This document shows, one piece after another, positions 1-64,000 of a DNA stretch of 64,000 nucleotides (its first letter is position 1; every line of letters begins with the position of its first letter). The DNA is from Patescibacteria group bacterium. Its GTDB lineage: Bacteria > Patescibacteriota > Patescibacteriia > PEXW01. The position numbers and the translations under genes were made by a program. Below the pieces are notes generated by a model, which saw only the letters and a list, made by a program, of their open reading frames with translations, searched no databases and was not told where the DNA came from. The stretch covers positions 68,506 through 132,505 of the forward strand of contig JBAZBR010000003.1 in assembly GCA_041671325.1 (NCBI GenBank), written 5' to 3'.

Positions 1-462
1 ACTATTATCATTCGGCAGGTGGGAGTGGCTTTTCCGAACGGCAATCCGTTTTACGTCCGGCAGTTCCAGCAGCAAGTTTATGCCATCCAGCAAAGTTTTG
101 AATTGCTGGCTGGTATTCACGGCAAGCTCAAACACAGAAGCGCTTTAATTACCGACCGCGGTTCAATGGATAACTCGGCATATTTACCGGGCGGAATCCG
201 GGAGTACCAAAGGGTTTGCCACACCAAGGCCAGCTTTGAATTAGCCAGGTATGCCAGGGTTATCCATCTTGGTATGCCGCCTCGGGACGTATACGAAGAA
301 CATAAGCAGAAAAATCCGGCACGAACCGAGATTTATGAGCAAGCCTGTGAACTTCATGCAAAAATCGCCACTGCTTGGTTAGGGCATCCCAATTACGTTT
401 TGGTTGATGAGCAGGCTTGGGATTCCAAGATTCAAGTGGTCAGGAATATTCTGACACAATAA
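1..462 (+). CDS. P-loop kinase/ATPase-like protein, C-terminal fragment. The reading frame is open back to the window start.
   Basis: The track ORF runs 19..462 with a GTG start. The frame has no stop back to position 1, so the gene is truncated by the window. Family assignment is weak (AAA_28 or nucleoside-kinase-like). Confidence 0.3.
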   Translation, partial: TIIIRQVGVAFPNGNPFYVRQFQQQVYAIQQSFELLAGIHGKLKHRSALITDRGSMDNSAYLPGGIREYQRVCHTKASFELARYARVIHLGMPPRDVYEEHKQKNPARTEIYEQACELHAKIATAWLGHPNYVLVDEQAWDSKIQVVRNILTQ

Positions 463-525
463 AAAATGCAAATTTGAAAACACCCTAATTTGGATGATTG
501 GGGTGTTTTTGTTTTAATTAACCTT

Positions 526-1419
526 TCAGGTTTCACTGACCACGGCTAAAGTAATTGCCGCAACTAGCGTAATTATTATGCCCGCATATTGATGGCGTTG
601 CAGACGTTCTTTATTGATGATGATACCCAAAAGAGCGGCTAGGGCAATATAGCTTTCGGTTATAGCTATAGTAATTGAAATAGGGATAACCAAAACTGCC
701 GTAGCATAGGCGACCCAGGCCAGGTTATCAAATATCCCTTGGATGACAATTGGCCGCCAATGTTTTTTCGCATGCAGAAAAGACGTTCGCACTTCTTTTC
801 TGATAATCATCCAGAGTAAGCATAATATGGCCAAAGCCGTGTGGATTCCCCAGATTGCTAGTAAAGGTTTTGAGTGCTGGCTTAAAATTCCAGTAAAAAC
901 ATTTGTCATTGCTGATAAAACCGTAGCAATTCCAGCTAATATTACTCCACGTTCAAGTAAAGGCTGTTTACGCAAAAAATGCCACCAGCGTCTGGGCTCA
1001 TGGTGAATAACCGTGATGATTAAGCCGATAAAAATGATTATCGCGAGTAACAATTGAAATGAGGTGATTTTTTCGCCAACAATAATAATGCCAATAGCAA
1101 TGGTAATTGGCAGTTCAAAGCTCATTACCGGTTCAATGACTGAAAGTTTTCCGAGACCCAGAGACTTAAAAAGAAAAATTGAATAGACAAAGGTGACTAT
1201 TCCAGTAAATCCAAAAAGCATAACCAGATTGCTTTGCCTGAAGAAAAGCGAAATATCTGACCAGACAAAAGGCAACAAACCAAATAATCCGAACGTGCCA
1301 ATAAAAAATAATGCCGGTACAGCGCCGACCGCCCGGACTGAACGCTGGATAGCAAAGTCGCCAAATCCCCAGGCTAAAAATGCGATAAATGCGGCAAGCA
1401 GGCCAGCTAAGGGTGACAT
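526..1419 (-). CDS. EamA/DMT-family membrane transporter
   Basis: 297 aa with about 10 hydrophobic helices. The duplicated five-helix architecture is typical of the drug/metabolite transporter superfamily. Confidence 0.5.
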   Translation of the reverse strand: MSPLAGLLAAFIAFLAWGFGDFAIQRSVRAVGAVPALFFIGTFGLFGLLPFVWSDISLFFRQSNLVMLFGFTGIVTFVYSIFLFKSLGLGKLSVIEPVMSFELPITIAIGIIIVGEKITSFQLLLAIIIFIGLIITVIHHEPRRWWHFLRKQPLLERGVILAGIATVLSAMTNVFTGILSQHSKPLLAIWGIHTALAILCLLWMIIRKEVRTSFLHAKKHWRPIVIQGIFDNLAWVAYATAVLVIPISITIAITESYIALAALLGIIINKERLQRHQYAGIIITLVAAITLAVVSET

Positions 1420-1453
1420 ATATGGATGAAGTATATCACCTGGTTATATAATA

Positions 1454-2740
1454 TTAGGAAACTGAAACCTGTTTTTCTAACCAGCTAATAACTTTTTTAT
1501 TAGTCAGCACCATTTTCAAATAATCCTTGTAATCTTCGGATTGTAATTGTTTCAAGACTTCAGGCTGGTTTGAGTAACGCAAGCTTTCTGCGGAGATTTC
1601 CCTTTCCATTTCTGAGTCGCTGGCATTGAGGTTTTCTTTATCAGCCAAAGTCCTCAAAACCAAAGCCACCTTGACCCGAGTTTCAGCCTTGGGCACAAAT
1701 TCCTTTTTCAGGTCGTCTTTGGATTTCTTGATGCTGGAAAGATAGTCTTCAAACTTGCCGCCATCTTGGCCAATGGCATGTTCCAATTCATGGAGCATTT
1801 TGTCAGCTTCTGCTTCAATTAAAATTTCTGGCAATTCACCAATGGTGCATTTGGTTAAAACTGCTTCCAGCATGGCTTGTTCGAATTTTTGCTGGGTTTT
1901 GATTTTGGCTTCTTGATGCAGGTTTTCTTGGATCTTGGCGCGCAAGTCTTCCATAGATTCAAACTTGCCTAATTTTTTTGCAAAATCATTGTCTAAAGCG
2001 GGCAAACTGACATCATATACCGCTTTTAGCGTGACCTTAAAATCTGCTTGCTTGTTTTGCAAATCTTTTTTGCCATAATCCTTGGGGAATGTCAGTTTGA
2101 ATTCCTTAACTTCATTTTCTTTCATGCCAATGATTTGCTCTTCAAAACCCGGAATAAAAACCTTTTCACCGATGGTTAAGGGATAATTTTGGCCTTTACC
2201 GCCATCCAAAGGCACATTATCCAAATAAACGTTAAAATCCACATCCGCCCGGTCACCAGTCTTGGCTGGCCGGTTAGCGCGCGCTTCAGCACTGTGCATT
2301 TTTTGCAAACCCTTGAGAGTTTCTTCAACTTTTTCCGGGTCAATGACTGCTGGTTTTTTCTCAACCTTAACAGAAGCAATATTGCCAATTTCTATGCTGG
2401 GCAAGATGGCGACTTGGGCCGTATAAACAAAGGGATTGCCCTCAGCCAGTTTTTCCAAAGAGATTTTTGGCGAACCCAAAGACTTGATTTGCTTTTCCTG
2501 GATGGCCTGGAAAAAAGAATCTTGCACTGCCATTTCCGCGGCTTCTTCCAAAAGCCCTTTGGAGCCGATTTTTTTCTCCACAATGTCCCGGGGCGCTTTG
2601 CCCGGCCTAAAGCCGGGAATTTTTATTTCTTCAGCCAGATGGTTGACGGCTTTGGTAATATACTTGGAAAATTCTTCAGGCGAGAGTTCGATTTTCAATT
2701 CAAGCAGGCTTTTGGGTTTTGGTTCAGAACTTATTTGCAT
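1454..2740 (-). CDS. tig: trigger factor
   Basis: N-terminal ribosome-binding signature GFRPGKAP, followed by PPIase-like and C-terminal helical domains. 428 aa. Confidence 0.85.
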   Translation of the reverse strand: MQISSEPKPKSLLELKIELSPEEFSKYITKAVNHLAEEIKIPGFRPGKAPRDIVEKKIGSKGLLEEAAEMAVQDSFFQAIQEKQIKSLGSPKISLEKLAEGNPFVYTAQVAILPSIEIGNIASVKVEKKPAVIDPEKVEETLKGLQKMHSAEARANRPAKTGDRADVDFNVYLDNVPLDGGKGQNYPLTIGEKVFIPGFEEQIIGMKENEVKEFKLTFPKDYGKKDLQNKQADFKVTLKAVYDVSLPALDNDFAKKLGKFESMEDLRAKIQENLHQEAKIKTQQKFEQAMLEAVLTKCTIGELPEILIEAEADKMLHELEHAIGQDGGKFEDYLSSIKKSKDDLKKEFVPKAETRVKVALVLRTLADKENLNASDSEMEREISAESLRYSNQPEVLKQLQSEDYKDYLKMVLTNKKVISWLEKQVSVS

Positions 2741-2820
2741 AAAATATCTTTAAGGTTAGATTTTTACCCTAACTTAATTTTTGGGATTGGTCAATAATTT
2801 AGATACTCATCGGGCAATAA

Positions 2821-2852
2821 AATAGGGCCGAAACTTTTAGTTTCGGCCCTGT
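2821..2852 (-). terminator. intrinsic terminator, possibly bidirectional
   Basis: Hairpin GGGCCGAAAC-TTTTAG-TTTCGGCCC. On the minus strand it is followed by a T-rich tract, downstream of the 2865..3338 gene. Confidence 0.5.
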
Positions 2853-2864
2853 AATGTGAGCACT

Positions 2865-3338
2865 TCAGGTGCGGATCAGTGCGGACTTTTGTTTTTCAAG
2901 CGCCTTTTTCCAGGCCAGATTATTGAAGTCGTGCGTGTTCCAATAATCTTGACGGCTTCGGCTTTCTGACACTCGGATTCCGTACCACCAATAGAATTGG
3001 CACAGCAAATATGTAAACTGCGCCATACCCGCAGAAAGGGCGCTGGGTTTTTTACTGATGAAAGTTTCGTTATACGCGCGCCAAGCTCGCCGGTTTTTAA
3101 TTGATTCAGGAATGAGTGCGTTAAGGCCCCCGAAGACGTATCGAATGACCAGGATGATGGCCACCATGATTTCTAGAAGCAAAGCATCACTCCAGGTCAT
3201 TTCATATCGATGGCCGAGTTTTAATTCCAGCATGACCAGGCAAACCACAACGTAAATTAAAACCGGGTAGCGCTTGTACTCATCAGTCCACATATTTGAC
3301 CAAATACTTTCGGTATTCAAAATGGATCGTTTTTTCAT
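2865..3338 (-). CDS. hypothetical membrane protein
   Basis: 157-aa ORF with two or three TM helices and no recognisable family. Confidence 0.4.
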   Translation of the reverse strand: MKKRSILNTESIWSNMWTDEYKRYPVLIYVVVCLVMLELKLGHRYEMTWSDALLLEIMVAIILVIRYVFGGLNALIPESIKNRRAWRAYNETFISKKPSALSAGMAQFTYLLCQFYWWYGIRVSESRSRQDYWNTHDFNNLAWKKALEKQKSALIRT

Positions 3339-3478
3339 TTAAAACGCTCCTTTTCGGGTTAATGGGTTAAATACCGATCATTTGAATCTTGTGTTTTCAA
3401 AGAAATGTTTATATTAAGTTAGCATAATCCAAAATAAAGTCAATACTTCACCCTAGCGCAAAAGCCGCTTAAATTATT

Positions 3479-3510
3479 GCTTGACAGCAAGAAGCTTATC
3501 AAGTATTTTG
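3479..3510 (+). promoter_or_regulatory. sigma70-like promoter candidate
   Basis: TTGACA, a 17-nt spacer, then TATTTT, about 85 nt upstream of ORF 3593. A GGAG ribosome-binding site lies 7 nt before that ATG. Confidence 0.35.
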
Positions 3511-3592
3511 ATTTGCGTAATTGTTACAAAGGTGGTAATTTTATTTAAACAAAAAAATCGAAAAAAGTTCATTTCTCAAAGACGGAGCATAT

Positions 3593-3874
3593 ATGCAGGA
3601 AAGTCTTTCGTTGACACAAAAGGCCAGGGTTTCATTGAGGTCCTATGCCAAGTTTGAGTCAATCGCGTTATTCGCATGCCGGTTAGCAATTGCGCTTTCC
3701 GTAGTAGCATTTTTTCTTTGTTTAGTATTCCCTAATATGCTGACGTTCCTTGGAGCATGCTTTATCGCGCTTGGGGCTGGTAGCTTCAAGATAATGAAAG
3801 ATTTATGTCGAAATATCCAAGAGCAAATAAGACAAGCCATGGTTGATCAACTTACAGGGAAAGGAGTGCTTTAG
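3593..3874 (+). CDS. small membrane protein (hypothetical)
   Basis: 93 aa with 2 TM helices, a good ribosome-binding site and an upstream promoter-like element. Confidence 0.45.
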   Translation: MQESLSLTQKARVSLRSYAKFESIALFACRLAIALSVVAFFLCLVFPNMLTFLGACFIALGAGSFKIMKDLCRNIQEQIRQAMVDQLTGKGVL

Positions 3875-4134
3875 GGGATTCTCTGTTTTGCCAAATTTAT
3901 TTCTCAAGCGGGCTGATTCACAAATTAGCCCGTTTTAGTTATGTTTAAATTTGTTTTAATAAGTTATCTAATCACTAAATACCCTTGCAAGTGAACAAAG
4001 TCGCGTTTTAATTTTAAATTTGGTCAATCTTTTCAATTGAATCTAATCGGTTATGAAAAGTGCACGATTTGACAGATGTATTAAATGAATTTAGAGTCAA
4101 GCTAAACAAGTGATCTTTTAAAAAAGGAATATAT

Positions 4135-4641
4135 ATGCAACCCGAGATAATGACAGTTTGTTATCCCATAAACGGCGCGCAAATAATACTTGGTTACAAA
4201 AAGGTCCGTTTAGGCGCTGGTTTGTATAATGGTTTTGGTGGCCGACTGGAAGTGGACGAAAAAATTGACACAACGGCTGCCAGAGAATTTACCGAAGAAA
4301 GCGGATTGAAAGCTGAGGAAATTGAAAAAATCGGGATCACACTCATTACTTATGAATCTGGTGAAAGGCCTATCCAACTTCATCTGTATTTAGTCTCAAA
4401 ATTTTTTGGAGAGCTGAAAGTGACAGATGAGATGGATCCAAAACAATTCCCCTTGACTGAAATTCCTTATGAGCAGATGTGGCAGAATGAGAAATTTTGT
4501 TTACCACTGATAATCCAACGGCAATATTTTGTTGGGCATTTCCATTACGACAGCAAAGCCAGTCGAAAGATGTTAACTAACAAAATTATTGCTCTGGACC
4601 ATGCTCCTATACCGGAAGACCTGAATTTTATAACTCGCTGA
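4135..4641 (+). CDS. Nudix hydrolase
   Basis: Nudix box GGRLEVDEKIDTTAAREFTEESGL (GX5EX7REUXEEXGU). AGGA ribosome-binding site. A hairpin plus T-run terminator at about 4634-4668. Confidence 0.8.
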   Translation: MQPEIMTVCYPINGAQIILGYKKVRLGAGLYNGFGGRLEVDEKIDTTAAREFTEESGLKAEEIEKIGITLITYESGERPIQLHLYLVSKFFGELKVTDEMDPKQFPLTEIPYEQMWQNEKFCLPLIIQRQYFVGHFHYDSKASRKMLTNKIIALDHAPIPEDLNFITR

Positions 4642-4735
4642 TTTTTTAGATCAGCGGGTTTTTATTATTGTTAATCATTAAGAAAAGACAGGCGTTTGAG
4701 ACCTGTCTTTTTGAAATTGCATATTAGTAATCTTG

Positions 4736-5296
4736 CTAGAAATTGGACTCAGTGCCCCCTGGCTTTTTGGCCTTGTCAGCGCCGAAAAAGTGTTCAAAGA
4801 CGTTCCGCTGTGTAGCGTCGTGCTTGTAGAATAAATACCAAGGCCGGATCCGGTTGACCAAATCTTCCCATGAGGCATTTTTGGCCAGCAGGGAGTCGCG
4901 CTCAGCGCGGGTGGCTTTATGCGCAGCCTCTTCTTTGACCAATTTTTCTTGGACTACGGGCAACATTACATTGGCCGGCATAAGTTCGTCGACCTTATCC
5001 TTAAGACTGTCGATTTTGGCCTCTTGTTTGGCAAGTTGGGCCTTCAATGATTTGGCCAGTTTTTGGCTGGCTTCGTTTTTCTGCATCAAGGTATCATAGG
5101 CCGACTGCAGGGCAAAGATTTTACCTCGGTAATCTTCCGTGCTTTGTTTCAGGGCAGCCACGTCACCTGTCAGCTTGTCGTTATCCGCTTTTTGGGTACT
5201 GACCGTGGCTTTAAGGTCAACCTTTTCCTGGTCAGTGCAACCAATGGCCCAAAGCAATGATAGGGCCAGGAAGATAGCAACGATATACCGGAACAT
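4736..5296 (-). CDS. coiled-coil lipoprotein
   Basis: Signal peptide ending in the lipobox LWAIG|C, then a long heptad-rich helical region. Confidence 0.5.
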   Translation of the reverse strand: MFRYIVAIFLALSLLWAIGCTDQEKVDLKATVSTQKADNDKLTGDVAALKQSTEDYRGKIFALQSAYDTLMQKNEASQKLAKSLKAQLAKQEAKIDSLKDKVDELMPANVMLPVVQEKLVKEEAAHKATRAERDSLLAKNASWEDLVNRIRPWYLFYKHDATQRNVFEHFFGADKAKKPGGTESNF

Positions 5297-5408
5297 ATTT
5301 TTGCTCCTTTCCGGTTTTTTTAAGGGGTTTATTGGTAAAGGACTTATTTTTAATTAGTTAAAAAGCCTAACATTATTTAGAAAAATGTCAAAGTTTTAAA
5401 TTTTATAA

Positions 5409-6860
5409 TTAGGTTTTAGGTCTTTTATCGACAATCCGTTTTTCCTTCAATTCACTTTCCATGCCAATCATCTGCAGGACCTCCTGCAGTTTTTTTTGCA
5501 CGATTATTGGAGTAATGCCAGTTTCGGATAAAATTCTTCGGTTTACATCCCTGGACAATTCATCAAAATTTACATTTGGCTTTGGGGCAAGGTATAAAAT
5601 CATTTCGTCAACTTCATAGGGGTCATTATTAACCTTGCCAATTTCCAGTTGCCATTCATCCAGATCCTTAATGCCGGAAAGGACAGGATAAAACGAATTA
5701 AGGTTAATTAATTCGCCTTTGACTTTAGTCAAGTGGAATTCTTTGATATCGGATTTCCTTTGGATATCCCGGGAAATTTGGGGCACATTGCGGCCGCAAT
5801 GCGGGCAAGGCTGCCAAGTTAAGCCTTGGATCATATCGCCAGTTTTGTACCTGACCATGACTGTGCCGCGCCAATTCAAGCTAGTGTACACCAGTTCACC
5901 TGGCGTGCCTTCGGGCACCTGATTGCCTTTTTCATCAACCACTTCAAAAATTTCCATATCTGGGTAAGTGTGGTAACCACTTTCTTCACTGCATTGCGAC
6001 CAAGCGGTCTTGCCTTCAGTCATGGCATAAGTGGCCAGGATTTTGGTTTCATAAGCACCAACCTCTTTAAGTAGTTCTTTGACTTTCCCCCGCAAGCCTT
6101 CACTGACCCTTTCTCCGCCAAAAACTACGAATTCCAAACCTGACCAATTCCGTTTTTGAGCCACGGCTTCACGCAAAATATGGTAAAAATATCCGGGAAT
6201 GGAAGTCACGACCTTGGCTTTTAAGGTTTCAATGGCGTCAATGATTTTAGGCGTACCTAGAATCTTGCCGCCACCAGATTGTAAAGTGGTCAGTTGCAAG
6301 GAGGAAGTGGCGAAATAAGTTAGCCAAAAAGCCAAATGCGGGGCATAGGGAAAGGCATTAACTACTACGGCGTCATTGGGGATGCCTAGGGTCTGGAAAA
6401 GCCTTTGCGCGGTTTCCTTGATGGTGTCCAAATCTTTAGTAGTATAACCCACGGCTGTAGGCAAGGCAGTCCGGCCAGTGGTGAAATGCAAATGGACGGG
6501 CTTGTATTCCCATTCCAGTTTTCTTTTGAAGTCCAAACCCGCCAGTTTTTGGAAAAGTATTTTGATCAATTTTGATTTGGGTGCGTATTTTTTCAGCAAG
6601 GCTTCATCAGGTTGCAGGATGAATCGGCGGGATTTGCCTGGGTCTTCAGCCGTAGGCGCCAGGTCAATTTTGGAAGTAAAAGGGATTTTTTGCAAATCAG
6701 CAATGGTTTTGATGTCAGTGAATTTTAAATTATGTTTTTCAAATAGTTCGCGGAAAAACGGCGAATAAGGCAGTTCATGGTGGAAAAACCTTTTGAGGTT
6801 TTTATTTTGGAGACTGAGTATTTCGGTTTTGTTCAAGTGGGAAAGGGTAAGCCAGTCCAT
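5409..6860 (-). CDS. adenylate-forming enzyme, PaaK/CapK (phenylacetate-CoA ligase / F390-synthetase-like) family
   Basis: 483 aa. ANL-type phosphate-binding loop HFTTGRTALPT (like SSGTTGKP). The N-terminal region resembles PaaK. Confidence 0.6.
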   Translation of the reverse strand: MDWLTLSHLNKTEILSLQNKNLKRFFHHELPYSPFFRELFEKHNLKFTDIKTIADLQKIPFTSKIDLAPTAEDPGKSRRFILQPDEALLKKYAPKSKLIKILFQKLAGLDFKRKLEWEYKPVHLHFTTGRTALPTAVGYTTKDLDTIKETAQRLFQTLGIPNDAVVVNAFPYAPHLAFWLTYFATSSLQLTTLQSGGGKILGTPKIIDAIETLKAKVVTSIPGYFYHILREAVAQKRNWSGLEFVVFGGERVSEGLRGKVKELLKEVGAYETKILATYAMTEGKTAWSQCSEESGYHTYPDMEIFEVVDEKGNQVPEGTPGELVYTSLNWRGTVMVRYKTGDMIQGLTWQPCPHCGRNVPQISRDIQRKSDIKEFHLTKVKGELINLNSFYPVLSGIKDLDEWQLEIGKVNNDPYEVDEMILYLAPKPNVNFDELSRDVNRRILSETGITPIIVQKKLQEVLQMIGMESELKEKRIVDKRPKT

Positions 6861-6872
6861 TTTTTTAAATAA

Positions 6873-7508
6873 TTAATAAGGCGAGGGGCGATTAGCCAAT
6901 TGGCCGATCATTGCCATAATCTCACGGGTAGTCTTAACAAGCAAGTCTTTGGTGATTTGCTCTAGGGGGATTTTAGGGAAATGCATTGGCTTGCCAATTC
7001 GTAAAAGCATGTCCTTTTTGAACATTAAACTGGCATATAAGCCTTGGTTAAAGGTCCAAGTTGCGGGCCCGTCAAAACCAAAAGGGACGACTGGAGTCCC
7101 TGTCCAATGGGCTAGCCTAGCAACCCCGGTTTTTCCGGGCATTAAAAATGGGGCAGAATTTCTCATGCCTTCTGGAAAAATTGCAACTGGATTACCATAA
7201 TCCAGTTCTTGTTTTAGGAATTTTAGACTATCTCCAGGATCGCGTTCGTCTTTACCAATCACACCCAACCAGTCAAAAGCCAGTTTTTTACCAAAAAATT
7301 TTACAACCTTGTCAAAAGACAGAAAAACCAAAGGCCTTTTAATCTGTGAGTAGACTGCGCCCATGATAAAAATCGGGTCGGGTGAGCCAATGTGGTTGCC
7401 TGCCAAAATAAAAGGTCCGGATTTCGGTAAATTTTCCAAACCGGAAATTTCCTTAAACCTTTTTAGGCCGAGCCTTAAAAACCACCTTAAGCCAATGTAC
7501 CTTTTCAT
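6873..7508 (-). CDS. plsC: 1-acyl-sn-glycerol-3-phosphate (lysophospholipid) acyltransferase
   Basis: HX4D motif NHIGSPD and a downstream FPEG motif. 211 aa. Confidence 0.7.
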   Translation of the reverse strand: MKRYIGLRWFLRLGLKRFKEISGLENLPKSGPFILAGNHIGSPDPIFIMGAVYSQIKRPLVFLSFDKVVKFFGKKLAFDWLGVIGKDERDPGDSLKFLKQELDYGNPVAIFPEGMRNSAPFLMPGKTGVARLAHWTGTPVVPFGFDGPATWTFNQGLYASLMFKKDMLLRIGKPMHFPKIPLEQITKDLLVKTTREIMAMIGQLANRPSPY

Positions 7509-8134
7509 CCTATATAAATTTTATTGGCGAAATTGGCGATAGGCGCCATAATTGCCTGATTAACTTTTTTTAAGAGATTATTGTCAATAGTCAAATTATA
7601 CCAGGGCGAAAGGTCAAGAGGCTTGCCGATTTTAATCTGCACACGACCAAAAACCAAGTCCCTTCGGTGGTCTGCAGGTTTTTGGGGCGGGGGTGAGGTG
7701 CGGATTAAGCTGATGGGAATTACCGGTACTTTAGTCATTAAAGCTAATCTAGCTGCGCCGGTTTTAATTTTGCCAATTTGGTTGGAGGAATTTACACCGC
7801 CTTCAGGATAGATTAAGACTATTTCACCCCTATTTAATAAATTTTTAGCAGACTCAAAAGATCTTGAACGGTCTGGGTAAAGCGGGATTGTGCCCAGCCA
7901 ATTTTGGATTAATTGGGAATGGAAAATTTTCCATTTGGCAATCACGTGGATTTTCCGATTTTTAAAACAGCGCATCAAAGTGGTGATTAATAACTGCGGG
8001 TCTTGCAGGCCCACGTGGTTAGAAACCAGCAAAATCGGTCCGCGGGCGGGAATATTTTCCAAACCCTCCGCTGACGCAATTCGCCAGCGGAGGAAAATGG
8101 GGTAGATGATGTTTTTAATAAACCCGTAGGCCAT
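7505..8134 (-). CDS. lysophospholipid acyltransferase (second PlsC-family copy)
   Basis: HX4D motif SNHVGLQDP and a YPEGG motif. It overlaps the downstream plsC by 4 nt (ATGA), which suggests translational coupling. Confidence 0.7.
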   Translation of the reverse strand: MAYGFIKNIIYPIFLRWRIASAEGLENIPARGPILLVSNHVGLQDPQLLITTLMRCFKNRKIHVIAKWKIFHSQLIQNWLGTIPLYPDRSRSFESAKNLLNRGEIVLIYPEGGVNSSNQIGKIKTGAARLALMTKVPVIPISLIRTSPPPQKPADHRRDLVFGRVQIKIGKPLDLSPWYNLTIDNNLLKKVNQAIMAPIANFANKIYIG

Positions 8135-8163
8135 TTTTAAGTTTCAAGGCCAAAAAGGAGGCT

Positions 8164-10170
8164 TTACAGCTTTAAGTTTATCAGCAAACCAACGATCAAT
8201 AAAGCCACGATGTTGATAATTTTAATCATCGGGTTGATGGCTGGGCCAGCCGTATCTTTATAGGGATCGCCGACCGTATCGCCAGTCACCGCGGCTTTGT
8301 GGGCTTCTGAACCTTTGCCGCCAAAATTGCCAGCCTCGATATATTTTTTGGCATTGTCCCAGGCGGCGCCGCCAGAAGTCATGGAAATGGCTACGAACAA
8401 GCCGGTAATGATTGAACCAACTAGCATGCCGCCTAAAGCGATTGGGCCTAAGATCAAGCCAACTAAAATTGGGGCTAAAACTGGGATCAGGGCTGGTACA
8501 TACATGGCCCTGATCGCGCCTTTGGTCACAATATCAACAGCTCGGCCATAATTGGGCTTTTGCGTACCCTGCATAATACCCGGCATTTCCCGGAATTGCC
8601 GGCGAACTTCCTCAACCACATAACCCGCGACTTTGCCGACAGCTTGCATGGCTTTGGCGCCAAAAAAATACGGCAAGAGTCCGCCTATAATCAAACCAAT
8701 TAAAATATTTACATCATTTAAAGAAAAATCCAAAGCATAACCCCGGTCAGCAAATTCTTGGGTATAAGCCGAGAACAATACTATTGCAGCTAAACCCGCA
8801 GAGCCAATGGCATAGCCTTTAGTTACGGCTTTGGTGGTATTACCCACGGCATCCAAAGGATCAGTCACATCCCTGACTTCTTTTGGCAACCCAGCCATTT
8901 CCGCAATACCGCCGGCATTGTCAGTGATGGGGCCAAAAGCATCAATAGTCACGATAATGCCAGTCAAAGACAACATGGCCATGGCGGCAATGGCTACGCC
9001 ATAAAGCTCAGCTAAAGAATAAGCGCCCCAAATGCCTGCGGCAATAACCAAAACTGGCAGGACGGTGGCTTTCATACCCACGGCCAAGCCGGTAATTATA
9101 TTGGTGCCATGACCGGTTCGGGAAGCTTCAGCAATAGACCTGACCGGGCGGTATTTAGTGGAAGTGAAATATTCGGTGATGACCACGATAGCAGCAGTCA
9201 CAGTCAAGCCAATTAAGCTAGAAAGGTAAATATTCATGACGCTGTACATGCCATTATCTTTCATTAACCAAGAAGTGATGGGATAAAAGAATATGGCTGC
9301 AATCACGCCAGAAGCAATCAAGCCTTTGTACAAGGCGCCCATAATTTTTTGCTTTTTACCCAACCGCACGAAAAAGGTACCCAAGATGGAAGCGACAATT
9401 GAAATAGCGCCTAAAGCCAGGGGGAATAAAACTGGTTTCTCATCACCGGAAAACATTAGAAAGCCCAAGAGCATGGCGGCAACGGCCGTGACGGCATAAG
9501 TCTCGAATAAATCCGCGGCCATGCCTGCATCATCACCGACATTATCCCCCACATTATCGGCAATTACCGCTGGGTTTCTGGGATCGTCCTCAGGAATGCC
9601 AACTTCAATTTTACCGACTAAATCAGCCCCCACATCCGCGGCTTTGGTGAAAATCCCGCCGCCCAGACGGGCAAAGATAGAAATTAAGGAACCCCCAAAG
9701 CCCAGGCCGATTAAAGCTTTAACGTCTTTGGTCAGCCAGTAAAATCCCGCCACCCCAAGCAAACCCAAACCCACGACCAATAAGCCGGTAACGGCGCCGC
9801 CGCGGACTGCGACTTTTAAGGCGCTGGCTAAGCCAGTCTTGGCCGCTTCGGCTGTGCGGACATTAGCTCTAACTGCAATGTTCATGCCTATATAACCGGC
9901 CAGGGCGGAAAAAACCGCGCCTACTAAAAAGCCAAAAGCCGTGTTGTGGTTGATTAAGAAGAAAATTATTACAAACAAAACAATAGCAATCCAGGCCACA
10001 GTTTTGGTCTGCCGGTTTAAATATGCCTTGGCCCCGTCTTGGATGGCTTTAGCAATTTCTTTCATTTTATCCGAGCCTTGGGGCAAACCTAAAATCCATT
10101 TAGCCAAGCCCAAGCCAACCAAAATGGCAAGGGTTGCCGCAATGATTGATATCAGTAAAATTTGCGTCAT
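8164..10170 (-). CDS. hppA: membrane-bound proton-translocating pyrophosphatase (H+-PPase)
   Basis: 668 aa, polytopic. Signature DNVGDNVGD and the GG...AAWDNAKK motif. Confidence 0.9.
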
Positions 10171-10203
10171 ATTGCTATGAGTTAATTAATAAAGATTGAA
10201 ATA

Positions 10204-11661
10204 TTATTCTTTTTTAGATTTTTTCTTTTTTCCATCCTTTTCGGTTTTGTTTGCATCAGGTTTTTTTACTTTTTCATCAGTATCAGTTTTTTCCGCTGTA
10301 GTTTTGTCTTCTGTTTTTTCTTCCACGACTTCAGATTTTTCTTCTTGAACAACTTCTTCTACTTTGGTATCTTCAGTCTTTTCTTCAGTTTTCACTTCGG
10401 CCTTAACTTCAGTATCTTCGACTTTTGCTTCAACGCCTTGGGCTTTAATACCTTCACCCACAATATCAATGCGCCAGCCAGTTAATTTGGCTGCCAGCCT
10501 CACATTTTGGCCAGATTTGCCGATAGCCAAAGATAATTGGTCTTCTTTTACTTCCACCCTGGCGGTGTGCTGGGCTTCATCAAGATTGATGGAAATGACT
10601 TTGGCCGGGGAAAGCGCATTGCCAATAAAAGCAATCTGGTCTTCTGACCATTCAATAATATCAATTTTTTCACCGCCCAATTCATTAATGACGGTTTGCA
10701 CGCGGCTGCCTCTTTGGCCCACGCAAGACCCAATCGGGTCGATATTCGGCTGGAGCGAAACCACGGCGATTTTAGAGCGGAAACCAGCTTCCCTGGCCAC
10801 TGCTTTTATTTCCACGGTTTTGTTTTGGATTTCCGGCACTTCAGTGGCGAATAATTTCCTGACCATTTCCGGGTGGGTGCGGGAAACGATGATTTCCGGG
10901 CCTTTGGTAGTGGCATTCACGGACACAATATAAACCTTGATCCTGGCGCCAGCCCGGTATTGTTCGGTTGGCAGTTGTTCGGCTGGGGGCATGATGGCCA
11001 TAGTGTGGCCAATATCAAACATGACTAATTTGCCTTCTTGCCTTTGGACATTAGCATTAATCATTTCGCCTTCTTTATCTTTGTATTCCTTAAAGACAAT
11101 TTCCCGTTCAGCCTCGCGTAATTGCTGGATAATAACCTGTTTGGCGGTTTGGGCAGCCATGCGGCCATAGGCGGCTGGCGGAAAAAGTTCGGTTTTGATT
11201 ACGTCTTCGATTTTCGCGCCTTTTTTCAGGACCTTGGCATCGGTTAAAGAAATTTCAGTTTTAGGGTCAAACCTTTCAAAAATTACCTCTGGTTTTTCTT
11301 CAGTTTCGGTTTTTTCTTCCATGGCTTCATGGGCTTCTTCTTCAGTCCTGACCACGGTTTCCCCGGCTGCGACTTTGGCTTCCCTTTCAGCTTCCTCGGC
11401 TTCCATTTTGGCTTTGCGTTCGGCGTCATAGGCTTCGGTCTTGGCTTTTTTTTCATCGTCAACCACGGTTTTCACGTCAAAAACCCGGGAAGAACCATCT
11501 TCCAAGCTAAAATCAACCTTGATATTTTGATCTTTACTGCCGAAGTCTTTGCGATAAGCCACGGCTAAAGCCGATTCCACGGTATGCAAAACCGATTCCA
11601 TGGGGATGCGTTTTTCATCAGCAATCTGCTTCATGGCCTGGATAATTGGATTTTCTGGCAT
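10204..11661 (-). CDS. nusA: transcription termination/antitermination factor NusA with a K/E-rich C-terminal tail
   Basis: NusA N-terminal domain, an S1 domain, and KH domains (GSCVGQRGSRVQ). The last 60 or so residues are low-complexity and rich in K, E and T. Confidence 0.85.
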   Translation of the reverse strand: MPENPIIQAMKQIADEKRIPMESVLHTVESALAVAYRKDFGSKDQNIKVDFSLEDGSSRVFDVKTVVDDEKKAKTEAYDAERKAKMEAEEAEREAKVAAGETVVRTEEEAHEAMEEKTETEEKPEVIFERFDPKTEISLTDAKVLKKGAKIEDVIKTELFPPAAYGRMAAQTAKQVIIQQLREAEREIVFKEYKDKEGEMINANVQRQEGKLVMFDIGHTMAIMPPAEQLPTEQYRAGARIKVYIVSVNATTKGPEIIVSRTHPEMVRKLFATEVPEIQNKTVEIKAVAREAGFRSKIAVVSLQPNIDPIGSCVGQRGSRVQTVINELGGEKIDIIEWSEDQIAFIGNALSPAKVISINLDEAQHTARVEVKEDQLSLAIGKSGQNVRLAAKLTGWRIDIVGEGIKAQGVEAKVEDTEVKAEVKTEEKTEDTKVEEVVQEEKSEVVEEKTEDKTTAEKTDTDEKVKKPDANKTEKDGKKKKSKKE

Positions 11662-11738
11662 GTGTTTATTGATTAAAAAAGAAAACAGTCTATTTTGACT
11701 GCCTGGTACAAGTATACAGGAGTGGTAGGAGTTGTCAA

Positions 11739-11841
11739 CCCCGCACCACTTTCTATAATAATCATTTATATAATTTCAATATATTCAGCAAAATAACAAC
11801 TTTAATAATTTGTCTATATTTGATTAGAAAGTGGTGCGGGG
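11739..11841. repeat. inverted-repeat element family 'CCCGCACCACTTTC', copy 1
   Basis: Perfect 15-bp terminal inverted repeats, CCCCGCACCACTTTC and GAAAGTGGTGCGGGG, flank about 73 nt of AT-rich sequence. It lies in the divergent nusA / ORF11923 intergenic region. Confidence 0.6.
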
Positions 11842-11922
11842 TCAACCCTAGATTGACAATTAACTTAAGGCCTGCTAAGATTTTGGGAAATAAAAATAAA
11901 GTTAGATTTTTTCAGATTGTGA

Positions 11923-12459
11923 ATGTCAATTCTCTTTGACAATGTAAGAACTAAATACGCTTGCATAAAAGTGCCTTTTAACTGGTCTTTATTGTATGAT
12001 AATGAAGACCTAATCATAAACCACCCGATAGGGTCCTGGATACAGGAGAAACACATGGAAACAAAAGAACTGTCCCAGCAATTGCTTAAAGGGTCAGAAA
12101 GAATCAACGTGATGAAGCAAGAGATTCACAACATCATCGCTATGACTTTTGGCTTCTTGGGCGAGTCTGACCTTTCTAAGTATAAGTATCTACAATTAAT
12201 TATGGAGTTTACTTCTGGAAGATTCCGCTGGGAAATCACCAAAAGGAAATATAACTCCATTGAGCTTCTTTTTCGACTTGACAGTCAGGCACCTGGACAA
12301 GGACACAGCAATTATTGGGATAATATTGAAAATTTCCCGCCCTCCTGGGTACTCATACTGCATGATGGACTCCCGGATTTCTTGGCAAACATGTTGAAGG
12401 TTTTTCCTCAGCTTGAGAAGAGGTTCCAGCCCCTGCTTCTTGCCGCGACAATAAAATAG
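11923..12459 (+). CDS. hypothetical protein
   Basis: 178-aa ORF with no recognisable motifs. Confidence 0.35.
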   Translation: MSILFDNVRTKYACIKVPFNWSLLYDNEDLIINHPIGSWIQEKHMETKELSQQLLKGSERINVMKQEIHNIIAMTFGFLGESDLSKYKYLQLIMEFTSGRFRWEITKRKYNSIELLFRLDSQAPGQGHSNYWDNIENFPPSWVLILHDGLPDFLANMLKVFPQLEKRFQPLLLAATIK

Positions 12460-12461
12460 CT

Positions 12462-12511
12462 TTTTTAAAAAAGACTCCCTAAACTTTTTGGTCGGATGGG
12501 GGTCTTTTTTA
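12462..12511. terminator. bidirectional intrinsic terminator
   Basis: Hairpin AAGACTCCC...GGGGGTCTT with a T-run on one side and an A-run on the other, between the convergent genes 11923(+) and yraN(-). Confidence 0.45.
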
Positions 12512-12513
12512 AA

Positions 12514-12864
12514 TTAGCTAATATTTTCCAAATGGGAAATTTTGGGTGGTTGAATATCGGTTTCTATGGCAATAACATCTAAACGATAGTCTTTAATTGT
12601 TTTGTGGCTATCTAAATACCAGTTAATGGAATTTTTAAGTCTTTCCAGCTTATTTCCAGGTATAGAATCTTCTGGATTGCCAAAGACATTTGAGTTTCTT
12701 AGCTTGACCTCAACGAATACTAAAGCTTGTTGGTCTTGGCAAATCAGGTCGATTTCCCCAAAAGGCGTGCGGACATTCCTTTCTAGGATTTTAAAACCCC
12801 GCTTTTTAAGATATTCAGCGGCCATGGTTTCGCCTTTTTGGCCTTGAGTTTGGGTTTGACCCAC
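12514..12864 (-). CDS. yraN: YraN-family (UPF0102) endonuclease
   Basis: 116 aa. The GE...YL...G...L.RN...GEIDLI...VFVEVK pattern is typical of YraN. It sits next to rnhB, as in many bacteria. Confidence 0.7.
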   Translation of the reverse strand: MGQTQTQGQKGETMAAEYLKKRGFKILERNVRTPFGEIDLICQDQQALVFVEVKLRNSNVFGNPEDSIPGNKLERLKNSINWYLDSHKTIKDYRLDVIAIETDIQPPKISHLENIS

Positions 12865-12869
12865 TGTTT

Positions 12870-13424
12870 TTATTTGCGAAAAACCAAGGCAAAATGATAA
12901 GGCCCAGGTTTGAATTCTTCCACAAATTCAAAACCGGCATCTAGCGCGGTTTCGTGGATCATTTTTGGATCAGCTAAATTTTCTTGGGTCGGGCCCATTT
13001 TCATGCCACTGACTTTCCAGTCAATAATCAAGAGCCGGCCTTTGGGTTTTAACATCCGGTAGGTTTCCCGCAAAATGTCAGTGTGCCTTTTGGATTGGAA
13101 TAACAAATTAATCAACAGGCTGACATCCACGATTTCATCCCTGACCAATCTGGCGCCGCGGAAAATTTCCAAGTTGGACCAAACCGGGACAATGTTTACC
13201 AAGCCGGCCAGCCTGGCTCGGCTGACTAAATTTGACAAGGCGGATTTCAAAACATCAATGCCAAAAACCGTACCTTTGCTGCCGACCATTTTGGCCGCCT
13301 GCAAAACAAAATAACCCGAACCACCGCAGCCTAAATCCGCCACGACCTGCCCTGGGCCAACACCCATGCGGTGCAGGATTTTGTCAGTCTGGAATAAAGT
13401 TGTGCCTGAAGGGATTTTTGCCAT
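12870..13424 (-). CDS. class I SAM-dependent methyltransferase
   Basis: Motif I VADLGCGGSGYF and a Rossmann fold. 184 aa. Confidence 0.6.
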   Translation of the reverse strand: MAKIPSGTTLFQTDKILHRMGVGPGQVVADLGCGGSGYFVLQAAKMVGSKGTVFGIDVLKSALSNLVSRARLAGLVNIVPVWSNLEIFRGARLVRDEIVDVSLLINLLFQSKRHTDILRETYRMLKPKGRLLIIDWKVSGMKMGPTQENLADPKMIHETALDAGFEFVEEFKPGPYHFALVFRK

Positions 13425-13426
13425 AA

Positions 13427-14128
13427 TTATTTTTTACGTTTGGCCTTGGTCGCTTTTCCTTTCTTTAGAACTAATCGTTTTTTGGGCTTCTTGCTAACTT
13501 TGGGTTTTTTCTCCAGCATATCCTTAACTGGGGAAAAGCTTTTCCGGTGTTCGGGGCTGACCCCATGCTTTAATAATAGCTTTCTATGCAAACTCGTGCC
13601 ATACCCCTTGTGCGTGGCAAATTCATATTTTGGATGGGAACGATGGATTTCTGAACTCATTAACCTATCCCTGACAACTTTGGCAATTATGGAAGCGGCA
13701 CCAATGGATCTTTCCAAAGCATCGCCATTAATGATATTCACGACTGGCCGGTTGCCATAAGTGATTTTAAAAGCATCAACCAAAATTGCCTGAGGCTTAA
13801 CGTGTAATTTTTTTACGGCCAGGGTTAAAGCTTCCAAATTGGATTTTTGGATGCCTTGCTCATCAATTTTTTTAGCCGGGACCAGGTGGACAGACCAGGA
13901 AATGGATTTTTTTGTAATTTGCACAAAAGCTTTTTCCCTTTGTTTGGCTGAAAGCATCTTGCTGTCAAAAATATTTTCTGGAATATTTTCTACATCCAAA
14001 ATCACGGCTGCGGCCACCAAAGGTCCAGCCCAACTGCCCTTGCCCGCTTCATCCACGCCAGCGATTAACCGGTGGCCAGCTTTTCTCAATTTTTTCTCAT
14101 GGTGGTTAAGGGGCTTCTTTTTTGGCAT
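13427..14128 (-). CDS. rnhB: ribonuclease HII with a lysine-rich C-terminal tail
   Basis: Active-site region GVDEAGKGSWAGPLVAAAV. The C-terminus KKPKVSKKPKKRLVLKKGKATKAKRKK is a basic extension. Confidence 0.85.
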   Translation of the reverse strand: MPKKKPLNHHEKKLRKAGHRLIAGVDEAGKGSWAGPLVAAAVILDVENIPENIFDSKMLSAKQREKAFVQITKKSISWSVHLVPAKKIDEQGIQKSNLEALTLAVKKLHVKPQAILVDAFKITYGNRPVVNIINGDALERSIGAASIIAKVVRDRLMSSEIHRSHPKYEFATHKGYGTSLHRKLLLKHGVSPEHRKSFSPVKDMLEKKPKVSKKPKKRLVLKKGKATKAKRKK

Positions 14129-14264
14129 ATAACAAGAGTATAGCTTACTTCCTGGAATTTTTCACTTGCCTCTTGACATTTTTATAAAATTTGTTAGGAT
14201 TTTTAGTTCTTAAAACAAAGTCACTTAACACCGAAAATTAACAATTAACCTGGGGGATACAGCC

Positions 14265-14885
14265 GTGTTTATGGGGATTTGGAAAGAACTTTGGATTGTC
14301 TTTAACTTGAGAAAGGCAATAAGACATTTGTTCTTTAGTTGCCTAACTTTTCTCATAATAATTTTTTTAGCTGGGCTTTTAGTGCCTCTTCCAAAGCAAA
14401 AACTTCTAGAGGTGTTTGCTCTAACTTTCACCATGGAAGGAATGGCGTACATTTGTTATTGGTCAACAGATCGAATAAATGCCGCGCCAGCTATTTTAGT
14501 TGGCTATTTCTTGGCCTGCATAATTGCCGTAATTGACGTCAGCTTGCTTGGCATATACAGAGGCTTGAATTTCTTTTTCATCTTGTCGGGGACTTCTGTC
14601 ATCTGGTATGCCTATTTCGCAATAAAAGAGTCGATCAAGGCAGGACGCAGAAGCATTAAATTTTTGCTTCCTGCTGGCGCCATTGGCTTGTCAGCAATTT
14701 TCCTGATCTTGTGGGTTGGTATTATTACCCCGGAAAAGTCGATTCATCTAAGCCCTGATCACTCTGACGACTTGGTTTTAATCGAAAGCAAGTGGAAAGC
14801 CGGAGCCGAGGGATTCCACTCAAGTGAATGTAACATTCCGACACCAGCGCCTGCCGCAGTTTCAACATTGATTGATAGTGTTTAA
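14265..14885 (+). CDS. hypothetical membrane protein
   Basis: 206 aa with 5 or 6 TM helices. Coordinates are taken from the ORF track. Confidence 0.4.
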   Translation: MFMGIWKELWIVFNLRKAIRHLFFSCLTFLIIIFLAGLLVPLPKQKLLEVFALTFTMEGMAYICYWSTDRINAAPAILVGYFLACIIAVIDVSLLGIYRGLNFFFILSGTSVIWYAYFAIKESIKAGRRSIKFLLPAGAIGLSAIFLILWVGIITPEKSIHLSPDHSDDLVLIESKWKAGAEGFHSSECNIPTPAPAAVSTLIDSV

Positions 14886-14899
14886 CAAAGCTAATTCAA

Positions 14900-14928
14900 A
14901 AGACCTTTCCGTAAGGGAAGGTCTTTTT
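14900..14928 (+). terminator. intrinsic terminator
   Basis: Hairpin GACCTTTCC-GTAA-GGGAAGGTC followed by TTTTT. Confidence 0.65.
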
Positions 14929-14989
14929 GCTATAAAAATATCGTTATCAATTTTAAACAAAATTAAAAGGGCGCTGGCGTCCGTATAAT

Positions 14990-15456
14990 ATAATGATTAA
15001 TGGGACTGCGCCCTTTTGTAGTCTAATTAGTAGACAAGGGCCGCAGGGCTTAAAGTTCCTTCTATTAAGAAGCCCTAAACCCTGCAGCGATTGCCATCAA
15101 CCTAATTAAACTTTGCATTCTCCGTTAGCCATGAATTCTGCGGAGAATAATGACTACCACTCTTGTGGTTATACCTCTCACCAATAAAGGCTTAAAGGTT
15201 AACCTTTTAGTTCCAGTGATTTTTTATAATCCCCTGGATTTTTGTTTTTCAGACAGGCTCATGGTTGCCTATGACGAGCAGTAGAACAGAAGCTTAATAA
15301 CGCGTTAGACTAATGCCAGCTGTTGCCACTTCTCAATCAACAAGAGTAGTTTGCTTGTTTAAAGAGCATTTTTTATTATTTCTAGCCATAGTATATCACG
15401 GTTTTGACTGGGTGTCAACAATCTGTCTTGGCTAAGATTAGCCAAGAATTATTTTT
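14990..15456 (+). ncRNA. candidate structured noncoding RNA of unknown identity
   Basis: About 470 nt lie between two plus-strand intrinsic terminators. There is no ORF of 60 aa or more. A TATAAT -10 box sits at about 14983. Several internal hairpins are present, and an ACAGAAGCTTA stretch recalls RNase P CR-V, but no GGAAAGTCC P4 partner was found. Confidence 0.25.
15427..15456 (+). terminator. intrinsic terminator
   Basis: Hairpin CTTGGCTA-AGAT-TAGCCAAG followed by AATTATTTTT. Confidence 0.5.
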
Positions 15457-16012
15457 GGGTCTTTTGCCAATTATGGAAAGCGCTTTTAACCTTGTTGGTT
15501 ACCTTGGGGATGGGGATTCGGGAGGTGTCCAGGACATAATCGTAATTACTTGGTTGGAAGATGTTTACTCGGTAAAGCTTTTTATAGCGCTTGGTGTCAG
15601 AAGCGATTCTTTTCTTCATGCTGGCGATTATAACCGCGATTGAAGTCAGGTTATTATCTTCATTCCTGTCCAAGTGTAGGCTTTGTTTGATCCTCCTGGC
15701 GCCTTCAGGGAAAGACACGTTAAAGAAGACTTTAAAACTCTCGGGTAAGAAATAAAAAGCCATGCGGCCACTGATAATGATGTTTTTTTTGGCATGAGCC
15801 GTCTTGGTCAACAACTCGTCAAAGTACTGATCCCCGAATTTGGGATTTTTTTCTGACCATTTATTAAATTCAGCTAAAGTCATGCCCTTTTTCAAGGCTA
15901 CTTGCCTTCTTAAGCTGCCCACGTCCAGGGTTGGGCAATGCAAGATCTTGCCTAAGCGCTTGGCAATAGTGGATTTACCTGAACCTGGCATGCCATTGAT
16001 AGTGATGATCAT
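15449..16012 (-). CDS. cmk: cytidylate kinase, archaeal/AAA-type (Cytidylate_kin2)
   Basis: P-loop GMPGSGKST. The spacing of motifs, including SGRMAFYFLPE and DTKRYKKLY...YDYVLDTSRI, matches archaeal-type CMP kinases. Confidence 0.6.
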   Translation of the reverse strand: MIITINGMPGSGKSTIAKRLGKILHCPTLDVGSLRRQVALKKGMTLAEFNKWSEKNPKFGDQYFDELLTKTAHAKKNIIISGRMAFYFLPESFKVFFNVSFPEGARRIKQSLHLDRNEDNNLTSIAVIIASMKKRIASDTKRYKKLYRVNIFQPSNYDYVLDTSRIPIPKVTNKVKSAFHNWQKTQK

Positions 16013-16947
16013 ATTTTTACGGATAGTTTTTTCTTTTTAGCATCTTGAACTTCCCGGTAGGAGAGAAAAAGGAAGATGCCAAGGAGTGCAAAGGTATTTA
16101 CAGGCGCTAACCAGAAAGGAAATTCCTGACCAAAACTTTCTAAGACCATAATTGCGCCTAACATGCCAATTGAATACATGGCGCCGTTTTTTAAATAGGC
16201 AAAACGGTTGATCAGGTTCAAACCCCGGATGGTGAATTCCCTGACCACAAAAGCGCCAATGCCATTGCCGATAATAATCAGGGGAATTGACAGGGTGAAG
16301 GCAAAAGCGCCAATTACGCCGTCAATGGAAAAAGACATGTCCAGAATTTCCAAATACAGCAATTTGCTCCAGGCGCTCATATGGCTGCTGGTCAATTGTT
16401 TTTCTTTTTCTTCCGCGTTTTTCTTAAAGCCATCTGTCACAAAGAACAAGGTCGTGCCGATGGAAGCGGCTAAGGCCAGCATGGAATCGGTTTTGACGGA
16501 AAAATAAATTATAAGCGTGAAAAAAATTGAAGTTACAGCGTAAAACCACATTGATTGCTTATGGATGAAATGTTCCACCAAAAAGGCATATTTTTTTTCT
16601 TCCAAAAAAAGCCAGCCCAAAAAAACCAAGATTAAATACATGCCGCCACCTAAAAGCAAAAATGGTTTGGACTGGTTTAAATAAGTTTCAATGTCTTTGT
16701 TACTGGAAAACGCGGCCGTGAAAACTTGGACCACGGAAAGGTCGGGGTTTGCCAACCAGACAATGACGAATGGCAAAATTCCGCGGACAATAAAGACGGC
16801 AAAGATTAAACCCCAGGTTAAAAAGATTTTCCGATATTTTTCTGAAACGGTTTTTAAGACATGGGCGTTAACCACGGCATTATCTATGCTGCTGATGATT
16901 TCAAACAGACAAAGGCCGAGGATGACAATGAGGAAGTTGAAAAGCAT
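16009..16947 (-). CDS. TerC/DUF475-family integral membrane protein
   Basis: 312 aa, polytopic. N-terminal E..SIDNAVV motif. Overlaps cmk by 4 nt. Confidence 0.4.
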   Translation of the reverse strand: MLFNFLIVILGLCLFEIISSIDNAVVNAHVLKTVSEKYRKIFLTWGLIFAVFIVRGILPFVIVWLANPDLSVVQVFTAAFSSNKDIETYLNQSKPFLLLGGGMYLILVFLGWLFLEEKKYAFLVEHFIHKQSMWFYAVTSIFFTLIIYFSVKTDSMLALAASIGTTLFFVTDGFKKNAEEKEKQLTSSHMSAWSKLLYLEILDMSFSIDGVIGAFAFTLSIPLIIIGNGIGAFVVREFTIRGLNLINRFAYLKNGAMYSIGMLGAIMVLESFGQEFPFWLAPVNTFALLGIFLFLSYREVQDAKKKKLSVKI

Positions 16948-16949
16948 TT

Positions 16950-17282
16950 CTATAAGATAATTAAATCGTGTTTAAAATATTTTTCTTGAAATTCTATAAG
17001 CTGTTCAATTGATTCTTGTGTAAAATTTTCATTAGCAACAACCAGTTTTTCTTCATCACCGACTCTTTTTACAATAGCGATGACCTTACCGGTGAATTTC
17101 TTTAATGGTTCTTTCGGCCCAAGTACATAAGCATCAATGGGCTCATTATCAATTTCAGAACTTGCACCGGATATATAACCATAATTAAGAGGATAAATCA
17201 GATCAAAGTCAGGATGTTTGGAACCAATTGGTCGGTCGATTACTACCCGTACTTCTTTTCTTAAATATTTTTCAATATTCAT
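16950..17282 (-). CDS. minimal inorganic pyrophosphatase-like protein (family I PPase homologue, 110 aa)
   Basis: YPLNYGYI...IDNEPIDAYVL aligns with the PPase YPxNYGxI...DGDPLDVLV region, but the protein is about 65 aa shorter than canonical PPases. Confidence 0.4.
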   Translation of the reverse strand: MNIEKYLRKEVRVVIDRPIGSKHPDFDLIYPLNYGYISGASSEIDNEPIDAYVLGPKEPLKKFTGKVIAIVKRVGDEEKLVVANENFTQESIEQLIEFQEKYFKHDLIIL

Positions 17283-17295
17283 AAGCTAAATATAG

Positions 17296-17400
17296 CTAGA
17301 AAATATTAATCTGTCATTCTGAACCCTGAGCGAGTGTAGCGAGTCGAAGGGGAAGAATCTCCCGTTCTTACGGGATACGAAATAATGATTATTCTGTTTT
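17296..17400. repeat. partial copy of the GTCATYCTGA palindromic repeat family
   Basis: TGTCATTCTGAACCCTGAGCGAGTGTAGCGAGTCGAAGG matches the left end of the copies at 55767, 61567, 62085 and 63606. The right end is degenerate. Confidence 0.4.
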
Positions 17401-17659
17401 CTTGGACATCCACGTTTTGATTACCCTTTCTGGTTTCAGAAAGGGTAAAGGTATATTAGAAAATTGGGGATTTTTGATTCGCTCAAAACTAGGATTATCA
17501 GTGCTAATTGGGAACGGCTCAGCAAAAATCCCCAAACCCCTGACGCTAACTTGCTTTATTTAATCTAACCCCTCACCCCCGCCCTCTCCCAAAGGGAGAG
17601 GGGGTGTGGGTTTAGGATAAGAAAAACCCGCCATATTGCAGACGGGTTTAAAGGCGCGT

Positions 17660-18106
17660 TTAGATGTTGAGCAGGTATGCACAAAGCGTAGATTTCTGAA
17701 TTTTTGATCGGGCATAATCTATGAATACCGCGCTAAGCCACGCGTATATTATTATCCCGGTTATCAACACGGCAGTGATGATTAAATCGTATACCCCATC
17801 AACAATCGGTCGAAGCGGTAGGTGAAGGTTGATCATTATTATCCAGACTAGAAACACCATAAAGGCAATGATACCAAATACTTTTAACAATTCGCACCCC
17901 AACATCCACGGCATAATCCTTGAGGGGGATTTCGCTGTTCCGAATATCACCCAGCCAAACATGGCTAAAGCAACGCCAAATAACAGAAGGGGGATATACG
18001 TTGTGTTATCAGCGAGCCAATGATAGGTTAGGCCATAAGCAACACCGATTGTGAAAACAATTAGTCCGGCTATGCCAACCTTAATGCGCATTTTTAAGTC
18101 TTTCAT
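17660..18106 (-). CDS. hypothetical membrane protein
   Basis: 148 aa with 4 TM helices. A terminator hairpin AAACCCGCC..GGCGGGTTT lies just downstream on the minus strand at about 17622-17652. Confidence 0.4.
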   Translation of the reverse strand: MKDLKMRIKVGIAGLIVFTIGVAYGLTYHWLADNTTYIPLLLFGVALAMFGWVIFGTAKSPSRIMPWMLGCELLKVFGIIAFMVFLVWIIMINLHLPLRPIVDGVYDLIITAVLITGIIIYAWLSAVFIDYARSKIQKSTLCAYLLNI

Positions 18107-18317
18107 ACTCTCCTCACAATTTTGAGTTTAGTTTTGTTTTATAAAAGCCTACTCTATGGTATTTGGAGCGTCAAGATGTGAAAAAATCGGAGTAGAAGCT
18201 TCAGCTTCTGATTTGTTATTACTAAGAGACTTAAGTCTCTACTCCCTTTACTTAAACAGCAAGATTGTTGTGTCCCTGCCTACGGCAGGTCCTCGCAATG
18301 ACAATAAAAAAGCAACC

Positions 18318-18350
18318 AAAAAGTCCTCGTTCTCACGAGGACTTTTTAAC
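18318..18350 (-). terminator. intrinsic terminator of pnp
   Basis: AAAAGTCCTCGT-TCTC-ACGAGGACTTTTT, immediately after the pnp stop codon. Confidence 0.6.
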
Positions 18351-18352
18351 TC

Positions 18353-20650
18353 TTAGAATCTTTCCCGACCGCCGCGGCCATGGGGTGGCGGGCCAGAAAA
18401 TCTGCGGTTGCCGCCATGGAAACCATTTTCTCGTTGCGGGCTGTTATCAATAGCAGAATCAGGAATGACCAGATCACTGTCCGCGCCTAAAGCTTTTACT
18501 GACAAGCTAATGCGGCCGCGTTCTTTATCAACCTCCATGACTTTAACTTTCAATTTCTGGCCAACCTGGACGACATCAGAGACCGCGCGAATGCGGGCGC
18601 TGGCAAATTCTGAAATGTGGACCATACCGTCTTTGCCTGGAGCCAGTTCAACAATGGCGCCGATTTCCGCCCCAGAATTTCGGTCTTTCATGATTTGGGT
18701 GACTGTCCCTTCAATAATTTCACCTGGTTGCATTTCGCGAGTGATGTTCTTGATCCAGTCTTCAGCCTTGGTGGCCATTTCCGCGCTGGTGCAGGTAATG
18801 AAGATCAAGCCGCTTTCTTCAATATCAATCTTGATAACATCTGCCCCGCCGCACTCATCAATAATCTTGTTAATGGTTTCCCCGCCTTTGCCAATAACTT
18901 CGCGAATAAGTTCTGGGTTGATTTGCAAAGTGGTAATCCTGGGTGCGTATGGTGAAAGTTCTTTGCGTGGTTCGGCAATGGCGCCTTTCATAACTTCCAG
19001 AATTTTCAACCTGGCTTTTTTAGCGCCAGCCAAGGCTTCTTCCACCATAGCCATGGTCAAACCATCAACCTTGATGTCAACTTGCATGGCGGTGACGCCA
19101 TTCTTGGTGCCAGCGACTTTAAAATCCATGCCGCCGGAATGATCTTCAATGCCTTGGATATCAGTAATGACTTTATAATTTTCAGGTTTGTTCGGGTCAA
19201 CCAGCAAGCCCATGGCAATGCCAGCGACTGGTTCAATAATCGGCACGCCCGCATCCATCAGGGCCAAGGTTGAACCGCAAGCCGAAGCTTGGGAAGTGGA
19301 ACCATTGGAAGCCAAAACTTCAGAGACCACGCGAATGGTATATGGGAAGGTTTCTTTAGGCGGCAAGACGGGTTCCAAAGCGCGTTCAGCCAAAGCGCCA
19401 TGGCCAATTTCTCTTCGGCCAGGCCCGCGATTGGGTTTGGCTTCGCCAACGGAATATGGCGGGAAATTATAATGGTGCATGTAACGTTTCTTGCCAGTCT
19501 CTTCCATGCCATCCAAAGTCTGTTCATCACCGGGCGAGCCCAAAGTAATAGTTGAAAGCACTTGGGTTTCACCGCGTTGGAACAAGCCTGAACCATGAGT
19601 GCGGGGGATAAATGCCACTTCTGCTGAAAGCGGACGGATTTCATCATAAGCCCGGCCGTCAACTCTTTTGCCGGTTTCCAAAACATAAGTCAAAGCTGCA
19701 TGATCAATCATTTCGGAAAGCATGGTTATGCCAGCCAACCTCATGTCTTTAGAAACTTCGTTATCGGCTTTTAATTGTTCGTCCAATTCCTTGGTCAAAG
19801 TTTCGATCACGGCTTTTTGGTCTTTCTTAACCGTGCTGGCAAAAATGCTGTTGCGCTTTTCTTTGGTCAAGAATGCTTCGACTTTGGCTTTAACCTTTTC
19901 CCGTTCTTCATCGGCTTCAGCATTAGACATGGGATTAATTTTTTCTTTGCCTGTGGCTTTAACCACTTCATTAATCAAATCGACAATTTTTTTGATATGC
20001 TTTTGCCCGAATTTAACGGCTTCCAAAATGGTTTCTTCTTTAACTTGTTTGGCGCCAGCTTCAATCATGACGGCTTTTTCGGCGCTGCCAGCCAAGATTA
20101 AATCCAAGTCGCTTTTTTCGCGAGCTTCAGTCGTCGGGTTCAAAACCCATTCGCCGCCAATCTGGCCAACGCGAACGCCAGCAATCGGGCCGTTCCAAGG
20201 TATTTCCGACATGGTTAAAACCGTGGCTGCGCCAATTAAGGAAGGGATGTCAGGATCATTTTCTTGGTCCACTGACAAGACTAAAATACTGACTTGCACA
20301 TCATTTCGCATGCGGTCGTCAAACAAGGGCCGAATTGATCTATCAATCATGCGGCCGGTCAGCACGGCTTCATCAGTCGGCCGGCCTTCCCGTTTGATAA
20401 AGCGGGAGCCTTTAATTTTGCCGGCGGCATACAAGCGTTCTTCGTACTCAACCATGAGTGGGAAGAAATCAATGCCTTCCCGAATGGTGTTGGAAAGCAC
20501 CACCGCGGCTAAGACCATGGTATCGCCATAGCGAACTGTGCAGGCGGCATTGGCCAGACCCGCATATTTACCCGTTTCTATGGTTAGGGTTTTCCCGCCA
20601 ATCTCGGCGGAAAATGTTTTTATATCAGACATATCTTTTCTGCCCTGCAT
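18353..20650 (-). CDS. pnp: polynucleotide phosphorylase with a Gly/Arg-rich C-terminal tail
   Basis: 765 aa with two RNase PH domains, a KH domain and an S1 domain. The C-terminal tail is NGFHGGNRRFSGPPPHGRGGRERF. Confidence 0.9.
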   Translation of the reverse strand: MQGRKDMSDIKTFSAEIGGKTLTIETGKYAGLANAACTVRYGDTMVLAAVVLSNTIREGIDFFPLMVEYEERLYAAGKIKGSRFIKREGRPTDEAVLTGRMIDRSIRPLFDDRMRNDVQVSILVLSVDQENDPDIPSLIGAATVLTMSEIPWNGPIAGVRVGQIGGEWVLNPTTEAREKSDLDLILAGSAEKAVMIEAGAKQVKEETILEAVKFGQKHIKKIVDLINEVVKATGKEKINPMSNAEADEEREKVKAKVEAFLTKEKRNSIFASTVKKDQKAVIETLTKELDEQLKADNEVSKDMRLAGITMLSEMIDHAALTYVLETGKRVDGRAYDEIRPLSAEVAFIPRTHGSGLFQRGETQVLSTITLGSPGDEQTLDGMEETGKKRYMHHYNFPPYSVGEAKPNRGPGRREIGHGALAERALEPVLPPKETFPYTIRVVSEVLASNGSTSQASACGSTLALMDAGVPIIEPVAGIAMGLLVDPNKPENYKVITDIQGIEDHSGGMDFKVAGTKNGVTAMQVDIKVDGLTMAMVEEALAGAKKARLKILEVMKGAIAEPRKELSPYAPRITTLQINPELIREVIGKGGETINKIIDECGGADVIKIDIEESGLIFITCTSAEMATKAEDWIKNITREMQPGEIIEGTVTQIMKDRNSGAEIGAIVELAPGKDGMVHISEFASARIRAVSDVVQVGQKLKVKVMEVDKERGRISLSVKALGADSDLVIPDSAIDNSPQRENGFHGGNRRFSGPPPHGRGGRERF

Positions 20651-20762
20651 GAGTCCCTAAGTTAGCAGTCAGAGTCCCGTGATGAAAAATCAATGAAGCT
20701 TTGACTGAGAACTAGTAAACCAATGCCAGGGTGATTAATTAAAAATAACTTAATGAATAAAT

Positions 20763-21302
20763 TTATCGGCGCGTAATCCGAATGCGGCTCATTTGCGCCA
20801 AGCGGCTGGGAATCAGGAATTTTCTTTTGTCTTTGGAAAGGTCGGTGAACAAATCCACGGCCTCTTTTAATTTAGCTGAAGAACTTTCGCCAAAAGCCAT
20901 GCCTTCCACCCTGACGCCTTCGTGCTGCAGGGCTTGGACCAAAGGCACGAAATCCCCATCACCCGTAACTAAGACCACGACATCCAGTTTTTTGGCATAG
21001 CGCAAGGCATCAATAGTAATGCCTACGTCCCAATCGCCTTTTTTGGTGCCGTCAGCAAAAACCTGCAGATCCTTCATCCTTAATTCAAAGCCAACTTTGG
21101 TTAAATTCGCCAGGAATTTTTCTTCTTCAGAAGTGGGCGTGGCAATGCCATAGGCAAAAGCCCGGATAAGTTTTCTCCCGCCAACTGCATTTTCCAGAAT
21201 ACTGCCAAAATTTGGCCGAGCGCCATGGATGCGCTGGGCAGTGTGGTAAAGGTTTGAGAGGTCGACGAAGACGCCGATCCTTTGTTCGGCATTAGAAATC
21301 AT
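20763..21302 (-). CDS. NYN/LabA-like (DUF88) nuclease-domain protein
   Basis: The FVDxxNLY ... [13 protein letters not shown] pattern is typical of NYN domains. It lies between rpsO and pnp. Confidence 0.55.
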
Positions 21303-21598
21303 TCGGCGGGAGCGGTTGGAATAATATAGGTTTCACTTTTCAGTTTAAGTTTTTTGGTCAAAGCTTCAAAGCGGGTATTGTCTTCGCGCTGCAAATAAGT
21401 CAATAATCTGCGCCTTTGCCCGACTTTTTTCAGCAAGCCCCGGCGGGAAGAAAAATCTTTCTTGTGGGCTTTTAAATGGCCGGCTAATTGGTCTATTTCG
21501 TATGACAAAATTGCCACCTGGACTTCGGGTGAACCAGTGTCGCCATCGTGGGTTTTGAACTTTTTAATAACCCTGTCTTTTGCAGTCTTGTCTAACAT
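21299..21598 (-). CDS. rpsO: 30S ribosomal protein S15
   Basis: [11 protein letters not shown]...[24 protein letters not shown]. Alignment to E. coli S15 favours the internal start MLDKT (21598) over the track start at 21640. Confidence 0.8.
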
Positions 21599-21721
21599 AG
21601 TTTTTCCTTTCGCGATGGCCGAGATTAAGGATTGGTCCAAAATCCAAGCAATCGTACCTTAATGAATGAGTGAAAAGATTATAAGTTTAATCAGGTTTTT
21701 TGTCAAGATATTGTTTAAATA

Positions 21722-22400
21722 AAAAAATCGCCCCGAGCAATGGTCTGCCCGGGGCAAAAATCAATTTTAGCGACCTTGTCCCCTGATTATCTGGCAGGTT
21801 TTCCCTATACCAGTCCTCATCAGGGGAGTTAAATGCCGGTTTTCAGCTGCATTTAACCTCCAGCCGTTTTTTTGGCGCGCAGGTGCCCTTCTGTTTCCCC
21901 GCAGTCCCGTAGGACTACGAGCGCGTGTCTTGACTTATTAGACGGGGTTTTTACTGACCCTTGGCAGCCAAGGGCTTTTTAAGCCCTTAAGCATAGACAA
22001 CCAAACGCACCACCTCCTATGTGCAACCTTTAGCTTTCCGCGGTATTTTTAGTGTGGGGAAGTTGGTTGCAGTTTCAACCCCGACACTTTCGACTAAGGT
22101 TTTGTGGTAAACCAAGTTTGCTTGGCTCACCGTTGTCACTGGCTCTACGTTAGAGTCAGCTTCTTCTTTGGCTTCGCCTATTCTGGTCGCCCTTAATCGG
22201 GGATTTTACTTAACCCGAAACTTTTGGGCATCTGGCCAGAACTTGGCGTCGCCGACCGAGCCGATCAGGCGGCGCGGTTGGTGTTGCCGGTGTTTGTGTT
22301 GTTTCCCATCAAATCAATGTGTTGCCGACACCTTCGAAGTGCCCTCATAGAATTCCTCCGCGTTTTGAGGTGAATCACCAGCCAAAAAATTAATTCGAGA
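21722..22400. other. about 650-nt GC-elevated noncoding region with multiple hairpins and terminators on both strands. Candidate structured RNA(s) of unknown identity.
   Basis: A minus-strand terminator at about 21722-21760 (CCCCGGGCAGACCATTGCTCGGGG followed by a T-run). A plus-strand terminator at about 21960-21985 (CCCTTGGCAGCCAAGGG followed by CTTTTT). A TTGTCA-N15-TAAATA element at about 21694. Only short, implausible ORFs. Confidence 0.25.
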
Positions 22401-22604
22401 GCTGATGAATAATCCAGTATACACGGTTTAAAATATTTGTCAACCCCATATATAAGATCTTCTGATGTTATACGCAAAGAGGTTTTAGTATGGGCAAAAA
22501 GTAACAAGGATTCGGGAAGCGAAGCTTGCAAAAACATATTTAAAAGCCCGCGGTTCGTATAAAAACTACTTTGCAGGCTTTTTTGTAGGTTTTGGACTAC
22601 GCAA

Positions 22605-22886
22605 TCAACTTTTTTTCCTGAAATTGATGTAGACGAGGAGGCTGAGCCCCTGTAATGTGCCAAGAAAAACAGAGGATGTTACTCCCATGGTCGTAGCAAG
22701 GATTGGGTCGATGATCCGCCCTATACCATACCCGGTAGCTCCCCAGCAGACAAAACTTCCGATTACCGCAAAATAAGTTGCCTTGTCGCTTTTGCGATAA
22801 TCGTACTTTCTGATGTATCTCCTGGCGAGAACGATGAAGCTTGCCCACAGTGCTGCTATTCCAATTATCCAAAGAACTTTCTCCAT
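22605..22886 (-). CDS. small membrane protein (hypothetical)
   Basis: Three TM helices. The internal Met (MEKVLWII) is the likely start. Confidence 0.4.
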   Translation of the reverse strand: MEKVLWIIGIAALWASFIVLARRYIRKYDYRKSDKATYFAVIGSFVCWGATGYGIGRIIDPILATTMGVTSSVFLGTLQGLSLLVYINFRKKS

Positions 22887-22912
22887 GAATGTCCTCCTTA
22901 TTTTTAATTGCA

Positions 22913-23647
22913 TTAAGCCTTAACCAATGTCATTTCCAAACGCACCCGGTCGGGGAAATCTGAAAATATGCCATCAACTCCCATATTGATGAATTCCCGG
23001 ATTTCCGCCTGTTCATTAACCACTGAAACTAAAAATTTGAAACCTTGGGCATGAGCCAAAAGCACTTGTTGCTGATTGACCATCTTTTTGGACGCAATCA
23101 AATAACTGAGACCCAGGCCCTGGTAAGCTTTAAGACTCAGCGGCCATTGGTAAATAATAAGGCCAATTTGGATATCCGGTCTTAGCCGATGAAAAGCGGC
23201 GATTTCCTGGAAACTTGTAGAGGTTACCAGAATATCTTCGGCTTTCCAGTCAGCGCGCATGGTTGCGTCAAGCTGAGAAAGTTTTTCGGCCAGCATAGCG
23301 CCAGTCCCGCGACTTTTTAATTCGACATTCAGCGTTATGCAACTGCCAGCCAGAATTTCCAAGACTTCATCCAAGGCAGGCACCCATTCCCCTTGGCTGT
23401 CTTGGATCTTGAACTGCTGGATTTGAGCAAGAGTCAGACTGGAAACGTCGCCTAGGCCGTTTGAGGTCCGGTCGACGCTGGCATCATGAATCACGGCTAA
23501 TTTGCCGTCAGCAGTAGCTTGGACATCAAGTTCGATCATGTCGGCGCCTAATTGTACGGCCAAAGTAAAAGCCGCCAGGGTGTTTCCCGGTCTATAACCA
23601 GAAGCGCCTTGATGAGCAATTACTAACATATTCACCGTTTTTCCCAC
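22913..23647 (-). CDS. glycerophosphodiester phosphodiesterase
   Basis: GDPD signature HQGASGYRPGNTLAAF..GADMIELDVQ.T.DG..VV.HD. 244 aa. Confidence 0.8.
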   Translation of the reverse strand: MGKTVNMLVIAHQGASGYRPGNTLAAFTLAVQLGADMIELDVQATADGKLAVIHDASVDRTSNGLGDVSSLTLAQIQQFKIQDSQGEWVPALDEVLEILAGSCITLNVELKSRGTGAMLAEKLSQLDATMRADWKAEDILVTSTSFQEIAAFHRLRPDIQIGLIIYQWPLSLKAYQGLGLSYLIASKKMVNQQQVLLAHAQGFKFLVSVVNEQAEIREFINMGVDGIFSDFPDRVRLEMTLVKA

Positions 23648-23773
23648 CTTTCTACTTTTGTTTATTATTTTTCAAATAGCTTTTAGCTTTGATTTTCTAA
23701 AAAGAAATTACCTTTCTGCCTAGCTAAAGTCAAGGATTATGTTTTTTAAAAAAAGTGTCGTATAATATCCGCG

Positions 23774-24715
23774 ATGGCTAATTCCCTTGCTAAACTCTTA
23801 AACGACTTTTTGACTTATTTGGAGATTGAAAAAAATGTCTCGCCTTTGACTGTGAAGAATTACGATTTTTACTTGAGGCGCTTCATGAGCTGGGGCAACC
23901 TAAAAGATCCTCAAGACATCACCTCAGAAAAGGTCAGGCAATACCGTTTGTATTTAAATCGTCTACTCAATCAGCAAAAAGAAGCCTTAAAAGCTTCCAC
24001 TCGGAATTACCACTTGATTGCTCTGCGTTCTTTTTTGAAGTATTTATCCAAACGGGATGTTAAAGCTTTGGCTCCGGAAAAGGTGGAACTAGCTAAGCAG
24101 CCTGAACGGCAGGTAAATTTTTTAGAAGGAGCAGATTTGGAAAGATTTTTAGAAGCGCCTTTAAAAACCAATGAACATAATTTGGTTAAGTTCCGGGACA
24201 AGGCAATTTTGGAAATGCTTTTTTCCACGGGCTTGCGGGTTTCCGAATTGGCGGGTTTAAAAAAAGAAAACGTGAATTTGGAAAAAGAGGAATTCACGGT
24301 CCGAGGCAAGGGTGGAAAATTGCGGGTAGTTTTTCTTTCCCATACGTCCAGGCATTTTTTGGGCGAATATTTGAATAATCGGAATGACCAAGAGCCCTGG
24401 ATGTTTTTGCGGCATGACCGGGCCATTAAAAGATCGGCCGAACATTTAAAACCTTTGACTCCCAGGTCAATCCAAAGGATTGTCCAATATTATGCCAAAG
24501 CCGCGGGCATAACCAAAAGGGTCACCCCGCATACCTTGCGCCATTCTTATGCCACGGATTTATTAATCAATGGCGCAGACATCCGTTCAGTCCAATCCAT
24601 GTTGGGCCACGCTTCCATAACAACCACGCAAATTTACACGCACGTCACCAATCAGCAGCTAAGGGAAGTTTATAAGGCTTTCCATGCCAGAAGAAGAAAA
24701 GACAAAGAGGATTGA
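23774..24715 (+). CDS. tyrosine site-specific recombinase (XerC/XerD-like, or island integrase)
   Basis: The C-terminal catalytic box HTLRHSYATDLL...LGHASITTTQIYTHV contains the R..H..R..Y residues. The gene ends at TGA and lies directly upstream of a tRNA cluster. Confidence 0.8.
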   Translation: MANSLAKLLNDFLTYLEIEKNVSPLTVKNYDFYLRRFMSWGNLKDPQDITSEKVRQYRLYLNRLLNQQKEALKASTRNYHLIALRSFLKYLSKRDVKALAPEKVELAKQPERQVNFLEGADLERFLEAPLKTNEHNLVKFRDKAILEMLFSTGLRVSELAGLKKENVNLEKEEFTVRGKGGKLRVVFLSHTSRHFLGEYLNNRNDQEPWMFLRHDRAIKRSAEHLKPLTPRSIQRIVQYYAKAAGITKRVTPHTLRHSYATDLLINGADIRSVQSMLGHASITTTQIYTHVTNQQLREVYKAFHARRRKDKED

Positions 24716-24761
24716 CCTAGGTTCAAGAATTAATTACTATTCGAATTCAGATTGAAAATTT

Positions 24762-24836
24762 GTCCCTATAGTTCAACGGATAGAACGAGAGCCTTCTAAG
24801 CTCTAGATGGAAGTTCGATTCTTCCTGGGGACACCA
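24762..24836 (+). tRNA. tRNA-Arg(TCT)
   Basis: Hand fold. Acceptor GTCCCTA/TGGGGAC, anticodon loop CTTCTAA, T-loop TTCGATT, 3' CCA encoded. 75 nt. Confidence 0.75.
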
Positions 24837-24965
24837 AGAGAATTATTAACAATTTTCCCCTTACAGGTTCTCCGCCACCGAAAGATTTTAGAGGCGGATC
24901 CGCCTCTTGCACCAAAGGCGCATCTGCCTCTGGCACGAGGCGGAGATTCCTGCTGAGGGCACCAG
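24837..24965 (+). repeat. palindrome-rich spacer ending in a tRNA-3'-end-like GGGCACCA
   Basis: Contains the perfect 16-bp palindrome GAGGCGGATCCGCCTC, and CTCCGCC...GGCGGAG long-range pairing. It ends in ...GCTGAGGGCACCA directly before tRNA-Val. Confidence 0.3.
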
Positions 24966-25042
<77 letters not shown>

Positions 25043-25230
25043 CGCGCGCACGCGCCTTTCACCTTTCGTGAACGCGCAAGCTTGTTCACTACAGGTTCCA
25101 GGCGCAGCTCGCTTGCCCCGTTTTATCTATAGATAAAACGGGGACCCCGGTTGGATTCTGCAAGCGTACCGCTTACCCCATCCGCCTTTGGCGAGATGGG
25201 GACCCCAAATGAATAAAAATGTTATCATAA
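25043..25230 (+). repeat. tRNA-trailer structured element (Val copy; divergent member of the trailer family)
   Basis: Starts immediately after CCA with CGCGCGCACGCGCCTTTCACC. It contains perfect hairpins CCCCGTTTTATCTATAGATAAAACGGGG and CCCCATC..GATGGGG, each followed by GGGGACCCC, and CGTACCGCTTACCCC resembling the GTGCCGCTnTCCCC punctuation of the other copies. Confidence 0.4.
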
Positions 25231-25234
25231 ATTT

Positions 25235-25507
25235 ATGAAATATTTCGTCGGCATCATTTTAATAGGCATAGGCTTTGTAATCATCTGGAAGTCAGATTGG
25301 CTTATGAACAATCTGGGCCGGATTGATTGGGCCGAACAGCATTTGGGTATGGATGGCGGGACGCGCTTGTTGTATAAGTTAATTGGTGTAGTTTTGATAA
25401 TCGGAGCTTTTCTTTTAATGGGCGGTGGCTTGTCTAAAGGTGCGAAGAAAGTTTTCACTCCCAGTGGTCCTACTGATATAGAACAGCCGCAAAGTGAAGG
25501 ATTATAG
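25235..25507 (+). CDS. small membrane protein (hypothetical)
   Basis: 90 aa with 2 TM helices. No clear ribosome-binding site. Confidence 0.3.
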   Translation: MKYFVGIILIGIGFVIIWKSDWLMNNLGRIDWAEQHLGMDGGTRLLYKLIGVVLIIGAFLLMGGGLSKGAKKVFTPSGPTDIEQPQSEGL

Positions 25508-25528
25508 AAATTGAAAAATAATTTTTAT

Positions 25529-25604
25529 GGGCCGTTAGCTTAGCTGGTAGAGCGCCGCGTTTGCAACGCGGAGGTCGCCGGTTCGAATCCGGCACGGTCC
25601 ACCA
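25529..25604 (+). tRNA. tRNA-Ala(TGC)
   Basis: Hand fold. Acceptor GGGCCGT/ACGGTCC with the G3:U70 alanine identity pair. Anticodon loop TTTGCAA, CCA encoded. Confidence 0.8.
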
Positions 25605-25850
25605 CGCGTCATTGCGAGCGACGGGTTTCGTGTGGCAACATTTGTTGCCCCACTGCACCCTCTGCTCGCATGCCGCTTTCCCCACGCGCCAGTTCCGCCG
25701 CGTGGGGCCCCCAGGAAGATTTTCGTTCGTGTGCCGCTTTTCCTCACGAATGCGTGCTCCTCCCCCTCGACTCCGCTCGGGGTCGTGCGATCCACATTCG
25801 TGAGGTCAGGTTTCACAAACGTGCCGTTTTCCCAAAAAATATATGCAAAT
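25605..25850 (+). repeat. tRNA-trailer structured element, copy U1
   Basis: CGCGTCATTGCGAGCGACGGGTTTCGTGTG, then hairpin GGCAACATTTGTTGCC, then CCACTGCACCCTCTG-CTCGCATGCCGCTTTCCCC. Further modules end in GTGTGCCGCTTTTCC and GTGCCGTTTTCCC. About 60% GC against a background near 40%. Confidence 0.55.
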
Positions 25851-25962
25851 ATCCAATCACAAAGCTATTGTGTTTTTTTGAAAATGTATTAGCATTAAAG
25901 ACATAAAAAAATAGTTAACCCTTTTCTCTTTTCAAAAAATCAAAAGGAAGGAGGGCCGAGCT

Positions 25963-26346
25963 TTGAAAATCAAACAGCTAGGCAGACATTTGCTTATTGA
26001 ATTCATTGGTTGTGACCCGAAGTTGCTTAACAATCTTCGGGCAATTAAGCGGATGTGTCGGCAAGCGGTTCTGGAATCTGGAGCCACAATTGTCGGGGAT
26101 CGTTTTCATAAGTTTGCTCCCCACGGCGTTTCGGGTGTTTTTTTACTCGCAGAATCACACTTCTCATTCCATAGCTGGCCTGAGTACGGCTACGCGGCTG
26201 TGGACGTTTTCACCTGCGGTGAAAAGGTTGATCCCGAAAAAACGCGTATTTACTTGAAACGCGAACTCAAGGCTAGAAGGGCTTTTATAAGAAGGGTCAA
26301 AAGAGGCATACCTTCCGAAAAAAATGGGGTAATACCTCACAAATAG
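25963..26346 (+). CDS. speH: S-adenosylmethionine decarboxylase proenzyme (class 1B, pyruvoyl-dependent)
   Basis: GRHLLIEFIGCD...AESHFSFHSWPEYGYAAVDVFTCG, with the E|S self-cleavage site. 127 aa. GC content is higher than in the surrounding genes. Confidence 0.85.
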   Translation: MKIKQLGRHLLIEFIGCDPKLLNNLRAIKRMCRQAVLESGATIVGDRFHKFAPHGVSGVFLLAESHFSFHSWPEYGYAAVDVFTCGEKVDPEKTRIYLKRELKARRAFIRRVKRGIPSEKNGVIPHK

Positions 26347-26519
26347 CTGGCTATTTCCAAAGGCCTGGACGAATTTTCGTTCAGGCCTTTATTTATAAAT
26401 TTAACTTTTATTATTGACCAATTCCTGGTAATTTATTAGTATTCGAAAGCTTTAGTGATATGTTTGAATATCTAATGCGTGATGGGTGTCAATAGAGAAT
26501 AAAATAATTGATATTCCCT

Positions 26520-26546
26520 GCGGTGGCCATGGTGTAGTGGTAACAC
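26520..26546 (+). pseudogene. tRNA-His 5' fragment (positions -1 to about 25)
   Basis: GCGGTGGCCATGGTGTAGTGGTAACAC matches the first 26 nt of the intact tRNA-His 150 nt downstream, then diverges. Confidence 0.6.
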
Positions 26547-26673
26547 CCCGCACTACTCACTTCGTTCGAGTGCGAGGGCAGGCAGAGGCAAGTCTGTATC
26601 TCTTGTAAAAAACCACAAAGGTAAGTTTAATTTTCAATTATCATTTATAATATTGAGTAATGCTGTGCATGGG

Positions 26674-26748
26674 GGTGGCCATGGTGTAGTGGTAACACAG
26701 AGGCTTGTGGAGCCTTTATCTCGGGTTCGATCCCCGATGGCCACCCCC
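26674..26748 (+). tRNA. tRNA-His(GTG) with genomically encoded G-1
   Basis: Hand fold. G-1 opposite discriminator C73, acceptor GTGGCCA/TGGCCAC, anticodon loop TTGTGGA, T-loop TTCGATC, CCA encoded. Confidence 0.75.
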
Positions 26749-27135
26749 ATGCACAGCAACCAAAACATATGGTTCGGGTTGGGAATAACAGCAGATCCTC
26801 GAGAACAAAATAAAAGTAAAAAACGAGACCCCGCCCAAGTGGCGGGGCCGATGGCCACCCCAAGGTGGTTGCCACCGCAGGGAATATCAGAGGCTTGCCT
26901 GTCCCGTACTTGAGCCTCGCGAATAGTACGGGATGGAGCCCCCGAACCACCTTGGGTTCGGGGCATGCTTTATCTCGGGTTCTCCGCCACAAAAAAAATA
27001 ATGCGGATCCCCCGCCTACCGAAGCCTCGTGCGGCGGGCAGGCGCCGGATGGCGGGAGATCCCCCAGCCTCACCCGACGAGCGTGCGAGTCAAGGCGGGC
27101 GATGGCCACCCCAAGGTGGTATTCTATGATATAGA
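26749..27135 (+). repeat. GC-rich mosaic of tRNA-His fragments
   Basis: The 3'-end copy CCGATGGCCACCCCAAGGTGG occurs at about 26848 and about 27099. An internal copy at 26888..26982, CAGAGGCTTG-[70-nt insert]-CTTTATCTCGGGTTC, reproduces the anticodon-to-T-arm region with an insertion. About 60% GC. The track ORFs here are judged spurious. Confidence 0.5.
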
Positions 27136-27576
27136 CAAATTATCAAATTAAATGTGCAATTATGAACAATATATTTGTTTGGATTATATTATGTGCGGTA
27201 AGTCTAATATTAGGAATATTAAGTTATGTTGCCGCATATAGAAGGGGAGTTGGAGACATAAAGAATCACCCCAAGATTTTCAGGTTTTTTGAAATATATC
27301 GCCATTTTGTCGGTTACTTTTTTTCAGCAGTTATTGGTTATTATTTTATTAAAGTAAGATGGCCCTACATACATCAAACGGCAGTACTTTCTCTCGGCGA
27401 TTTTATTTTAGGAATTGCATTCCTTTTTGGCGTTTTAGGCTGGTGGCCGTATTTAATCAAAAATATTACTGAGGGAGTGGAAGCTATTATTAATAAACGG
27501 TTAGGAAAATAATTGATTTATTACCTGAATAATAATTTTAAAATTATGTGCGAGTCAAGGCGGGCGATGGCCACCC
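27083..27576 (+). mobile_element. small cassette bounded by a perfect 30-bp direct repeat derived from the tRNA-His 3' end
   Basis: GTGCGAGTCAAGGCGGGCGATGGCCACCCC occurs at 27083..27112 and 27547..27576 and flanks ORF 27162..27512. Confidence 0.5.
27162..27512 (+). CDS. small membrane protein (cassette cargo)
   Basis: 116 aa with 3 TM helices, very AT-rich, flanked by the 30-bp direct repeats. Confidence 0.4.
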   Translation: MNNIFVWIILCAVSLILGILSYVAAYRRGVGDIKNHPKIFRFFEIYRHFVGYFFSAVIGYYFIKVRWPYIHQTAVLSLGDFILGIAFLFGVLGWWPYLIKNITEGVEAIINKRLGK

Positions 27577-27678
27577 CCGCTTACCTCTTAACTGGTACTA
27601 AACCAGCTTTTTCCCATTTTTATTAAAAAGAAAATCCCGCTAATCTGGAAGATTAACGGGATTGAACCTGCAATATTG

Positions 27679-28191
27679 CTAATGTCGATAGCCCGGCTTA
27701 TCCCGGCCACCGAAATAGACGCCGAGCAGGATTTTGAAGTCCGGCATATCACCAATGCCGTACCGAGCTTCAAGGCTATACCGGTGAGAATCCCCGAGCG
27801 GCAGGGTAATGCCACCGAGGACCGAAATGCCGATTTCCGTATCGCTGTTGCCTGATTTGTACTTGAACAAGGCCAACGATGGCCCCAATCCAATATATAA
27901 ATCCGAGTTGCTTCTGGGTAGGGCAAGGGAAACTCTAAAGTCAGCGTTGACCAAGACCGAGGTCAAACCATCTCCAAACCCGACATCGGCGCTGGGCGTG
28001 AAGCGGACAAATTTCCAGTATCCAAGCATACTCTGCAAACCAATGGTGAATTGGTTAGGGTTGGAACTGTAGCCTGCTCGGGCGCCAAAACTCCAACCCG
28101 GATCTTGATCCGCGGCGAAAATACTGGAAAAACCGAATGAAAACAGCGTCAGGAATAACGCCATGCTTAAACACGTTACTCTACGCATCAA
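27679..28191 (-). CDS. secreted beta-strand-rich protein, outer-membrane beta-barrel-like
   Basis: Signal peptide ending ..SSIFAA|DQD, then alternating hydrophobic and Gly-rich beta-hairpin pattern, as in the OmpW/PF13505 family. GC about 50%. There is no C-terminal aromatic residue, so the OMP assignment is tentative. Confidence 0.3.
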   Translation of the reverse strand: MMRRVTCLSMALFLTLFSFGFSSIFAADQDPGWSFGARAGYSSNPNQFTIGLQSMLGYWKFVRFTPSADVGFGDGLTSVLVNADFRVSLALPRSNSDLYIGLGPSLALFKYKSGNSDTEIGISVLGGITLPLGDSHRYSLEARYGIGDMPDFKILLGVYFGGRDKPGYRH

Positions 28192-28433
28192 AACCTCCGT
28201 ATTAAAGGGTCAATTTTTGTTCTGTGCATCTTAACCCAGGGCATAAATTTGCGCAAGGCTATATCCGTTATCTGCGATTTTTATGACCAAGAGCCCTTGG
28301 AAAACCGAATCCAGGAGATCGGTTCTTAAAATGCCTTGGGGATTATTAAGATAATACGTTTAATAAATGAATTGATAATACAAAAAAATCCACCAACACA
28401 TGGCTGGCGGATTTGAAAAATCGACTTTGCTGA

Positions 28434-28841
28434 TTACTTGATGATGTGCTTTTTTTTGAAATCGACCATTCTTTCGGCGAATGATTTGTCAGTAATTGCC
28501 GTAGTGAAGATTTGCCATTCGCGAACCCCAGCTTTTTTAAGGGTTGCAACCGTGTGTTGGTCTTCCGCGAAAACAGACAGCACCACCAACAAAAAATGAT
28601 TATGGCGGTTGAACAATCTAGCCAAACGCAAGCCCTTTGCGTCTCCCGGATGCCTGATCACCAAAATATGGGGATTAAATTTGGATATTTGACTCAGCGG
28701 ACCGTTAGGACCGCTTAAGGAAGCACCTTCTGGCAAATCCTGAAAAACCTCAACAGTAAATTGGCGAGTTCGTCTTACGGCTCTTATATATCCTTTATAA
28801 CAATCAGGCAGGCCATAAAAAGCAATTTTTACCTTTTTCAA
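28434..28841 (-). CDS. hypothetical protein
   Basis: 135-aa ORF with no family assignment. Confidence 0.35.
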   Translation of the reverse strand: MKKVKIAFYGLPDCYKGYIRAVRRTRQFTVEVFQDLPEGASLSGPNGPLSQISKFNPHILVIRHPGDAKGLRLARLFNRHNHFLLVVLSVFAEDQHTVATLKKAGVREWQIFTTAITDKSFAERMVDFKKKHIIK

Positions 28842-29010
28842 GTAAATCCTCCTTTCAAAAAAACGGTTTTGATTTTAAATGAGCTTATTACCGCTCTTAG
28901 GTTCTGTCAAGCGATTGATGCAATACTTTTAGGTTAATGCCTTGACATAAGTAATAAAATTATGTAATGTCAGGAATTATTTAATTTTGCTATGATATAC
29001 CCATAAACCT

Positions 29011-30612
29011 ATGGCAGAAATTTCAGATTTCCCAAAAAGCATGCAAAAAGTCATTAAGGCTTTTGAAGAGCCTGTGCCGAATTTGGAAGCCCCGCCAGGC
29101 GTGCCCAGAATCAAATTAAACGAGGTCATTGGCCGCGTGGCTTGGGTTTATGAAAAATTAAGAAACTCAATTGAATTCCAGGAAGAGCATTTGTTGCGGC
29201 GGAACAGCATTGAGCGGATTTTGCGCCGGAAAATTTTGTTGGAAAACCGGAACATCATTGATGCCAGGTTATTGATCTATGAATTAATCCGCGCCCGGTA
29301 TTTACCCAATAACGCCTTGCCCGAAGTTATCATCGGCATTGTCCAAAACTATATCGACCGGTACTTGGCGCTTTTGGACCATTTAAAATTGCGGCGCACA
29401 GACCCGGATGACCGGAAATTAATCCATTGGGTGATCAGCGTGGCTTCGGCGGATATTGAAGAACGGCTAAATCCCAGCATCCGGGAAGACGCCTTGGTGG
29501 AATTAATGTATGCCACCATCAGGAATAACTTGATTTTGCCGGAAAACGTGCCAGCCGGCCAAGAACAGGATATCTTGGTTTATTTGGCCATCCATCGGGC
29601 TTTGATAAAATCCGATGACGCAATTTTACGCTACCACCTTTTCCGGTGGGCTTACCCAAATTGGCAAAACCCAGACCATGCCGTGACTGAGCAGGTCAGG
29701 CAAAATTTTGGAAATTTTGTCGAAACCATAGAAAAAAGGATCCATCATCCGCTTTCCGAAAGGCTGATGGTCATTTGCCGGCAATACACCATTCCGTTTT
29801 TGGTTTTAGCTGATGTCTTTAAGGATAAACCTCAAGAAGTCAGGCTTTTATTGACCAGTCCGCAGACTTTGGCCGAGGCTACTGAAAAAGCCATGAAAAA
29901 TCGGATAAAATTTGCCGGTTCCAGGCTCAGGCGGACAACCATCCGAAGCATTATTTATAGTTTCACCACTAAATTGCTTTTAGCCCTGGTCCTGGAACTG
30001 CCTTATGAAGTTTACGTCTTAAAGCTCAGTAATTTTGTCCCGCTTTACGTTAACGGTCTTTTCCATCCCCTGTTAATGTCATTCATTGGTTTGACCGCCA
30101 GGGTGCCTGGCAAAAAAAATACGGAGTTAGTTATCCAAGCAGTCCAAGAAATAATCAATCCTTCTCGGCCCAGGGTAATTTTCGCAAAAAAAATCAAGCC
30201 CCGGCCAAGGAGAAAATTAAGGACTTTTGCTTTTAACCTGGCTTACCTAGCAACCTTTGTGTTAATTTTCGGCGGTTTGGCCTTGCTCTTACATAAATTT
30301 TATTTCAATTGGGTAAGCATCATCATTTTCCTTTTCTTCTTATCGGTCATCAGCTTGTTTGGCATGCGCATCCGGCAGGTAGTCAAGGAATTGACGATTT
30401 TGGACAAGAGGGAAAATTTATTCCTTTTGCTTTTAAGCTTTATTTCCCTGCCGATCTTGAAGGTTGGCCAATGGTTTTCCAAAAAAATCCCAAAATTCAA
30501 CTTATTCATTTTTATTCTTGATTTTATTATTGAAGCGCCATTTAAAATCTTCGTCGAAACCGTGGATGAATGGCTGAATTTCTTAAAGGAAAAACGGGAA
30601 GAGATATCTTAA
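29011..30612 (+). CDS. hypothetical membrane protein with an N-terminal soluble domain and C-terminal TM helices
   Basis: 533-aa ORF with normal codon usage. The C-terminal 150 aa contain 4 TM helices. Confidence 0.45.
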   Translation: MAEISDFPKSMQKVIKAFEEPVPNLEAPPGVPRIKLNEVIGRVAWVYEKLRNSIEFQEEHLLRRNSIERILRRKILLENRNIIDARLLIYELIRARYLPNNALPEVIIGIVQNYIDRYLALLDHLKLRRTDPDDRKLIHWVISVASADIEERLNPSIREDALVELMYATIRNNLILPENVPAGQEQDILVYLAIHRALIKSDDAILRYHLFRWAYPNWQNPDHAVTEQVRQNFGNFVETIEKRIHHPLSERLMVICRQYTIPFLVLADVFKDKPQEVRLLLTSPQTLAEATEKAMKNRIKFAGSRLRRTTIRSIIYSFTTKLLLALVLELPYEVYVLKLSNFVPLYVNGLFHPLLMSFIGLTARVPGKKNTELVIQAVQEIINPSRPRVIFAKKIKPRPRRKLRTFAFNLAYLATFVLIFGGLALLLHKFYFNWVSIIIFLFFLSVISLFGMRIRQVVKELTILDKRENLFLLLLSFISLPILKVGQWFSKKIPKFNLFIFILDFIIEAPFKIFVETVDEWLNFLKEKREEIS

Positions 30613-30834
30613 AGAAGTTGTGGCCACAAGTTTTAATTGTAGACATCAGTATGGTTGTGGTATTTGCTCATAGATAAAGAATTCCATAAAACCACACCCC
30701 TTAACGCTATGGAGTTCTATACCAAAAACCTGCAACGATAACTATAAGCAGAAATTGACGTTAAATTAAAAAATTTGTGTTCTAAAACTGGTCTGATATA
30801 ATGATTTCACCTCATTATTAACCCAAAAAAGCCT

Positions 30835-31926
30835 ATGAGCAAAATCAAGCTTTATACCAGCATTGGCGCTATGGCGCTGATTGCCGCTTTTGTGATTGGC
30901 GTAAAAGCCAATACTGCCGAAGCCGCAACCACAACCAATGCCATCAAGGTCCAAGGTACAATCACCGCCATCAGCGGCACCACCCTGCCAGCAGTCATAA
31001 CCATGACTTCAGGCGCCACTACTTACACAGTAAATATTGCTTCAACTACAAAAATTGTCAGGAAATATAATGGCAGTTCAGACTTATCGGAATTTATTGT
31101 TGGCGACATTATTCAGGTAACTGGAAAATTATCTGACGCAGCCACAAATACCATTGATGCAACAACCATTAAAGACCTTTCAGTCCAGAGGATCGGCGGG
31201 AATTTCAAAGGTTATATTGTTGCTTTAGACTGTACAAACAATAAATTTACTTTTAAACCAACCGACCGGGAGCAACAAACAGTAATCGTGAACAGTTCAA
31301 CAAAAATTATCCGCAATGGCCTGAAAATAAAATGCACGGATTTAGTCGCTAAAGAAAAGACCAAGGTTATTGGTATTTGGCGTACAACCACCAAAGAAAT
31401 CATGGCTGATCGGATTATCGTCTATACTAAATCAATTTCCGGCACGATTTCTGGAATTACCTTGACTGACGGTGGTTTGCCCGCAACTTTGACGGTGGCT
31501 TTGAAGAATAAGCAAACTTGGACGGTAAACGTCACTTCTACCACTAAGCTGTTCCGGAAGTTTTTAGGCAAAGCCACTATCGAGGAATTCCTTGTCGGCG
31601 ACAAGATTGAAGCCCACGGTTCTTTGGCTGAAACCAACACCCTCAATGCTTTAATGGTTAGGAATACTTCAATCTCAGTCAAATATTCGGACTTTAAAGG
31701 CACGGTCAAATCTATTGACGCTGTAGCCGGGACTTTTGTCTTACGGATAAACAGCAAAAAATACGGCGACATTACCGTTACCACCTCTACCAGCACAAAG
31801 TATTATGATCATGAAACCGTAAAAGCCTTTACCGATATTGCGGTCGGTGACAAATTAAAAGTCTTAGGAGCTTATACTTCCTCAACTAAAAAGTTGGCGG
31901 CCACCAGGGTTTTTTGGCAGGACTAA
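30835..31926 (+). CDS. secreted repeat protein (DUF5666-like beta-rich repeats)
   Basis: Signal peptide, then about three repeats of roughly 90 aa with the recurring motif TTK(I/L).RK(Y/F).G...(L/I).EF.VGD.I...G. Confidence 0.5.
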   Translation: MSKIKLYTSIGAMALIAAFVIGVKANTAEAATTTNAIKVQGTITAISGTTLPAVITMTSGATTYTVNIASTTKIVRKYNGSSDLSEFIVGDIIQVTGKLSDAATNTIDATTIKDLSVQRIGGNFKGYIVALDCTNNKFTFKPTDREQQTVIVNSSTKIIRNGLKIKCTDLVAKEKTKVIGIWRTTTKEIMADRIIVYTKSISGTISGITLTDGGLPATLTVALKNKQTWTVNVTSTTKLFRKFLGKATIEEFLVGDKIEAHGSLAETNTLNALMVRNTSISVKYSDFKGTVKSIDAVAGTFVLRINSKKYGDITVTTSTSTKYYDHETVKAFTDIAVGDKLKVLGAYTSSTKKLAATRVFWQD

Positions 31927-31976
31927 GTAATATAGTGAAATAAAAAATAAAGCTCGGGTTAAATACCCGGGTTTTA

Positions 31977-33605
31977 TTATACTAAAAACGTGAACACGCC
32001 TAGGTAAACAAAGAAGACTAAAAATAAGTAAATTTCTTTATAAATTTTACGATTTAAAAAATACCAAACCAGGCCAGCGGTTGCAATTGAAATTATCAAT
32101 AGGCTGTTATTTTTTAAGATGATCGGCATGATAATTAAAAAAATCAAGGAAGCGGCTGAAAGGATTAACTTGCTTTTTTCCAGACCAAAAACAACGGGCA
32201 AGGTCTTAATATCGGCAAGTTTATCGCCTGCATAATCTTTAAAATCCTTGATATTTGAAAAAATAAAAATGCCTATGAGGATTAGCCAAAGGTATTTGCT
32301 CGGAAAGGCTAGGAGTTTTTGGTCTGGAGCTAACAGAAAAAAGCCGCTCAAAGTCATAAGCAAGGCATTAAAAGCTTGCGATATTGAGGAGCTTAAAAAA
32401 TGCCTTTTAAGTTTTAAGGGCGGGACTGAATACAGGAAAAAACTAATTTGGAAAAGCAGGAAAAAAATGAACAGATTATAAGGCAATAATAATGCGCCAT
32501 ATAAAATCAGCAATAAAATCACAATACCAACAAGCTTTGTTGTTGGCATAGACAAAACGCCGGTTATTAAAGGCCGGCTATGATTAGAGACCGTGTCGAT
32601 ATTAATATCTTCAACATCATTCACAATTACTGCCAAAGCAAAACTTAAAGCAATAAGTATAAAGAAAATCATCAGGCTAACAATGTTTTGAAAGTTTGAA
32701 AAGTTTAATGCGGGAAAAGATTTAGCGCTTATTCCTAGGCCCAAAATTCCAAAACCAAAATAATACAGCGTCCTTTCCCAGCGGAAATTTTTGAGCCAAG
32801 CCAGCCAAACTTTCCGGTTAATAACGGCAAAGAGGATAAATAATTCAAACAAGATTATCAGGAAAAAACAGCTGGAAATAAGGATATTAAATTGCTCCTC
32901 AAACTTAAAAGCCGGATCGATCTTGAAGACCAAAGGTACGGTATTCAACCAGCTGAAATTGAAGATGTTGGCAAAAAAATCTTGGATATTTTGGTATTGG
33001 AAGCCCCGGCGATTGGCCAATAAAAGCAGGCTGGGGAAAGCGTCAATAAAAAAAACCATTAAGTAGCTGAAAACACCGGCCAGTATAACCTTGCTTAATT
33101 TTTTTGTATGTTTATAAACAAAGACCAGAATGCCAATCAGTAAAACCAAAATTTCTATGCGGATACCCAAAGTTAAATGCTGCTGGGAAATTGGGCCAAA
33201 AAAACTGAAGAAATTTTTAAGCAATTCCCCGGGTGAATTAAAAAGGTAAGACATTTGGGTATTGCCCGGGCCAAAAAATATCAAGTCAATAATTGGAGCC
33301 AGCCAAATGATGGGTAAAACCTTTACGCCTAAATCCAGCAAATCCAGGATGGGTTTTTTAGTTAAAGCCCAAATTATTAAGATAATGCCAAATAAGACGC
33401 TTAAATATAGGAAAGGATAATGAATGAAGGTTGTGGCCAGGGAGGTAAAATTTCCCGAAGCATGCGGACTGGAAAAGTTTTCCAATAAAATCCTAACCAA
33501 AATGATGCCTAGCAAGCTAAAAAAAATCTTGAAGAATTTCGCCATTGGGCTGTTATCGGGATTTGGATGAGTAGTATTGGTAATCATTATTAATAAGCAT
33601 AGCAA
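31977..33605 (-). CDS. polytopic membrane protein with a C-terminal UbiA-family prenyltransferase domain
   Basis: The NDVEDINIDTVSNHSRPLITG motif (NDxxDxxxD) lies in the C-terminal half. 542 aa with more than 12 TM helices. Confidence 0.5.
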   Translation of the reverse strand: MLCLLIMITNTTHPNPDNSPMAKFFKIFFSLLGIILVRILLENFSSPHASGNFTSLATTFIHYPFLYLSVLFGIILIIWALTKKPILDLLDLGVKVLPIIWLAPIIDLIFFGPGNTQMSYLFNSPGELLKNFFSFFGPISQQHLTLGIRIEILVLLIGILVFVYKHTKKLSKVILAGVFSYLMVFFIDAFPSLLLLANRRGFQYQNIQDFFANIFNFSWLNTVPLVFKIDPAFKFEEQFNILISSCFFLIILFELFILFAVINRKVWLAWLKNFRWERTLYYFGFGILGLGISAKSFPALNFSNFQNIVSLMIFFILIALSFALAVIVNDVEDINIDTVSNHSRPLITGVLSMPTTKLVGIVILLLILYGALLLPYNLFIFFLLFQISFFLYSVPPLKLKRHFLSSSISQAFNALLMTLSGFFLLAPDQKLLAFPSKYLWLILIGIFIFSNIKDFKDYAGDKLADIKTLPVVFGLEKSKLILSAASLIFLIIMPIILKNNSLLIISIATAGLVWYFLNRKIYKEIYLFLVFFVYLGVFTFLV

Positions 33606-33723
33606 TCCCTAAATGCCAAGGCAATGAAAAATTTCCCACTTGGAAAATATTGGTTAGAATAGTTTAAAATAAAACCGCCACATCTTTGTAGATAGGCGGT
33701 TAGGAACTTGTTGCGGCTTTGGA

Positions 33724-34674
33724 TTACTTCGCTTGCCCCAACTGAGCTTTGAGAGTTTCATAACGAAGGTTGTACTTGGCTAACACCTGTGTAACTTCAC
33801 CAGTGGCATCATTCAGCATTGCCAGAAGCAAGCAGGTGGTATCGACTATTTCCCGATCGTTAATCTGCGCCTCATAGCAGGCGCTTACCAGTGCGAGTTT
33901 GGCAAGCCTAGACATGGGAACACAATTTAGCGTCCTCGGCGTCCGTCGAATCACGATTTTGAGCTTTGCGAGATCCAGCCGAAGTCTAAAGGGGTCATCA
34001 GTAAGTATGGCAATGGTTTCGAGCTGTTTTTTCAGAGTTTGAATATCGACGCCCGCATTAGTAAGCCGGCTCACTGCTGGATCTGCCTTAAAATTGAGGA
34101 GACTTCGGAGGAAGTGACAGATGAGTGTTTCGCTGTTTCCCAGGCGAGCGGCATCTGCCTGGGCTTGGCTTAGGATATCGCGAACCGTTTCCGAAATTGG
34201 AATTTCGATTTGGTTTTCGTATTTTCCGCCGGCGTCCCCACTATTAATCATCAGCAGTTCTTCATAGGCTTCACGGTAGCCGAAGTCCTGGGCTGCCAGG
34301 GCTTGCGCTGCCACACACTCAACGTCTTTTAACAGCGCCAGCAGAATATGCTCGGGTTCAATGCTTTGGGACCTGAAAAATCTTGCTTCAAGCCCTGAGA
34401 ATTCCAGAGTTCTTTTAGCGTTAGCTAGTAATGGCAAATCTTTTGGGATTGATGTTTGCCCACAGGGTGGCGTTGTTGTCTCTTCGATGAATTTCTTCAG
34501 CTTATCCAGATCAACCATGGCATTAACCATGATGTCCTTAGCCTTGTTATTTGCATGGCCGAGAATACCCAGAAGCAAGTGTTCAGTGGCGATGTGGTCG
34601 TGCTTTAGGCGCACGGCTTCACTCTTGGCAGCTTGCATGACTGTCCTAGCGGCGTCAGAAAACATCTCGTTCAT
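33724..34674 (-). CDS. Clp N-terminal-domain (double Clp_N repeat) protein with no ATPase domain
   Basis: Two repeats of the ATEHLLLGIL / EPEHILLALL type, typical of the ClpA/B/C N-domain. 316 aa. Confidence 0.55.
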   Translation of the reverse strand: MNEMFSDAARTVMQAAKSEAVRLKHDHIATEHLLLGILGHANNKAKDIMVNAMVDLDKLKKFIEETTTPPCGQTSIPKDLPLLANAKRTLEFSGLEARFFRSQSIEPEHILLALLKDVECVAAQALAAQDFGYREAYEELLMINSGDAGGKYENQIEIPISETVRDILSQAQADAARLGNSETLICHFLRSLLNFKADPAVSRLTNAGVDIQTLKKQLETIAILTDDPFRLRLDLAKLKIVIRRTPRTLNCVPMSRLAKLALVSACYEAQINDREIVDTTCLLLAMLNDATGEVTQVLAKYNLRYETLKAQLGQAK

Positions 34675-34906
34675 TCTTTACTCCTCATTATCTAAGGTTT
34701 AGTTTTCAAAGTTCAGGTTTAAAGGTTTTGTTATCCCTTATAGCAACATCGGGTTTTTTAATAGCCTGGTTGCTTATATAGGGTTTAATTCATTTAATCA
34801 GGAAAGTCAAGAGTTTTTTTCATAAAAAACAACCCTTGACGATCCATATAGTAATGGTGGGTTGTAACGGGTTAGCTATCTCGCCTAGCTCCAAGGCAAT
34901 AATGGG

Positions 34907-35095
34907 TTATGTGTAGAAAATTGCGATCGTGCAGTTGACGAAGGGTTTTCCTTGAGTGTTGATCTCGGCGGTTGTACTGACATGCTGGCTCAAAATGTTC
35001 GTCTTTTTGGAATTCTCCGCGAGCCATTCATTGACTGCCGTCTCAAGGCTACCGACCTTGTTAATGACGTCTTCAGTAAAGATTTTTACCTTCAT
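34907..35095 (-). CDS. small hypothetical protein
   Basis: 62-aa ORF with plausible composition. Confidence 0.25.
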   Translation of the reverse strand: MKVKIFTEDVINKVGSLETAVNEWLAENSKKTNILSQHVSTTAEINTQGKPFVNCTIAIFYT

Positions 35096-35244
35096 GCCCA
35101 GGCCTCTTTTTGTGCCAATAACGGAATTGTTACTGGAATGGGTATTTTAGTCGAAGACCCATGATAAAGTCAAGAGCTTGTTGGAAAAATAATTGAGTAC
35201 CAAAAACGGCTCAATTCGAGCCGTTTTGTTGATTCTTCCCGATT

Positions 35245-38200
35245 TTATCGCGGGATGAGCCGTACCACACTGGCACCCAAGACCCGGCCTTTGCTGTAAG
35301 TCATTCGTTTGATGGTTTGTCGGCCGTCGCCATTGGTTACAGTAACATCGTAAGTGCTATTCTTCAGTTTTGAAATTGGTACTGTGGCCAGCAGAGTCTT
35401 GCCGTTTTTGACTTGGACTTTGCTGGCCTTTACTGCGCCGACGCTTAAAGTTGCTTTGCCAGAAAAATTGGTGCCGGTAACTTCTAACACCATGCTTTTG
35501 CTCGTCCTGCTCTTGAGCGTGAACTTCGAAACCGTGGGCTTTTTCTTGGAAGTGCCAGCGACCGCGAATTTTGACAAGTGCGTGGTCGTGAGGGTAGCGA
35601 CGTTGTCGACTGTGTCTACCAAGCCTGAGGCGCCCGCAGTATCCCAAGTCTCGGTCTGCGGATTCCAGTATTTGGTAGCTAAGCCTTTTTCCCGTAAGCC
35701 ATTATTCACCACAGCGGATTGGGTGTAGGGCAATATAATGGTTGCGGGCAAGTCGAGGGCTTTCTTTTCCCGGCCGGTGGCATCAAAGGCCTGCACTTCA
35801 TAGGCGAGCGAGGCGGGCCGATCTAAGGTGGTGGGGTCAATGTCGACTGTCGGGGTTACGCTAAGCGTGACCGTGCCGCTGGTGTCCAAGGCAAACGGCG
35901 GAACCGAAACATTGGTGCCGTCGGGCAAGCTGACGCTTAAGCCATCATCGGCATTGCCAGTCTTGGTGACTGGCCCGGGAACATTTATGCCTGAATCTTT
36001 GACCGTGAGGTTCGTGGTGGTGGTACCGGTTTTAGCGGAAACTTCAGTTGGTTCACTGCTTACTAAACGCTTGCCGCTGATATCCGTGGCAATGATTATC
36101 CATTTCTCGCCGCTCTTTACCGGCAGGCTATAGGCACCTTTGCTGTTGGTAGTTGTTGAAACTTGCGCGCCATCAGAAGAGTAAGCCGTGACCGTAGCGC
36201 CGGGCTCCACTTTTTTGCCGGTTTTTACCGTGCCCGCAAGCGTGGCATTAGCCGTGGTAAAAGCCAGATTTATAGTTGTTGTTGACCCGCCGCTAACTTT
36301 TATTGCCTTGCCGTCTGGCGCCAGCTGGGTTTCTGGGACTGACGGCGTTTCACCTACGGTTATCAGGTAAGTGCCATTCGGCACCTTGGCCGTGTAGACG
36401 CCCAGTTCATCCGTTTCTACGGTGACCGTGATAAGGTCATTGGGATTTGTGTTCGCACTGTTCTCCAGTGATGGCCGGTTGTCCAGCGTCACTGGCACCC
36501 GCGCAACAATTGTTCCAGCTGCGTCTTTCACTGTGCCTGTAATAGTATTCGTTCCCTGGATAACCGTGAGGTTGCGCGCAACGCTTTGGCCGGCTTTTAC
36601 CGTGATGCTGTTTTGTCCGGCTGGCCGGTTGATGAGGCCAGCGGTAAGCGTCGGATCTTCAATATCATAGTCATAAAGCCAAGTACCAGCCGCTAGCGGG
36701 AGCGAGAAGGTGCCGTCAGAGGCGGTATTTGTACTGGTGAAGTTCCCTTCGCTGTCAACCGCAATAACGCTGATGGTCGAACCAGGGCTGGTTATAAAAG
36801 TTCCATCCGGAAGTTTCAGCGTTCCTGTGAGCGTGGCATCGTAAGCTTTCAACTGGAGGTCTTGGGTGGCGTTTGAGCCTTGGAGGGCGACTTTTTTTTC
36901 AGCCCCGCCAGCGTAATCCGCACCAGGAGCAGCTTGAATGCCCAGAACGACTTTATTGCCGGAGATGTCCGAGGAAGAGAAGCGGATGTTGAAGGTGCCG
37001 TCAACCACCGGGGCGCTTACCCGGGCGCTATTCGAGGTTGTCCGAACGTAGGCACTGCCGACAAAATCCGTAATGACTGCGCCCGCGCTATTGAGAACGC
37101 GGCCTTGCGCCGTCCGGTCGAGATCTTTCACTTGCAGGCGGAGCCCGGTTGCGGTTTGGCCGTTGGTAACCGTGGTTGCTACGGGGGCGACTAGGCTATG
37201 TCCGATATCATTTGAACTTAAGCCAACAGTCCAAGTGCCAGCCCCGACGGTCAGGTCAAAGCTGCCGTCAGAACCGGTCGTCGCGCTTGGCCGCAGGGTT
37301 GTGCCATCCTGAATTGCCTGTACCTGAATGTTGCCCATCGCCCTGTTCTTGGTGTCCGTCACCGTCCCTTTCAGGTGAGCGCTGTCGACTTCGGCGGTCA
37401 CAGTGCCTAAATCAACGCTACCGCCTTCGGTCATTACAAAAGTCGTTTTGGCAGGATCGAATGACTTGCCGCGCAAGTCGCCATGGTATGCCGAGATGGT
37501 GTAGATGCCCGGAGTCAGGAAGACGCTGACAGTCGAGGTCGAAGCATCGACCTTGCGTATGGTGCCAACGCCATCGGCCCGCCGGAAGCTAATGTCCGCA
37601 TTAAAGTCGCTCGTCGTCAGCCCCCGGCCATCGCTATTCAGCAATGTGACTGTCACCTTGCCTGTTGCTGGGGTTACCGTGAAGTTGAGCGTCTGGCTTT
37701 GCGTTGTGGTGTCGCTGGCAAAGTCCACGCGTTGCGGTGGAGTCTCGCTGATCCAGCGTTGCGTGTACTCGGAAAGGTCAACAGCTGGCTGTGCGAACCA
37801 AGTCCCGCCGACGACGGTTGCAGTGTATACACCGCTTGGGTTAGTACGCACCGAAACATTGCTCGCGCTTGCTATGTTGTACGGCACCAGCGTGACTACT
37901 GCGTCAGCGACCGCAGTACCATCGGGGAAAGTTACCGTGCCTGTGAGCGTTTTCGATGTTGCTATAAATTGAAAGTTGACGCCCGGGTGTGACGTACCGT
38001 CGAAGTTGAAGTTGTTGAGGTTTGCGTTGCTGTTTACCTTGTTGTAACCATCGACATCGCGCGGCTCCACAACGTAGTTTGTGCCTAGCGTGAGGTCTGC
38101 AGTGAAACTGTATGTTCCATCAGCCATCGTTAAGACATTCGGTATTGTAGAGCTCCCATTTGGCGTATGCAGCTCCATGATTACATCTTTCATGGGTGCT

Positions 38201-38352
38201 CCCGTTGTCGTTGTTACTGTCCCGGAAACTACATTGGTGATGGTTACAGCCTGGGCGGGTGAAATCAGCGTACCAGGGCAGGAAATTAACAAAGCGGACA
38301 GCGCGATTATTGACGACAAGCGCTGCCAGGTTTTTCGATTGGCTTTTTTCAT
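35245..38352 (-). CDS. large secreted cell-surface protein with tandem Ig-like/CarboxypepD_reg-like beta domains and a C-terminal IPT/TIG-like domain
   Basis: 1035 aa. Signal peptide. Rich in T, G, S and V, with repeated GTVT/DG..V motifs. GC content is markedly above the genome background. Confidence 0.6.
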   Translation of the reverse strand: MKKANRKTWQRLSSIIALSALLISCPGTLISPAQAVTITNVVSGTVTTTTGAPMKDVIMELHTPNGSSTIPNVLTMADGTYSFTADLTLGTNYVVEPRDVDGYNKVNSNANLNNFNFDGTSHPGVNFQFIATSKTLTGTVTFPDGTAVADAVVTLVPYNIASASNVSVRTNPSGVYTATVVGGTWFAQPAVDLSEYTQRWISETPPQRVDFASDTTTQSQTLNFTVTPATGKVTVTLLNSDGRGLTTSDFNADISFRRADGVGTIRKVDASTSTVSVFLTPGIYTISAYHGDLRGKSFDPAKTTFVMTEGGSVDLGTVTAEVDSAHLKGTVTDTKNRAMGNIQVQAIQDGTTLRPSATTGSDGSFDLTVGAGTWTVGLSSNDIGHSLVAPVATTVTNGQTATGLRLQVKDLDRTAQGRVLNSAGAVITDFVGSAYVRTTSNSARVSAPVVDGTFNIRFSSSDISGNKVVLGIQAAPGADYAGGAEKKVALQGSNATQDLQLKAYDATLTGTLKLPDGTFITSPGSTISVIAVDSEGNFTSTNTASDGTFSLPLAAGTWLYDYDIEDPTLTAGLINRPAGQNSITVKAGQSVARNLTVIQGTNTITGTVKDAAGTIVARVPVTLDNRPSLENSANTNPNDLITVTVETDELGVYTAKVPNGTYLITVGETPSVPETQLAPDGKAIKVSGGSTTTINLAFTTANATLAGTVKTGKKVEPGATVTAYSSDGAQVSTTTNSKGAYSLPVKSGEKWIIIATDISGKRLVSSEPTEVSAKTGTTTTNLTVKDSGINVPGPVTKTGNADDGLSVSLPDGTNVSVPPFALDTSGTVTLSVTPTVDIDPTTLDRPASLAYEVQAFDATGREKKALDLPATIILPYTQSAVVNNGLREKGLATKYWNPQTETWDTAGASGLVDTVDNVATLTTTHLSKFAVAGTSKKKPTVSKFTLKSRTSKSMVLEVTGTNFSGKATLSVGAVKASKVQVKNGKTLLATVPISKLKNSTYDVTVTNGDGRQTIKRMTYSKGRVLGASVVRLIPR

Positions 38353-38376
38353 ATTTTTCTTGGGTTAATACTAAAG

Positions 38377-39480
38377 ATGCAAAATAAGTATATTATTAAT
38401 TATTTTATAAGTCCACATAATTTGAGCTATACTGAGGTTATGCAGAAAAAAGGAGGATTTACCCAGCACCACTTTTCGTTAAAACGCTATAATCATAGCA
38501 AAAGACTTTTATTGGAAAGTGGTGCTGGGTTTACCTTAATTGAGGCTTTGATAACCATTTCAATTTTTGGCATTGCCGCAGTGGTTTTGGGTTCAGCTTT
38601 GGTGAATATCCGCCTTAATAGGGCTAATCGCTCGGATGCTGCCTCGGGGTTTTTGGCGCAGTCCGAAATTGAAGCAGTCAGATCCCTGCCCTTTGGAGAA
38701 ATAACCAACCAGACTAACGGGTCTTTTCGGAATGTGCTTTTTCAGCAAGGAACTTGGGCAGTTGCGAGTCATGCTTTTGCACCTTCGGGGAATCAAGTTA
38801 TTGAATTAACAGGAAGTGGGACAGGCGATATAAGCGGTCTGGCAATTGTACCAGCCGGGAGCGGTATTACTGATGGCAGTATTGTGGCTTATATGAATGT
38901 CAGGAATGAAAGTCCCAGTAATTGGCAGGCGGGTTTTTTGTTCCGGGCCAAAGACCGAGAAAATTCCTATCGGGTTTGGTATTCCAGCAGTCAAATTAAA
39001 GTTCAAAAAGTCGTGGCTGGTACAGTAACGGATATTTATTCTCGTAACCAAGCTTTTTTAAAAAATACCTGGTATAAGCTTGAAATCGTTTTAGCCACCA
39101 GCAGTATAAACGTAAAGCTGAATGATATCCCCTTAACCGGTATGCCAATTACCGATTTAACTTTTACAAAAGGGGCGGTTGCGCTTTTTGGGTCTAATGG
39201 CGCCAGTTTGGATGTCGATTCATTAAGCGTGGTCCAAGGCGCCAATACCCTTAGTTGGAATTTTGATTCTGGTGAAACCCTTGGCAATTTACCAATTGGT
39301 TGGGAAAGGTTTGGGGTTTATGATTTGCCCCAAGGTACGGCAGTCTTAAGTATTACCGATGCGGAAGTTGGTTTTACGGATATTAAGAAAATTACAGTTC
39401 AGGTTGGTTATACAATCGACAGCGGCACCCGCACCCAAACCATAGAAACTTTAATTTCCCAAGGAGGGATAGCCCAATGA
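38377..39480 (+). CDS. type IV pilin-like protein (prepilin-type N-terminus) with a large C-terminal domain
   Basis: Prepilin cleavage/methylation motif G|FTLIEALITISIFGIAA. The true start may be the internal Met at about 38437. Confidence 0.6.
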   Translation: MQNKYIINYFISPHNLSYTEVMQKKGGFTQHHFSLKRYNHSKRLLLESGAGFTLIEALITISIFGIAAVVLGSALVNIRLNRANRSDAASGFLAQSEIEAVRSLPFGEITNQTNGSFRNVLFQQGTWAVASHAFAPSGNQVIELTGSGTGDISGLAIVPAGSGITDGSIVAYMNVRNESPSNWQAGFLFRAKDRENSYRVWYSSSQIKVQKVVAGTVTDIYSRNQAFLKNTWYKLEIVLATSSINVKLNDIPLTGMPITDLTFTKGAVALFGSNGASLDVDSLSVVQGANTLSWNFDSGETLGNLPIGWERFGVYDLPQGTAVLSITDAEVGFTDIKKITVQVGYTIDSGTRTQTIETLISQGGIAQ

Positions 39481-40040
39481 AAAACCACGGCGTTAGTATA
39501 GTTGAAATGATCATCTCAATCACTATCCTGGGAGTGATAAGTTTTATTATGGTCACCATTTTTTTTGCTTCGGATAGAGTGACCAAGGGCCAGCAAATTG
39601 GCAGTACCATCCAAACTGAAAATATTTTTGGTCAAAACATGATGAGAAAAAATTTGAAAGATGCTACGGGGATTTTAACCAATGTAACTATTGACGCTAT
39701 AACCTATACAACTAATGAACAAAACCTGGTCTTTAAAGTTCCCAGTATAAATGCCAGCGGCGATATAATTAACAGCACCTGGGACACTTTTGTTTATACC
39801 TCAAGCGGAACCTACCCCACTGCCCAGGTTAAGCTTTTGATTTCACCCGATGCTTCAAGCAGCCGTCCAGCTTCCAGCCAAGTCATGGTGAGTCTCGTGG
39901 ATAATTTACAATTTCGTTATAATTCAAATACTATTAGCGATATAAGCTATGTTGACATCACGCTTAGGACAAAAAAAACCGAGGGCGAGCATTCGCGCCG
40001 ATTTACCACGGAAACTCGGGTTACTCTGCGGAATTTTTAA
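39477..40040 (+). CDS. type IV pilin/pseudopilin-like protein
   Basis: N-terminal G|VSIVEMIISITILGV class III signal motif. Overlaps the upstream gene by 4 nt. Confidence 0.6.
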   Translation: MKNHGVSIVEMIISITILGVISFIMVTIFFASDRVTKGQQIGSTIQTENIFGQNMMRKNLKDATGILTNVTIDAITYTTNEQNLVFKVPSINASGDIINSTWDTFVYTSSGTYPTAQVKLLISPDASSSRPASSQVMVSLVDNLQFRYNSNTISDISYVDITLRTKKTEGEHSRRFTTETRVTLRNF

Positions 40041-40059
40041 AAATCGCCAGGGCCAAACC

Positions 40060-41913
40060 ATGGTTTTTGTAACAATACTTTTGGTTTTATTAGTTTCTGG
40101 GATTTTGATATTGGCCAATAAGTTATTAGTGGATCGAAGTGCTCAAGTTGCAATCAAACAAAGAGAAAACGCCCAGATTGTGGCTGAAGCTGGAATTGAC
40201 CATGCCATTTGGTGCTTAAACCATGGTTCTGAATGCGCCAATCCTTTCATTGGTGAAACTGGCTCAGTTACCAGCGGCGAATTTATTTCCACCGTAACTT
40301 CACCGAGCTCAAAAACCCGGTTGGTTGAATCTATTGGTTACATTCCCAGTCAGGCCAACCCAAAATATAGCAAAACCATCAAAGTGACATTAACGACTGA
40401 CACAGCCAATGTAGCTTTTAATTATGGGGTACAAGCCGGGGTTGGGGGAATTGAATTGGGCAACAATGCTTACATTCAAGGGAATGTTTATGCTAATGGT
40501 CCGGTGATTGGCACAAATGGCTCTTATATAACTGGTGATGCAATCTTGGCTATGAGTTCGCCTACAACAGATGCTAATTACGATCCAAGCGTTAGCCCTT
40601 TGTATACTCGGGACATCGGCACTTCTTCCAGTACAGAATATTTAGCGCAAAGCTTCATTTCCACCCTGAATGAGAAAATTTACAGCATTGATCTAAAGAT
40701 TGCTCAACATAATAATCCTAGTTCAACCATAACCCTATATATTTATTCTGATAACAGCAACAATCCGGGTAGCAATATTTCTGGTAGTGGCCAGCAATTA
40801 ATTGTCAGCATACCAAATGATTCTCCAGCTGGCTGGGAAAACGGCTGGACCAATCAAGTCTTTAACCCTTCCACGATGCCTATTTTAATTCCTGGAAATA
40901 AGTATTGGTTGGTAGTTAAAGTCAGCTCCTCAAACTCCACTAGGTATTGGACACTGGCCAGGAATAACGATGATGCTCTTTTTGCTGATGGGACGGCTAA
41001 GTTGGATGGGGATTTGACTGCCATGCCTGGTGCTTGTGCTGGTGGTTGTGATATTGCTTTTAAAATAAATATGGGAGGCATCGCTCCTACGCTAGACGTG
41101 GCGGGTAAACCCGGTATTTGTGATAACGCCGGTATCTGCGGAAACGGGCATTCAAGGAATATCAAAGACACGACTTTTGGCGCAGGTAAAAAAGCTTATT
41201 ACCAAAATCTTACTGGCACAGTCAAGGCTGATGGCGGGGCTGATACCTGCACCGAGGGTGAGAACGGGCCGTATTGCTTTGATGATTCTCCGGATTTACC
41301 ACCCCAAAATTTTCCGGTTTCTGATTCGCAAATCGCCCAAATGGAAGCCCAGGCAGCCAGTGGCGGCACTGAATCCGTAAATTGCAATATTCCCGATGGT
41401 TCAACCATTGGCCCCAAAAAATATAATTGCGACGTATTTTTGAATGGGACAGTGACCATGGCTGGCACAATTTGGGTGAATGGAGACTTAACCATAATTA
41501 ACAATGCCATACTGCAGTTAGCTGAAGGCTATGGGAATAATAGCGGCACCATAATTGCTGATTATTCGAGCAATCAAGCTTTGAAAGGCCGGATAATTTT
41601 AAGCAATAATGGCGACCTCAAGGGCAACTCAAATCCGGAAACTTATGTCATGGCAATTTCTGCTTATCGGGACCCTTTGAATATCACTTCAGCCATTGAT
41701 GTTTCTAATAATTTAGCCGCTGCAGTTTTGTACGCGCCTTATGGCATAGTAGCCATCAACAATAATGCTTCTTTAAAAGAAGTCACCGCCCAAAAGATTG
41801 ATATTGCTGAAAACGGTTCAGTCATTTATGAATCAGGCTTGGCTAATGTGAATTTCACGGGCGGGCCTGGGGCTTCCTGGATAATGAAGCCGGGGTCGTA
41901 TCAAACGGAATAA
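40060..41913 (+). CDS. pilus-associated large protein (putative minor pilin or tip adhesin, PilX-like N-terminal anchor)
   Basis: The likely start MVFVTILLVLLVSGILILA is a hydrophobic anchor. The ORF track begins at 39949. A large beta-rich C-terminal domain follows. Confidence 0.45.
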   Translation: MVFVTILLVLLVSGILILANKLLVDRSAQVAIKQRENAQIVAEAGIDHAIWCLNHGSECANPFIGETGSVTSGEFISTVTSPSSKTRLVESIGYIPSQANPKYSKTIKVTLTTDTANVAFNYGVQAGVGGIELGNNAYIQGNVYANGPVIGTNGSYITGDAILAMSSPTTDANYDPSVSPLYTRDIGTSSSTEYLAQSFISTLNEKIYSIDLKIAQHNNPSSTITLYIYSDNSNNPGSNISGSGQQLIVSIPNDSPAGWENGWTNQVFNPSTMPILIPGNKYWLVVKVSSSNSTRYWTLARNNDDALFADGTAKLDGDLTAMPGACAGGCDIAFKINMGGIAPTLDVAGKPGICDNAGICGNGHSRNIKDTTFGAGKKAYYQNLTGTVKADGGADTCTEGENGPYCFDDSPDLPPQNFPVSDSQIAQMEAQAASGGTESVNCNIPDGSTIGPKKYNCDVFLNGTVTMAGTIWVNGDLTIINNAILQLAEGYGNNSGTIIADYSSNQALKGRIILSNNGDLKGNSNPETYVMAISAYRDPLNITSAIDVSNNLAAAVLYAPYGIVAINNNASLKEVTAQKIDIAENGSVIYESGLANVNFTGGPGASWIMKPGSYQTE

Positions 41914-41993
41914 GTATTTATAATAATTAATAAACTTAAGTGCTGGACACAATGGCCATCCGTTTGTAAACTATCCGTACTAATCAGAAAAAT

Positions 41994-42905
41994 ATGTTGC
42001 ATAAATTAATCATTATTGGTTCTGGTCCAGCTGGCTTGTCAGCGGCAATTTACGCTGCCCGAGCAGAATTAAAGCCTATTGTCATCTCAGGCAAAGTTCC
42101 TGGCGGACAATTGACCCAAACTTCAGCCGTGGAAAACTTTCCAGGCTTCATAAGCATCCAGGGATCGGAACTTATGCAAAAAATTCGGGAGCATGCCGCG
42201 CAATTCGGCACGAAATTTGTTGAAGGCGAGGTGACCAAAGTCGATTTTAAAACTAAACCTTTCAAGATTTGGGTTGGCGAGGAAGTTTTGGAAGCGCAAG
42301 CCGTTATTGTGGCTACTGGTGCCACAGCCAAGTGGCTGGGATTACAAAACGAACAAAGATTGCAAGGCAAAGGAGTTTCGGCTTGCGCCACCTGTGATGG
42401 TTTTTTCTTTAAGAATAAGGATGTGATCGTAGTTGGCGGCGGAGATACGGCCATGGAAGACGCCACTTTTTTAACCAAGTTTGCAAACCAGGTTACAATC
42501 GTCCACCGTCAGGCCGAATTGACTGGCAGCAAGATAATGCGCGAAAGGACTTTAAACAATCCTAAAATTAAGGTCAAGTTTAACTCCGAAGTCGTGGATG
42601 TGTTGGGTCAAAATAGCGTCGAGGGCGTAAAAATCAAAAATAATCAAACTGACGAAACTGAGGATTTCGCCTGCCAAGGCTTGTTCGTGGCTATTGGCCA
42701 TAAGCCAGCCACGGATGTTTTTACAGACCAATTAGAATTGGATCGCGGCTATATTAAAGTCCACGATATCACCCATACTTCAGTAAAAGGCGTCTTTGCC
42801 GCGGGTGATGTGCAAGACCCACGCTACCGCCAAGCCATTACTTCAGCTGGCACGGGTGTCATGGCCTTGATTGACGCGGAAAAGTATTTGGAAAGTTTGG
42901 GGTAG
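41994..42905 (+). CDS. trxB: thioredoxin-disulfide reductase
   Basis: FAD motif GSGPAG, redox-active CATC, and NADPH motif GGGDTA. 303 aa. Confidence 0.9.
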   Translation: MLHKLIIIGSGPAGLSAAIYAARAELKPIVISGKVPGGQLTQTSAVENFPGFISIQGSELMQKIREHAAQFGTKFVEGEVTKVDFKTKPFKIWVGEEVLEAQAVIVATGATAKWLGLQNEQRLQGKGVSACATCDGFFFKNKDVIVVGGGDTAMEDATFLTKFANQVTIVHRQAELTGSKIMRERTLNNPKIKVKFNSEVVDVLGQNSVEGVKIKNNQTDETEDFACQGLFVAIGHKPATDVFTDQLELDRGYIKVHDITHTSVKGVFAAGDVQDPRYRQAITSAGTGVMALIDAEKYLESLG

Positions 42906-43017
42906 AAAATTTAAGACCAAGATTTATTAAATCTGGTTTTTTATCAACCTAAAAAATAGCATATAATGGCAAAAACGGTGAGGGTGGATTTCCCTAACTG
43001 AATATAAAGTGAGGGTA

Positions 43018-43974
43018 TTACGTTTTTACGGAGTCGATTATCAAATCCAACATTTCGGAAAATGAGATACCGGCAGCTTTTGCTTGCTGGGGAAGTAAAC
43101 TCGTTTTTGTGAGTCCTGGGATGGTATTCGTTTCAAGATAATAAAATATTTTTCCATTTAAGATGAAGTCGGAACGGGACATGCCGCGACAGCCAAATAT
43201 TACATGAGCTTTTAGAGCCAGTTTTTTAACTTCATGGGTTTGCTTGAGGGTGAGGTTCGCAGGGGTAATTTCCGCACTTCCACCTACACAATACTTTGCC
43301 TTGAAATCGAAAAAAGAAGAGCTTTTGGGGATGATTTCCGTTGGCGGGAGTGCAAATGGTTTCCCTGATTTTTCTAAAACACTGCAAGTAATTTCCCTGC
43401 CCCTGATAAATTTTTGGATCATAATGCGGGAATCATATCGAAATGCGGAGTTTATTGCCTTTTTAAGATCCGCTTTCCTTTTGACGATATTGACGCCATA
43501 GCTTGATCCTTGTGAAACCGGTTTAACAATACACGGAAAGAAATTCCATCTTATTTGTTTATCGGAAAAAACTTTGTACGATGGAACGGAAAATTTTGAA
43601 AATTGCACGATTTTGTTTGAAAGATCTTTGTCCATTGCAATGGCCGAGACGGAAGCATTTGATCCGGTATAAGGCAGGCCGAGAGATTCAAGTATTGATT
43701 GAATTTTACCGTCTTCTCCAAATGGGCCATGGAGAGCAATAAAGGCAATCTTGTATTTTGTTTTTAGCATATGTTGTAACGCATTTGCTAGACCAAGACT
43801 TTTGTGGCCATTAAATGACCACAATCCCTTTTTTGATATTATGCATGTGGAGACCTGATATTTTGATTTATCTAAAAATCGTGTGACCATTCTTCCGCTC
43901 GCAAGTGATACGCTATGTTCATCAGACGACCCACCAAAGATTGTTAGTATTTGTCTTTTAATCATATTTATCAA
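43018..43974 (-). CDS. ddl: D-alanine--D-alanine ligase
   Basis: N-terminal ILTIFGGSSDEHSVSLASG and an ATP-grasp C-terminal region. 318 aa. Confidence 0.8.
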   Translation of the reverse strand: MINMIKRQILTIFGGSSDEHSVSLASGRMVTRFLDKSKYQVSTCIISKKGLWSFNGHKSLGLANALQHMLKTKYKIAFIALHGPFGEDGKIQSILESLGLPYTGSNASVSAIAMDKDLSNKIVQFSKFSVPSYKVFSDKQIRWNFFPCIVKPVSQGSSYGVNIVKRKADLKKAINSAFRYDSRIMIQKFIRGREITCSVLEKSGKPFALPPTEIIPKSSSFFDFKAKYCVGGSAEITPANLTLKQTHEVKKLALKAHVIFGCRGMSRSDFILNGKIFYYLETNTIPGLTKTSLLPQQAKAAGISFSEMLDLIIDSVKT

Positions 43975-44578
43975 AAGTTTGAGATTGGGATTCTTTTTCT
44001 AATTCCCTTTTGAGTTCACCGATCCTTTCTGCAATTTCATCTTTTCTCGCTAATGTATCATGTGAAAGTTGGCTCATCAATTCCTTTAATTCATCACCAG
44101 ATAGCTTATTTATGAGGGGGTAATGAGGATATAATAGCCAATGAATTTCATTTCTTTCGCCCCTTGCGGAGTCAGTCTTTCCAGTCCACATTAAATGGTA
44201 TTTTAATGCAAGTTCATTATCTTCTAAATTTGGGAAAATCTCAAAGTTTCTATTCCCCACTTCTTCATTCATAAGAAAGTGTATATCGACATCTGTAAGG
44301 CGTGAATCTTTCTTTCTTGGCCCATAAAAAGATGATCCCGAAAGAGCAATTAATTGGGCTTCGTCTTCAGGTATATTGTGTCTACTAATTAACGCAGGCA
44401 GTTCTTCATTTGTGAGATCGATTATCTCTCTAAGTCGTTTTTCTCGGTTCTCACCTTTTAGAAAGCTACTACTAAATTCTTGCCAGTATCTTCGCTCTTC
44501 TTCTTCCTGAAATGAAGGAATATTAGTAAATCTGCCAATTCTCTCTCGTGAATCTATTTGGTGGAACTTTCTATGCAA
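43958..44578 (-). CDS. nucleotidyltransferase-fold (pol-beta superfamily) protein
   Basis: GSSFYGPRKKDSRLTDVDIHFL fits the minimal nucleotidyltransferase motif hG[GS]x9-13Dh[DE]h. The C-terminal region is helical. Overlaps the ddl start by 17 nt. Confidence 0.4.
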   Translation of the reverse strand: MHRKFHQIDSRERIGRFTNIPSFQEEEERRYWQEFSSSFLKGENREKRLREIIDLTNEELPALISRHNIPEDEAQLIALSGSSFYGPRKKDSRLTDVDIHFLMNEEVGNRNFEIFPNLEDNELALKYHLMWTGKTDSARGERNEIHWLLYPHYPLINKLSGDELKELMSQLSHDTLARKDEIAERIGELKRELEKESQSQTFDKYD

Positions 44579-44814
44579 AATTTTTCTGTGAAGTTTCCAA
44601 AGTTCATATTCAAAACGGCGAATTTCTGGGGGTACATTTTCAAGCCAAAATTTGAATCTTTTATTTTCAAAATCAATTGGTTCATTTTCTCTATCTGAAT
44701 ATGGACGTGTTTCTTTTTCAAATATTATTTCATTTCATTATTTTCAGAAGTTGGTTTTGTAGATTGGTTATTCATACCTTAAAAATAGTACGGTTTGGAT
44801 AAATCGAAGAGGAG

Positions 44815-45408
44815 TTAAAATTTATCCTTTAGCTTTTCAACAAACCTCAATAAGTGCTTGTCGGTTTCAGTTCCGCAATCCAACTTGTCGCACTCAGCAA
44901 AAGTCAGCCACTCGTACCCGCTGAATTCCCTTTGGAAATCTTCGGTTGAATCATCCAGAGGCATGGTTGAATCGAACAAATGCAAATACCACAAATCCAC
45001 ATCAGTATGTCCGGCAAATTTGCCAACAGTGGTCACTTGGGAAAGAAAAAAGGGGCTTTCAGTTTCACCTTGGGCAAAATTTGGGTTTAGGTTTAACTCT
45101 TCTTTCAGTTCCCGGACTGCCGCATCACGAGGCAATTCATTTTTATTAACGTGTCCGCCGCTTGGCAGAAGCAGGCCAGAGCCCCGATGGTGGAAAAGCA
45201 GTAGTTTCCTTTTAGATTTGTCAAAGAGAACGTTGTAGCAGACCAAATGCTTGGGCGGGATGGCCGGTTTTTCTATCCTAAAAATTTCAACTCCGCTTTC
45301 AATCCAGGCAAGCGTATTTTGCAAATGGTCCCGCTCCATTTCGTCAAATGCGTCTATCTCCCGAATAATGGAGACAATTTTATTTCTAATAGGTTCTTTC
45401 ATATCCAA
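44815..45408 (-). CDS. Nudix hydrolase
   Basis: Nudix box GGHVNKNELPRDAAVRELKEELNL. Confidence 0.7.
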   Translation of the reverse strand: MDMKEPIRNKIVSIIREIDAFDEMERDHLQNTLAWIESGVEIFRIEKPAIPPKHLVCYNVLFDKSKRKLLLFHHRGSGLLLPSGGHVNKNELPRDAAVRELKEELNLNPNFAQGETESPFFLSQVTTVGKFAGHTDVDLWYLHLFDSTMPLDDSTEDFQREFSGYEWLTFAECDKLDCGTETDKHLLRFVEKLKDKF

Positions 45409-45556
45409 ACCATATCACTTTGGAATTAAAATTTAAAGGAACTGATAACTTAAACGTACAAGCATAGGAAATTTTTCAAAAAAGAAAAGCGCCTGAGTTT
45501 TATTTCAAGCGCCTTAAACTGATTTTTTTATTTCAATGACCAGGAATGTCGTTTAG

Positions 45557-45865
45557 TTATTCCTTTCGAATGGTTTGCTTTAAAATTTCCGCGATACAAA
45601 GCATCAAATTTGTCACAGTCAACTTCCCAACATACAAAGGAGAAGTTTTAAGACCTTCCCATTCAGCTTGGCTTTTACCGACCAATACAATACCGATGAC
45701 TTTTTTTTCTTCTTTCAACCAATGAAGGGCAGTATCCGGATCTTCACAAACGATGAGATCCGCTTCAGCCGGCGGCGTGATAGTTGCGTTTAAAAGCGTG
45801 AGATGAGATCCAAGAGCTTCAACAACTACCTCGTTTTTTAAGATAATTCCAACCTTCATGATCAA
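45557..45865 (-). CDS. hypothetical protein (degenerate receiver-like fold?)
   Basis: 102 aa with the alternating beta/alpha pattern KVGIIL / DLIVCE / IGIVLVG. Confidence 0.3.
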   Translation of the reverse strand: MIMKVGIILKNEVVVEALGSHLTLLNATITPPAEADLIVCEDPDTALHWLKEEKKVIGIVLVGKSQAEWEGLKTSPLYVGKLTVTNLMLCIAEILKQTIRKE

Positions 45866-46019
45866 TACCTCTTTCTATATTGAGTTGTAGTTTTTTCAAA
45901 GTGCTTATTTTCGAGAATTTTCTATGATAGTTTTAAAAAAGTCTTTTGTCAATATTTTAAAAAGTTATAACTTAAAATAAAACTCCCGAAGTCCATTCAG
46001 GAGTTTTTGGAAAAACAGC

Positions 46020-46514
46020 TTAATAATTTTTCCCCAATGAAGGGAGCCCACCGCTGAGAGAACCGATTGAACAAGGATTTGGGATTAACCCCTTCAAAAA
46101 GGTTTCAGCATGTTCTGGATTGTCTAAAATCCAATCCAATCCTCTTTGTATGCATTTGGTACAGGCAGCCAGGCCAGCGAGTCTGTCCTTTTTTATCAAC
46201 ATGCTCGCTTGGCTAAAACTTTCTGTTTCAAAAATGTGTAGATCAGGGATTTTGGAAAATTCATTGAGGAGAATTCGATCAACCGCTATGGTTTTGGACA
46301 TATCAAGCAATATTATGCGCTCTGTTAGTCCACCCCGTGGGCCAATCAGCAACTCAACAAACAGTCGGAGTTCGCGAACCTCGCAAGCAAAGTACAAGAA
46401 TTTTTGTGAAGGATCAGCAAGAACCCGGTTTTTTTCGAGCTTTGACCAACTCCTCATCACCCAGTCGTACACATCGTAGATATTTTGAATACCCATCGTT
46501 CCACCCTTTTTCAA
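46020..46514 (-). CDS. hypothetical protein
   Basis: 164-aa ORF with no family assignment. Confidence 0.35.
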   Translation of the reverse strand: MKKGGTMGIQNIYDVYDWVMRSWSKLEKNRVLADPSQKFLYFACEVRELRLFVELLIGPRGGLTERIILLDMSKTIAVDRILLNEFSKIPDLHIFETESFSQASMLIKKDRLAGLAACTKCIQRGLDWILDNPEHAETFLKGLIPNPCSIGSLSGGLPSLGKNY

Positions 46515-46595
46515 GCCTAGTTTTGTTTCCTAATACCTTATATTTAAATGATTTTACAGTCAAGAGTTTGGCAAAACCAAAGTCAAACTGCTAAT

Positions 46596-47078
46596 ATGGC
46601 AAATATGCCAAGCATCAAAACCCGCTTGATTTTAATAAGCGTTTTATCGTTTTTAGGAATTGTAGTTTCCGGTTACAGTTTAAAAGCCCATTACAATGTG
46701 GGTGTGGCGACTTTTTGTGATATTAATAACACCATTAATTGCGACGCCGTTAACCACAGCTGGGCCAGTGAAATTGCGGGGGTACCTGTGGCCTTGGTTG
46801 GCATCATTGGCTATGCCTTAATTTTATTGGGTAGTTTGTGGTTGTTATTCATAAAAAAGATCACCAATTTCACTTGGGGAGCTTTGGCTTTGGCCAGTTT
46901 GGGCGGTTTGGTTTTTTCTCTGTTTTTAACTGGCGTAGAAATTTTCAGCCTAAAAACTTACTGCCTGCTCTGCATCACTTCGCAGTTATTGATGTTAGCA
47001 ATCGCCTATTTGGTTTGGCGTACCTCTGTGGCGCGTCAGGGTTTGCGTTCTTGGTTTTTTTCGTCCTCTTCTTCTTGA
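46596..47078 (+). CDS. vitamin K epoxide reductase (VKOR)-family thiol-disulfide oxidoreductase
   Basis: Four TM helices, a loop Cys pair (CDINNTINC) and the active-site CLLC in a TM helix. The start is taken at the internal Met; the track ORF begins at 46548. Confidence 0.6.
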   Translation: MANMPSIKTRLILISVLSFLGIVVSGYSLKAHYNVGVATFCDINNTINCDAVNHSWASEIAGVPVALVGIIGYALILLGSLWLLFIKKITNFTWGALALASLGGLVFSLFLTGVEIFSLKTYCLLCITSQLLMLAIAYLVWRTSVARQGLRSWFFSSSSS

Positions 47079-47296
47079 GCTGCCAATTTGGAGAGTTTAT
47101 TTACTACCCAAACCACAATAACCGTAACGATAATCGCATAAAGGAACTTGGCAATTAAGCCACTGGCATCCCCGAAGATTTTTTCAAACAAAGCTTTGAC
47201 GGCTTCGTTCCAAGCCAAGGCCGCCACCAAACTTAAAGCTCCGGTCAATAAAGTCCGGATCTGATCTTTGATTTTATTATGGATTTTGTCTGACAT
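47036..47296 (-). CDS. small membrane protein (hypothetical)
   Basis: 86 aa with 2 TM helices and an acidic C-terminus. Converges on and overlaps the VKOR 3' end. Confidence 0.35.
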   Translation of the reverse strand: MSDKIHNKIKDQIRTLLTGALSLVAALAWNEAVKALFEKIFGDASGLIAKFLYAIIVTVIVVWVVNKLSKLAAQEEEDEKNQERKP

Positions 47297-47319
47297 AACT
47301 TGAGTATAGCAGATGTTGA

Positions 47320-47423
47320 TCCCGCACCACTTTCCATAGCAAGGTTGGGTAATAGATTAAATATTCATCTAGGAGAAATATCTTTCGTCTTGACCTTAGA
47401 TATTGTTGGAAAGTGGTGCGGGA
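47320..47423. repeat. inverted-repeat element family 'CCCGCACCACTTTC', copy 2
   Basis: Perfect 17-bp terminal inverted repeat TCCCGCACCACTTTCCA / TGGAAAGTGGTGCGGGA flanking 70 nt. It lies in the divergent region upstream of pilT. Confidence 0.6.
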
Positions 47424-47644
47424 TTGACGAAAAGCAAAAAACGTGATAGAATATAGATATAAAATAAAAACAAATATGAAAAAAACCACCTCCATGTTTC
47501 CTAATGGTCAAATCAGTTTGGTCATGCTTGGACAAACTATGTATTATTCCAAATCCTCTACTGGCCTGGGCAAGCGTTTGACCCAGCAAGTTTTTAGCAT
47601 TTTTAAACCTGCACCTAAGCGTCATATCTTAAAATTTTCCAATT

Positions 47645-48691
47645 ATGATAAAAATTGACGATCTTTTTAAACTAGCAGTAGATAAACGGGCTTCGGATGT
47701 GCACATTGTGGCCAACAAGCCGCCGATTCTGCGCATTGATGGGGAGCTGATTGAAGTCGAAGGCATGCCCCCGCTTTCCTCCAAAGATACCCAGGCTTTA
47801 GTTTTTTCAATTCTGAATGATAAGCAAAAACAGCTATATATCGCTGATCGGGAATTAGATATGTCTTATGAATTGATTGATGGTAATCGTTTTCGCGTCA
47901 ATTGCCATTGGGAAAGGAATAATGCCGGCTTAGTAGCCAGAATTATTTCCATGCAAATCCCGACCATGGAAGATTTGTTATTGCCTCAAGTGGTCTATGA
48001 TCTATTGCGATTGAAACAGGGCTTGATTTTGGTAACCGGGCCAACCGGCTGCGGCAAATCCACCACCCTGGCCGCCATGATTAATTTTATTAATAATGAA
48101 CGGTCTGCCCATATCATTACCCTGGAAGACCCGATTGAATTCTTGTATGAATCTAACAAATCCATAATCAAACAAAGGCAGTTGGGCACAGACATGATTT
48201 CTTTTGGCGATGCCTTGAAGCATGTTTTGCGCCAAGATCCGAACGTCATCATGGTGGGTGAAATGCGGGATTTGGAAACCATTGCCGCCACTATTACTTT
48301 GGCCGAAACCGGACACTTGGTCTTGGCCACCCTGCATACTTTTAATGCTGCCCAAACCGTTGACCGCATAATTGATGTTTTCCCGCCATACCAGCAGGAT
48401 CAAGTCAGGATCCAGTTATCTTTGTTTTTAAAAGGCATTATTTCCCAACAGCTATTGCATAGGGTGAATGGCGGCCGGATTGCTTCTCGGGAAATATTAA
48501 TTAACTCTCCAGCTATTTCCAACTTAATCCGTGAAAACAAGGTTGCGCAAATAAAGACGGTTTTGCAGACTTCAGCTGATGAGGGCATGGTTACCATGGA
48601 TCAGGATTTGAAGCGCCTGTTTGATGCTGGAGAAATAACCGAAGAAATTGCCAGAACTTACATGTTGAATCCGGAAAACCTAAAGCAATAA
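47645..48691 (+). CDS. pilT: type IV pilus retraction ATPase PilT
   Basis: Walker A GPTGCGKST, and the ITLEDPIEF and GEMRD motifs. 348 aa. Confidence 0.85.
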   Translation: MIKIDDLFKLAVDKRASDVHIVANKPPILRIDGELIEVEGMPPLSSKDTQALVFSILNDKQKQLYIADRELDMSYELIDGNRFRVNCHWERNNAGLVARIISMQIPTMEDLLLPQVVYDLLRLKQGLILVTGPTGCGKSTTLAAMINFINNERSAHIITLEDPIEFLYESNKSIIKQRQLGTDMISFGDALKHVLRQDPNVIMVGEMRDLETIAATITLAETGHLVLATLHTFNAAQTVDRIIDVFPPYQQDQVRIQLSLFLKGIISQQLLHRVNGGRIASREILINSPAISNLIRENKVAQIKTVLQTSADEGMVTMDQDLKRLFDAGEITEEIARTYMLNPENLKQ

Positions 48692-48782
48692 AAATTTTAG
48701 GGAATATAAAAAATACTCCGAAGATCAGGCGGGGTATTTTTTTATTTGCGATTTTATAGCTTAAATGTTAATTTTCTTTCAT

Positions 48783-48858
48783 GCGCCCATAGCTCAATGG
48801 ATAGAGTACATGGCTTCGGACCATGGGGTTGGGGGTTCGACTCCCTCTGGGCGCACCA
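48783..48858 (+). tRNA. tRNA-Arg(TCG)
   Basis: Hand fold. Acceptor GCGCCCA/TGGGCGC, anticodon loop CTTCGGA, T-loop TTCGACT, CCA encoded. Confidence 0.75.
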
Positions 48859-49090
48859 CGCGTCATCACGTGCGACGGGTTTCGTGTGGCAACATTTGTT
48901 GCCCCACTGCACCCTTTGCACGCGTGCCGCTCTCCGTGCGAAGCCTCGCTTAACCACAGAAACGCGTACTCCTTCGCTTTACTCAGTCCGTTCCTCGTTT
49001 CTGTGGCGTTTCGAGTTTTTTCCGTGCGTTCCTCATTTATGAGGTAGGTTCCGTTCGCGTGCCGCTCTCCCCAAATTTGTTTTCAACAAA
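48859..49090 (+). repeat. tRNA-trailer structured element, copy U2
   Basis: CGCGTCATCACGTGCGACGGGTTTCGTGTG, then hairpin GGCAACATTTGTTGCC, then CCACTGCACCCTTTGCACGCGTGCCGCTCTCC. A second module ends CGCGTGCCGCTCTCCCC and is followed by the hairpin CCCCAAATTTGTT..AACAAATTTGGG. Confidence 0.55.
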
Positions 49091-49171
49091 TTTGGGACTA
49101 GGTTGTGCCATAAACGGTTACAGACTATTGCTTTTAATTCAGTTTATTTGTAAATTTAAGTCATTCAATTT

Positions 49172-49247
49172 GGGAGCATAGCTTAGCTGGTAGAGCAGAC
49201 GCCTCTTAAGCGTACGGTCGGGGGTTCGAATCCCTCTGCTCCCACCA
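49172..49247 (+). tRNA. tRNA-Lys(CTT)
   Basis: Hand fold. Acceptor GGGAGCA/TGCTCCC, anticodon loop CTCTTAA, T-loop TTCGAAT, CCA encoded. Confidence 0.7.
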
Positions 49248-49606
49248 ACCTACGTTTCGCAGACGGAACTTCGGTTGGCAGGCCAAAAACCTACAATTAT
49301 TAGTTTATTGCTATTTTTATGTGGTTTGTATATGGATTGTCATGCAAAGACGACTATCTTTATATCGGATCAACCAATAGTTTAAAACGTCGTGTGTTTG
49401 AACACGATGCTGGCAAATGTTTAACTTCAAAAAACAGATTGCCCTGTAAATTAAAATTTTATATTGCTGTTAACACAGAAAAAACCGCTAGAAATTTGGA
49501 GAAATATTTAAAAACTGGTTCAGGTAAGGCCATTCTAAAAAAACGAATTTTAACTGACGAAGCTTCGTCGAAAGACGAAGCGTAGTCAGCCCCTCTGCTC
49601 CCACCA
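49248..49606 (+). mobile_element. about 359-bp insertion carrying a GIY-YIG nuclease gene, integrated exactly after the tRNA-Lys CCA with a 16-bp duplication of the tRNA 3' end
   Basis: CCCTCTGCTCCCACCA occurs at 49232..49247 (the tRNA 3' end) and again at 49591..49606. The second copy is immediately followed by the canonical trailer start CGCGTCATCGCGAGCGG. Confidence 0.6.
49319..49585 (+). CDS. GIY-YIG nuclease, YhbQ/UPF0213-like
   Basis: WFVYGLSCKDDYLYIGSTNSLKRRVFEHDAGK(C) matches WF[LV]Y.[LI]...D..LY[TI]G.T..[DS]..RR...H..GKG of E. coli YhbQ-type GIY-YIG proteins. 88 aa. Confidence 0.8.
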   Translation: MWFVYGLSCKDDYLYIGSTNSLKRRVFEHDAGKCLTSKNRLPCKLKFYIAVNTEKTARNLEKYLKTGSGKAILKKRILTDEASSKDEA

Positions 49607-49790
49607 CGCGTCATCGCGAGCGGCGGGTTTCGTGTGCCCCGCCCTGGCGGGACCCACTGCACCCTTTGTTCGCGTGCCGCTATCCCCAATTTTTAATAAA
49701 AAATTGGGGACCCCACGAGACATTAGCTTTCACAGGTGTGCCGCTTTTCCCACGCGCCAGTTCCGTCGCGTGGGGCTCCTGAATATACAA
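49607..49790 (+). repeat. tRNA-trailer structured element, copy U3 (displaced from tRNA-Lys by the GIY-YIG insertion)
   Basis: CGCGTCATCGCGAGCGGCGGGTTTCGTGTG, then a different hairpin CCCCGCCCTGGCGGG at the same position as GGCAACATTTGTTGCC in U1 and U2, then CCACTGCACCCTTTGTTCGCGTGCCGCTATCCCC. Further modules are GTGTGCCGCTTTTCCC and ACGCGCCAGTTCCGTCGCGTGGGGC, which are shared with U1. Confidence 0.55.
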
Positions 49791-49877
49791 AATTTAGCCT
49801 GAATTAAATACAAGAAGTTTTTATTGTTTAATTTTTTAGAGATTCGAAGGGTGATAAAGGCTTAAGTAGGCATACTA

Positions 49878-50198
49878 TTGTATTTTTTTAATACAGATGA
49901 TAATTTGGAAACGCACAAATTGATTAATAAGTTGATGGAAAAAGCTGAAATTCCAACTGAAAGTCATGAAAATAGGGAAAACCAAGGAAAACTGTATGCA
50001 TTTCCTGACGGCCGTTTTCGATTTTTCTATTCAATTGTAGATAACCAAATGGCTATATTCAGGGTTAGGGAAGATATTACGCCATCAATTAGAGCCGAAC
50101 AAAAAGGCATACCCCGTGGATCATCGATTATGCCCGCGAATGAAGAGCAGGTTCAGACCTGGCTTGATGGCCATCCGGATTATAAAATTATTGAATAA
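49878..50198 (+). CDS. hypothetical protein
   Basis: 106-aa ORF. Weak RelE/ParE-like feel, not supported by motifs. Confidence 0.3.
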   Translation: MYFFNTDDNLETHKLINKLMEKAEIPTESHENRENQGKLYAFPDGRFRFFYSIVDNQMAIFRVREDITPSIRAEQKGIPRGSSIMPANEEQVQTWLDGHPDYKIIE

Positions 50199-50305
50199 AC
50201 AAGCGAAACCAAGACTTGGCTGGGGTTTGACGCTTTTTTAATTGACATTTTACCAGGATATATTAGGTTTAGTTAACAAAAACAGAAATCAACAAGGAGG
50301 TTGGC

Positions 50306-50665
50306 ATGGCCCAAGAAACGCAACAAGTTGAAAGTCCAGCAAGCCTATTTAAACATAAGGCCGAAATAGTAAAAGGCCAATTTGCAGATGCTCATACCCA
50401 GTTAAATAATATCCTCCAATTCCTTAGTCATCCGATAGGTGAAGTGCATAAGGAATTTGTTACCGAAGCTTATTTTCTTTTTTGCGCTTTTACTAAAGCG
50501 CCTTATTCTGACGATAAGTATTGCGGCCTGCATGAATTGAATCTGGCTTTGGCTAATTATTTGGCAAATAGTGTCCCTGACAAGACCTTGCTTGCCAAAG
50601 CCACCAAATGGCAGGAATTCATAGTCTTTGAAGCTTGGTTCAAAAAGATATATCGTTGGTTATAA
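50306..50665 (+). CDS. hypothetical protein
   Basis: 119-aa ORF. Confidence 0.3.
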   Translation: MAQETQQVESPASLFKHKAEIVKGQFADAHTQLNNILQFLSHPIGEVHKEFVTEAYFLFCAFTKAPYSDDKYCGLHELNLALANYLANSVPDKTLLAKATKWQEFIVFEAWFKKIYRWL

Positions 50666-50699
50666 AAAAAGCCCCCGAGATTTTGAGGGCTTTTTCTAA

Positions 50700-50978
50700 T
50701 TATTTTTTTAAGGCGTCTTTTAAGGCTTTGCCAGCCTTGAATTTGGGTACGCGGACCGCGGCAATCTGGATTTTTTGCGTGGGGTTTTGGGGGTTAACGC
50801 CAGTCCTGGCCGAACGTTGTTTGGCCATGAACGTGCCAAAACCAGTCAGGGTAACTTCTCCGTTAGCTTTCATAGTTTCAGTGGTAATGGACATAAAAGC
50901 GTCTAACATGTCTTCGGCCTGTTTGTTGGTAATGCTGATTTTTTCCGCAATTTTTTGAATAAGTTCGGCTTTGTTCAT
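50700..50978 (-). CDS. hup: DNA-binding protein HU
   Basis: MNKAELIQKIAEK...GFGTF....R.ARTGVNPQT...I.I.A...P.FKAGKALKDA. The start is taken at the internal Met; the track ORF begins at 51032. Confidence 0.85.
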   Translation of the reverse strand: MNKAELIQKIAEKISITNKQAEDMLDAFMSITTETMKANGEVTLTGFGTFMAKQRSARTGVNPQNPTQKIQIAAVRVPKFKAGKALKDALKK

Positions 50979-51021
50979 AGGACTCACCCCTTTTGGGCAA
51001 TTAAAAGTTTGGATATGAATA

Positions 51022-51804
51022 TTATACCTCAAATTCCTTGTCTAGTCTGGAAATTTTCTTTACTTGGTTTTTCGGGCTAATTTCAATCAAGATTGAATTA
51101 AAAATCACCGGTCCATGCTCGGCAATTTCGTGCGGTTTCTTGTCACCGCTTAAAAACCTGGGCATGATGGCCGCCTTATCCACGCCAATGATGCCATCCC
51201 GCAACCCGGTCATGCCAACATCGGTGATATAAGCCGTGCCATTAGGCAAGAGGCGGGCATCAGCCGTAGGTACATGGGTATGCGTGCCAATGACTGCCAC
51301 TACGCGGCCGTCCAAGTGCCAGCCTAAAGCCACTTTTTCACTGGTAGCTTCAGCATGCATATCTACAATTATCAAATCAGCCTTGAATTTGGTTAACAGC
51401 AGATCAGCCGCGGTAAAGGGCGAAGTTGCTTCTTGGATCATAAAAGACTGGCCGCTTAAATTTATGATTAGGACCTTTCTTTTTTTGACTACAATGATTT
51501 TTGCGCCTACGCCTGGCAAGCCCTCTTCGTAATTTGCCGGCCGGATAAGATTGGAATTTTCATCAGCCAGCAAAGCATTGGCATCGGTCTTGCTGAAAGT
51601 GTGGTTGCCGCCAGTGCCAAAATCTATACCGGCATTTTGCATCTCTGCCCAAGTTTTTTTAGTCAAACCTTTGCCGTGCGCTAAATTTTCCACATTGGCA
51701 ATGACCAAATCGATTTTTTTCAATTTTTTAAGTTTTGGCAAAACCTTGGCCACAGCCAAGCGGCCGGGTTTGCCTACGATATCGCCGATGAAAAGAATGT
51801 TCAT
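51022..51804 (-). CDS. YmdB-like metallophosphoesterase (2',3'-cyclic-nucleotide phosphodiesterase family)
   Basis: N-terminal MNILFIGDIVGKPGR (TIGR00282-like) and a metal-binding GNH motif. The start is taken at the internal Met. Confidence 0.65.
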   Translation of the reverse strand: MNILFIGDIVGKPGRLAVAKVLPKLKKLKKIDLVIANVENLAHGKGLTKKTWAEMQNAGIDFGTGGNHTFSKTDANALLADENSNLIRPANYEEGLPGVGAKIIVVKKRKVLIINLSGQSFMIQEATSPFTAADLLLTKFKADLIIVDMHAEATSEKVALGWHLDGRVVAVIGTHTHVPTADARLLPNGTAYITDVGMTGLRDGIIGVDKAAIMPRFLSGDKKPHEIAEHGPVIFNSILIEISPKNQVKKISRLDKEFEV

Positions 51805-51943
51805 AGACAAAATATACCGAAAGCCAGGTAACAAAGCAATGCATCTAATAAATTGACAAAGGAATTTTATCTAGATAGTGTAAGGTATAAAGACTTTTTC
51901 TTTGAAAACTAAATAACTAATAGCATAATTAAGGAGGTTTGAA

Positions 51944-52717
51944 ATGAACCGTGGTCTTCAAGTCTTTTCGGCTTGTGCGCTTGGCGCGTTACTGGGCACG
52001 CTAATTGCCAGCCAATTCACTTCGCTTTTTTGGCTGGTTGGCCCTCTGAGTGGCGGAATTTTCGCCTATTTGGCCTATGATTTCCAGGTAGTCAAGCAAA
52101 ATGCGCGTTTAGCCTGGCAAAGGGTCTGGGGCTGGCAATTAACCAGAGCGAAGGCGAAAAAAATCGGGCTTATAACCCTTTCTTCGTTTTTTGGTCTGGT
52201 TTGGCTTGGCTTGGCTTATATTAGCGCAGAAACATTGTCACTTTCAGCCGAGGCTAATCAACTAATAGGCGTACTAATAAGTCCGTGTTTATTATTTATT
52301 TGCGTATGTGGGACAGTGATTTCTTTTGCCATGCTTATTCCTGAAATTGTAAATGGCCAGGATAAAGAAATGGTCCGATGGCTGTTGGTTTTTACAAATC
52401 CTCTCACTTTCTTTGAGGTAACCATTCCATATTTAACGTGCTGGATAATCTACAAATCATGTAAAAACAGGAAAAGAATATTTTCCGAACTTGGAATGGC
52501 AGTCGTAGATATTGGCAAGTTTATTTTGATCTTTTTAAAGTTGACTCACAGCCAAATTCGTTTGACTTGCCTGGTTGACGCGACCATTGGCGCTATAGCC
52601 GGACACTTGCTCGGCAACAACCTTTTAATCGGCGCTTTAGTCGGAGGGATTCTGGGCGTCTTGAATTTTGAGATCCTTTCCAAACGCGTCTTCAAGCTTG
52701 TGTCCATGCGTTCCTAA
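51944..52717 (+). CDS. hypothetical membrane protein
   Basis: 257 aa with about 7 TM helices. Confidence 0.4.
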   Translation: MNRGLQVFSACALGALLGTLIASQFTSLFWLVGPLSGGIFAYLAYDFQVVKQNARLAWQRVWGWQLTRAKAKKIGLITLSSFFGLVWLGLAYISAETLSLSAEANQLIGVLISPCLLFICVCGTVISFAMLIPEIVNGQDKEMVRWLLVFTNPLTFFEVTIPYLTCWIIYKSCKNRKRIFSELGMAVVDIGKFILIFLKLTHSQIRLTCLVDATIGAIAGHLLGNNLLIGALVGGILGVLNFEILSKRVFKLVSMRS

Positions 52718-52842
52718 TTCTTTCATTAAAAACCCGTCTGTTGTTAAGACGGGTTTTTGCTACTCAAAAGGATGATTGACAGCTAATTTTTAATAAGATA
52801 GTTTGTTAGTGAATAGAAACAAAAAGCCAAAAAGGAGGAGTC

Positions 52843-53391
52843 ATGGATTTACGGCCTGTTCCTTTAAATTCTTTTCTTACGGACTTGGTTAGTATTTCCC
52901 AAAGCACATTCGATACCCTGATTAAGATGGAAGAGTTTGCTGAAGACAAAAATATCAAACAGCCGAATGGGTATTTGTCGGTTTTGGATGTAGCTACTGG
53001 CAAACTCCTACTCTGCCAGCACCTAGGGACCGCGACGGTTGAGGTTAAGGCAACGGATGTTGTCGGCCCGGATTATCTGCGCTTTTTAGACAGCAACCTC
53101 AGACTTGCTTTGGCAAACGCTATCCGGCTTTGGTCTGCGTATAAGCAATTCAAAACCTGCGTTACGGCTTCTCAATGCGCCAACCGCGATAATCATGAAG
53201 GCGGTGGAGCCGTGGCTTCCAAGCAAGTAATTCTCTCTGTCGCAGGTTTAGGCGGAGAAGCGAGCGAGGCTCTAGCAATCGGCATTGCTGTTCAAATGAA
53301 TTTCTTTGCCATGTCAAAGACTCAAGCCCTGGAGATTGCTAGAACGACTCATAACCCTTTAATCCGGCCGTTGCTCATTGAAGTGCTTTAA
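52843..53391 (+). CDS. GlcG/DUF336 (HbpS-like) family protein
   Basis: C-terminal GGGAVASKQVILSVAGLGGEASEALAIGIAVQ resembles the GGxxI..DG..IGAIGVSGG core of DUF336. Confidence 0.35.
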   Translation: MDLRPVPLNSFLTDLVSISQSTFDTLIKMEEFAEDKNIKQPNGYLSVLDVATGKLLLCQHLGTATVEVKATDVVGPDYLRFLDSNLRLALANAIRLWSAYKQFKTCVTASQCANRDNHEGGGAVASKQVILSVAGLGGEASEALAIGIAVQMNFFAMSKTQALEIARTTHNPLIRPLLIEVL

Positions 53392-53678
53392 AGTTTTTTC
53401 CTGATTTATTAAAGGTCGCTATTGAGGCGGCCTTTTTCATTTTCTAAAAATTTTCATTAAAAAAATCATCCAGCGCCGGCAGGGACACCGGCGCTGGAAA
53501 AATCTTTAAATTCGTTAGGAAGGAGGCAGGATTGCCACGTCCCCTTCGGCTCCTCCTCGACAAGCTCGGAGTCGCTTTGCTCCTCCTCGCAATGACAGAA
53601 TAACCTCGCAAGGAAATAGAAAGATTGTAAAATACTCCCTCTCCCTTTGGGAGAGGGTCCACGAAGTGGGAGTGAGGG

Positions 53679-54020
53679 TTACTCGGAAATTAATTGACTA
53701 ATCTTTTCTAAGACCGCCTCAGGATTTTTCTGTAAATCATTAGCCCAAATGCGAATCACTTTATAGCCACATTCTTTAAGATAAGCATTTCTTTGTTTAT
53801 CTTTGGTTATTTGGGATGGATTAGCATGTCCGCTTCCATCTAATTCGATTATCAACTTCTTTTCCCGACAACAAAAATCAGTAATATATCTGCCGATTGG
53901 GAATTGACGGTGAAACTTCAGACCTGAGAAATGCCTATTACGCAAATAAAACCATAATTTTAATTCATGGGGGTTCTGTAATTTTCTTTGTCTTCTAGCT
54001 AGTGGAGTAAGTTTCTTCAT
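53679..54020 (-). CDS. DUF559 / Vsr-like endonuclease-domain protein
   Basis: RQRKLQNP.E..LW..LR...F.G.KF.RQ..IG.YI.DF.C....L.IE.DG..H pattern. It is flanked by CCCTCTCC..GGAGAGGG palindromes. Confidence 0.65.
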   Translation of the reverse strand: MKKLTPLARRQRKLQNPHELKLWFYLRNRHFSGLKFHRQFPIGRYITDFCCREKKLIIELDGSGHANPSQITKDKQRNAYLKECGYKVIRIWANDLQKNPEAVLEKISQLISE

Positions 54021-54082
54021 TTTTTGTCCACCTCACCCTCGATCCCTCTCCTGTATAGGAGAGGGAGGGGTGTTTTTTAAAA

Positions 54083-55624
54083 TTACCTCGCGTACTCTAT
54101 AACCCGGCGTTCTCTTATTACCGTAACCTTGATTTCGCCAGGATACTGCAGTTCCTTTTCAATGTTATTGGCGATTTCCTTAGCCATTTTCATGGCGGTA
54201 TAGTCATCAATTTTTTCTGGGGAGACAAAGACCCGGATTTCCCGGCCAGCCTGGATGGCATAAGCCTTTTCCACGCCTTCAAAGCCTGTGGCGACTTTTT
54301 CCAAGTCTTCCAATCTTTGGATGTATTGTTCAATAGAGTCTTTGCGGGCGCCGGGACGGGAGCCAGAAATGGCGTCAGCCACTTTGACAATGACTGCTTC
54401 CAAAGTCTTGGGCTGGTCTTCATGGTGGCCAATGCACATGTAGGCGATTTCTTCAGGGATCTTGAATTTTCTTCGCAGAACATCGTAACCGATTTCCGTA
54501 TGCGTGCCCTGGATATCATGGTCTAAAGCCTTGCCGATGTCGTGCAATAAGCCGCCGCGCTTGCAGACGCTGACATTGGCACCGAGCTCTTCAGCTAACA
54601 AGCCAGCCAAATTTGAAACCTCAATGGAATGTTGGAGAACATTTTGGCCGTAAGAAGTCCGGTATTTTAATCGGCCCAAAAGCATTAACAATTTCGGGTC
54701 CATGCCCGCCAAACCCACTTCATAAGCCGCGTCTTCGCCGGCTTTTTTCATATCCTTGGCAATTTCTTTTTTGGCTTCATCCACATATTCCTCAATGCGG
54801 CCGGGATGGATGCGGCCATCAGCCATTAAATGATCCAAAGCTTTTTTGGCCACTTGCCGGCGGACTGGCGAAAAGCCGGAAACAATAATTGATTCCGGGG
54901 TTTCGTCGACAATCACTTCAACCCCAGTCAGTAATTCCAAAGTCTTGATATTCCGGTCTTCTTTACCGATTATTCGGCCTTTCATTTCTTCATTAGGCAG
55001 GTTGACAATCGTAGTCGTGGTTTCCGCCGTATGCGGGGAAGCCACTTTTTGGATAGCCAGACTGATCAAGTTCTTGGCCTGCTTTTCCATTTCTTCGCCG
55101 GATTCTTCCTGGAATTTCTTGATCCTTTGCAAAAGTTCGTCCTTCATGTCCCGTTCTGTGGCATCTAAAAGCACGCGCTTGGCTTCTTCCTTGGTTAGGC
55201 CCGCGATTTTTTCCAATTTTGCCACTTGCAGTTCCCGAATTTTTTCCAATTCAGTGCGGATGTTATCCATCCGATTTTCCTTGTCCTTCAGGCTCACCTG
55301 CTGTTTTTCCAATTGCATTAATTTTTGGTCAAAGGCGTTTTCACGTTTTTCCAGCCTTTCCTGCAAACTGTCAATCTGTTTGCGCCGCGCGCTATCTTCA
55401 TTCTTGGCTTCTTCAATCAATTTTAAAGCTTTCTCTTTGGCACCAAAGAGAATATCTTTTTCTTTTTGCCTGGCTTCATCCAAGGCCTTTTGCAGCCTTG
55501 ATTCAGCGCCTTCAAGTTGCTTGGCAGCCCATACTTTGCGAGCAAAATAGCCAACAAGGATGCCGCCGATCGTGCCGACGGGCAGGAAACCCAGCCAAAA
55601 CCAAATAGAGAGGGAATTGTCCAT
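54083..55624 (-). CDS. rny: ribonuclease Y
   Basis: N-terminal TM helix, coiled coil, KH domain (IGKEDRNIKTLE) and HD domain (LLHDIGKA). 513 aa. Confidence 0.85.
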   Translation of the reverse strand: MDNSLSIWFWLGFLPVGTIGGILVGYFARKVWAAKQLEGAESRLQKALDEARQKEKDILFGAKEKALKLIEEAKNEDSARRKQIDSLQERLEKRENAFDQKLMQLEKQQVSLKDKENRMDNIRTELEKIRELQVAKLEKIAGLTKEEAKRVLLDATERDMKDELLQRIKKFQEESGEEMEKQAKNLISLAIQKVASPHTAETTTTIVNLPNEEMKGRIIGKEDRNIKTLELLTGVEVIVDETPESIIVSGFSPVRRQVAKKALDHLMADGRIHPGRIEEYVDEAKKEIAKDMKKAGEDAAYEVGLAGMDPKLLMLLGRLKYRTSYGQNVLQHSIEVSNLAGLLAEELGANVSVCKRGGLLHDIGKALDHDIQGTHTEIGYDVLRRKFKIPEEIAYMCIGHHEDQPKTLEAVIVKVADAISGSRPGARKDSIEQYIQRLEDLEKVATGFEGVEKAYAIQAGREIRVFVSPEKIDDYTAMKMAKEIANNIEKELQYPGEIKVTVIRERRVIEYAR

Positions 55625-55766
55625 AAAAATTGTAGGATTTTAATTTCATAAGGGGTGTAACAAACTTCGACAAATTTATTGAAAAATTTAAGTTAGTTAG
55701 CAAAAATTAATCTACCATAATTGAATTGGGGGAGTAAAGGGAGGGGCGTCATAAACAAGCCACTTT

Positions 55767-55868
55767 TGTCATTTCGAGCGAAGCGAAGCGAAGTCGAGAA
55801 ATCTCGTTTTATTCAACTTAGATTCCTCGGTTCACCCCACCAAATGGTGTGGCTCACTCGGAATGACA
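55767..55868. repeat. GTCATYCTGA palindromic element (MITE-like), copy
   Basis: Terminal inverted repeats TGTCATTTCGAGCGAAGCGAAG and CTCACTCGGAATGACA. About 102 nt, upstream of clpP. Confidence 0.55.
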
Positions 55869-55875
55869 AGAAAGT

Positions 55876-56460
55876 TTAAGAGGCTTTATTGATTATCTTA
55901 TCAATAATGCCGTATTTCTTGGCTTCTTCCGCAGACATGAACTTGTCCCGATCGCTGTCATCTTCGATTTTTTTGATGGTTTGATTAGTGTGGTGGGCCA
56001 AAATCTGGTTGATCCGGTCCTTGATTTTCAAGATATGTTCGGCGCGGATCTTGATGTCCGAAGCCTGGCCTTCGGTGCCGCCCATGACTTGGTGGATGAG
56101 GATTTCCGAATTCGGCAAAGCGAACCTTTTGCCTTTAGCCCCGCCTGCCAGAAGTACGGCGCCCATGCTGGAGGCCATGCCTACGCAAATGGTGCTGACA
56201 TCAGGCTTGACGTATTGCATGGTGTCATAGACTGCCATGCCAGCCGTGACTGAACCGCCCGGAGTGTTGATGTAGATCTTGATGTCTTTTTCCTTGTCCT
56301 GGTTTTCCAAGAACAAAAGCTGGGCAATGACTGTGTTGGCCACAGCATCATCAATCATTTCGCCCAAAAAGATGATGCGGTCTTTTAAAAGCCGGGAATA
56401 AATGTCATAGGCCCGTTCGCCAAAATTGGATTTTTCAATAACAGTTGGGACTAAATACAT
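55876..56460 (-). CDS. clpP: ATP-dependent Clp protease proteolytic subunit
   Basis: Catalytic triad context GMASSMGA (Ser), H and D. 194 aa. Confidence 0.9.
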
Positions 56461-56555
56461 AAGGGTAATTTCTAGTTAATTTTATGGAGTTTTTAGGGCA
56501 ATAAGTTATAGCCCTGTTTTTAGGTTATATAAGTAAAAGGGGTTTTGGTCAAGAG

Positions 56556-57447
56556 TTAATTTAATTTGGGTATACCTAGTCAAATGGAACAGGCTTGAGC
56601 GAGATTGATAAGTAGTTATAGGGTGAATCAAATATTTCGGGATGGCTAAATCTTAAGGTAAATTCAGCCACTAATTCCGGCAGGTAATCTGGAGTGACAT
56701 GGTGATACATTCTTCTAATAAAGGTTCTTAAATTGCCGAATAATCCTTCAATCTCTGAGGTTAAGCCAAACTCAAAACTTCTATGTATATCGACTTGATG
56801 TCTAACTTGCCACCAGCGGTTAATACCTTTGTAGATGGCTGAACCATCAGTTTGCAAGCAACTTTTAGGTTCAACGGTTTGGAAGATAAATTGACTCGCC
56901 TCTTGTTTGTCGACTGAGTTTTTGAAAATAACTTGGTGGGCTAGATTTTTAGAGCCAGCTTGTTTAGCCATCAAAAGGGAAAGATCTTTAAAGTAGGCTT
57001 CATCCATTTGAATCTGACCATTTAAAATCGGCTCAAATTGGGGTAAATGGAGCCTAAAGATCCTAAACCAATGTCTAACTGTCATTTCGCTTAAGTGGCA
57101 AAGTTTTTGAGTTTGGAGTACAGGAATCTTTTGAGTCCAACACCAAAGTAAAGCATAAAAGGTGCGTAAGTTTAGTTTTAGGCTTCTAAGCCAAGTGCCA
57201 GACAAGAGGCTAAAAGGTTGACGACAATTTCGGCAACGATATCGATTTTCTGATAAGTAGACCCGTCTTTGGTGACAACGGGGACAAAAGAGATGGCTGC
57301 CAAATATTATTCTTCTAAGCTTCTTTAGAATTTGAGCTTCTGAAGGGAGCTGTTTTAAGAGGGCAATCATATGTAACGCAAGGTTAATGATAGTTAAAGT
57401 CAGCTTAACCTTGTTCCAAATGGTTTAGTATACCCTTTAATTTACCC
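56556..57447 (-). mobile_element. IS1595-family insertion sequence (boundaries approximate)
   Basis: Imperfect terminal inverted repeats around AATTTAATTTGGGTATACC (left) and GGTATACTAAACC..AATT (right) bracket the transposase gene. Confidence 0.45.
56576..57370 (-). CDS. IS1595-family (ISXO2-like) DDE transposase
   Basis: N-terminal zinc ribbon CPRC...CRNC. DDE region IQMDEAYF ... QTDGSAIYKG. Confidence 0.7.
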   Translation of the reverse strand: MIALLKQLPSEAQILKKLRRIIFGSHLFCPRCHQRRVYLSENRYRCRNCRQPFSLLSGTWLRSLKLNLRTFYALLWCWTQKIPVLQTQKLCHLSEMTVRHWFRIFRLHLPQFEPILNGQIQMDEAYFKDLSLLMAKQAGSKNLAHQVIFKNSVDKQEASQFIFQTVEPKSCLQTDGSAIYKGINRWWQVRHQVDIHRSFEFGLTSEIEGLFGNLRTFIRRMYHHVTPDYLPELVAEFTLRFSHPEIFDSPYNYLSISLKPVPFD

Positions 57448-57558
57448 TTGACAAATTTTGTATTTGTGCTATGCTAATCTGTTTTCTGCAAATAAAAAGA
57501 AAAATAGCAAAAGTTGAAAAAACAATAACTGATTAATTTTACACAAAGGAGTGTCTGT

Positions 57559-59454
57559 ATGTGGTTACTTATGGTACTGCTCGGAACCATTAATCCGAAC
57601 TTCCAGCAGCTGAAGGATGGAAACGTTGGTCGTTACATCGGGATGACCATTTTACGAGCTTTTGTTTCCTTGATGTTGGTCGGTCTGGTCCAGTTTTATT
57701 TCGTGTTGCCGGCGATGTACTGGCCGAAATACCTCTGGGTCATTTTCTTTCCGATTTTATGGAACTGCATCATCACCTGGATCGAGATCATGGATGATAA
57801 CGATACCATCGTACCAGCCGGAGTCCTCACGGTGATTTTGGCGATACTGCTGGTCGTATCGATGGTGGTCGGCATATCCCCGTACACCAATACCGAAGCG
57901 AATCTTCGGCCATTGATGAACATCAAGATTGCGGACAATCTGCCGTCTGAACAACAGGATAAGCTTGACCTGAACCATATTTTGTCAGTTCCGCCGGAAA
58001 TGGCCAGTTGGAAAGCCAATAAGGTCATCAGCGGCGGTGGAAAGAATTATGGCGCTTTTTTCCAAGTCGGGACTCTGGAACTTCAGAAAATCCAGGGACG
58101 TCAGATGTATGCCGCCCCGTTGATCTATAACGGGTTCATGGCGTGGTGGCGGTCAGACGGGACACCGGGTTTTGTCCTGGTGGATGCGGAAGATCCAAAC
58201 CTGGATGCGCGGTTGGTCATCCTCGACCAGCCGATGAAATATTTGCCAGAGGGCAACTTCGGCGACAACCTGGAGCGGTACCTGTACAATCGCGGTTACA
58301 GCGATTATACCCAGTACGAACAGGTGTTCGAGGTCAACGACAGTCTGAGGCCGTATTATGTCGTGACGCTGACGAAGTTTTCGAGCGGTTTTACCGGCGA
58401 GGTCGTGGAAAAAGTATTGCTGGTCGACCCGATTACCGGCAGTATCCAGTCGTTTGTACCGGGCACCACACCGCAATGGGTTGACCGCGCATTTCCACGC
58501 GCGTTAGCCACCCAATATGCGGAATGGTGGGGTCAGTACATTCATGGGTGGTGGAACCAGTTCATCGGAGGAAGCAAGGATGTCCTGAAACCGGTAGGCG
58601 GGGTAATACTCGTCTATGGAAATTCAGAACACCCGGATTTCTTTATCCAGATGACCAGCCACACCGAAAATGATCAGTCGCTGGTCGGATATTTCCTGTT
58701 CAATAGCCATCTCAACGAGGCGATGTATTACGTCATCGGGGCCGGGACAGGAAAGAGTTACGGCCACAGTGCGTCCGTCGAAACTCTGGTTGAGGCCAGG
58801 GAAGAGGTGACGACTCCGAAGTTCCACACCAGTTTTATCACGTATTATCCCAATCTGTACGGGGAACCCACCTGGGTCGTGCCGATCATCTCGCCGAACC
58901 ATTTGGTGGAGAAAATTGCATTCGTTCATGCTCCGAATTCCCAGGCCTCAAACGCCGTGGCAATCGGGAACAACAAGACCGAAGCGCTTTCCGCCTATTT
59001 GGAACTGTTGGCCAGGGTCCGGTCTGAGTCAATCGGTAAAGTACCGACTGACCAGGCGAACCTGATGGTCGCCAGCGGTCCGGTCTCGCGGATCGGCATG
59101 GTGCCACTCACCGATGGGATACGGTATTTCATCGAATTGAACGACATGCCGAACCGGATTTTCCAGGTGCCGCCCGGCACTACACCGGGAATCCTAGCCA
59201 TGACCCGTGAAAAAGACATTGTTCGTCTCCAGTACCTTGACACGAAAGAAGGGGTACTGAGCGTCCAGCAATTCATCAATACGCGGTATGCCAACCTCAC
59301 AGTAAGTCCGGAACAAAAGACTTATGATGAACAGGTGACCGAACAGCGAGGCACGGAAAAGGATAAAGCGGAATACCTTGAGCTTCTGAAAAACCAGAAA
59401 AGGCTTGATGAGCTCAGGAAGAAGTTTGGGGAGACTGTTACCCCCGACAAGTAG
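57559..59454 (+). CDS. hypothetical membrane-anchored protein (GC-rich, next to the IS)
   Basis: 631 aa. Four N-terminal TM helices, then a large soluble domain. GC content is well above the genome background. Confidence 0.45.
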   Translation: MWLLMVLLGTINPNFQQLKDGNVGRYIGMTILRAFVSLMLVGLVQFYFVLPAMYWPKYLWVIFFPILWNCIITWIEIMDDNDTIVPAGVLTVILAILLVVSMVVGISPYTNTEANLRPLMNIKIADNLPSEQQDKLDLNHILSVPPEMASWKANKVISGGGKNYGAFFQVGTLELQKIQGRQMYAAPLIYNGFMAWWRSDGTPGFVLVDAEDPNLDARLVILDQPMKYLPEGNFGDNLERYLYNRGYSDYTQYEQVFEVNDSLRPYYVVTLTKFSSGFTGEVVEKVLLVDPITGSIQSFVPGTTPQWVDRAFPRALATQYAEWWGQYIHGWWNQFIGGSKDVLKPVGGVILVYGNSEHPDFFIQMTSHTENDQSLVGYFLFNSHLNEAMYYVIGAGTGKSYGHSASVETLVEAREEVTTPKFHTSFITYYPNLYGEPTWVVPIISPNHLVEKIAFVHAPNSQASNAVAIGNNKTEALSAYLELLARVRSESIGKVPTDQANLMVASGPVSRIGMVPLTDGIRYFIELNDMPNRIFQVPPGTTPGILAMTREKDIVRLQYLDTKEGVLSVQQFINTRYANLTVSPEQKTYDEQVTEQRGTEKDKAEYLELLKNQKRLDELRKKFGETVTPDK

Positions 59455-59535
59455 TAATGTTTATTCTGACTTGATTTTGCTCTTGGGTGCAACCAACCGT
59501 GGTTGCACCCTATTTTTTTGATACTTAAAATTTAA

Positions 59536-60510
59536 TTAAACTGACTCTATTCTCCAACCAGTTGGTGTATGAATTAACTTGCCTGGCACGGAAAAGCCCG
59601 CGGCTTTTTTGTGGCCGCCGCCGCCGAATTTTTGGGCAAGTTCGGAAACATCTACGTCTTCGTGTGTGGTTCTTAAACTGACTTTTACAAAACCGCTTGA
59701 ATCCTCTTTTAAAACCATGATGATTTTGGCATCCTGCAGAGCATTCAAGAAATTGGAAATGCCTTCCAAATCTTCATCCGTGGCTTCGCATTCGGTTAAG
59801 TCAGTTTGGGTTAAAACCGTACTGACCACGCCATCCGCATGCCTAGTTAATCTATCCAAAGCCCGGCCCCATAATTTAAGAGTGTTAACCGTCTTATTCC
59901 TGACCGTAAAATTGGTGATAGTCCGGAATTTTGCACCTAAGCCTAAAAGCTTGCCGGCAATTTCCATGGAAGATTGGGTGGTACCCAGATTTGAAAACCC
60001 GCCTGTATCAGTCAAAATGCCGGTCAAAATGCAAGTGGCCATGTCTTTGGTTATTTGGATTTGCTGGCTATCAAAAAACTGGTAAACCAATTCCGAAGCC
60101 GAAGAAGCAGTTGGTTCAACTAGGTTGATTTTCCCAAAACCTGGATTAGTGGGATGATGGTCAATATTAATAATTATTGGCTCACCTTTAATTTTTTCCA
60201 ATAAATGCCCGACGCCCGAATATGACAAACTGGAAGAATCTATAAAAATCACCAGATCAAAAGGGATACGGATGATTTCCTCATCCGTATATAAAAGGTG
60301 TTCCCAAAGCGGCAAATAGCGCAAATGCTGGGGTACGGGATGAAGGCAGTAGAAATGGAAGTGTTTGCCAATGTCCCTCAGCCAATTTGCCATAGCCAGA
60401 TTTGCCCCCAGGGTGTCGCCATCCGGTTTTTGGTGGGCAATCAGCAGGATTTCCTCCGCCTGGTCAATGGCCTTTTTGATTGTTTCGAAAGTTTGAAGTT
60501 TGTCTGACAT
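59536..60510 (-). CDS. nrnA: DHH-family phosphoesterase (NrnA-like nanoRNase / pAp phosphatase)
   Basis: DHH motifs HQKPDGDTLG and NIDHH, plus the DHHA1 motif GGGH. 324 aa. Confidence 0.8.
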   Translation of the reverse strand: MSDKLQTFETIKKAIDQAEEILLIAHQKPDGDTLGANLAMANWLRDIGKHFHFYCLHPVPQHLRYLPLWEHLLYTDEEIIRIPFDLVIFIDSSSLSYSGVGHLLEKIKGEPIIINIDHHPTNPGFGKINLVEPTASSASELVYQFFDSQQIQITKDMATCILTGILTDTGGFSNLGTTQSSMEIAGKLLGLGAKFRTITNFTVRNKTVNTLKLWGRALDRLTRHADGVVSTVLTQTDLTECEATDEDLEGISNFLNALQDAKIIMVLKEDSSGFVKVSLRTTHEDVDVSELAQKFGGGGHKKAAGFSVPGKLIHTPTGWRIESV

Positions 60511-60556
60511 AAATTAAATAGCTGGGTAGTATAAGCTAACCAGTTGGGTGCGTCAA

Positions 60557-60663
60557 GCCCCGCACCACTTTTCATCAAAATCCAGAACCTAAAAGCAGGC
60601 TTTTTAGTCGGTATTAATATCTAACTAATTTACTTAACCTTTTTATGAAAAGTGGTGCGGGGC
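60557..60663. repeat. inverted-repeat element family 'CCCGCACCACTTTC', copy 3
   Basis: Perfect 19-bp terminal inverted repeat GCCCCGCACCACTTTTCAT / ATGAAAAGTGGTGCGGGGC flanking 69 nt, upstream of nrnA. Confidence 0.6.
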
Positions 60664-60717
60664 CAAGGGCTGGGGAGGTTTGGTTTTGGATCGTGAAAAT
60701 AATCCGTCGCAATGAGG

Positions 60718-61188
60718 TTATTTTCCCTTAATTCTTTTTTCCTCCTCAAATTTTTCTAAAGCAGTATTAAATTTATCATTGGCGGCATTAACTTCCAAAA
60801 TTAAATGGTCAATAATCCCATTGAATAGGTTTGAATTTTTTTCATCAGGCCAAAGCTTCCTATCCTTTAAACTGGAAGCAATGTCCTGGCCTCTTCTTTG
60901 CCCGAATTCCAAAACATTGACCATGGCCAAGTTAAGCCGGCTAATTAATTTTGATTTATCTTCGTTGGGTAAATTTTCTTCATCAAGAATCTTTAATAAT
61001 TCTTCATAAGTTTCATAATAACCACTAATCACAATCTCTTTGGCTATTCGAATATCATCTTCCCCATACAAACCATTAGTCTGGCGGATTTGCGATTCCC
61101 AATCAGCAAAAAATTTTTCCCGATCCCAAGGTCGGCCAGGCATTTCATCGCTAATAGTCGAAATTTCTCGTCCTTCGAATTGGGTCAT
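60718..61188 (-). CDS. hypothetical protein
   Basis: 156 aa, all-alpha and acidic. Confidence 0.35.
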   Translation of the reverse strand: MTQFEGREISTISDEMPGRPWDREKFFADWESQIRQTNGLYGEDDIRIAKEIVISGYYETYEELLKILDEENLPNEDKSKLISRLNLAMVNVLEFGQRRGQDIASSLKDRKLWPDEKNSNLFNGIIDHLILEVNAANDKFNTALEKFEEEKRIKGK

Positions 61189-61201
61189 AAGAAAACAATA
61201 A

Positions 61202-61558
61202 TTAATTTACCAACTTTTCTTCCCTTCTAACCTTATCTAATAACGCCTCGATTTTTTGGGCCTTTCTTTCCCGCACATCAATGACAAAATGCAATGAAGG
61301 GATTCTTTGTAGGACCAAAGTCTTCATCAATTCATGCTGGAGAAAAGGCAGGCGTTTTTTTATTAAAGCCAAGGCTCCGGCTCCGTATTCATCGGGAATA
61401 ACCGAAAGGAAAATTTTAGCATGGCGGATATCACCCGTGGTTTCCACGCGGATAATGCTGACTAAAGCCGGTGGCGGGAAATTAAATTCAGTTAAAAAAA
61501 TTTCTCCAAGTTTTTGCTGGAGCAGGGAATTTAATTGGTTGATGCGTTTTGAGGGCAT
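61202..61558 (-). CDS. rbfA: ribosome-binding factor A
   Basis: R..R..E.I..E...F....V.I..VE.T.D...A.IF pattern. Downstream of infB, as in the canonical operon. Confidence 0.8.
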   Translation of the reverse strand: MPSKRINQLNSLLQQKLGEIFLTEFNFPPPALVSIIRVETTGDIRHAKIFLSVIPDEYGAGALALIKKRLPFLQHELMKTLVLQRIPSLHFVIDVRERKAQKIEALLDKVRREEKLVN

Positions 61559-61566
61559 AAATGTTT

Positions 61567-61671
61567 TGTCATCCTGACGACCTGACCATGGACAGGGAGG
61601 AAGGATCTTTATAAGGATTGAATATTTATGAAGATTCTTCGTCCTCGATCAGGCTCGGACTCAGAATGACA
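61567..61671. repeat. GTCATYCTGA palindromic element (MITE-like), copy
   Basis: TTGTCATCCTGACGACCTGACC...GTCCTCGATCAGGCTCGGACTCAGAATGACAG. It starts 9 nt upstream of the rbfA start codon. Confidence 0.6.
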
Positions 61672-61686
61672 GAAAAAGTTAGTTCT

Positions 61687-62076
61687 TTAGACGCCTTTCA
61701 CCTTGATCCAACTAAGTTTCTGCCATTTGATTAGTTCCTCGGAATAAGGCAAGCCTTTGGGGATGGGGTTAAGGCAAAGTATTTTAATATGTTTATATAA
61801 GGTCAAGTTTAAGCCAATGGCAAAGGCAATTTCCGCAAAAACGCTGGGGCCAATATAATTCGAAACCCCTGATTTTTTAAGATTTAAAACAAACACCTCA
61901 TCAGTCTTAGTAATAGCCTTATAAAAATTTGAGTGTAGTTTTTTGTAATTCAAGCCGACTTTGTTGTTAAATTTTGGATATGCCAAAACTTTATAACCTT
62001 TATTCTCTAAATTTTCTTTCCAGTCAATAGCCTCTTTATAAAAAGACGTACTAGCCGATATAACTACTTTTTTCAT
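61687..62076 (-). CDS. nucleoside 2-deoxyribosyltransferase-like (Nuc_deoxyrib_tr/YtoQ-like) protein
   Basis: N-terminal KKVVISASTSFY (like KIYLAGP.F) and C-terminal SVFAEIAFAIG (like GTAFEIGYA) with a conserved Glu. 129 aa. Flanked by two copies of the MITE-like element. Confidence 0.35.
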   Translation of the reverse strand: MKKVVISASTSFYKEAIDWKENLENKGYKVLAYPKFNNKVGLNYKKLHSNFYKAITKTDEVFVLNLKKSGVSNYIGPSVFAEIAFAIGLNLTLYKHIKILCLNPIPKGLPYSEELIKWQKLSWIKVKGV

Positions 62077-62084
62077 ATGATTAT

Positions 62085-62224
62085 TGTCATCCTGACGACC
62101 TGCCTATGAGCAGGGAGGAAGGATCTTAATAAGGCTAAAATTTATAAAGATTCTCCCGCCTACCTTCGCCAGACGAAGTTCGGCGGGCAGGTCGTCCTCG
62201 ATCAGACTCGGATTCAGAATGACA
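62085..62224. repeat. GTCATYCTGA palindromic element (MITE-like), longer variant
   Basis: Same termini as the 61567 copy, in the same orientation, with an internal 30-nt insertion. It lies between the infB stop and the start of the 62076 gene. Confidence 0.6.
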
Positions 62225-62230
62225 GGGATG

Positions 62231-63997
62231 TTAATTTTCTAACTTCCTCGGGACTAATTTTTCTTCTACGAAAACCAAGGTATCACCTTCTTGTAAACCG
62301 TTTACGCCAACCAATTTCAAACCGCATTCGTCATTCAGGCCGACTTCGCCGACATTTTGTTTATTTTTCTGTAATTGTTCCAAATTAACTTGGCCTAAAA
62401 CTTTATTATTCCGAAAAGCCCTAACTTTGGCTTTGGCTTTAATAGTACCTTCTGTAACCTTAGCGCCGAGAATCGTGTTCTTGCCTTCAGCCCGGAAAAT
62501 TTTCAAGATCCTGGCTTGGCCAATAGCTTCTTCCACGATATCTGCGCCTAGTCTTTCTTCCAAACCTTTTTTAATATCATCTAAAAGTTCATAAATTACC
62601 GTATAGGTTTTGACTTTAGCTTTGGTATTGGCAACGGCTTTTTGGTTGGCGCTGACATTAAAGCCAATCAGCCAGGCGCCAGCTTGTTCCGCGCGCAAGA
62701 CATCCGCTTCATTAATATCGCCCAAAGCTTGGCCCACAACTTCTGGCCGCACTTCTTTGAAAGTGAAAGTTTTCAAGCTTTCCAAAATGGCTTCCAAAGA
62801 ACCAACCTTGTCGGCTTTCAAAAATAACGGAAGTTTTTTGGCTTCACCATCAATACCTTTGCCCGCAATAACCGAAGCGGTTTTGGCTGATTCCCGAGCT
62901 TTTATCTGCATCAATCTTAAAGTCGCCTCTTGTTGTTTCATTAATTTCCTGGCAGCCTTTTCGTTTTCCGGCGCTTCCAAAACATCACCCACGGCTGGCG
63001 CGGCTTTCAGACCTAAAATAACCACAGGCATGGAAGGCGGGGCATGCTGGGTCATTTGCCCATTCCAATCTTTCAAACTTTTTACTTTGCCAATGACCGA
63101 GCCTGCGGCAATAAAATCCCCGACATTTAAGGTGCCGTTTTGGATTAAGATAGTTGCCACTGGGCCTTCGCCTGGATCAACATGGGATTCAATGACCGTG
63201 CCCACGAGTTTGCCTTTGGGATTGGCCATAAGCAGGTCTTTTTCCATGTCCGCGACCAGTAAAATTGATTCCAGCAAATCATCAATGCCTTTGCCTGACT
63301 TGGCTGAAACGCCCACGGTAATAACTTTACCGCCCCAATCTTCGGGTTGCAGGTTGATGGAAGCCAATTCAGTTTTGACTTTTTCCAAACCAGCGCCTTC
63401 CTTGTCAATTTTATTAATGGCCACCACAAAAGGGATTTTGGTACGTTCGATAATATTCAAAGCTTCGCGAGTTTGGGGTTTGATGCCGTCATCCGCGGCA
63501 ATCACCAAAATACAGACATCGGCAATATTCGCGCCGCGGGAACGCATGGCCGTGAAAGCTTCATGGCCGGGCGTATCTATAAAGGTGATCGCGCGCCCCG
63601 CGCGGTCATCCCGAGTCCCTCGAGGGATCCCTCCCTCGCTTTCGCTCTGTCGGGATGATTGTTCCTCCATTGTCGGAACAATCACCTGGTAAGCGCCAAT
63701 ATGCTGGGTAATGCCGCCGTGTTCTTTGCCTGCGACATTGGTTTTACGGATGACATCCAACAAGCTGGTTTTGCCATGGTCAACATGGCCCATGACCACG
63801 ACGACTGGCGGCCGAGGAGTGGTTCTGTCTTTATCAGCCGAAATAATTTCCGAAACTTTTTTCGCCAAGTCAGTTTCCCTTTCCGAAGTGGTTTTTTCTT
63901 TTTGCGGTTTTATTTCCGCGCCAAAATCCGAACCGACAATAGAGGCCGTATCAAAATCAATTTCTTCGTTTAAAGTCGCCAGAATTCCATTCTTCAT
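62231..63997 (-). CDS. infB: translation initiation factor IF-2, carrying an in-frame palindromic insertion in the G domain. The N-terminus may extend beyond the window.
   Basis: G1 GHVDHGKTSLLD, G3 DTPGH, G4 NKID, and a C-terminal beta-barrel. About 24 extra residues sit between AYQV and ITFIDTPGH compared with other IF-2 proteins. Confidence 0.85.
   Translation of the reverse strand: MKNGILATLNEEIDFDTASIVGSDFGAEIKPQKEKTTSERETDLAKKVSEIISADKDRTTPRPPVVVVMGHVDHGKTSLLDVIRKTNVAGKEHGGITQHIGAYQVIVPTMEEQSSRQSESEGGIPRGTRDDRAGRAITFIDTPGHEAFTAMRSRGANIADVCILVIAADDGIKPQTREALNIIERTKIPFVVAINKIDKEGAGLEKVKTELASINLQPEDWGGKVITVGVSAKSGKGIDDLLESILLVADMEKDLLMANPKGKLVGTVIESHVDPGEGPVATILIQNGTLNVGDFIAAGSVIGKVKSLKDWNGQMTQHAPPSMPVVILGLKAAPAVGDVLEAPENEKAARKLMKQQEATLRLMQIKARESAKTASVIAGKGIDGEAKKLPLFLKADKVGSLEAILESLKTFTFKEVRPEVVGQALGDINEADVLRAEQAGAWLIGFNVSANQKAVANTKAKVKTYTVIYELLDDIKKGLEERLGADIVEEAIGQARILKIFRAEGKNTILGAKVTEGTIKAKAKVRAFRNNKVLGQVNLEQLQKNKQNVGEVGLNDECGLKLVGVNGLQEGDTLVFVEEKLVPRKLEN
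63591..63683 (-). repeat. palindromic element of the GTCATYCTGA family inserted in frame within infB
   Basis: TCATCCCGACAGAGCGAAAGCGAGGGAGGGATCCCTCGAGGGACTCGGGATGA (minus strand), plus the hairpin GTTCC-TCCATTGTC-GGAAC. It encodes IVPTMEEQSSRQSESEGGIPRGTRDDRAGRA. Local GC is about 65%. Confidence 0.55.
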
Positions 63998-64000
63998 TAG

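Follow-up and report, generated by a model that had tools for sequence, protein, structure and literature searches.

The closest described relatives of the elements considered here are the CGTC-tagged REPs, a superfamily defined by Di Nocera, De Gregorio and Rocco (2013; PMC3733652). Its members are characterized by the tag CGTC, often TGTC, an A-T start of the stem and a CCA-like tail, and they occur mostly as "HH" dimers with the tags outside, near the 3' ends of genes. Dimers located in frame within genes encode 20-30 aa, according to the survey, which also assigns the Neisseria dRS3/NTS and the Rickettsia conorii RPE-4 and RPE-6 to the superfamily and mentions no dedicated transposase for it (PMC3733652). 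The enzyme which copies CGTC-type REPs is a question that the 2013 survey left open (PMC3733652).

For one member of this superfamily, the Neisseria NTS (CGTCATTCCCGCGMAVGCGGGAATCYRG), a protein partner has been described more recently (Chenal et al., 2025; PMC11893778). SsnA, a small GIY-YIG nuclease, binds and cuts NTS as single-stranded DNA only, the determinants for cleavage and binding by Ssn being GTC before the palindrome and C after it, and genes flanked by NTS are shielded from replacement by transformation (Chenal et al., 2025; PMC11893778). Ssn-type GIY-YIG nucleases are the only enzymes for which recognition of such repeats has been demonstrated to date. A further system of paired hairpins is that of the REPINs or BIMEs and the RAYT proteins (Bertels and Rainey, 2011; PMC3116915).

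The elements described here lie in a Patescibacteria genome, within a window of 64,000 nt (the whole stretch of DNA that was analysed), in which a minus-strand run at 59.5-64 kb comprises infB, ORF129, rbfA, a 156-aa ORF and a DHH/DHHA1 gene. The infB gene, encoding IF2 (62231..63997, minus strand; TIGR00487, E 1.5e-155), has its 5' end beyond the window and extends to 689 codons on the source contig, of 209,908 bp; ORF129, of 129 aa (61687..62076, minus strand), is located between infB and rbfA (61202..61558, minus strand; PF02033, E 3e-20). Both spacers around ORF129 are occupied almost wholly by two palindromic elements of the same orientation. Element A (61567-61672, minus strand, 106 nt) fills the ORF129-rbfA spacer, lying 14 nt past the ORF129 stop and 9 nt from the rbfA ATG, and element B (62085-62225, minus strand, 141 nt) fills the infB-ORF129 spacer, separated from the stop codon of infB by 5-6 nt and from the ATG of ORF129 by about 8-10 nt. 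The two elements are 90% identical across the first 50 nt and 94% across the last 34 nt, and the centre of B holds an additional GC-rich hairpin of about 35 nt without a counterpart in A.

The arrangement of two same-orientation palindromic copies bracketing the 129-aa ORF, which an earlier note on this DNA had reported, is real, as judged from the identity of the copies, their folding and the comparison with shuffled sequences, and the note had also correctly given a distance of 9 nt between the downstream copy, A, and the rbfA start codon. The window contains two occurrences of the 28-nt end motif shared by A and B, where shuffles lead one to expect 0.00. RNA folding, which the note had proposed as a check, yields -41.5 kcal/mol for the gene strand of A (z -5.6 vs shuffles) and -57.4 kcal/mol for that of B (z -5.1 vs shuffles), both far more stable than shuffles, and the opposite strands of A and B fold about as stably as the gene strands. 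Contigs assembled independently from three different samples agree in every position over the 1,050 nt that span the region between the rbfA start and the infB end; the locus is therefore no assembly or joining artefact, an eventuality which the note had raised and which is thereby ruled out.

Both A and B are head-to-head dimers of two short hairpin units, with the tags outermost. Read inward from either end, a unit follows the scheme (T/C)GTC-AT-xyz-GA(G/C)-loop-z'y'x'-AT-C; a stem of 5 Watson-Crick pairs is followed by G-A/A-G mismatches and, in A and B, by loops of 18-60 nt. One half of A and B carries the pentamers ATCCT/AGGAT and a loop with a CCTG..CAGG hairpin, and the other the pentamers ATTCT/AGAAT. 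The units of A run from 61670 to 61634 and from 61568 to 61606, and both unit types follow in the same order as in B, whose TGTC-tagged units run from 62223 to 62150 and from 62086 to 62124; the additional GC-rich hairpin of B, 35 nt, belongs to the loop of whichever unit is nearer to infB, the one at 62223-62150.

A strict unit definition was adopted, a loose regular expression being too noisy (41 matches vs 28 in shuffles), and under this definition the window holds 10 units, compared with 0.26 +/- 0.5 in shuffles. They sort into four head-to-head dimers and two single units, to which one degenerate unit is added. Apart from A, B and the copy within infB (63605-63659), which the earlier note had rightly placed inside that gene, these are a dimer at 55768..55867 (minus strand; units ATTTC/GAAAT and ATTCC/GGAAT), a single unit at 17313..17358 (plus strand; TGTC tag, ATTCT/AGAAT), a second single unit between convergent genes at 53531..53596 (minus strand; TGTC tag, ATTGC/GCAAT) and the degenerate unit at 18258..18302 (minus strand; GTCATTGCGAGGACCTGCCGTAGGCAGGG..ACAATCTT), whose CCTGCC..GGCAGG loop hairpin is common to A and B. 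The dimer at 55768..55867 had been taken to lie upstream of clpP (55767); since clpP is encoded on the minus strand, the copy is in fact situated downstream, 8 nt past the clpP stop. The partial copy that had been assigned to 17296 is indeed a family member, the single unit at 17313-17358 and thus at a slightly different position.

The TGTC tag is found in all four units of A and B (ttGTCAT / ctGTCAT), in both units of the clpP dimer and in both single units, and the two units of the infB dimer carry GGTC and AATC, respectively. Every unit in the window has the AT start of the stem and the trailing C (AT...AT-C), and C is the first letter of the tail in all of them, the tail of A and B being CTT. 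Folded singly with DNA parameters, the units perform no better than shuffles (z ~0), and the evidence that the unit forms a hairpin is therefore comparative, based on covariation, and not thermodynamic.

This covariation becomes apparent in the wider family. The general end pattern GTCATTSYGAG-N55-85-CTCRSAATGAC was searched in collections of viral and of species-representative genomes, which gave at least 120 matches in the viral and at least 120 in the genome collection. Among the matches listed, the hosts comprise Alpha- and Gammaproteobacteria, Bacteroidota, Acidobacteriota, Chloroflexota, Planctomycetota, Ignavibacteriota and several Patescibacteria, with Bradyrhizobium, sphingomonads and Mucilaginibacter/Pedobacter/Flavobacterium among the genera. 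From these listed matches, 252 distinct dimers (504 halves) were used for family statistics. An exact complement of the half's own terminal pentamer is present in 451 of the 504 halves, and 14 of 22 hybrid dimers combine two different pentamers, one on the left and one on the right, with each half paired within itself. Because the halves are self-complementary even in hybrid dimers, the half is the hairpin unit. The modal loop lengths of this wider set are 9 and 15 nt, the tails of the 451 halves surveyed are CCAG or CCAT in 199 and CTC in 100, and position -1 is occupied by C in 56% and by T in 38% of 250 superfamily dimers. The flanks show pyrimidines (Y) at -1/-2 and purines (R) at +1/+2, and flanking direct repeats, as target-site duplications would leave them, are no commoner around them than in shuffled pairings. 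If the final G of the GAG ahead of it is included, the loop most often reads GCGNAGC, and each of the four bases is seen at N; d(GCGNAGC) is a classic, very stable DNA mini-hairpin, and these loops are a hint that the relevant folded form is DNA.

Searches against existing collections place this short-stem GTCATTGCGAG class, extremely widespread and with clear covariation within the unit, outside the definitions in current use. In the window and 14 element-bearing loci, Rfam at the gathering threshold and at permissive E returned only tRNAs and chance miRNA-like matches. The SRM string HGTCWYN(0-2)YYVSBRHN(0-5)WNVSBRGN(0-2)RNCYNB, which as a control matches the NTS consensus, matched nothing in the window and none of the 252 dimers. 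Full-text literature searches with element strings retrieved only primers and vectors, and searches for literature on MITEs in CPR retrieved nothing relevant. An exact 24-mer of the A/B subfamily gave 0 matches in the metagenome and genome collections, neither of which includes the source genome. The description of a dispersed palindromic family, offered by the earlier note, is therefore borne out for the superfamily, with members after clpP, at 17313 and within infB, rather than for the A/B subfamily.

Set against the CGTC REPs of the 2013 survey, the elements share the TGTC variant of the tag, the A-T start of the stem, the tail beginning with C and the organisation in HH dimers; they likewise lie between unidirectional or convergent genes near 3' ends and include an in-frame dimer, of 25 codons, in infB. 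They differ in their geometry, with 5 pairs and loops of 18-60 nt here, as opposed to stems of 8-9 bp and loops of 4-5 nt there. The unit loops, moreover, often hold a small hairpin of their own, and the tail of A and B is CTT and not CCA. The host phylum, Patescibacteria, is outside the five phyla which the survey reported for CGTC REPs in 2013 (PMC3733652). The motif logic of NTS, CGTC-AT-stem...stem-AT-C, is found again, and the GTC and C determinants of Ssn are conserved in the elements, which nevertheless fail the published SRM search string. As in REPINs, a single long hairpin arises from two REP hairpins in inverted arrangement, copying concerns the doublet and not the singlet, singlets occur as remnants, and target-site duplications are missing; the tag, however, is GTC and not GTAG. 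The elements also resemble Correia/NEMIS and other bacterial MITEs in that they measure about 100-150 nt, come in a longer and a shorter form, have inverted repeats at their ends and lie between genes with which they are presumably co-transcribed, but lack target-site duplications and related IS ends and show covariation at the level of the unit, which is absent in MITEs. The term MITE-like, under which they had been introduced, is thus imprecise: without target-site duplications they are not classical MITEs, the IS ends in the window are unrelated, and in their build the elements correspond to tagged REP dimers. We file them as a new family of unusual geometry within the known CGTC superfamily and not as SRMs in the strict sense.

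The copy within infB and the pan-bacterial short-stem class, which present motif definitions overlook, are the two points that deserve further attention. Compared with the orthologue of Candidatus Kerfeldbacteria CG08 (GCA_002774575.1), the closest relative found, the G domain of IF2 contains a single clean insertion of 25 residues (63608..63682, minus strand; 75 nt, 25 codons, in frame, its ends ambiguous by a few nt), located between GGITQHIGAYQV and ITFIDTPGH. The inserted DNA consists of a short head-to-head REP dimer (63605-63659) and a small hairpin, and encodes the peptide IVPTMEEQSSRQSESEGGIPRGTRD, directly after which four residues are altered. We take the site to be a hairpin loop of the G domain, with motif G2 on one side and G3 on the other. 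In the survey and its supplementary list (PMC3733652), the peptides encoded by CGTC REPs (SFPRKRES...DSRFRGND) match the IF2 insertion in frame and ends, and the ends SSRQSES...TRDD found here resemble SFLRKQES...RGND of the R. conorii CGTC-1 dimers. IF2, an essential factor, thus tolerates a REP-type repeat inside its GTPase domain. Palindromic elements of Rickettsia reportedly insert in frame within protein genes, a finding attributed to Ogata and colleagues in 2000. The infB copy is comparable to them as a clean in-frame insertion into an essential, conserved protein, and differs from them in its host, which is not Rickettsia, and in being one intragenic case in 64 kb.

The comparison with CG08 also bears on the age of A and B. 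The local gene order of this relative is bactofilin, DAGK, infB, an ORF, rbfA, the DHH gene and clpP, and the ORF at the position of ORF129, 138 aa long, is 71% identical to ORF129, the neighbouring proteins being 90% (IF2), 91% (RbfA) and 89% (DHH) identical. The spacer between the CG08 ORF and rbfA comprises 57 nt and is without an element, and that between infB and the ORF, of 111 nt, holds a different, partly decayed member of the superfamily (ATCATTGCGAGGATTTGCGAAGCAATCTT...CTCGGGATGACA). The end of the latter is as far from the start of the ORF as that of B, and the scores of its alignment to B in the two orientations, 75 vs 65, are close together. A different, decayed dimer is likewise present in CG08 at the matching spot 3' of clpP. 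At four-fold degenerate sites, the window genome and CG08 are just 46-58% identical, and neutral sites are therefore near saturation between the two genomes. As A and B are 90-94% alike, their duplication is much younger than the split of the lineages, and they must have been copied, one from the other or both from a shared source, well after the split from CG08. ORF129 was already resident before A and B arrived, and the elements are young insertions in an older operon. With CG08 as the single close relative, the distinction between insertion and deletion at the A site is drawn from this age argument and not from an outgroup. More distant homologues of ORF129 (50-63% identical) have unrelated neighbourhoods, with no such elements in those examined.

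These observations lead away from the scenario of the earlier note, in which a gene cassette was inserted between infB and rbfA: CG08 holds the same gene there, with an empty spacer between the ORF and rbfA. Nor is the suggestion upheld that the elements mobilise or capture small genes, given that the residence of ORF129 predates A and B and that its distant homologues are found elsewhere without elements. The note had named relatives with the gene in place and no repeats as evidence that would speak against it; CG08 largely corresponds to that description, in that its ORF-rbfA spacer is empty, with the exception of the different element after infB. For this window, a false lead is thereby removed, as gene capture did not occur.

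We consider it highly probable that A and B are two recent REP-type dimers of a pan-bacterial CGTC/TGTC superfamily, which landed in a pre-existing operon without any capture of ORF129. The dimer would have been copied as a whole into two short spacers of the existing infB-ORF129-rbfA operon, and further copies would have landed after clpP and in frame within infB. The spread may have proceeded via a folded single-stranded DNA intermediate on which a hairpin-specific enzyme acts. Because they contain no terminator, the elements are presumably co-transcribed and would fold, as RNA, into long hairpins located 5-14 nt past stop codons and 9-10 nt ahead of start codons. As a side effect, such hairpins may change mRNA decay, processing or termination-coupled translation of the flanking genes.

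Several other readings of the locus have been weighed against this one. If A and B were the ends of a mobile unit that moves ORF129 into or out of the infB-rbfA junction, one would expect the picture of one small accessory-type gene directly flanked by two same-orientation copies, and the patchy distribution of the ORF129 family, its varied contexts in other genomes and the stronger divergence of ORF129 (71%) than of its neighbours (about 90%) fit such a unit as well. This reading is nevertheless very improbable, since the gene occupies the same position in CG08 with no element downstream and a different one upstream, the gene has resided there far longer than A and B have existed, and units are missing near the homologues examined elsewhere, as is a duplication around the composite. 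The proposal of an integron-like cassette, with the elements as attC-type sites of a cluster lacking its integrase, appears less credible still. The ends TGTCAT...ATGACA do not correspond to the core RYYYAAC...GTTRRRY, a tyrosine integrase is absent within 10 kb, the only nearby recombinase being a large serine recombinase, and the family members are dispersed singly, with one site inside infB; these points outweigh the attC-like sizes (106 and 141 nt) and imperfect palindromy of the elements and the position of a promoterless small ORF between two sites of the same orientation.

A role as selected cis-regulatory RNA hairpins, which would set differential expression within the infB-ORF129-rbfA transcript, is unlikely, although less so than the two preceding readings. 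The hairpins could act through an RNase III site, a barrier to 3' exonucleases or the stalling of ribosomes at stop codons adjacent to a hairpin, and stalling at stop codons beside E. coli REPs is said to have been observed by Liang, Rudd and Deutscher in 2015. The predicted RNA hairpins are very stable and lie at a distance of 5-14 nt from the preceding stop and of 9-10 nt from the following start, read-through is to be expected in the absence of a terminator T-run, and CG08, too, retains a REP dimer behind both infB and clpP. However, A is missing in CG08, the family also occurs in a coding region and in convergent spacers, both strands fold equally without a G-U asymmetry toward the mRNA strand, and the turnover of sequence at the sites shared with CG08 is complete. 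By analogy with the Neisseria repeats, A and B might instead act in the manner of an "NTS-gene-NTS" arrangement, at which a hairpin-specific single-strand nuclease would cut and thereby control the frequency with which ORF129, as a nucleoside-salvage gene, undergoes replacement or repair through recombination, with GTCATTGCGAG...GCAATCC as a second target class. The likeness lies in repeats that surround a particular gene and in the stronger divergence of repeat-adjacent genes between genomes, and, if correct, this reading would explain why ORF129 is 71% and its neighbours about 90% identical to their CG08 counterparts. In a Patescibacteria cell dependent on DNA uptake, the nuclease would then cut incoming or replicating single strands at the units, and the GTCATTGCGAG...GCAATCC class, with its short stem and long loop, would represent an undescribed, pan-bacterial target outside Rfam and the published SRM definition. 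We regard this possibility as doubtful, to about the same degree as cis-regulation.

With two recent REP-type dimers as the preferred reading, a Patescibacteria lineage with a tiny genome emerges as a carrier of recently active REP-type repeats, and the combination of a reduced genome with young copies makes it a convenient place to seek the enzyme that copies CGTC-type REPs. Searches for RAYT/IS200 proteins by tblastn, conducted with approximate queries, found no match in the window or in the 74-kb source locus, and with the same kind of queries only two weak RAYT-like matches, neither flanked by units, were obtained among 240 element-bearing loci. When the ORFs within 1.5 kb of 250 elements were clustered, only phage/GTA structural and housekeeping families recurred. 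A copy of IS1595 (56568-57435), the only IS in the window, was rejected as an autonomous partner, its ends (GGGTATAC...) being unrelated to the elements. Promoter and terminator scans detected no such consensus site within the elements, of which the downstream copy, in the view of the earlier note, may supply or disturb the promoter and ribosome-binding site of rbfA, and a hammerhead ribozyme core was dismissed by eye for want of a CUGANGA box. The only GIY-YIG gene in the window (49319..49585) was considered as an Ssn partner and set aside, as its homologues are always linked to tRNA genes and have flanks without units; it belongs to a different, tRNA-linked mini-element. Over the roughly 74 kb of the genome covered, neither an Ssn homologue nor another mobilising enzyme was identified.

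ORF129 itself, finally, is a small conserved protein family of Patescibacteria and DPANN archaea without a Pfam family. Homologues from these two groups number 85 at E <= 1e-3. ORF129 has zero matches to Pfam and NCBIfam profiles, and PF05014 matches 4 of 47 homologues weakly, at a best E of 0.014. An AlphaFold2 (AF2) model built on 47 homologues reached a pLDDT of 94.1 and a pTM of 0.89, and its top Foldseek matches in the PDB are 4jen (BcmB, a CMP N-glycosidase), 8qc0 and 2a0k (nucleoside 2-deoxyribosyltransferases) and DNPH1 (E 2e-4 to 1e-3, TM 0.55-0.62), followed by TIR domains. The predicted fold is thus nucleoside 2-deoxyribosyltransferase/DNPH1/BcmB-like, and the resemblance to nucleoside 2-deoxyribosyltransferases that the earlier note had suspected agrees with the model. 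Catalytic competence may be surmised from the conserved YIGPSVFAEIAFA motif, which is its sole basis and within which E82 is nearly invariant among the homologues.

The dimers of the class 'GTCATTGCGAG...GCAATCC' are abundant in many phyla, as seen in 252 dimers drawn from viral and genome collections (loci L019-L258), and also in alphaproteobacterial prophage and gene transfer agent (GTA)-like regions, and the class has no entry in Rfam 15. The published SRM search string for NTS-type repeats, the targets of Ssn nucleases, matched none of these 252 dimers; canonical SRMs do occur in 11 of the genome loci that also hold the surveyed dimers. Within infB, two independent short-read Logan contigs of the same locus (L002 and L003) both end inside the gene, roughly 100 nt downstream of the REP dimer inserted there in frame, which is consistent with the infB palindrome disrupting assembly.

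Homologues of ORF129, the small NDT-like gene between infB and rbfA, are also carried by DPANN archaea (Nanoarchaeota and Aenigmarchaeota; proteins P0004, P0005, P0015 and P0067), in one case between the genes of eIF2-gamma and ribosomal protein S6e (locus L012). These archaeal proteins are 55-63% identical to ORF129, and their occurrence suggests that the gene was transferred between ultra-small bacteria and archaea.

An IS1595-family insertion sequence (56568-57435; 264-aa transposase, terminal repeats GGGTATACC...) sits between clpP and a 631-aa ORF, and none is present in the orthologous region of the Kerfeldbacteria relative. Between rbfA and the DHH gene lies a 156-aa ORF (60718..61188, minus strand) without any family match; in the relative this position is taken up by a non-coding spacer of 368 nt.

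Several intergenic regions of the window contain inverted motif pairs CCCCGCACCACTTTC...GAAAGTGGTGCGGGG, spaced about 60-80 nt apart (11739/11819, 38462/38507, 47320/47401 and 60557/60640), and the arms of the last pair are 24 nt long each and 96% complementary. Since the relative also has such a pair upstream of its DHH gene (L004, 5595-5705), the motif pair is conserved, unlike the REP elements. A short dispersed hairpin, CCCTCTCCCAAAGGGAGAGGG, occurs in two intergenic copies (17582-17605 and 53634-53657), both with single REP units nearby.

Three tRNA genes of the window (Ala, Arg and Lys) are each followed by a repeated GC-rich block of about 200 nt (25605-25830, 48859-49090 and 49607-49790), which has no match in Rfam. 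The block begins with CGCGTCATYGCGAGCGRCGGG immediately 3' of CCA and consists of several hairpins, with GTGCCGCTNTCCCC before each.

Immediately 3' of tRNA-Lys lies an 88-aa, single-domain GIY-YIG gene (49319..49585, plus strand, within the layout 49248-49606). Ahead of the gene stands a leader that is conserved, ACCTACG...CTTCGGTTGGCAGGCCAA, and after it come GCGTAGTCAG and a repeat of the last 16 nt of the tRNA, such that 49591-49606 duplicates 49232-49247. The whole looks like a tiny tRNA-targeting mobile element, which would restore the tRNA end. Among homologues, in Patescibacteria, Melioribacteraceae and others (loci including L259, L261, L262 and L263/L264), the order of tRNA, leader, gene and duplicated tRNA 3' end recurs in all contexts examined.

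Follow-up and report, generated by a model that had tools for sequence, protein, structure and literature searches.

A cluster of REP- and RPE-like palindromes translated within the IF-2 gene of Patescibacteria

Palindromic repeats that keep the reading frame of their host gene are on record for Rickettsia and for a few other bacteria, where they count as passive 'selfish DNA in genes'. The Rickettsia palindromic elements (RPEs; Ogata et al., 2000, 2002) lie in frame within genes, as related in PMC10969869 and PMC3733652, and the account in PMC3733652 counts RPE-4 and RPE-6 among the members of the CGTC-tagged REP superfamily. In this superfamily the units carry a terminal, unpaired (C/T)GTC tag (CGTC, TGTC or CCTC) and a stem of 8–9 bp that starts with AT, have loops of 4–5 nt, occur in high copy number, mostly as head-to-head dimers, and have no known dedicated transposase; intragenic REP dimers or groups that encode 20–30 amino acids are on record (Di Nocera, De Gregorio and Rocco, 2013; PMC3733652), and neither Patescibacteria nor infB figures among the hosts named in that paper. 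The palindrome cluster described here, found in infB of Patescibacteria, is RPE/REP-like, is translated, and is new for this lineage and gene. Like an RPE, it consists of palindromic DNA in an essential gene, in frame, and would encode a hydrophilic surface peptide that spares function, the surface position being predicted from a model. Whereas RPEs are scattered over numerous unrelated genes within a single genus, infB is the only place in 355 kb where this module was seen, and there it keeps to a single codon position and orientation throughout a radiation of phylum level, with a nucleotide-invariant core and with flips between presence and absence among close relatives. It is likened to RPEs by its architecture and by the tag of the extragenic palindromes of the same DNA, not by the consensus sequences of RPE-1 to RPE-10.

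The stretch of DNA analysed here (64 kb, hereafter the window) contains the C-terminal 588 codons and the stop codon of infB, the gene of IF-2, on the minus strand (62231..64000); the gene runs off the end of the window, and the minus-strand open reading frame 62231..63997 was taken as these 588 codons. The full protein has 689 amino acids, and a homologue record of 689 amino acids (P0001) is 100% identical to it. In the direction of reading, the protein runs AYQV-IVPTMEEQSSRQSESEGGIPRGTRDDRAGRA-ITFIDTPGH, where IVPTMEEQSSRQSESEGGIPRGTRDDRAGRA corresponds to 31 codons (63591..63683, minus strand) in place of the usual six-residue turn between beta2 and beta3, a net gain of 25 codons. An earlier sequence-only reading of this DNA had rightly seen extra residues between G2 and G3, but had counted about 24 of them; the spacing from AYQV to ITF is 31 residues in the window and exactly six in 86 of the 120 best IF-2 homologues, hence 25, and the exact location is the turn of the beta2–beta3 hairpin, past the G2 threonine and ahead of the G3 motif DTPG. 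The remaining 34 of these 120 matches are insert-bearing at the AYQV/ITF site and carry a homologous palindromic module. The claim of that reading that palindromic DNA, translated in frame, makes up the additional codons also stands, and the insert is devoid of stop codons.

The module is made of three hairpins. Hairpin A (63657..63683, GATTGTTCC / GGAACAATC) has nine perfect pairs and encodes IVPTMEEQ. Hairpin B, the core (63605..63659, GTCATCCCGA ... TCGGGATGAT), encodes SSR...RDD and has nine perfect outer pairs, TCATCCCGA (63606-63614) being perfectly complementary to TCGGGATGA (63650-63658); inside it lie the inner palindromes TCCCTCGAGGGA and GGGATCCC (63616..63631), which encode GGIPRG, and the string GGGATCCCTCG, which is kept in six loci. 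Hairpin C (63587..63607, GATCGCGCG / CGCGCGGTC) has eight of nine possible pairs and a loop of 3 nt, and encodes DRAGRAI. In minimum-free-energy folds a closing stem, GGTGAT (63584-63589) with ATCACC (63681-63686), surrounds the three hairpins (63584..63686); it is mostly formed by host codons, for Val and Ile-Thr. The near-perfect GC-rich palindrome and the adjacent hairpin recognized in the sequence-only reading are the outer stem of B and hairpin A, with nine perfect pairs each, while hairpin C had been overlooked, as had the conservation at the level of nucleotides and the patchiness described below. The GC content reaches its maximum of 73% at the insert, compared with about 45% nearby. 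Against dinucleotide shuffles, the fold z-score of a stretch of 116 nt is -3.9 for RNA and -5.1 and -6.4 for the single-stranded DNA of the two strands; well-kept copies of the module range from -3.9 to -7.1 and empty alleles of relatives are at about 0, while the stems are decayed in the copies of L001, L088 and L102.

Sixteen loci read as DNA carry the module at the identical codon position and in the same orientation, with the hairpins in the order A-B-C. A frame-free scan with a gap of N{78,108} returned 14 loci, 12 of them distinct, all in frame and free of stops, and all inserts have a length that is a multiple of 3 and are open in the infB frame. About 27 more cluster representatives have an insert of comparable length that spans the site in one stretch, about ten of them with an SSR...RDD-type motif. 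The interior of the inserts ranges from about 20 to 45 residues and varies by whole blocks. The module is found in the same orientation in IF-2 genes that are only about 50% identical, and it distinguishes filled from empty alleles in much closer pairs: P0001 (filled) and P0004 (empty) are 91% identical, P0015 (filled) and P0102 (empty) 90%, the closest filled relative of P0015 being only 68% identical, and the presence/absence pairs P0018 and P0081 and P0022 and P0049 are 83% and 89% identical, respectively. Present at one spot in dozens of distant relatives and yet lacking in some of the nearest, the module resembles conserved or selfish DNA more than it does a feature of the protein. The borders are sharp: in the L084/L085 comparison the flanks are 88–93% identical up to the edge of the insert, as in the rest of the gene, and a test for a recombination tract detected no local divergence in them; between L003 and L002 the dip in flank identity is faint and non-significant. 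Filled and empty alleles do not differ by a clean insertion, as 12–18 nt are replaced by 87–93 nt, and their comparison reveals no target duplication. The idea that the native loop is kept as the tip of hairpin A has one striking pair in its favour (TKNKKN versus TKEK) but was rejected, being non-significant overall. The identity of the inserts is flat, at about 0.38, for hosts less than 70% identical (Spearman 0.05), a relation compatible with both transfer and saturation.

A covariance model of the three-hairpin module (R1) matched only infB in 355 kb, and the 11-mers of the insert do not recur elsewhere in the 64-kb window, except for one chance half-site. Within the 355 kb scanned the module is thus confined to infB, a behaviour unlike that of a dispersed repeat, and the extragenic copies have only the 10-nt termini in common with it. 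A recent landing of a MITE-like element in this infB is contradicted by the same two results and by the presence of the module in IF-2 genes about 50% identical. Searches of the literature for the sequence strings of the module gave only unrelated primer matches.

The strict frame constraint argues that the insert is translated and not bypassed, and as far as the sequence tells it is not removed. Translational bypass elements (T4 gene 60, mitochondrial byps) form an untranslated gap that is under no frame or stop constraint, and bypass was rejected here on account of the strict frame constraint and the lack of stops. An intein was rejected because the insert is too short, and a tRNA-like element or ribozyme because it matches no Rfam or tRNA model. 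In an AlphaFold2 model the insert is a coil with pLDDT 57–62, between strands E101-106 and E136-141, the other parts of the G domain being at about 90; the surface loop expected in the sequence-only reading is thus predicted, with low confidence, at the beta2–beta3 turn. By structure comparison, query residues 49–75 are unmatched by bacterial IF-2, whereas the alignment with a/eIF5B is uninterrupted over a stretch of comparable length. aIF5B and eIF5B have, like this IF-2, extra residues between the identical two strands of the G domain, which shows that the site tolerates length; the likeness drawn here is one of position and length. Relatives of IF-2 tolerate extra residues at this turn, and the loop is predicted to be flexible. 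The peptide has no counterpart in the searches that were made: an X-padded profile of the insert peptide against other proteins gave 73 candidates, none with E <= 10, and a segment of 61 amino acids against 90% clusters matched only short IF-2 fragments that lack the insert.

The aligned loci tell what is conserved in the module. Stem cells are paired in 79.7% of cases, compared with 29–44% when the partners are slid, 15 stem pairs are altered on both sides, and none of 500 shuffles matched the covariation score or the paired percentage. Both sides are altered in 10 of the 12 aligned pairs of hairpin A (14 loci) and in four of the nine aligned pairs of hairpin C, and the sequence of core B is invariant across loci, synonymous sites included (TCA 9/9, TCC 12/12, CGA 10/10, CGG 11/11, GAT 14/14). 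SSR is encoded every time by TCA TCC CGA, and the R of RDD every time by CGG; invariant residues in the flanks have mixed codons, with a mean share of 0.57 for the commonest codon. Conservation acts on the nucleotides of the module, not on its amino acids, and unless there is selection or repeated renewal, it is difficult to account for synonymous invariance across hosts only about 50% identical. A repeat joined into infB by local misassembly had been the alternative offered in the sequence-only reading. Although palindromes can in principle mislead assemblers, we found no evidence in support of it, the identical protein is recorded in three sources and on two contigs, the same DNA is present in a 210-kb ENA contig, and more than 30 independent assemblies have homologous inserts with the frame always preserved, so that a chimera has practically no chance of being the explanation and we regard it as excluded. 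We also consider very improbable that selection for its amino acids maintains the insert as a lineage-specific protein extension of IF-2, with the palindromic DNA being incidental. The motif VPxKxE..SSR..GIPR..RDDxAxxR does recur, and a/eIF5B is likewise longer at this position, but the codons are fixed beyond what the residues require (CGA and CGG represent only 11% and 22% of the Arg codons in the flanks), the conserved residues coincide exactly with the arms of the palindromes, the loop is predicted to be disordered, its interior varies block-wise in length, and relatives 90% identical do without the module.

Invariant synonymous sites in the core, co-varying stems A and C, fold z-scores down to -7 and restriction to infB in 355 kb are also what a functional nucleic-acid structure might produce, either a four-way junction in the mRNA, which would slow ribosomes or determine mRNA decay, or a regulator-binding site in the DNA, the peptide being in both cases a by-product. 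We find this doubtful. G-U pairs are not favoured over A-C pairs (23 versus 34 cells), and covariation of stems A and C without a G-U bias indicates DNA palindromes rather than sense RNA; in addition, the module is missing in close relatives and its stems have decayed in three copies. Furthermore, Rfam gave no family at the insert, either with gathering thresholds over the whole window or in E-value mode over 55000-64000, and no terminator-like site or promoter in a scan for both overlapped it. A tentative reading of about the same standing is that of an ORF-less, site-specific 'homing' palindrome, whose invariant core (TCATCCCGA...TCGGGATGA, with GGGATCCCTCG inside) would be the site of a hypothetical trans-acting nuclease, recombinase or single-strand transposase; such an enzyme would either excise the three-hairpin cassette or place a copy of it in infB alleles that are empty, and this would account for the constancy of site and orientation, for the conserved synonymous sites and for the flips at 90% identity. 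Homing elements such as inteins and group I introns similarly occupy one conserved site in an essential gene, are patchy across the host phylogeny and have sharp borders. In contrast with them, the 93 nt of the insert leave no space for an endonuclease or splicing domain, contain no ORF and match no Rfam intron, and the flanks are not co-converted (L084/L085). We favour, with some reserve, the view that three DNA palindromes of the REP/RPE kind, clustered and translated, account for the 25 extra codons in the beta2–beta3 turn of the IF-2 G domain. On this preferred view the module may have a single origin from a REP-like palindrome, its palindromy could be kept at the DNA level by hairpin-templated repair (template switching) or by recognition by a DNA-binding enzyme, it would enter or leave infB by short recombination or excision events, involving an enzyme that is hypothetical, and the loop would merely be tolerated by IF-2. 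Template switching keeps the stems of hairpins complementary by double-sided changes without selection on RNA, as described for RNA genes (Monttinen and Loytynoja, 2022; PMC8794818); its effect is strand-symmetric, as in the module, and the parallel is one of likeness.

Whichever reading holds, much of Patescibacteria has a structured cassette in the GTPase core of IF-2, an essential translation factor, and this cassette is gained or lost among near relatives. If it is mobile, it would be a homing-type element that carries no gene; if selection keeps it, infB would contain an embedded structure of DNA or RNA; and in either case it offers a compact system for how palindromes persist in coding sequence. 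The module is also a presence/absence marker, and a trap for IF-2 phylogenies based on alignment.

The link of the module with the REP superfamily comes from the extragenic palindromes of the window. When up to one mismatch is allowed, the window contains 15 occurrences of GTCATCCYGA, compared with 3.9 expected and a maximum of eight in 100 shuffles; GTCAT termini have a background density of 0.23 per 10 kb in 80 loci from random bacteria. The termini of this type that the sequence-only reading had noticed in both the insert and intergenic elements are indeed common to them, and the extragenic copies form three TGTC-tagged inverted pairs, at 55767..55868 (left unit TGTCATTTCGAGCGAAGCGAAGCGAAGTCGAGAAATC), at 61567..61671 and, between infB and the next gene, at 62085..62224 (TGTCATCCTGA ... 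TCAGAATGACA), to which several single units are added in the 64 kb. All 11 extragenic termini of the window read TGTC or CGTC and then AT. Since the extragenic copies have the tag and the AT-start stem of the superfamily that holds RPE-4 and RPE-6, the comparison with RPEs made in the sequence-only reading is apt. In infB the full tag is present in only three of the 14 aligned loci (L094, L103 and L105), with NNTC in the others, the window included, and the AT-start stem of 8–9 bp is found as ATCCCGAG / CTCGGGAT in infB and as ATCCTGA, ATTCTGA and ATTTCGAG in the extragenic copies. As with REPs, the units form inverted pairs between co-directional or convergent genes; unlike the short loops of REPs, the loops here are at least 13 nt long and composite, with further palindromes inside. 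Many of the insert-bearing genomes have no extragenic GTCAT palindromes within 16–22 kb. On inspection, direct repeats flank neither the infB module nor the three extragenic pairs, which have terminal inverted repeats. The infB cores of L094, L095 and L104 can be aligned with the unit TGTCATTTCGAGCGAAGCGAAGCGAAGTCGAGAAATC, and the stem triplets compensate, TTT/AAA in the 55767 unit corresponding to CCC/GGG in these three cores. A gene for an IS1595-type transposase is located at 56576-57370 in the window.

The window holds the C-terminal 588 codons of infB as an open reading frame on the minus strand (62231..63997; the full protein has 689 amino acids), the N-terminus of IF-2 being lost at the window edge; the source is a Patescibacteria metagenome-assembled genome. 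The stretch from AYQV to ITFIDTPGH reads IVPTMEEQSSRQSESEGGIPRGTRDDRAGRA. A turn of six residues, e.g. EKNNRL, occupies this place in 86 of the 120 best homologues, while the other 34 have an insert at the same codon position and 15 to about 38 residues there, in a sample whose taxa are skewed by the use of a query that has the insert. Measured against the six-residue turn, the surplus noticed in the sequence-only reading is confirmed, but it amounts to 25 codons rather than about 24. Another 27 or so representatives of 50%-identity clusters cover the site without a break, about 10 with an SSR...RDD-type motif and the remainder with other inserts. A local misassembly, previously raised as the alternative, is excluded: three sources and two contigs carry the identical protein, a 210-kb ENA contig contains the same DNA, and homologous inserts occur in many records. 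Their shared codon position also argues against a fresh insertion into the infB gene of this genome.

The region 63584-63686 is GC-rich (maximum 73%) and made up of three adjoining hairpins, A (63657-63683, GATTGTTCC/GGAACAATC), B, the core (63606-63658, TCATCCCGA/TCGGGATGA, with inner palindromes TCCCTCGAGGGA and GGGATCCC), and C (63587-63607, GATCGCGCG/CGCGCGGTC). The palindrome and the neighbouring hairpin described from sequence alone are both there; hairpin C had been missed. A short stem, GGTGAT/ATCACC, mostly of host codons, encloses all three. Compared with dinucleotide shuffles, folding of the insert stretch gives z = -3.9 as RNA; as single-stranded DNA, the two strands give -5.1 and -6.4. 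The same test gives z of about 0 in relatives' empty alleles, which lack the module. Among the infB loci compared (L-numbers), L094, L103, L104 and L106 carry near-perfect copies (z down to -7.1, -81 kcal/mol for 162 nt), and L001, L102 and L088 carry decayed ones. The order A-B-C relative to infB is the same in all 16 loci read as DNA (L001, L003, L084, L086, L088, L091, L094-L096, L100-L106), and the interior of B changes by whole blocks, e.g. RQSESEG, RESEANRG, RPKG or RAEPKASPERSEGSRG. A frame-free scan (gap N{78,108}) gave 14 loci (12 distinct), every one in frame and without stops; the module is thus under translational constraint, which counts against a bypassed or spliced element. Because the DNA is palindromic, the insert gives SSR..GIP..RDD on the plus strand too; an antisense open frame of 360 aa (62610-63692, plus strand) that crosses infB and the insert is most likely spurious.

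In the 14-locus alignment, standard pairs fill 79.7% of stem cells, versus 29-44% when partners are slid by 1-3 columns, and none of 500 shuffles reached the observed covariation score or percentage of cells paired. Fifteen pairs have changed on both sides (A 10/12, C 4/9, B 1/8): stems A and C hold their pairing while their sequence changes, and helix B is nearly invariant. Selection on nucleic-acid structure could be what keeps this core, but we consider this unlikely. Cells departing from Watson-Crick pairing comprise 23 G-U and 34 A-C, i.e. there is no wobble preference on the sense strand, and such symmetric complementarity is expected of a DNA palindrome and not of an mRNA structure. The conserved residues SSR, GIP and RDD coincide exactly with the palindrome's arms and centre. 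Although IF-2 identity between hosts is only about 50%, the SSR codons are fixed (TCA 9/9, TCC 12/12, CGA 10/10), as are CGG for the R of RDD (11/11) and GAT for the next D (14/14), and GGGATCCCTCG is identical in six loci. Across 56 flanking columns whose amino acid never varies, the most frequent codon averages a share of just 0.57; CGA and CGG account there for 11% and 22% of Arg codons. Conservation in the module is therefore at the nucleotide and not the amino-acid level, and a purely protein-level function of the insert, which fits these codon data poorly, is very improbable.

In an AlphaFold2 model (mean pLDDT 87), the insert is predicted as coil (pLDDT 57-62) between G-domain strands 101-106 and 136-141, consistent with the surface loop expected earlier. 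Solved bacterial IF-2 structures align as two pieces that leave query residues 49-75 unmatched, whereas archaeal and eukaryotic aIF5B/eIF5B align as one piece of similar length. The turn is evidently a permissive site: in other CPR lineages it holds unrelated inserts, 23-25 residues long (L087/L089, L092/L093/L097, L090, L098, L099), the L092 type (ISVQVTGTRQQEDKNSKLSPVASNL) being one long imperfect hairpin (z = -2.9), and five homologues (P0144, P0154, P0175, P0198, P0241) have low-complexity inserts rich in Ser/Thr at this position. The flanks of these five, GAF...ITFLDTPGHAAF, have a eukaryotic or organellar look.

When the 120 IF-2 proteins are placed in a neighbour-joining tree without the loop, filled alleles turn up in almost every sub-clade, a patchy distribution. 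Filled proteins pair with empty ones at 91% identity (P0001, from this genome, and P0004), 90% (P0015 and P0102), 83% (P0018 and P0081) and 89% (P0022 and P0049), while the filled P0003 shares only 85% identity with P0001, and the nearest filled relative of P0015 only 68% with P0015. It is these close pairs that say most about the distribution. The inserts of P0001 and P0003 have nearly identical A and C arms and strongly different cores. The insert has sharp borders. The infB DNA of L084 (filled) and L085 (empty) is about 87% identical, and identity in the 90-nt windows on either side of the insert is 88-93%, which leaves no sign of a diverged recombination tract beside it. Filled and empty alleles differ by the replacement of 12-18 nt with 87-93 nt, not by simple insertion, and comparing them revealed no target duplication. 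We regard the empty state as ancestral, because every empty allele has the six-residue turn and nothing in solved bacterial IF-2 matches the insert. In empty sister alleles this turn at times looks like the tip of hairpin A of the filled allele (TKNKKN versus ..TKEK..; compared in L084 versus L085 and L001/L003 versus L002), a hint that the native turn may persist within the module; over nine pairs the resemblance has no significance.

Termini of the GTCATCCYGA type are enriched in the window (15 found, 3.9 expected), and the infB cores of L094, L095 and L104 can be aligned with the extragenic unit at 55767, whose stem triplets differ from theirs in a compensating manner. The earlier claim of termini shared with extragenic elements stands to this extent, but the module is a copy of no nearby element: bar one chance half-site, its 11-mers are absent elsewhere in the 64-kb window, and several module-carrying genomes lack GTCAT termini within 16-22 kb. 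A covariance model of the module, searched against both strands of 355 kb of Patescibacteria sequence, of which 64 kb belong to this genome and about 290 kb to relatives, matched only infB. At all 11 extragenic termini in the window, a TGTC or CGTC tag precedes a stem starting with AT, as in the CGTC-tagged REP superfamily, whose members have 4-5-nt loops, mostly form head-to-head dimers in high copy number, include the Rickettsia palindromic elements RPE-4 and RPE-6, and encode 20-30 aa as intragenic dimers (Di Nocera et al., PMC3733652); here, by contrast, loops are at least 13 nt. As to arrangement, the 64 kb hold three inverted pairs and several single units.

The best reading, which we hold to be somewhat probable, is that the module is a cluster of RPE/REP-like DNA palindromes which is translated and which IF-2 tolerates as a surface loop. 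This agrees with the Rickettsia parallel drawn earlier and with the tag and AT-start stem of the extragenic termini. Upkeep of such a cluster appears to take place at the DNA level, and gain or loss would occur by short, site-restricted events. Hairpin-templated repair, i.e. template switching (PMC8794818), is a candidate for keeping the core invariant; homing-like recognition by a trans-acting enzyme might do so too, but seems unlikely.

Other repeats and genes were also seen. A second palindromic family, unrelated to the infB module, comprises three copies in which the inverted arms CCCCGCACCACTTTC and GAAAGTGGTGCGGGG are separated by about 90 nt (11739-11841, 47321-47422, 60558-60662) and a variant (38461-38530) folding at -35 kcal/mol. 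A CGTC-tagged structured repeat (CGTCATYGCGAGCGRCGGGTTTCGTGTG, hairpin, CCACTGCACCCTYTGYTCGCRTGCCGC; 25607-25680, 48861-48930, 49609-49680) matched no Rfam family, and its first two copies begin a few bases from the 3' end of a tRNA gene. Adjoining the tRNA at 26675-26745 are five copies of GGGGTGGCCATCG (26672-27567) and very stable GC-rich hairpins (26901-27070). A DUF559/MTES_1575 nuclease-like ORF (113 aa, minus strand) with a TGTC-tagged palindrome immediately beyond its 3' end (53530-53597 and 53679-54020) is a possible partner of the palindromes. The window also contains an IS1595-type DDE transposase gene (56576-57370), and its contig carries, past the window end and 3-5 kb upstream of infB, a large serine recombinase with HTH genes (L003:4993-7065). 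Two related genomes have 23S_rRNA_IVP/bAvd-type genes near infB or ribosomal protein genes (L103:18047-18409, L106:4367-4753).
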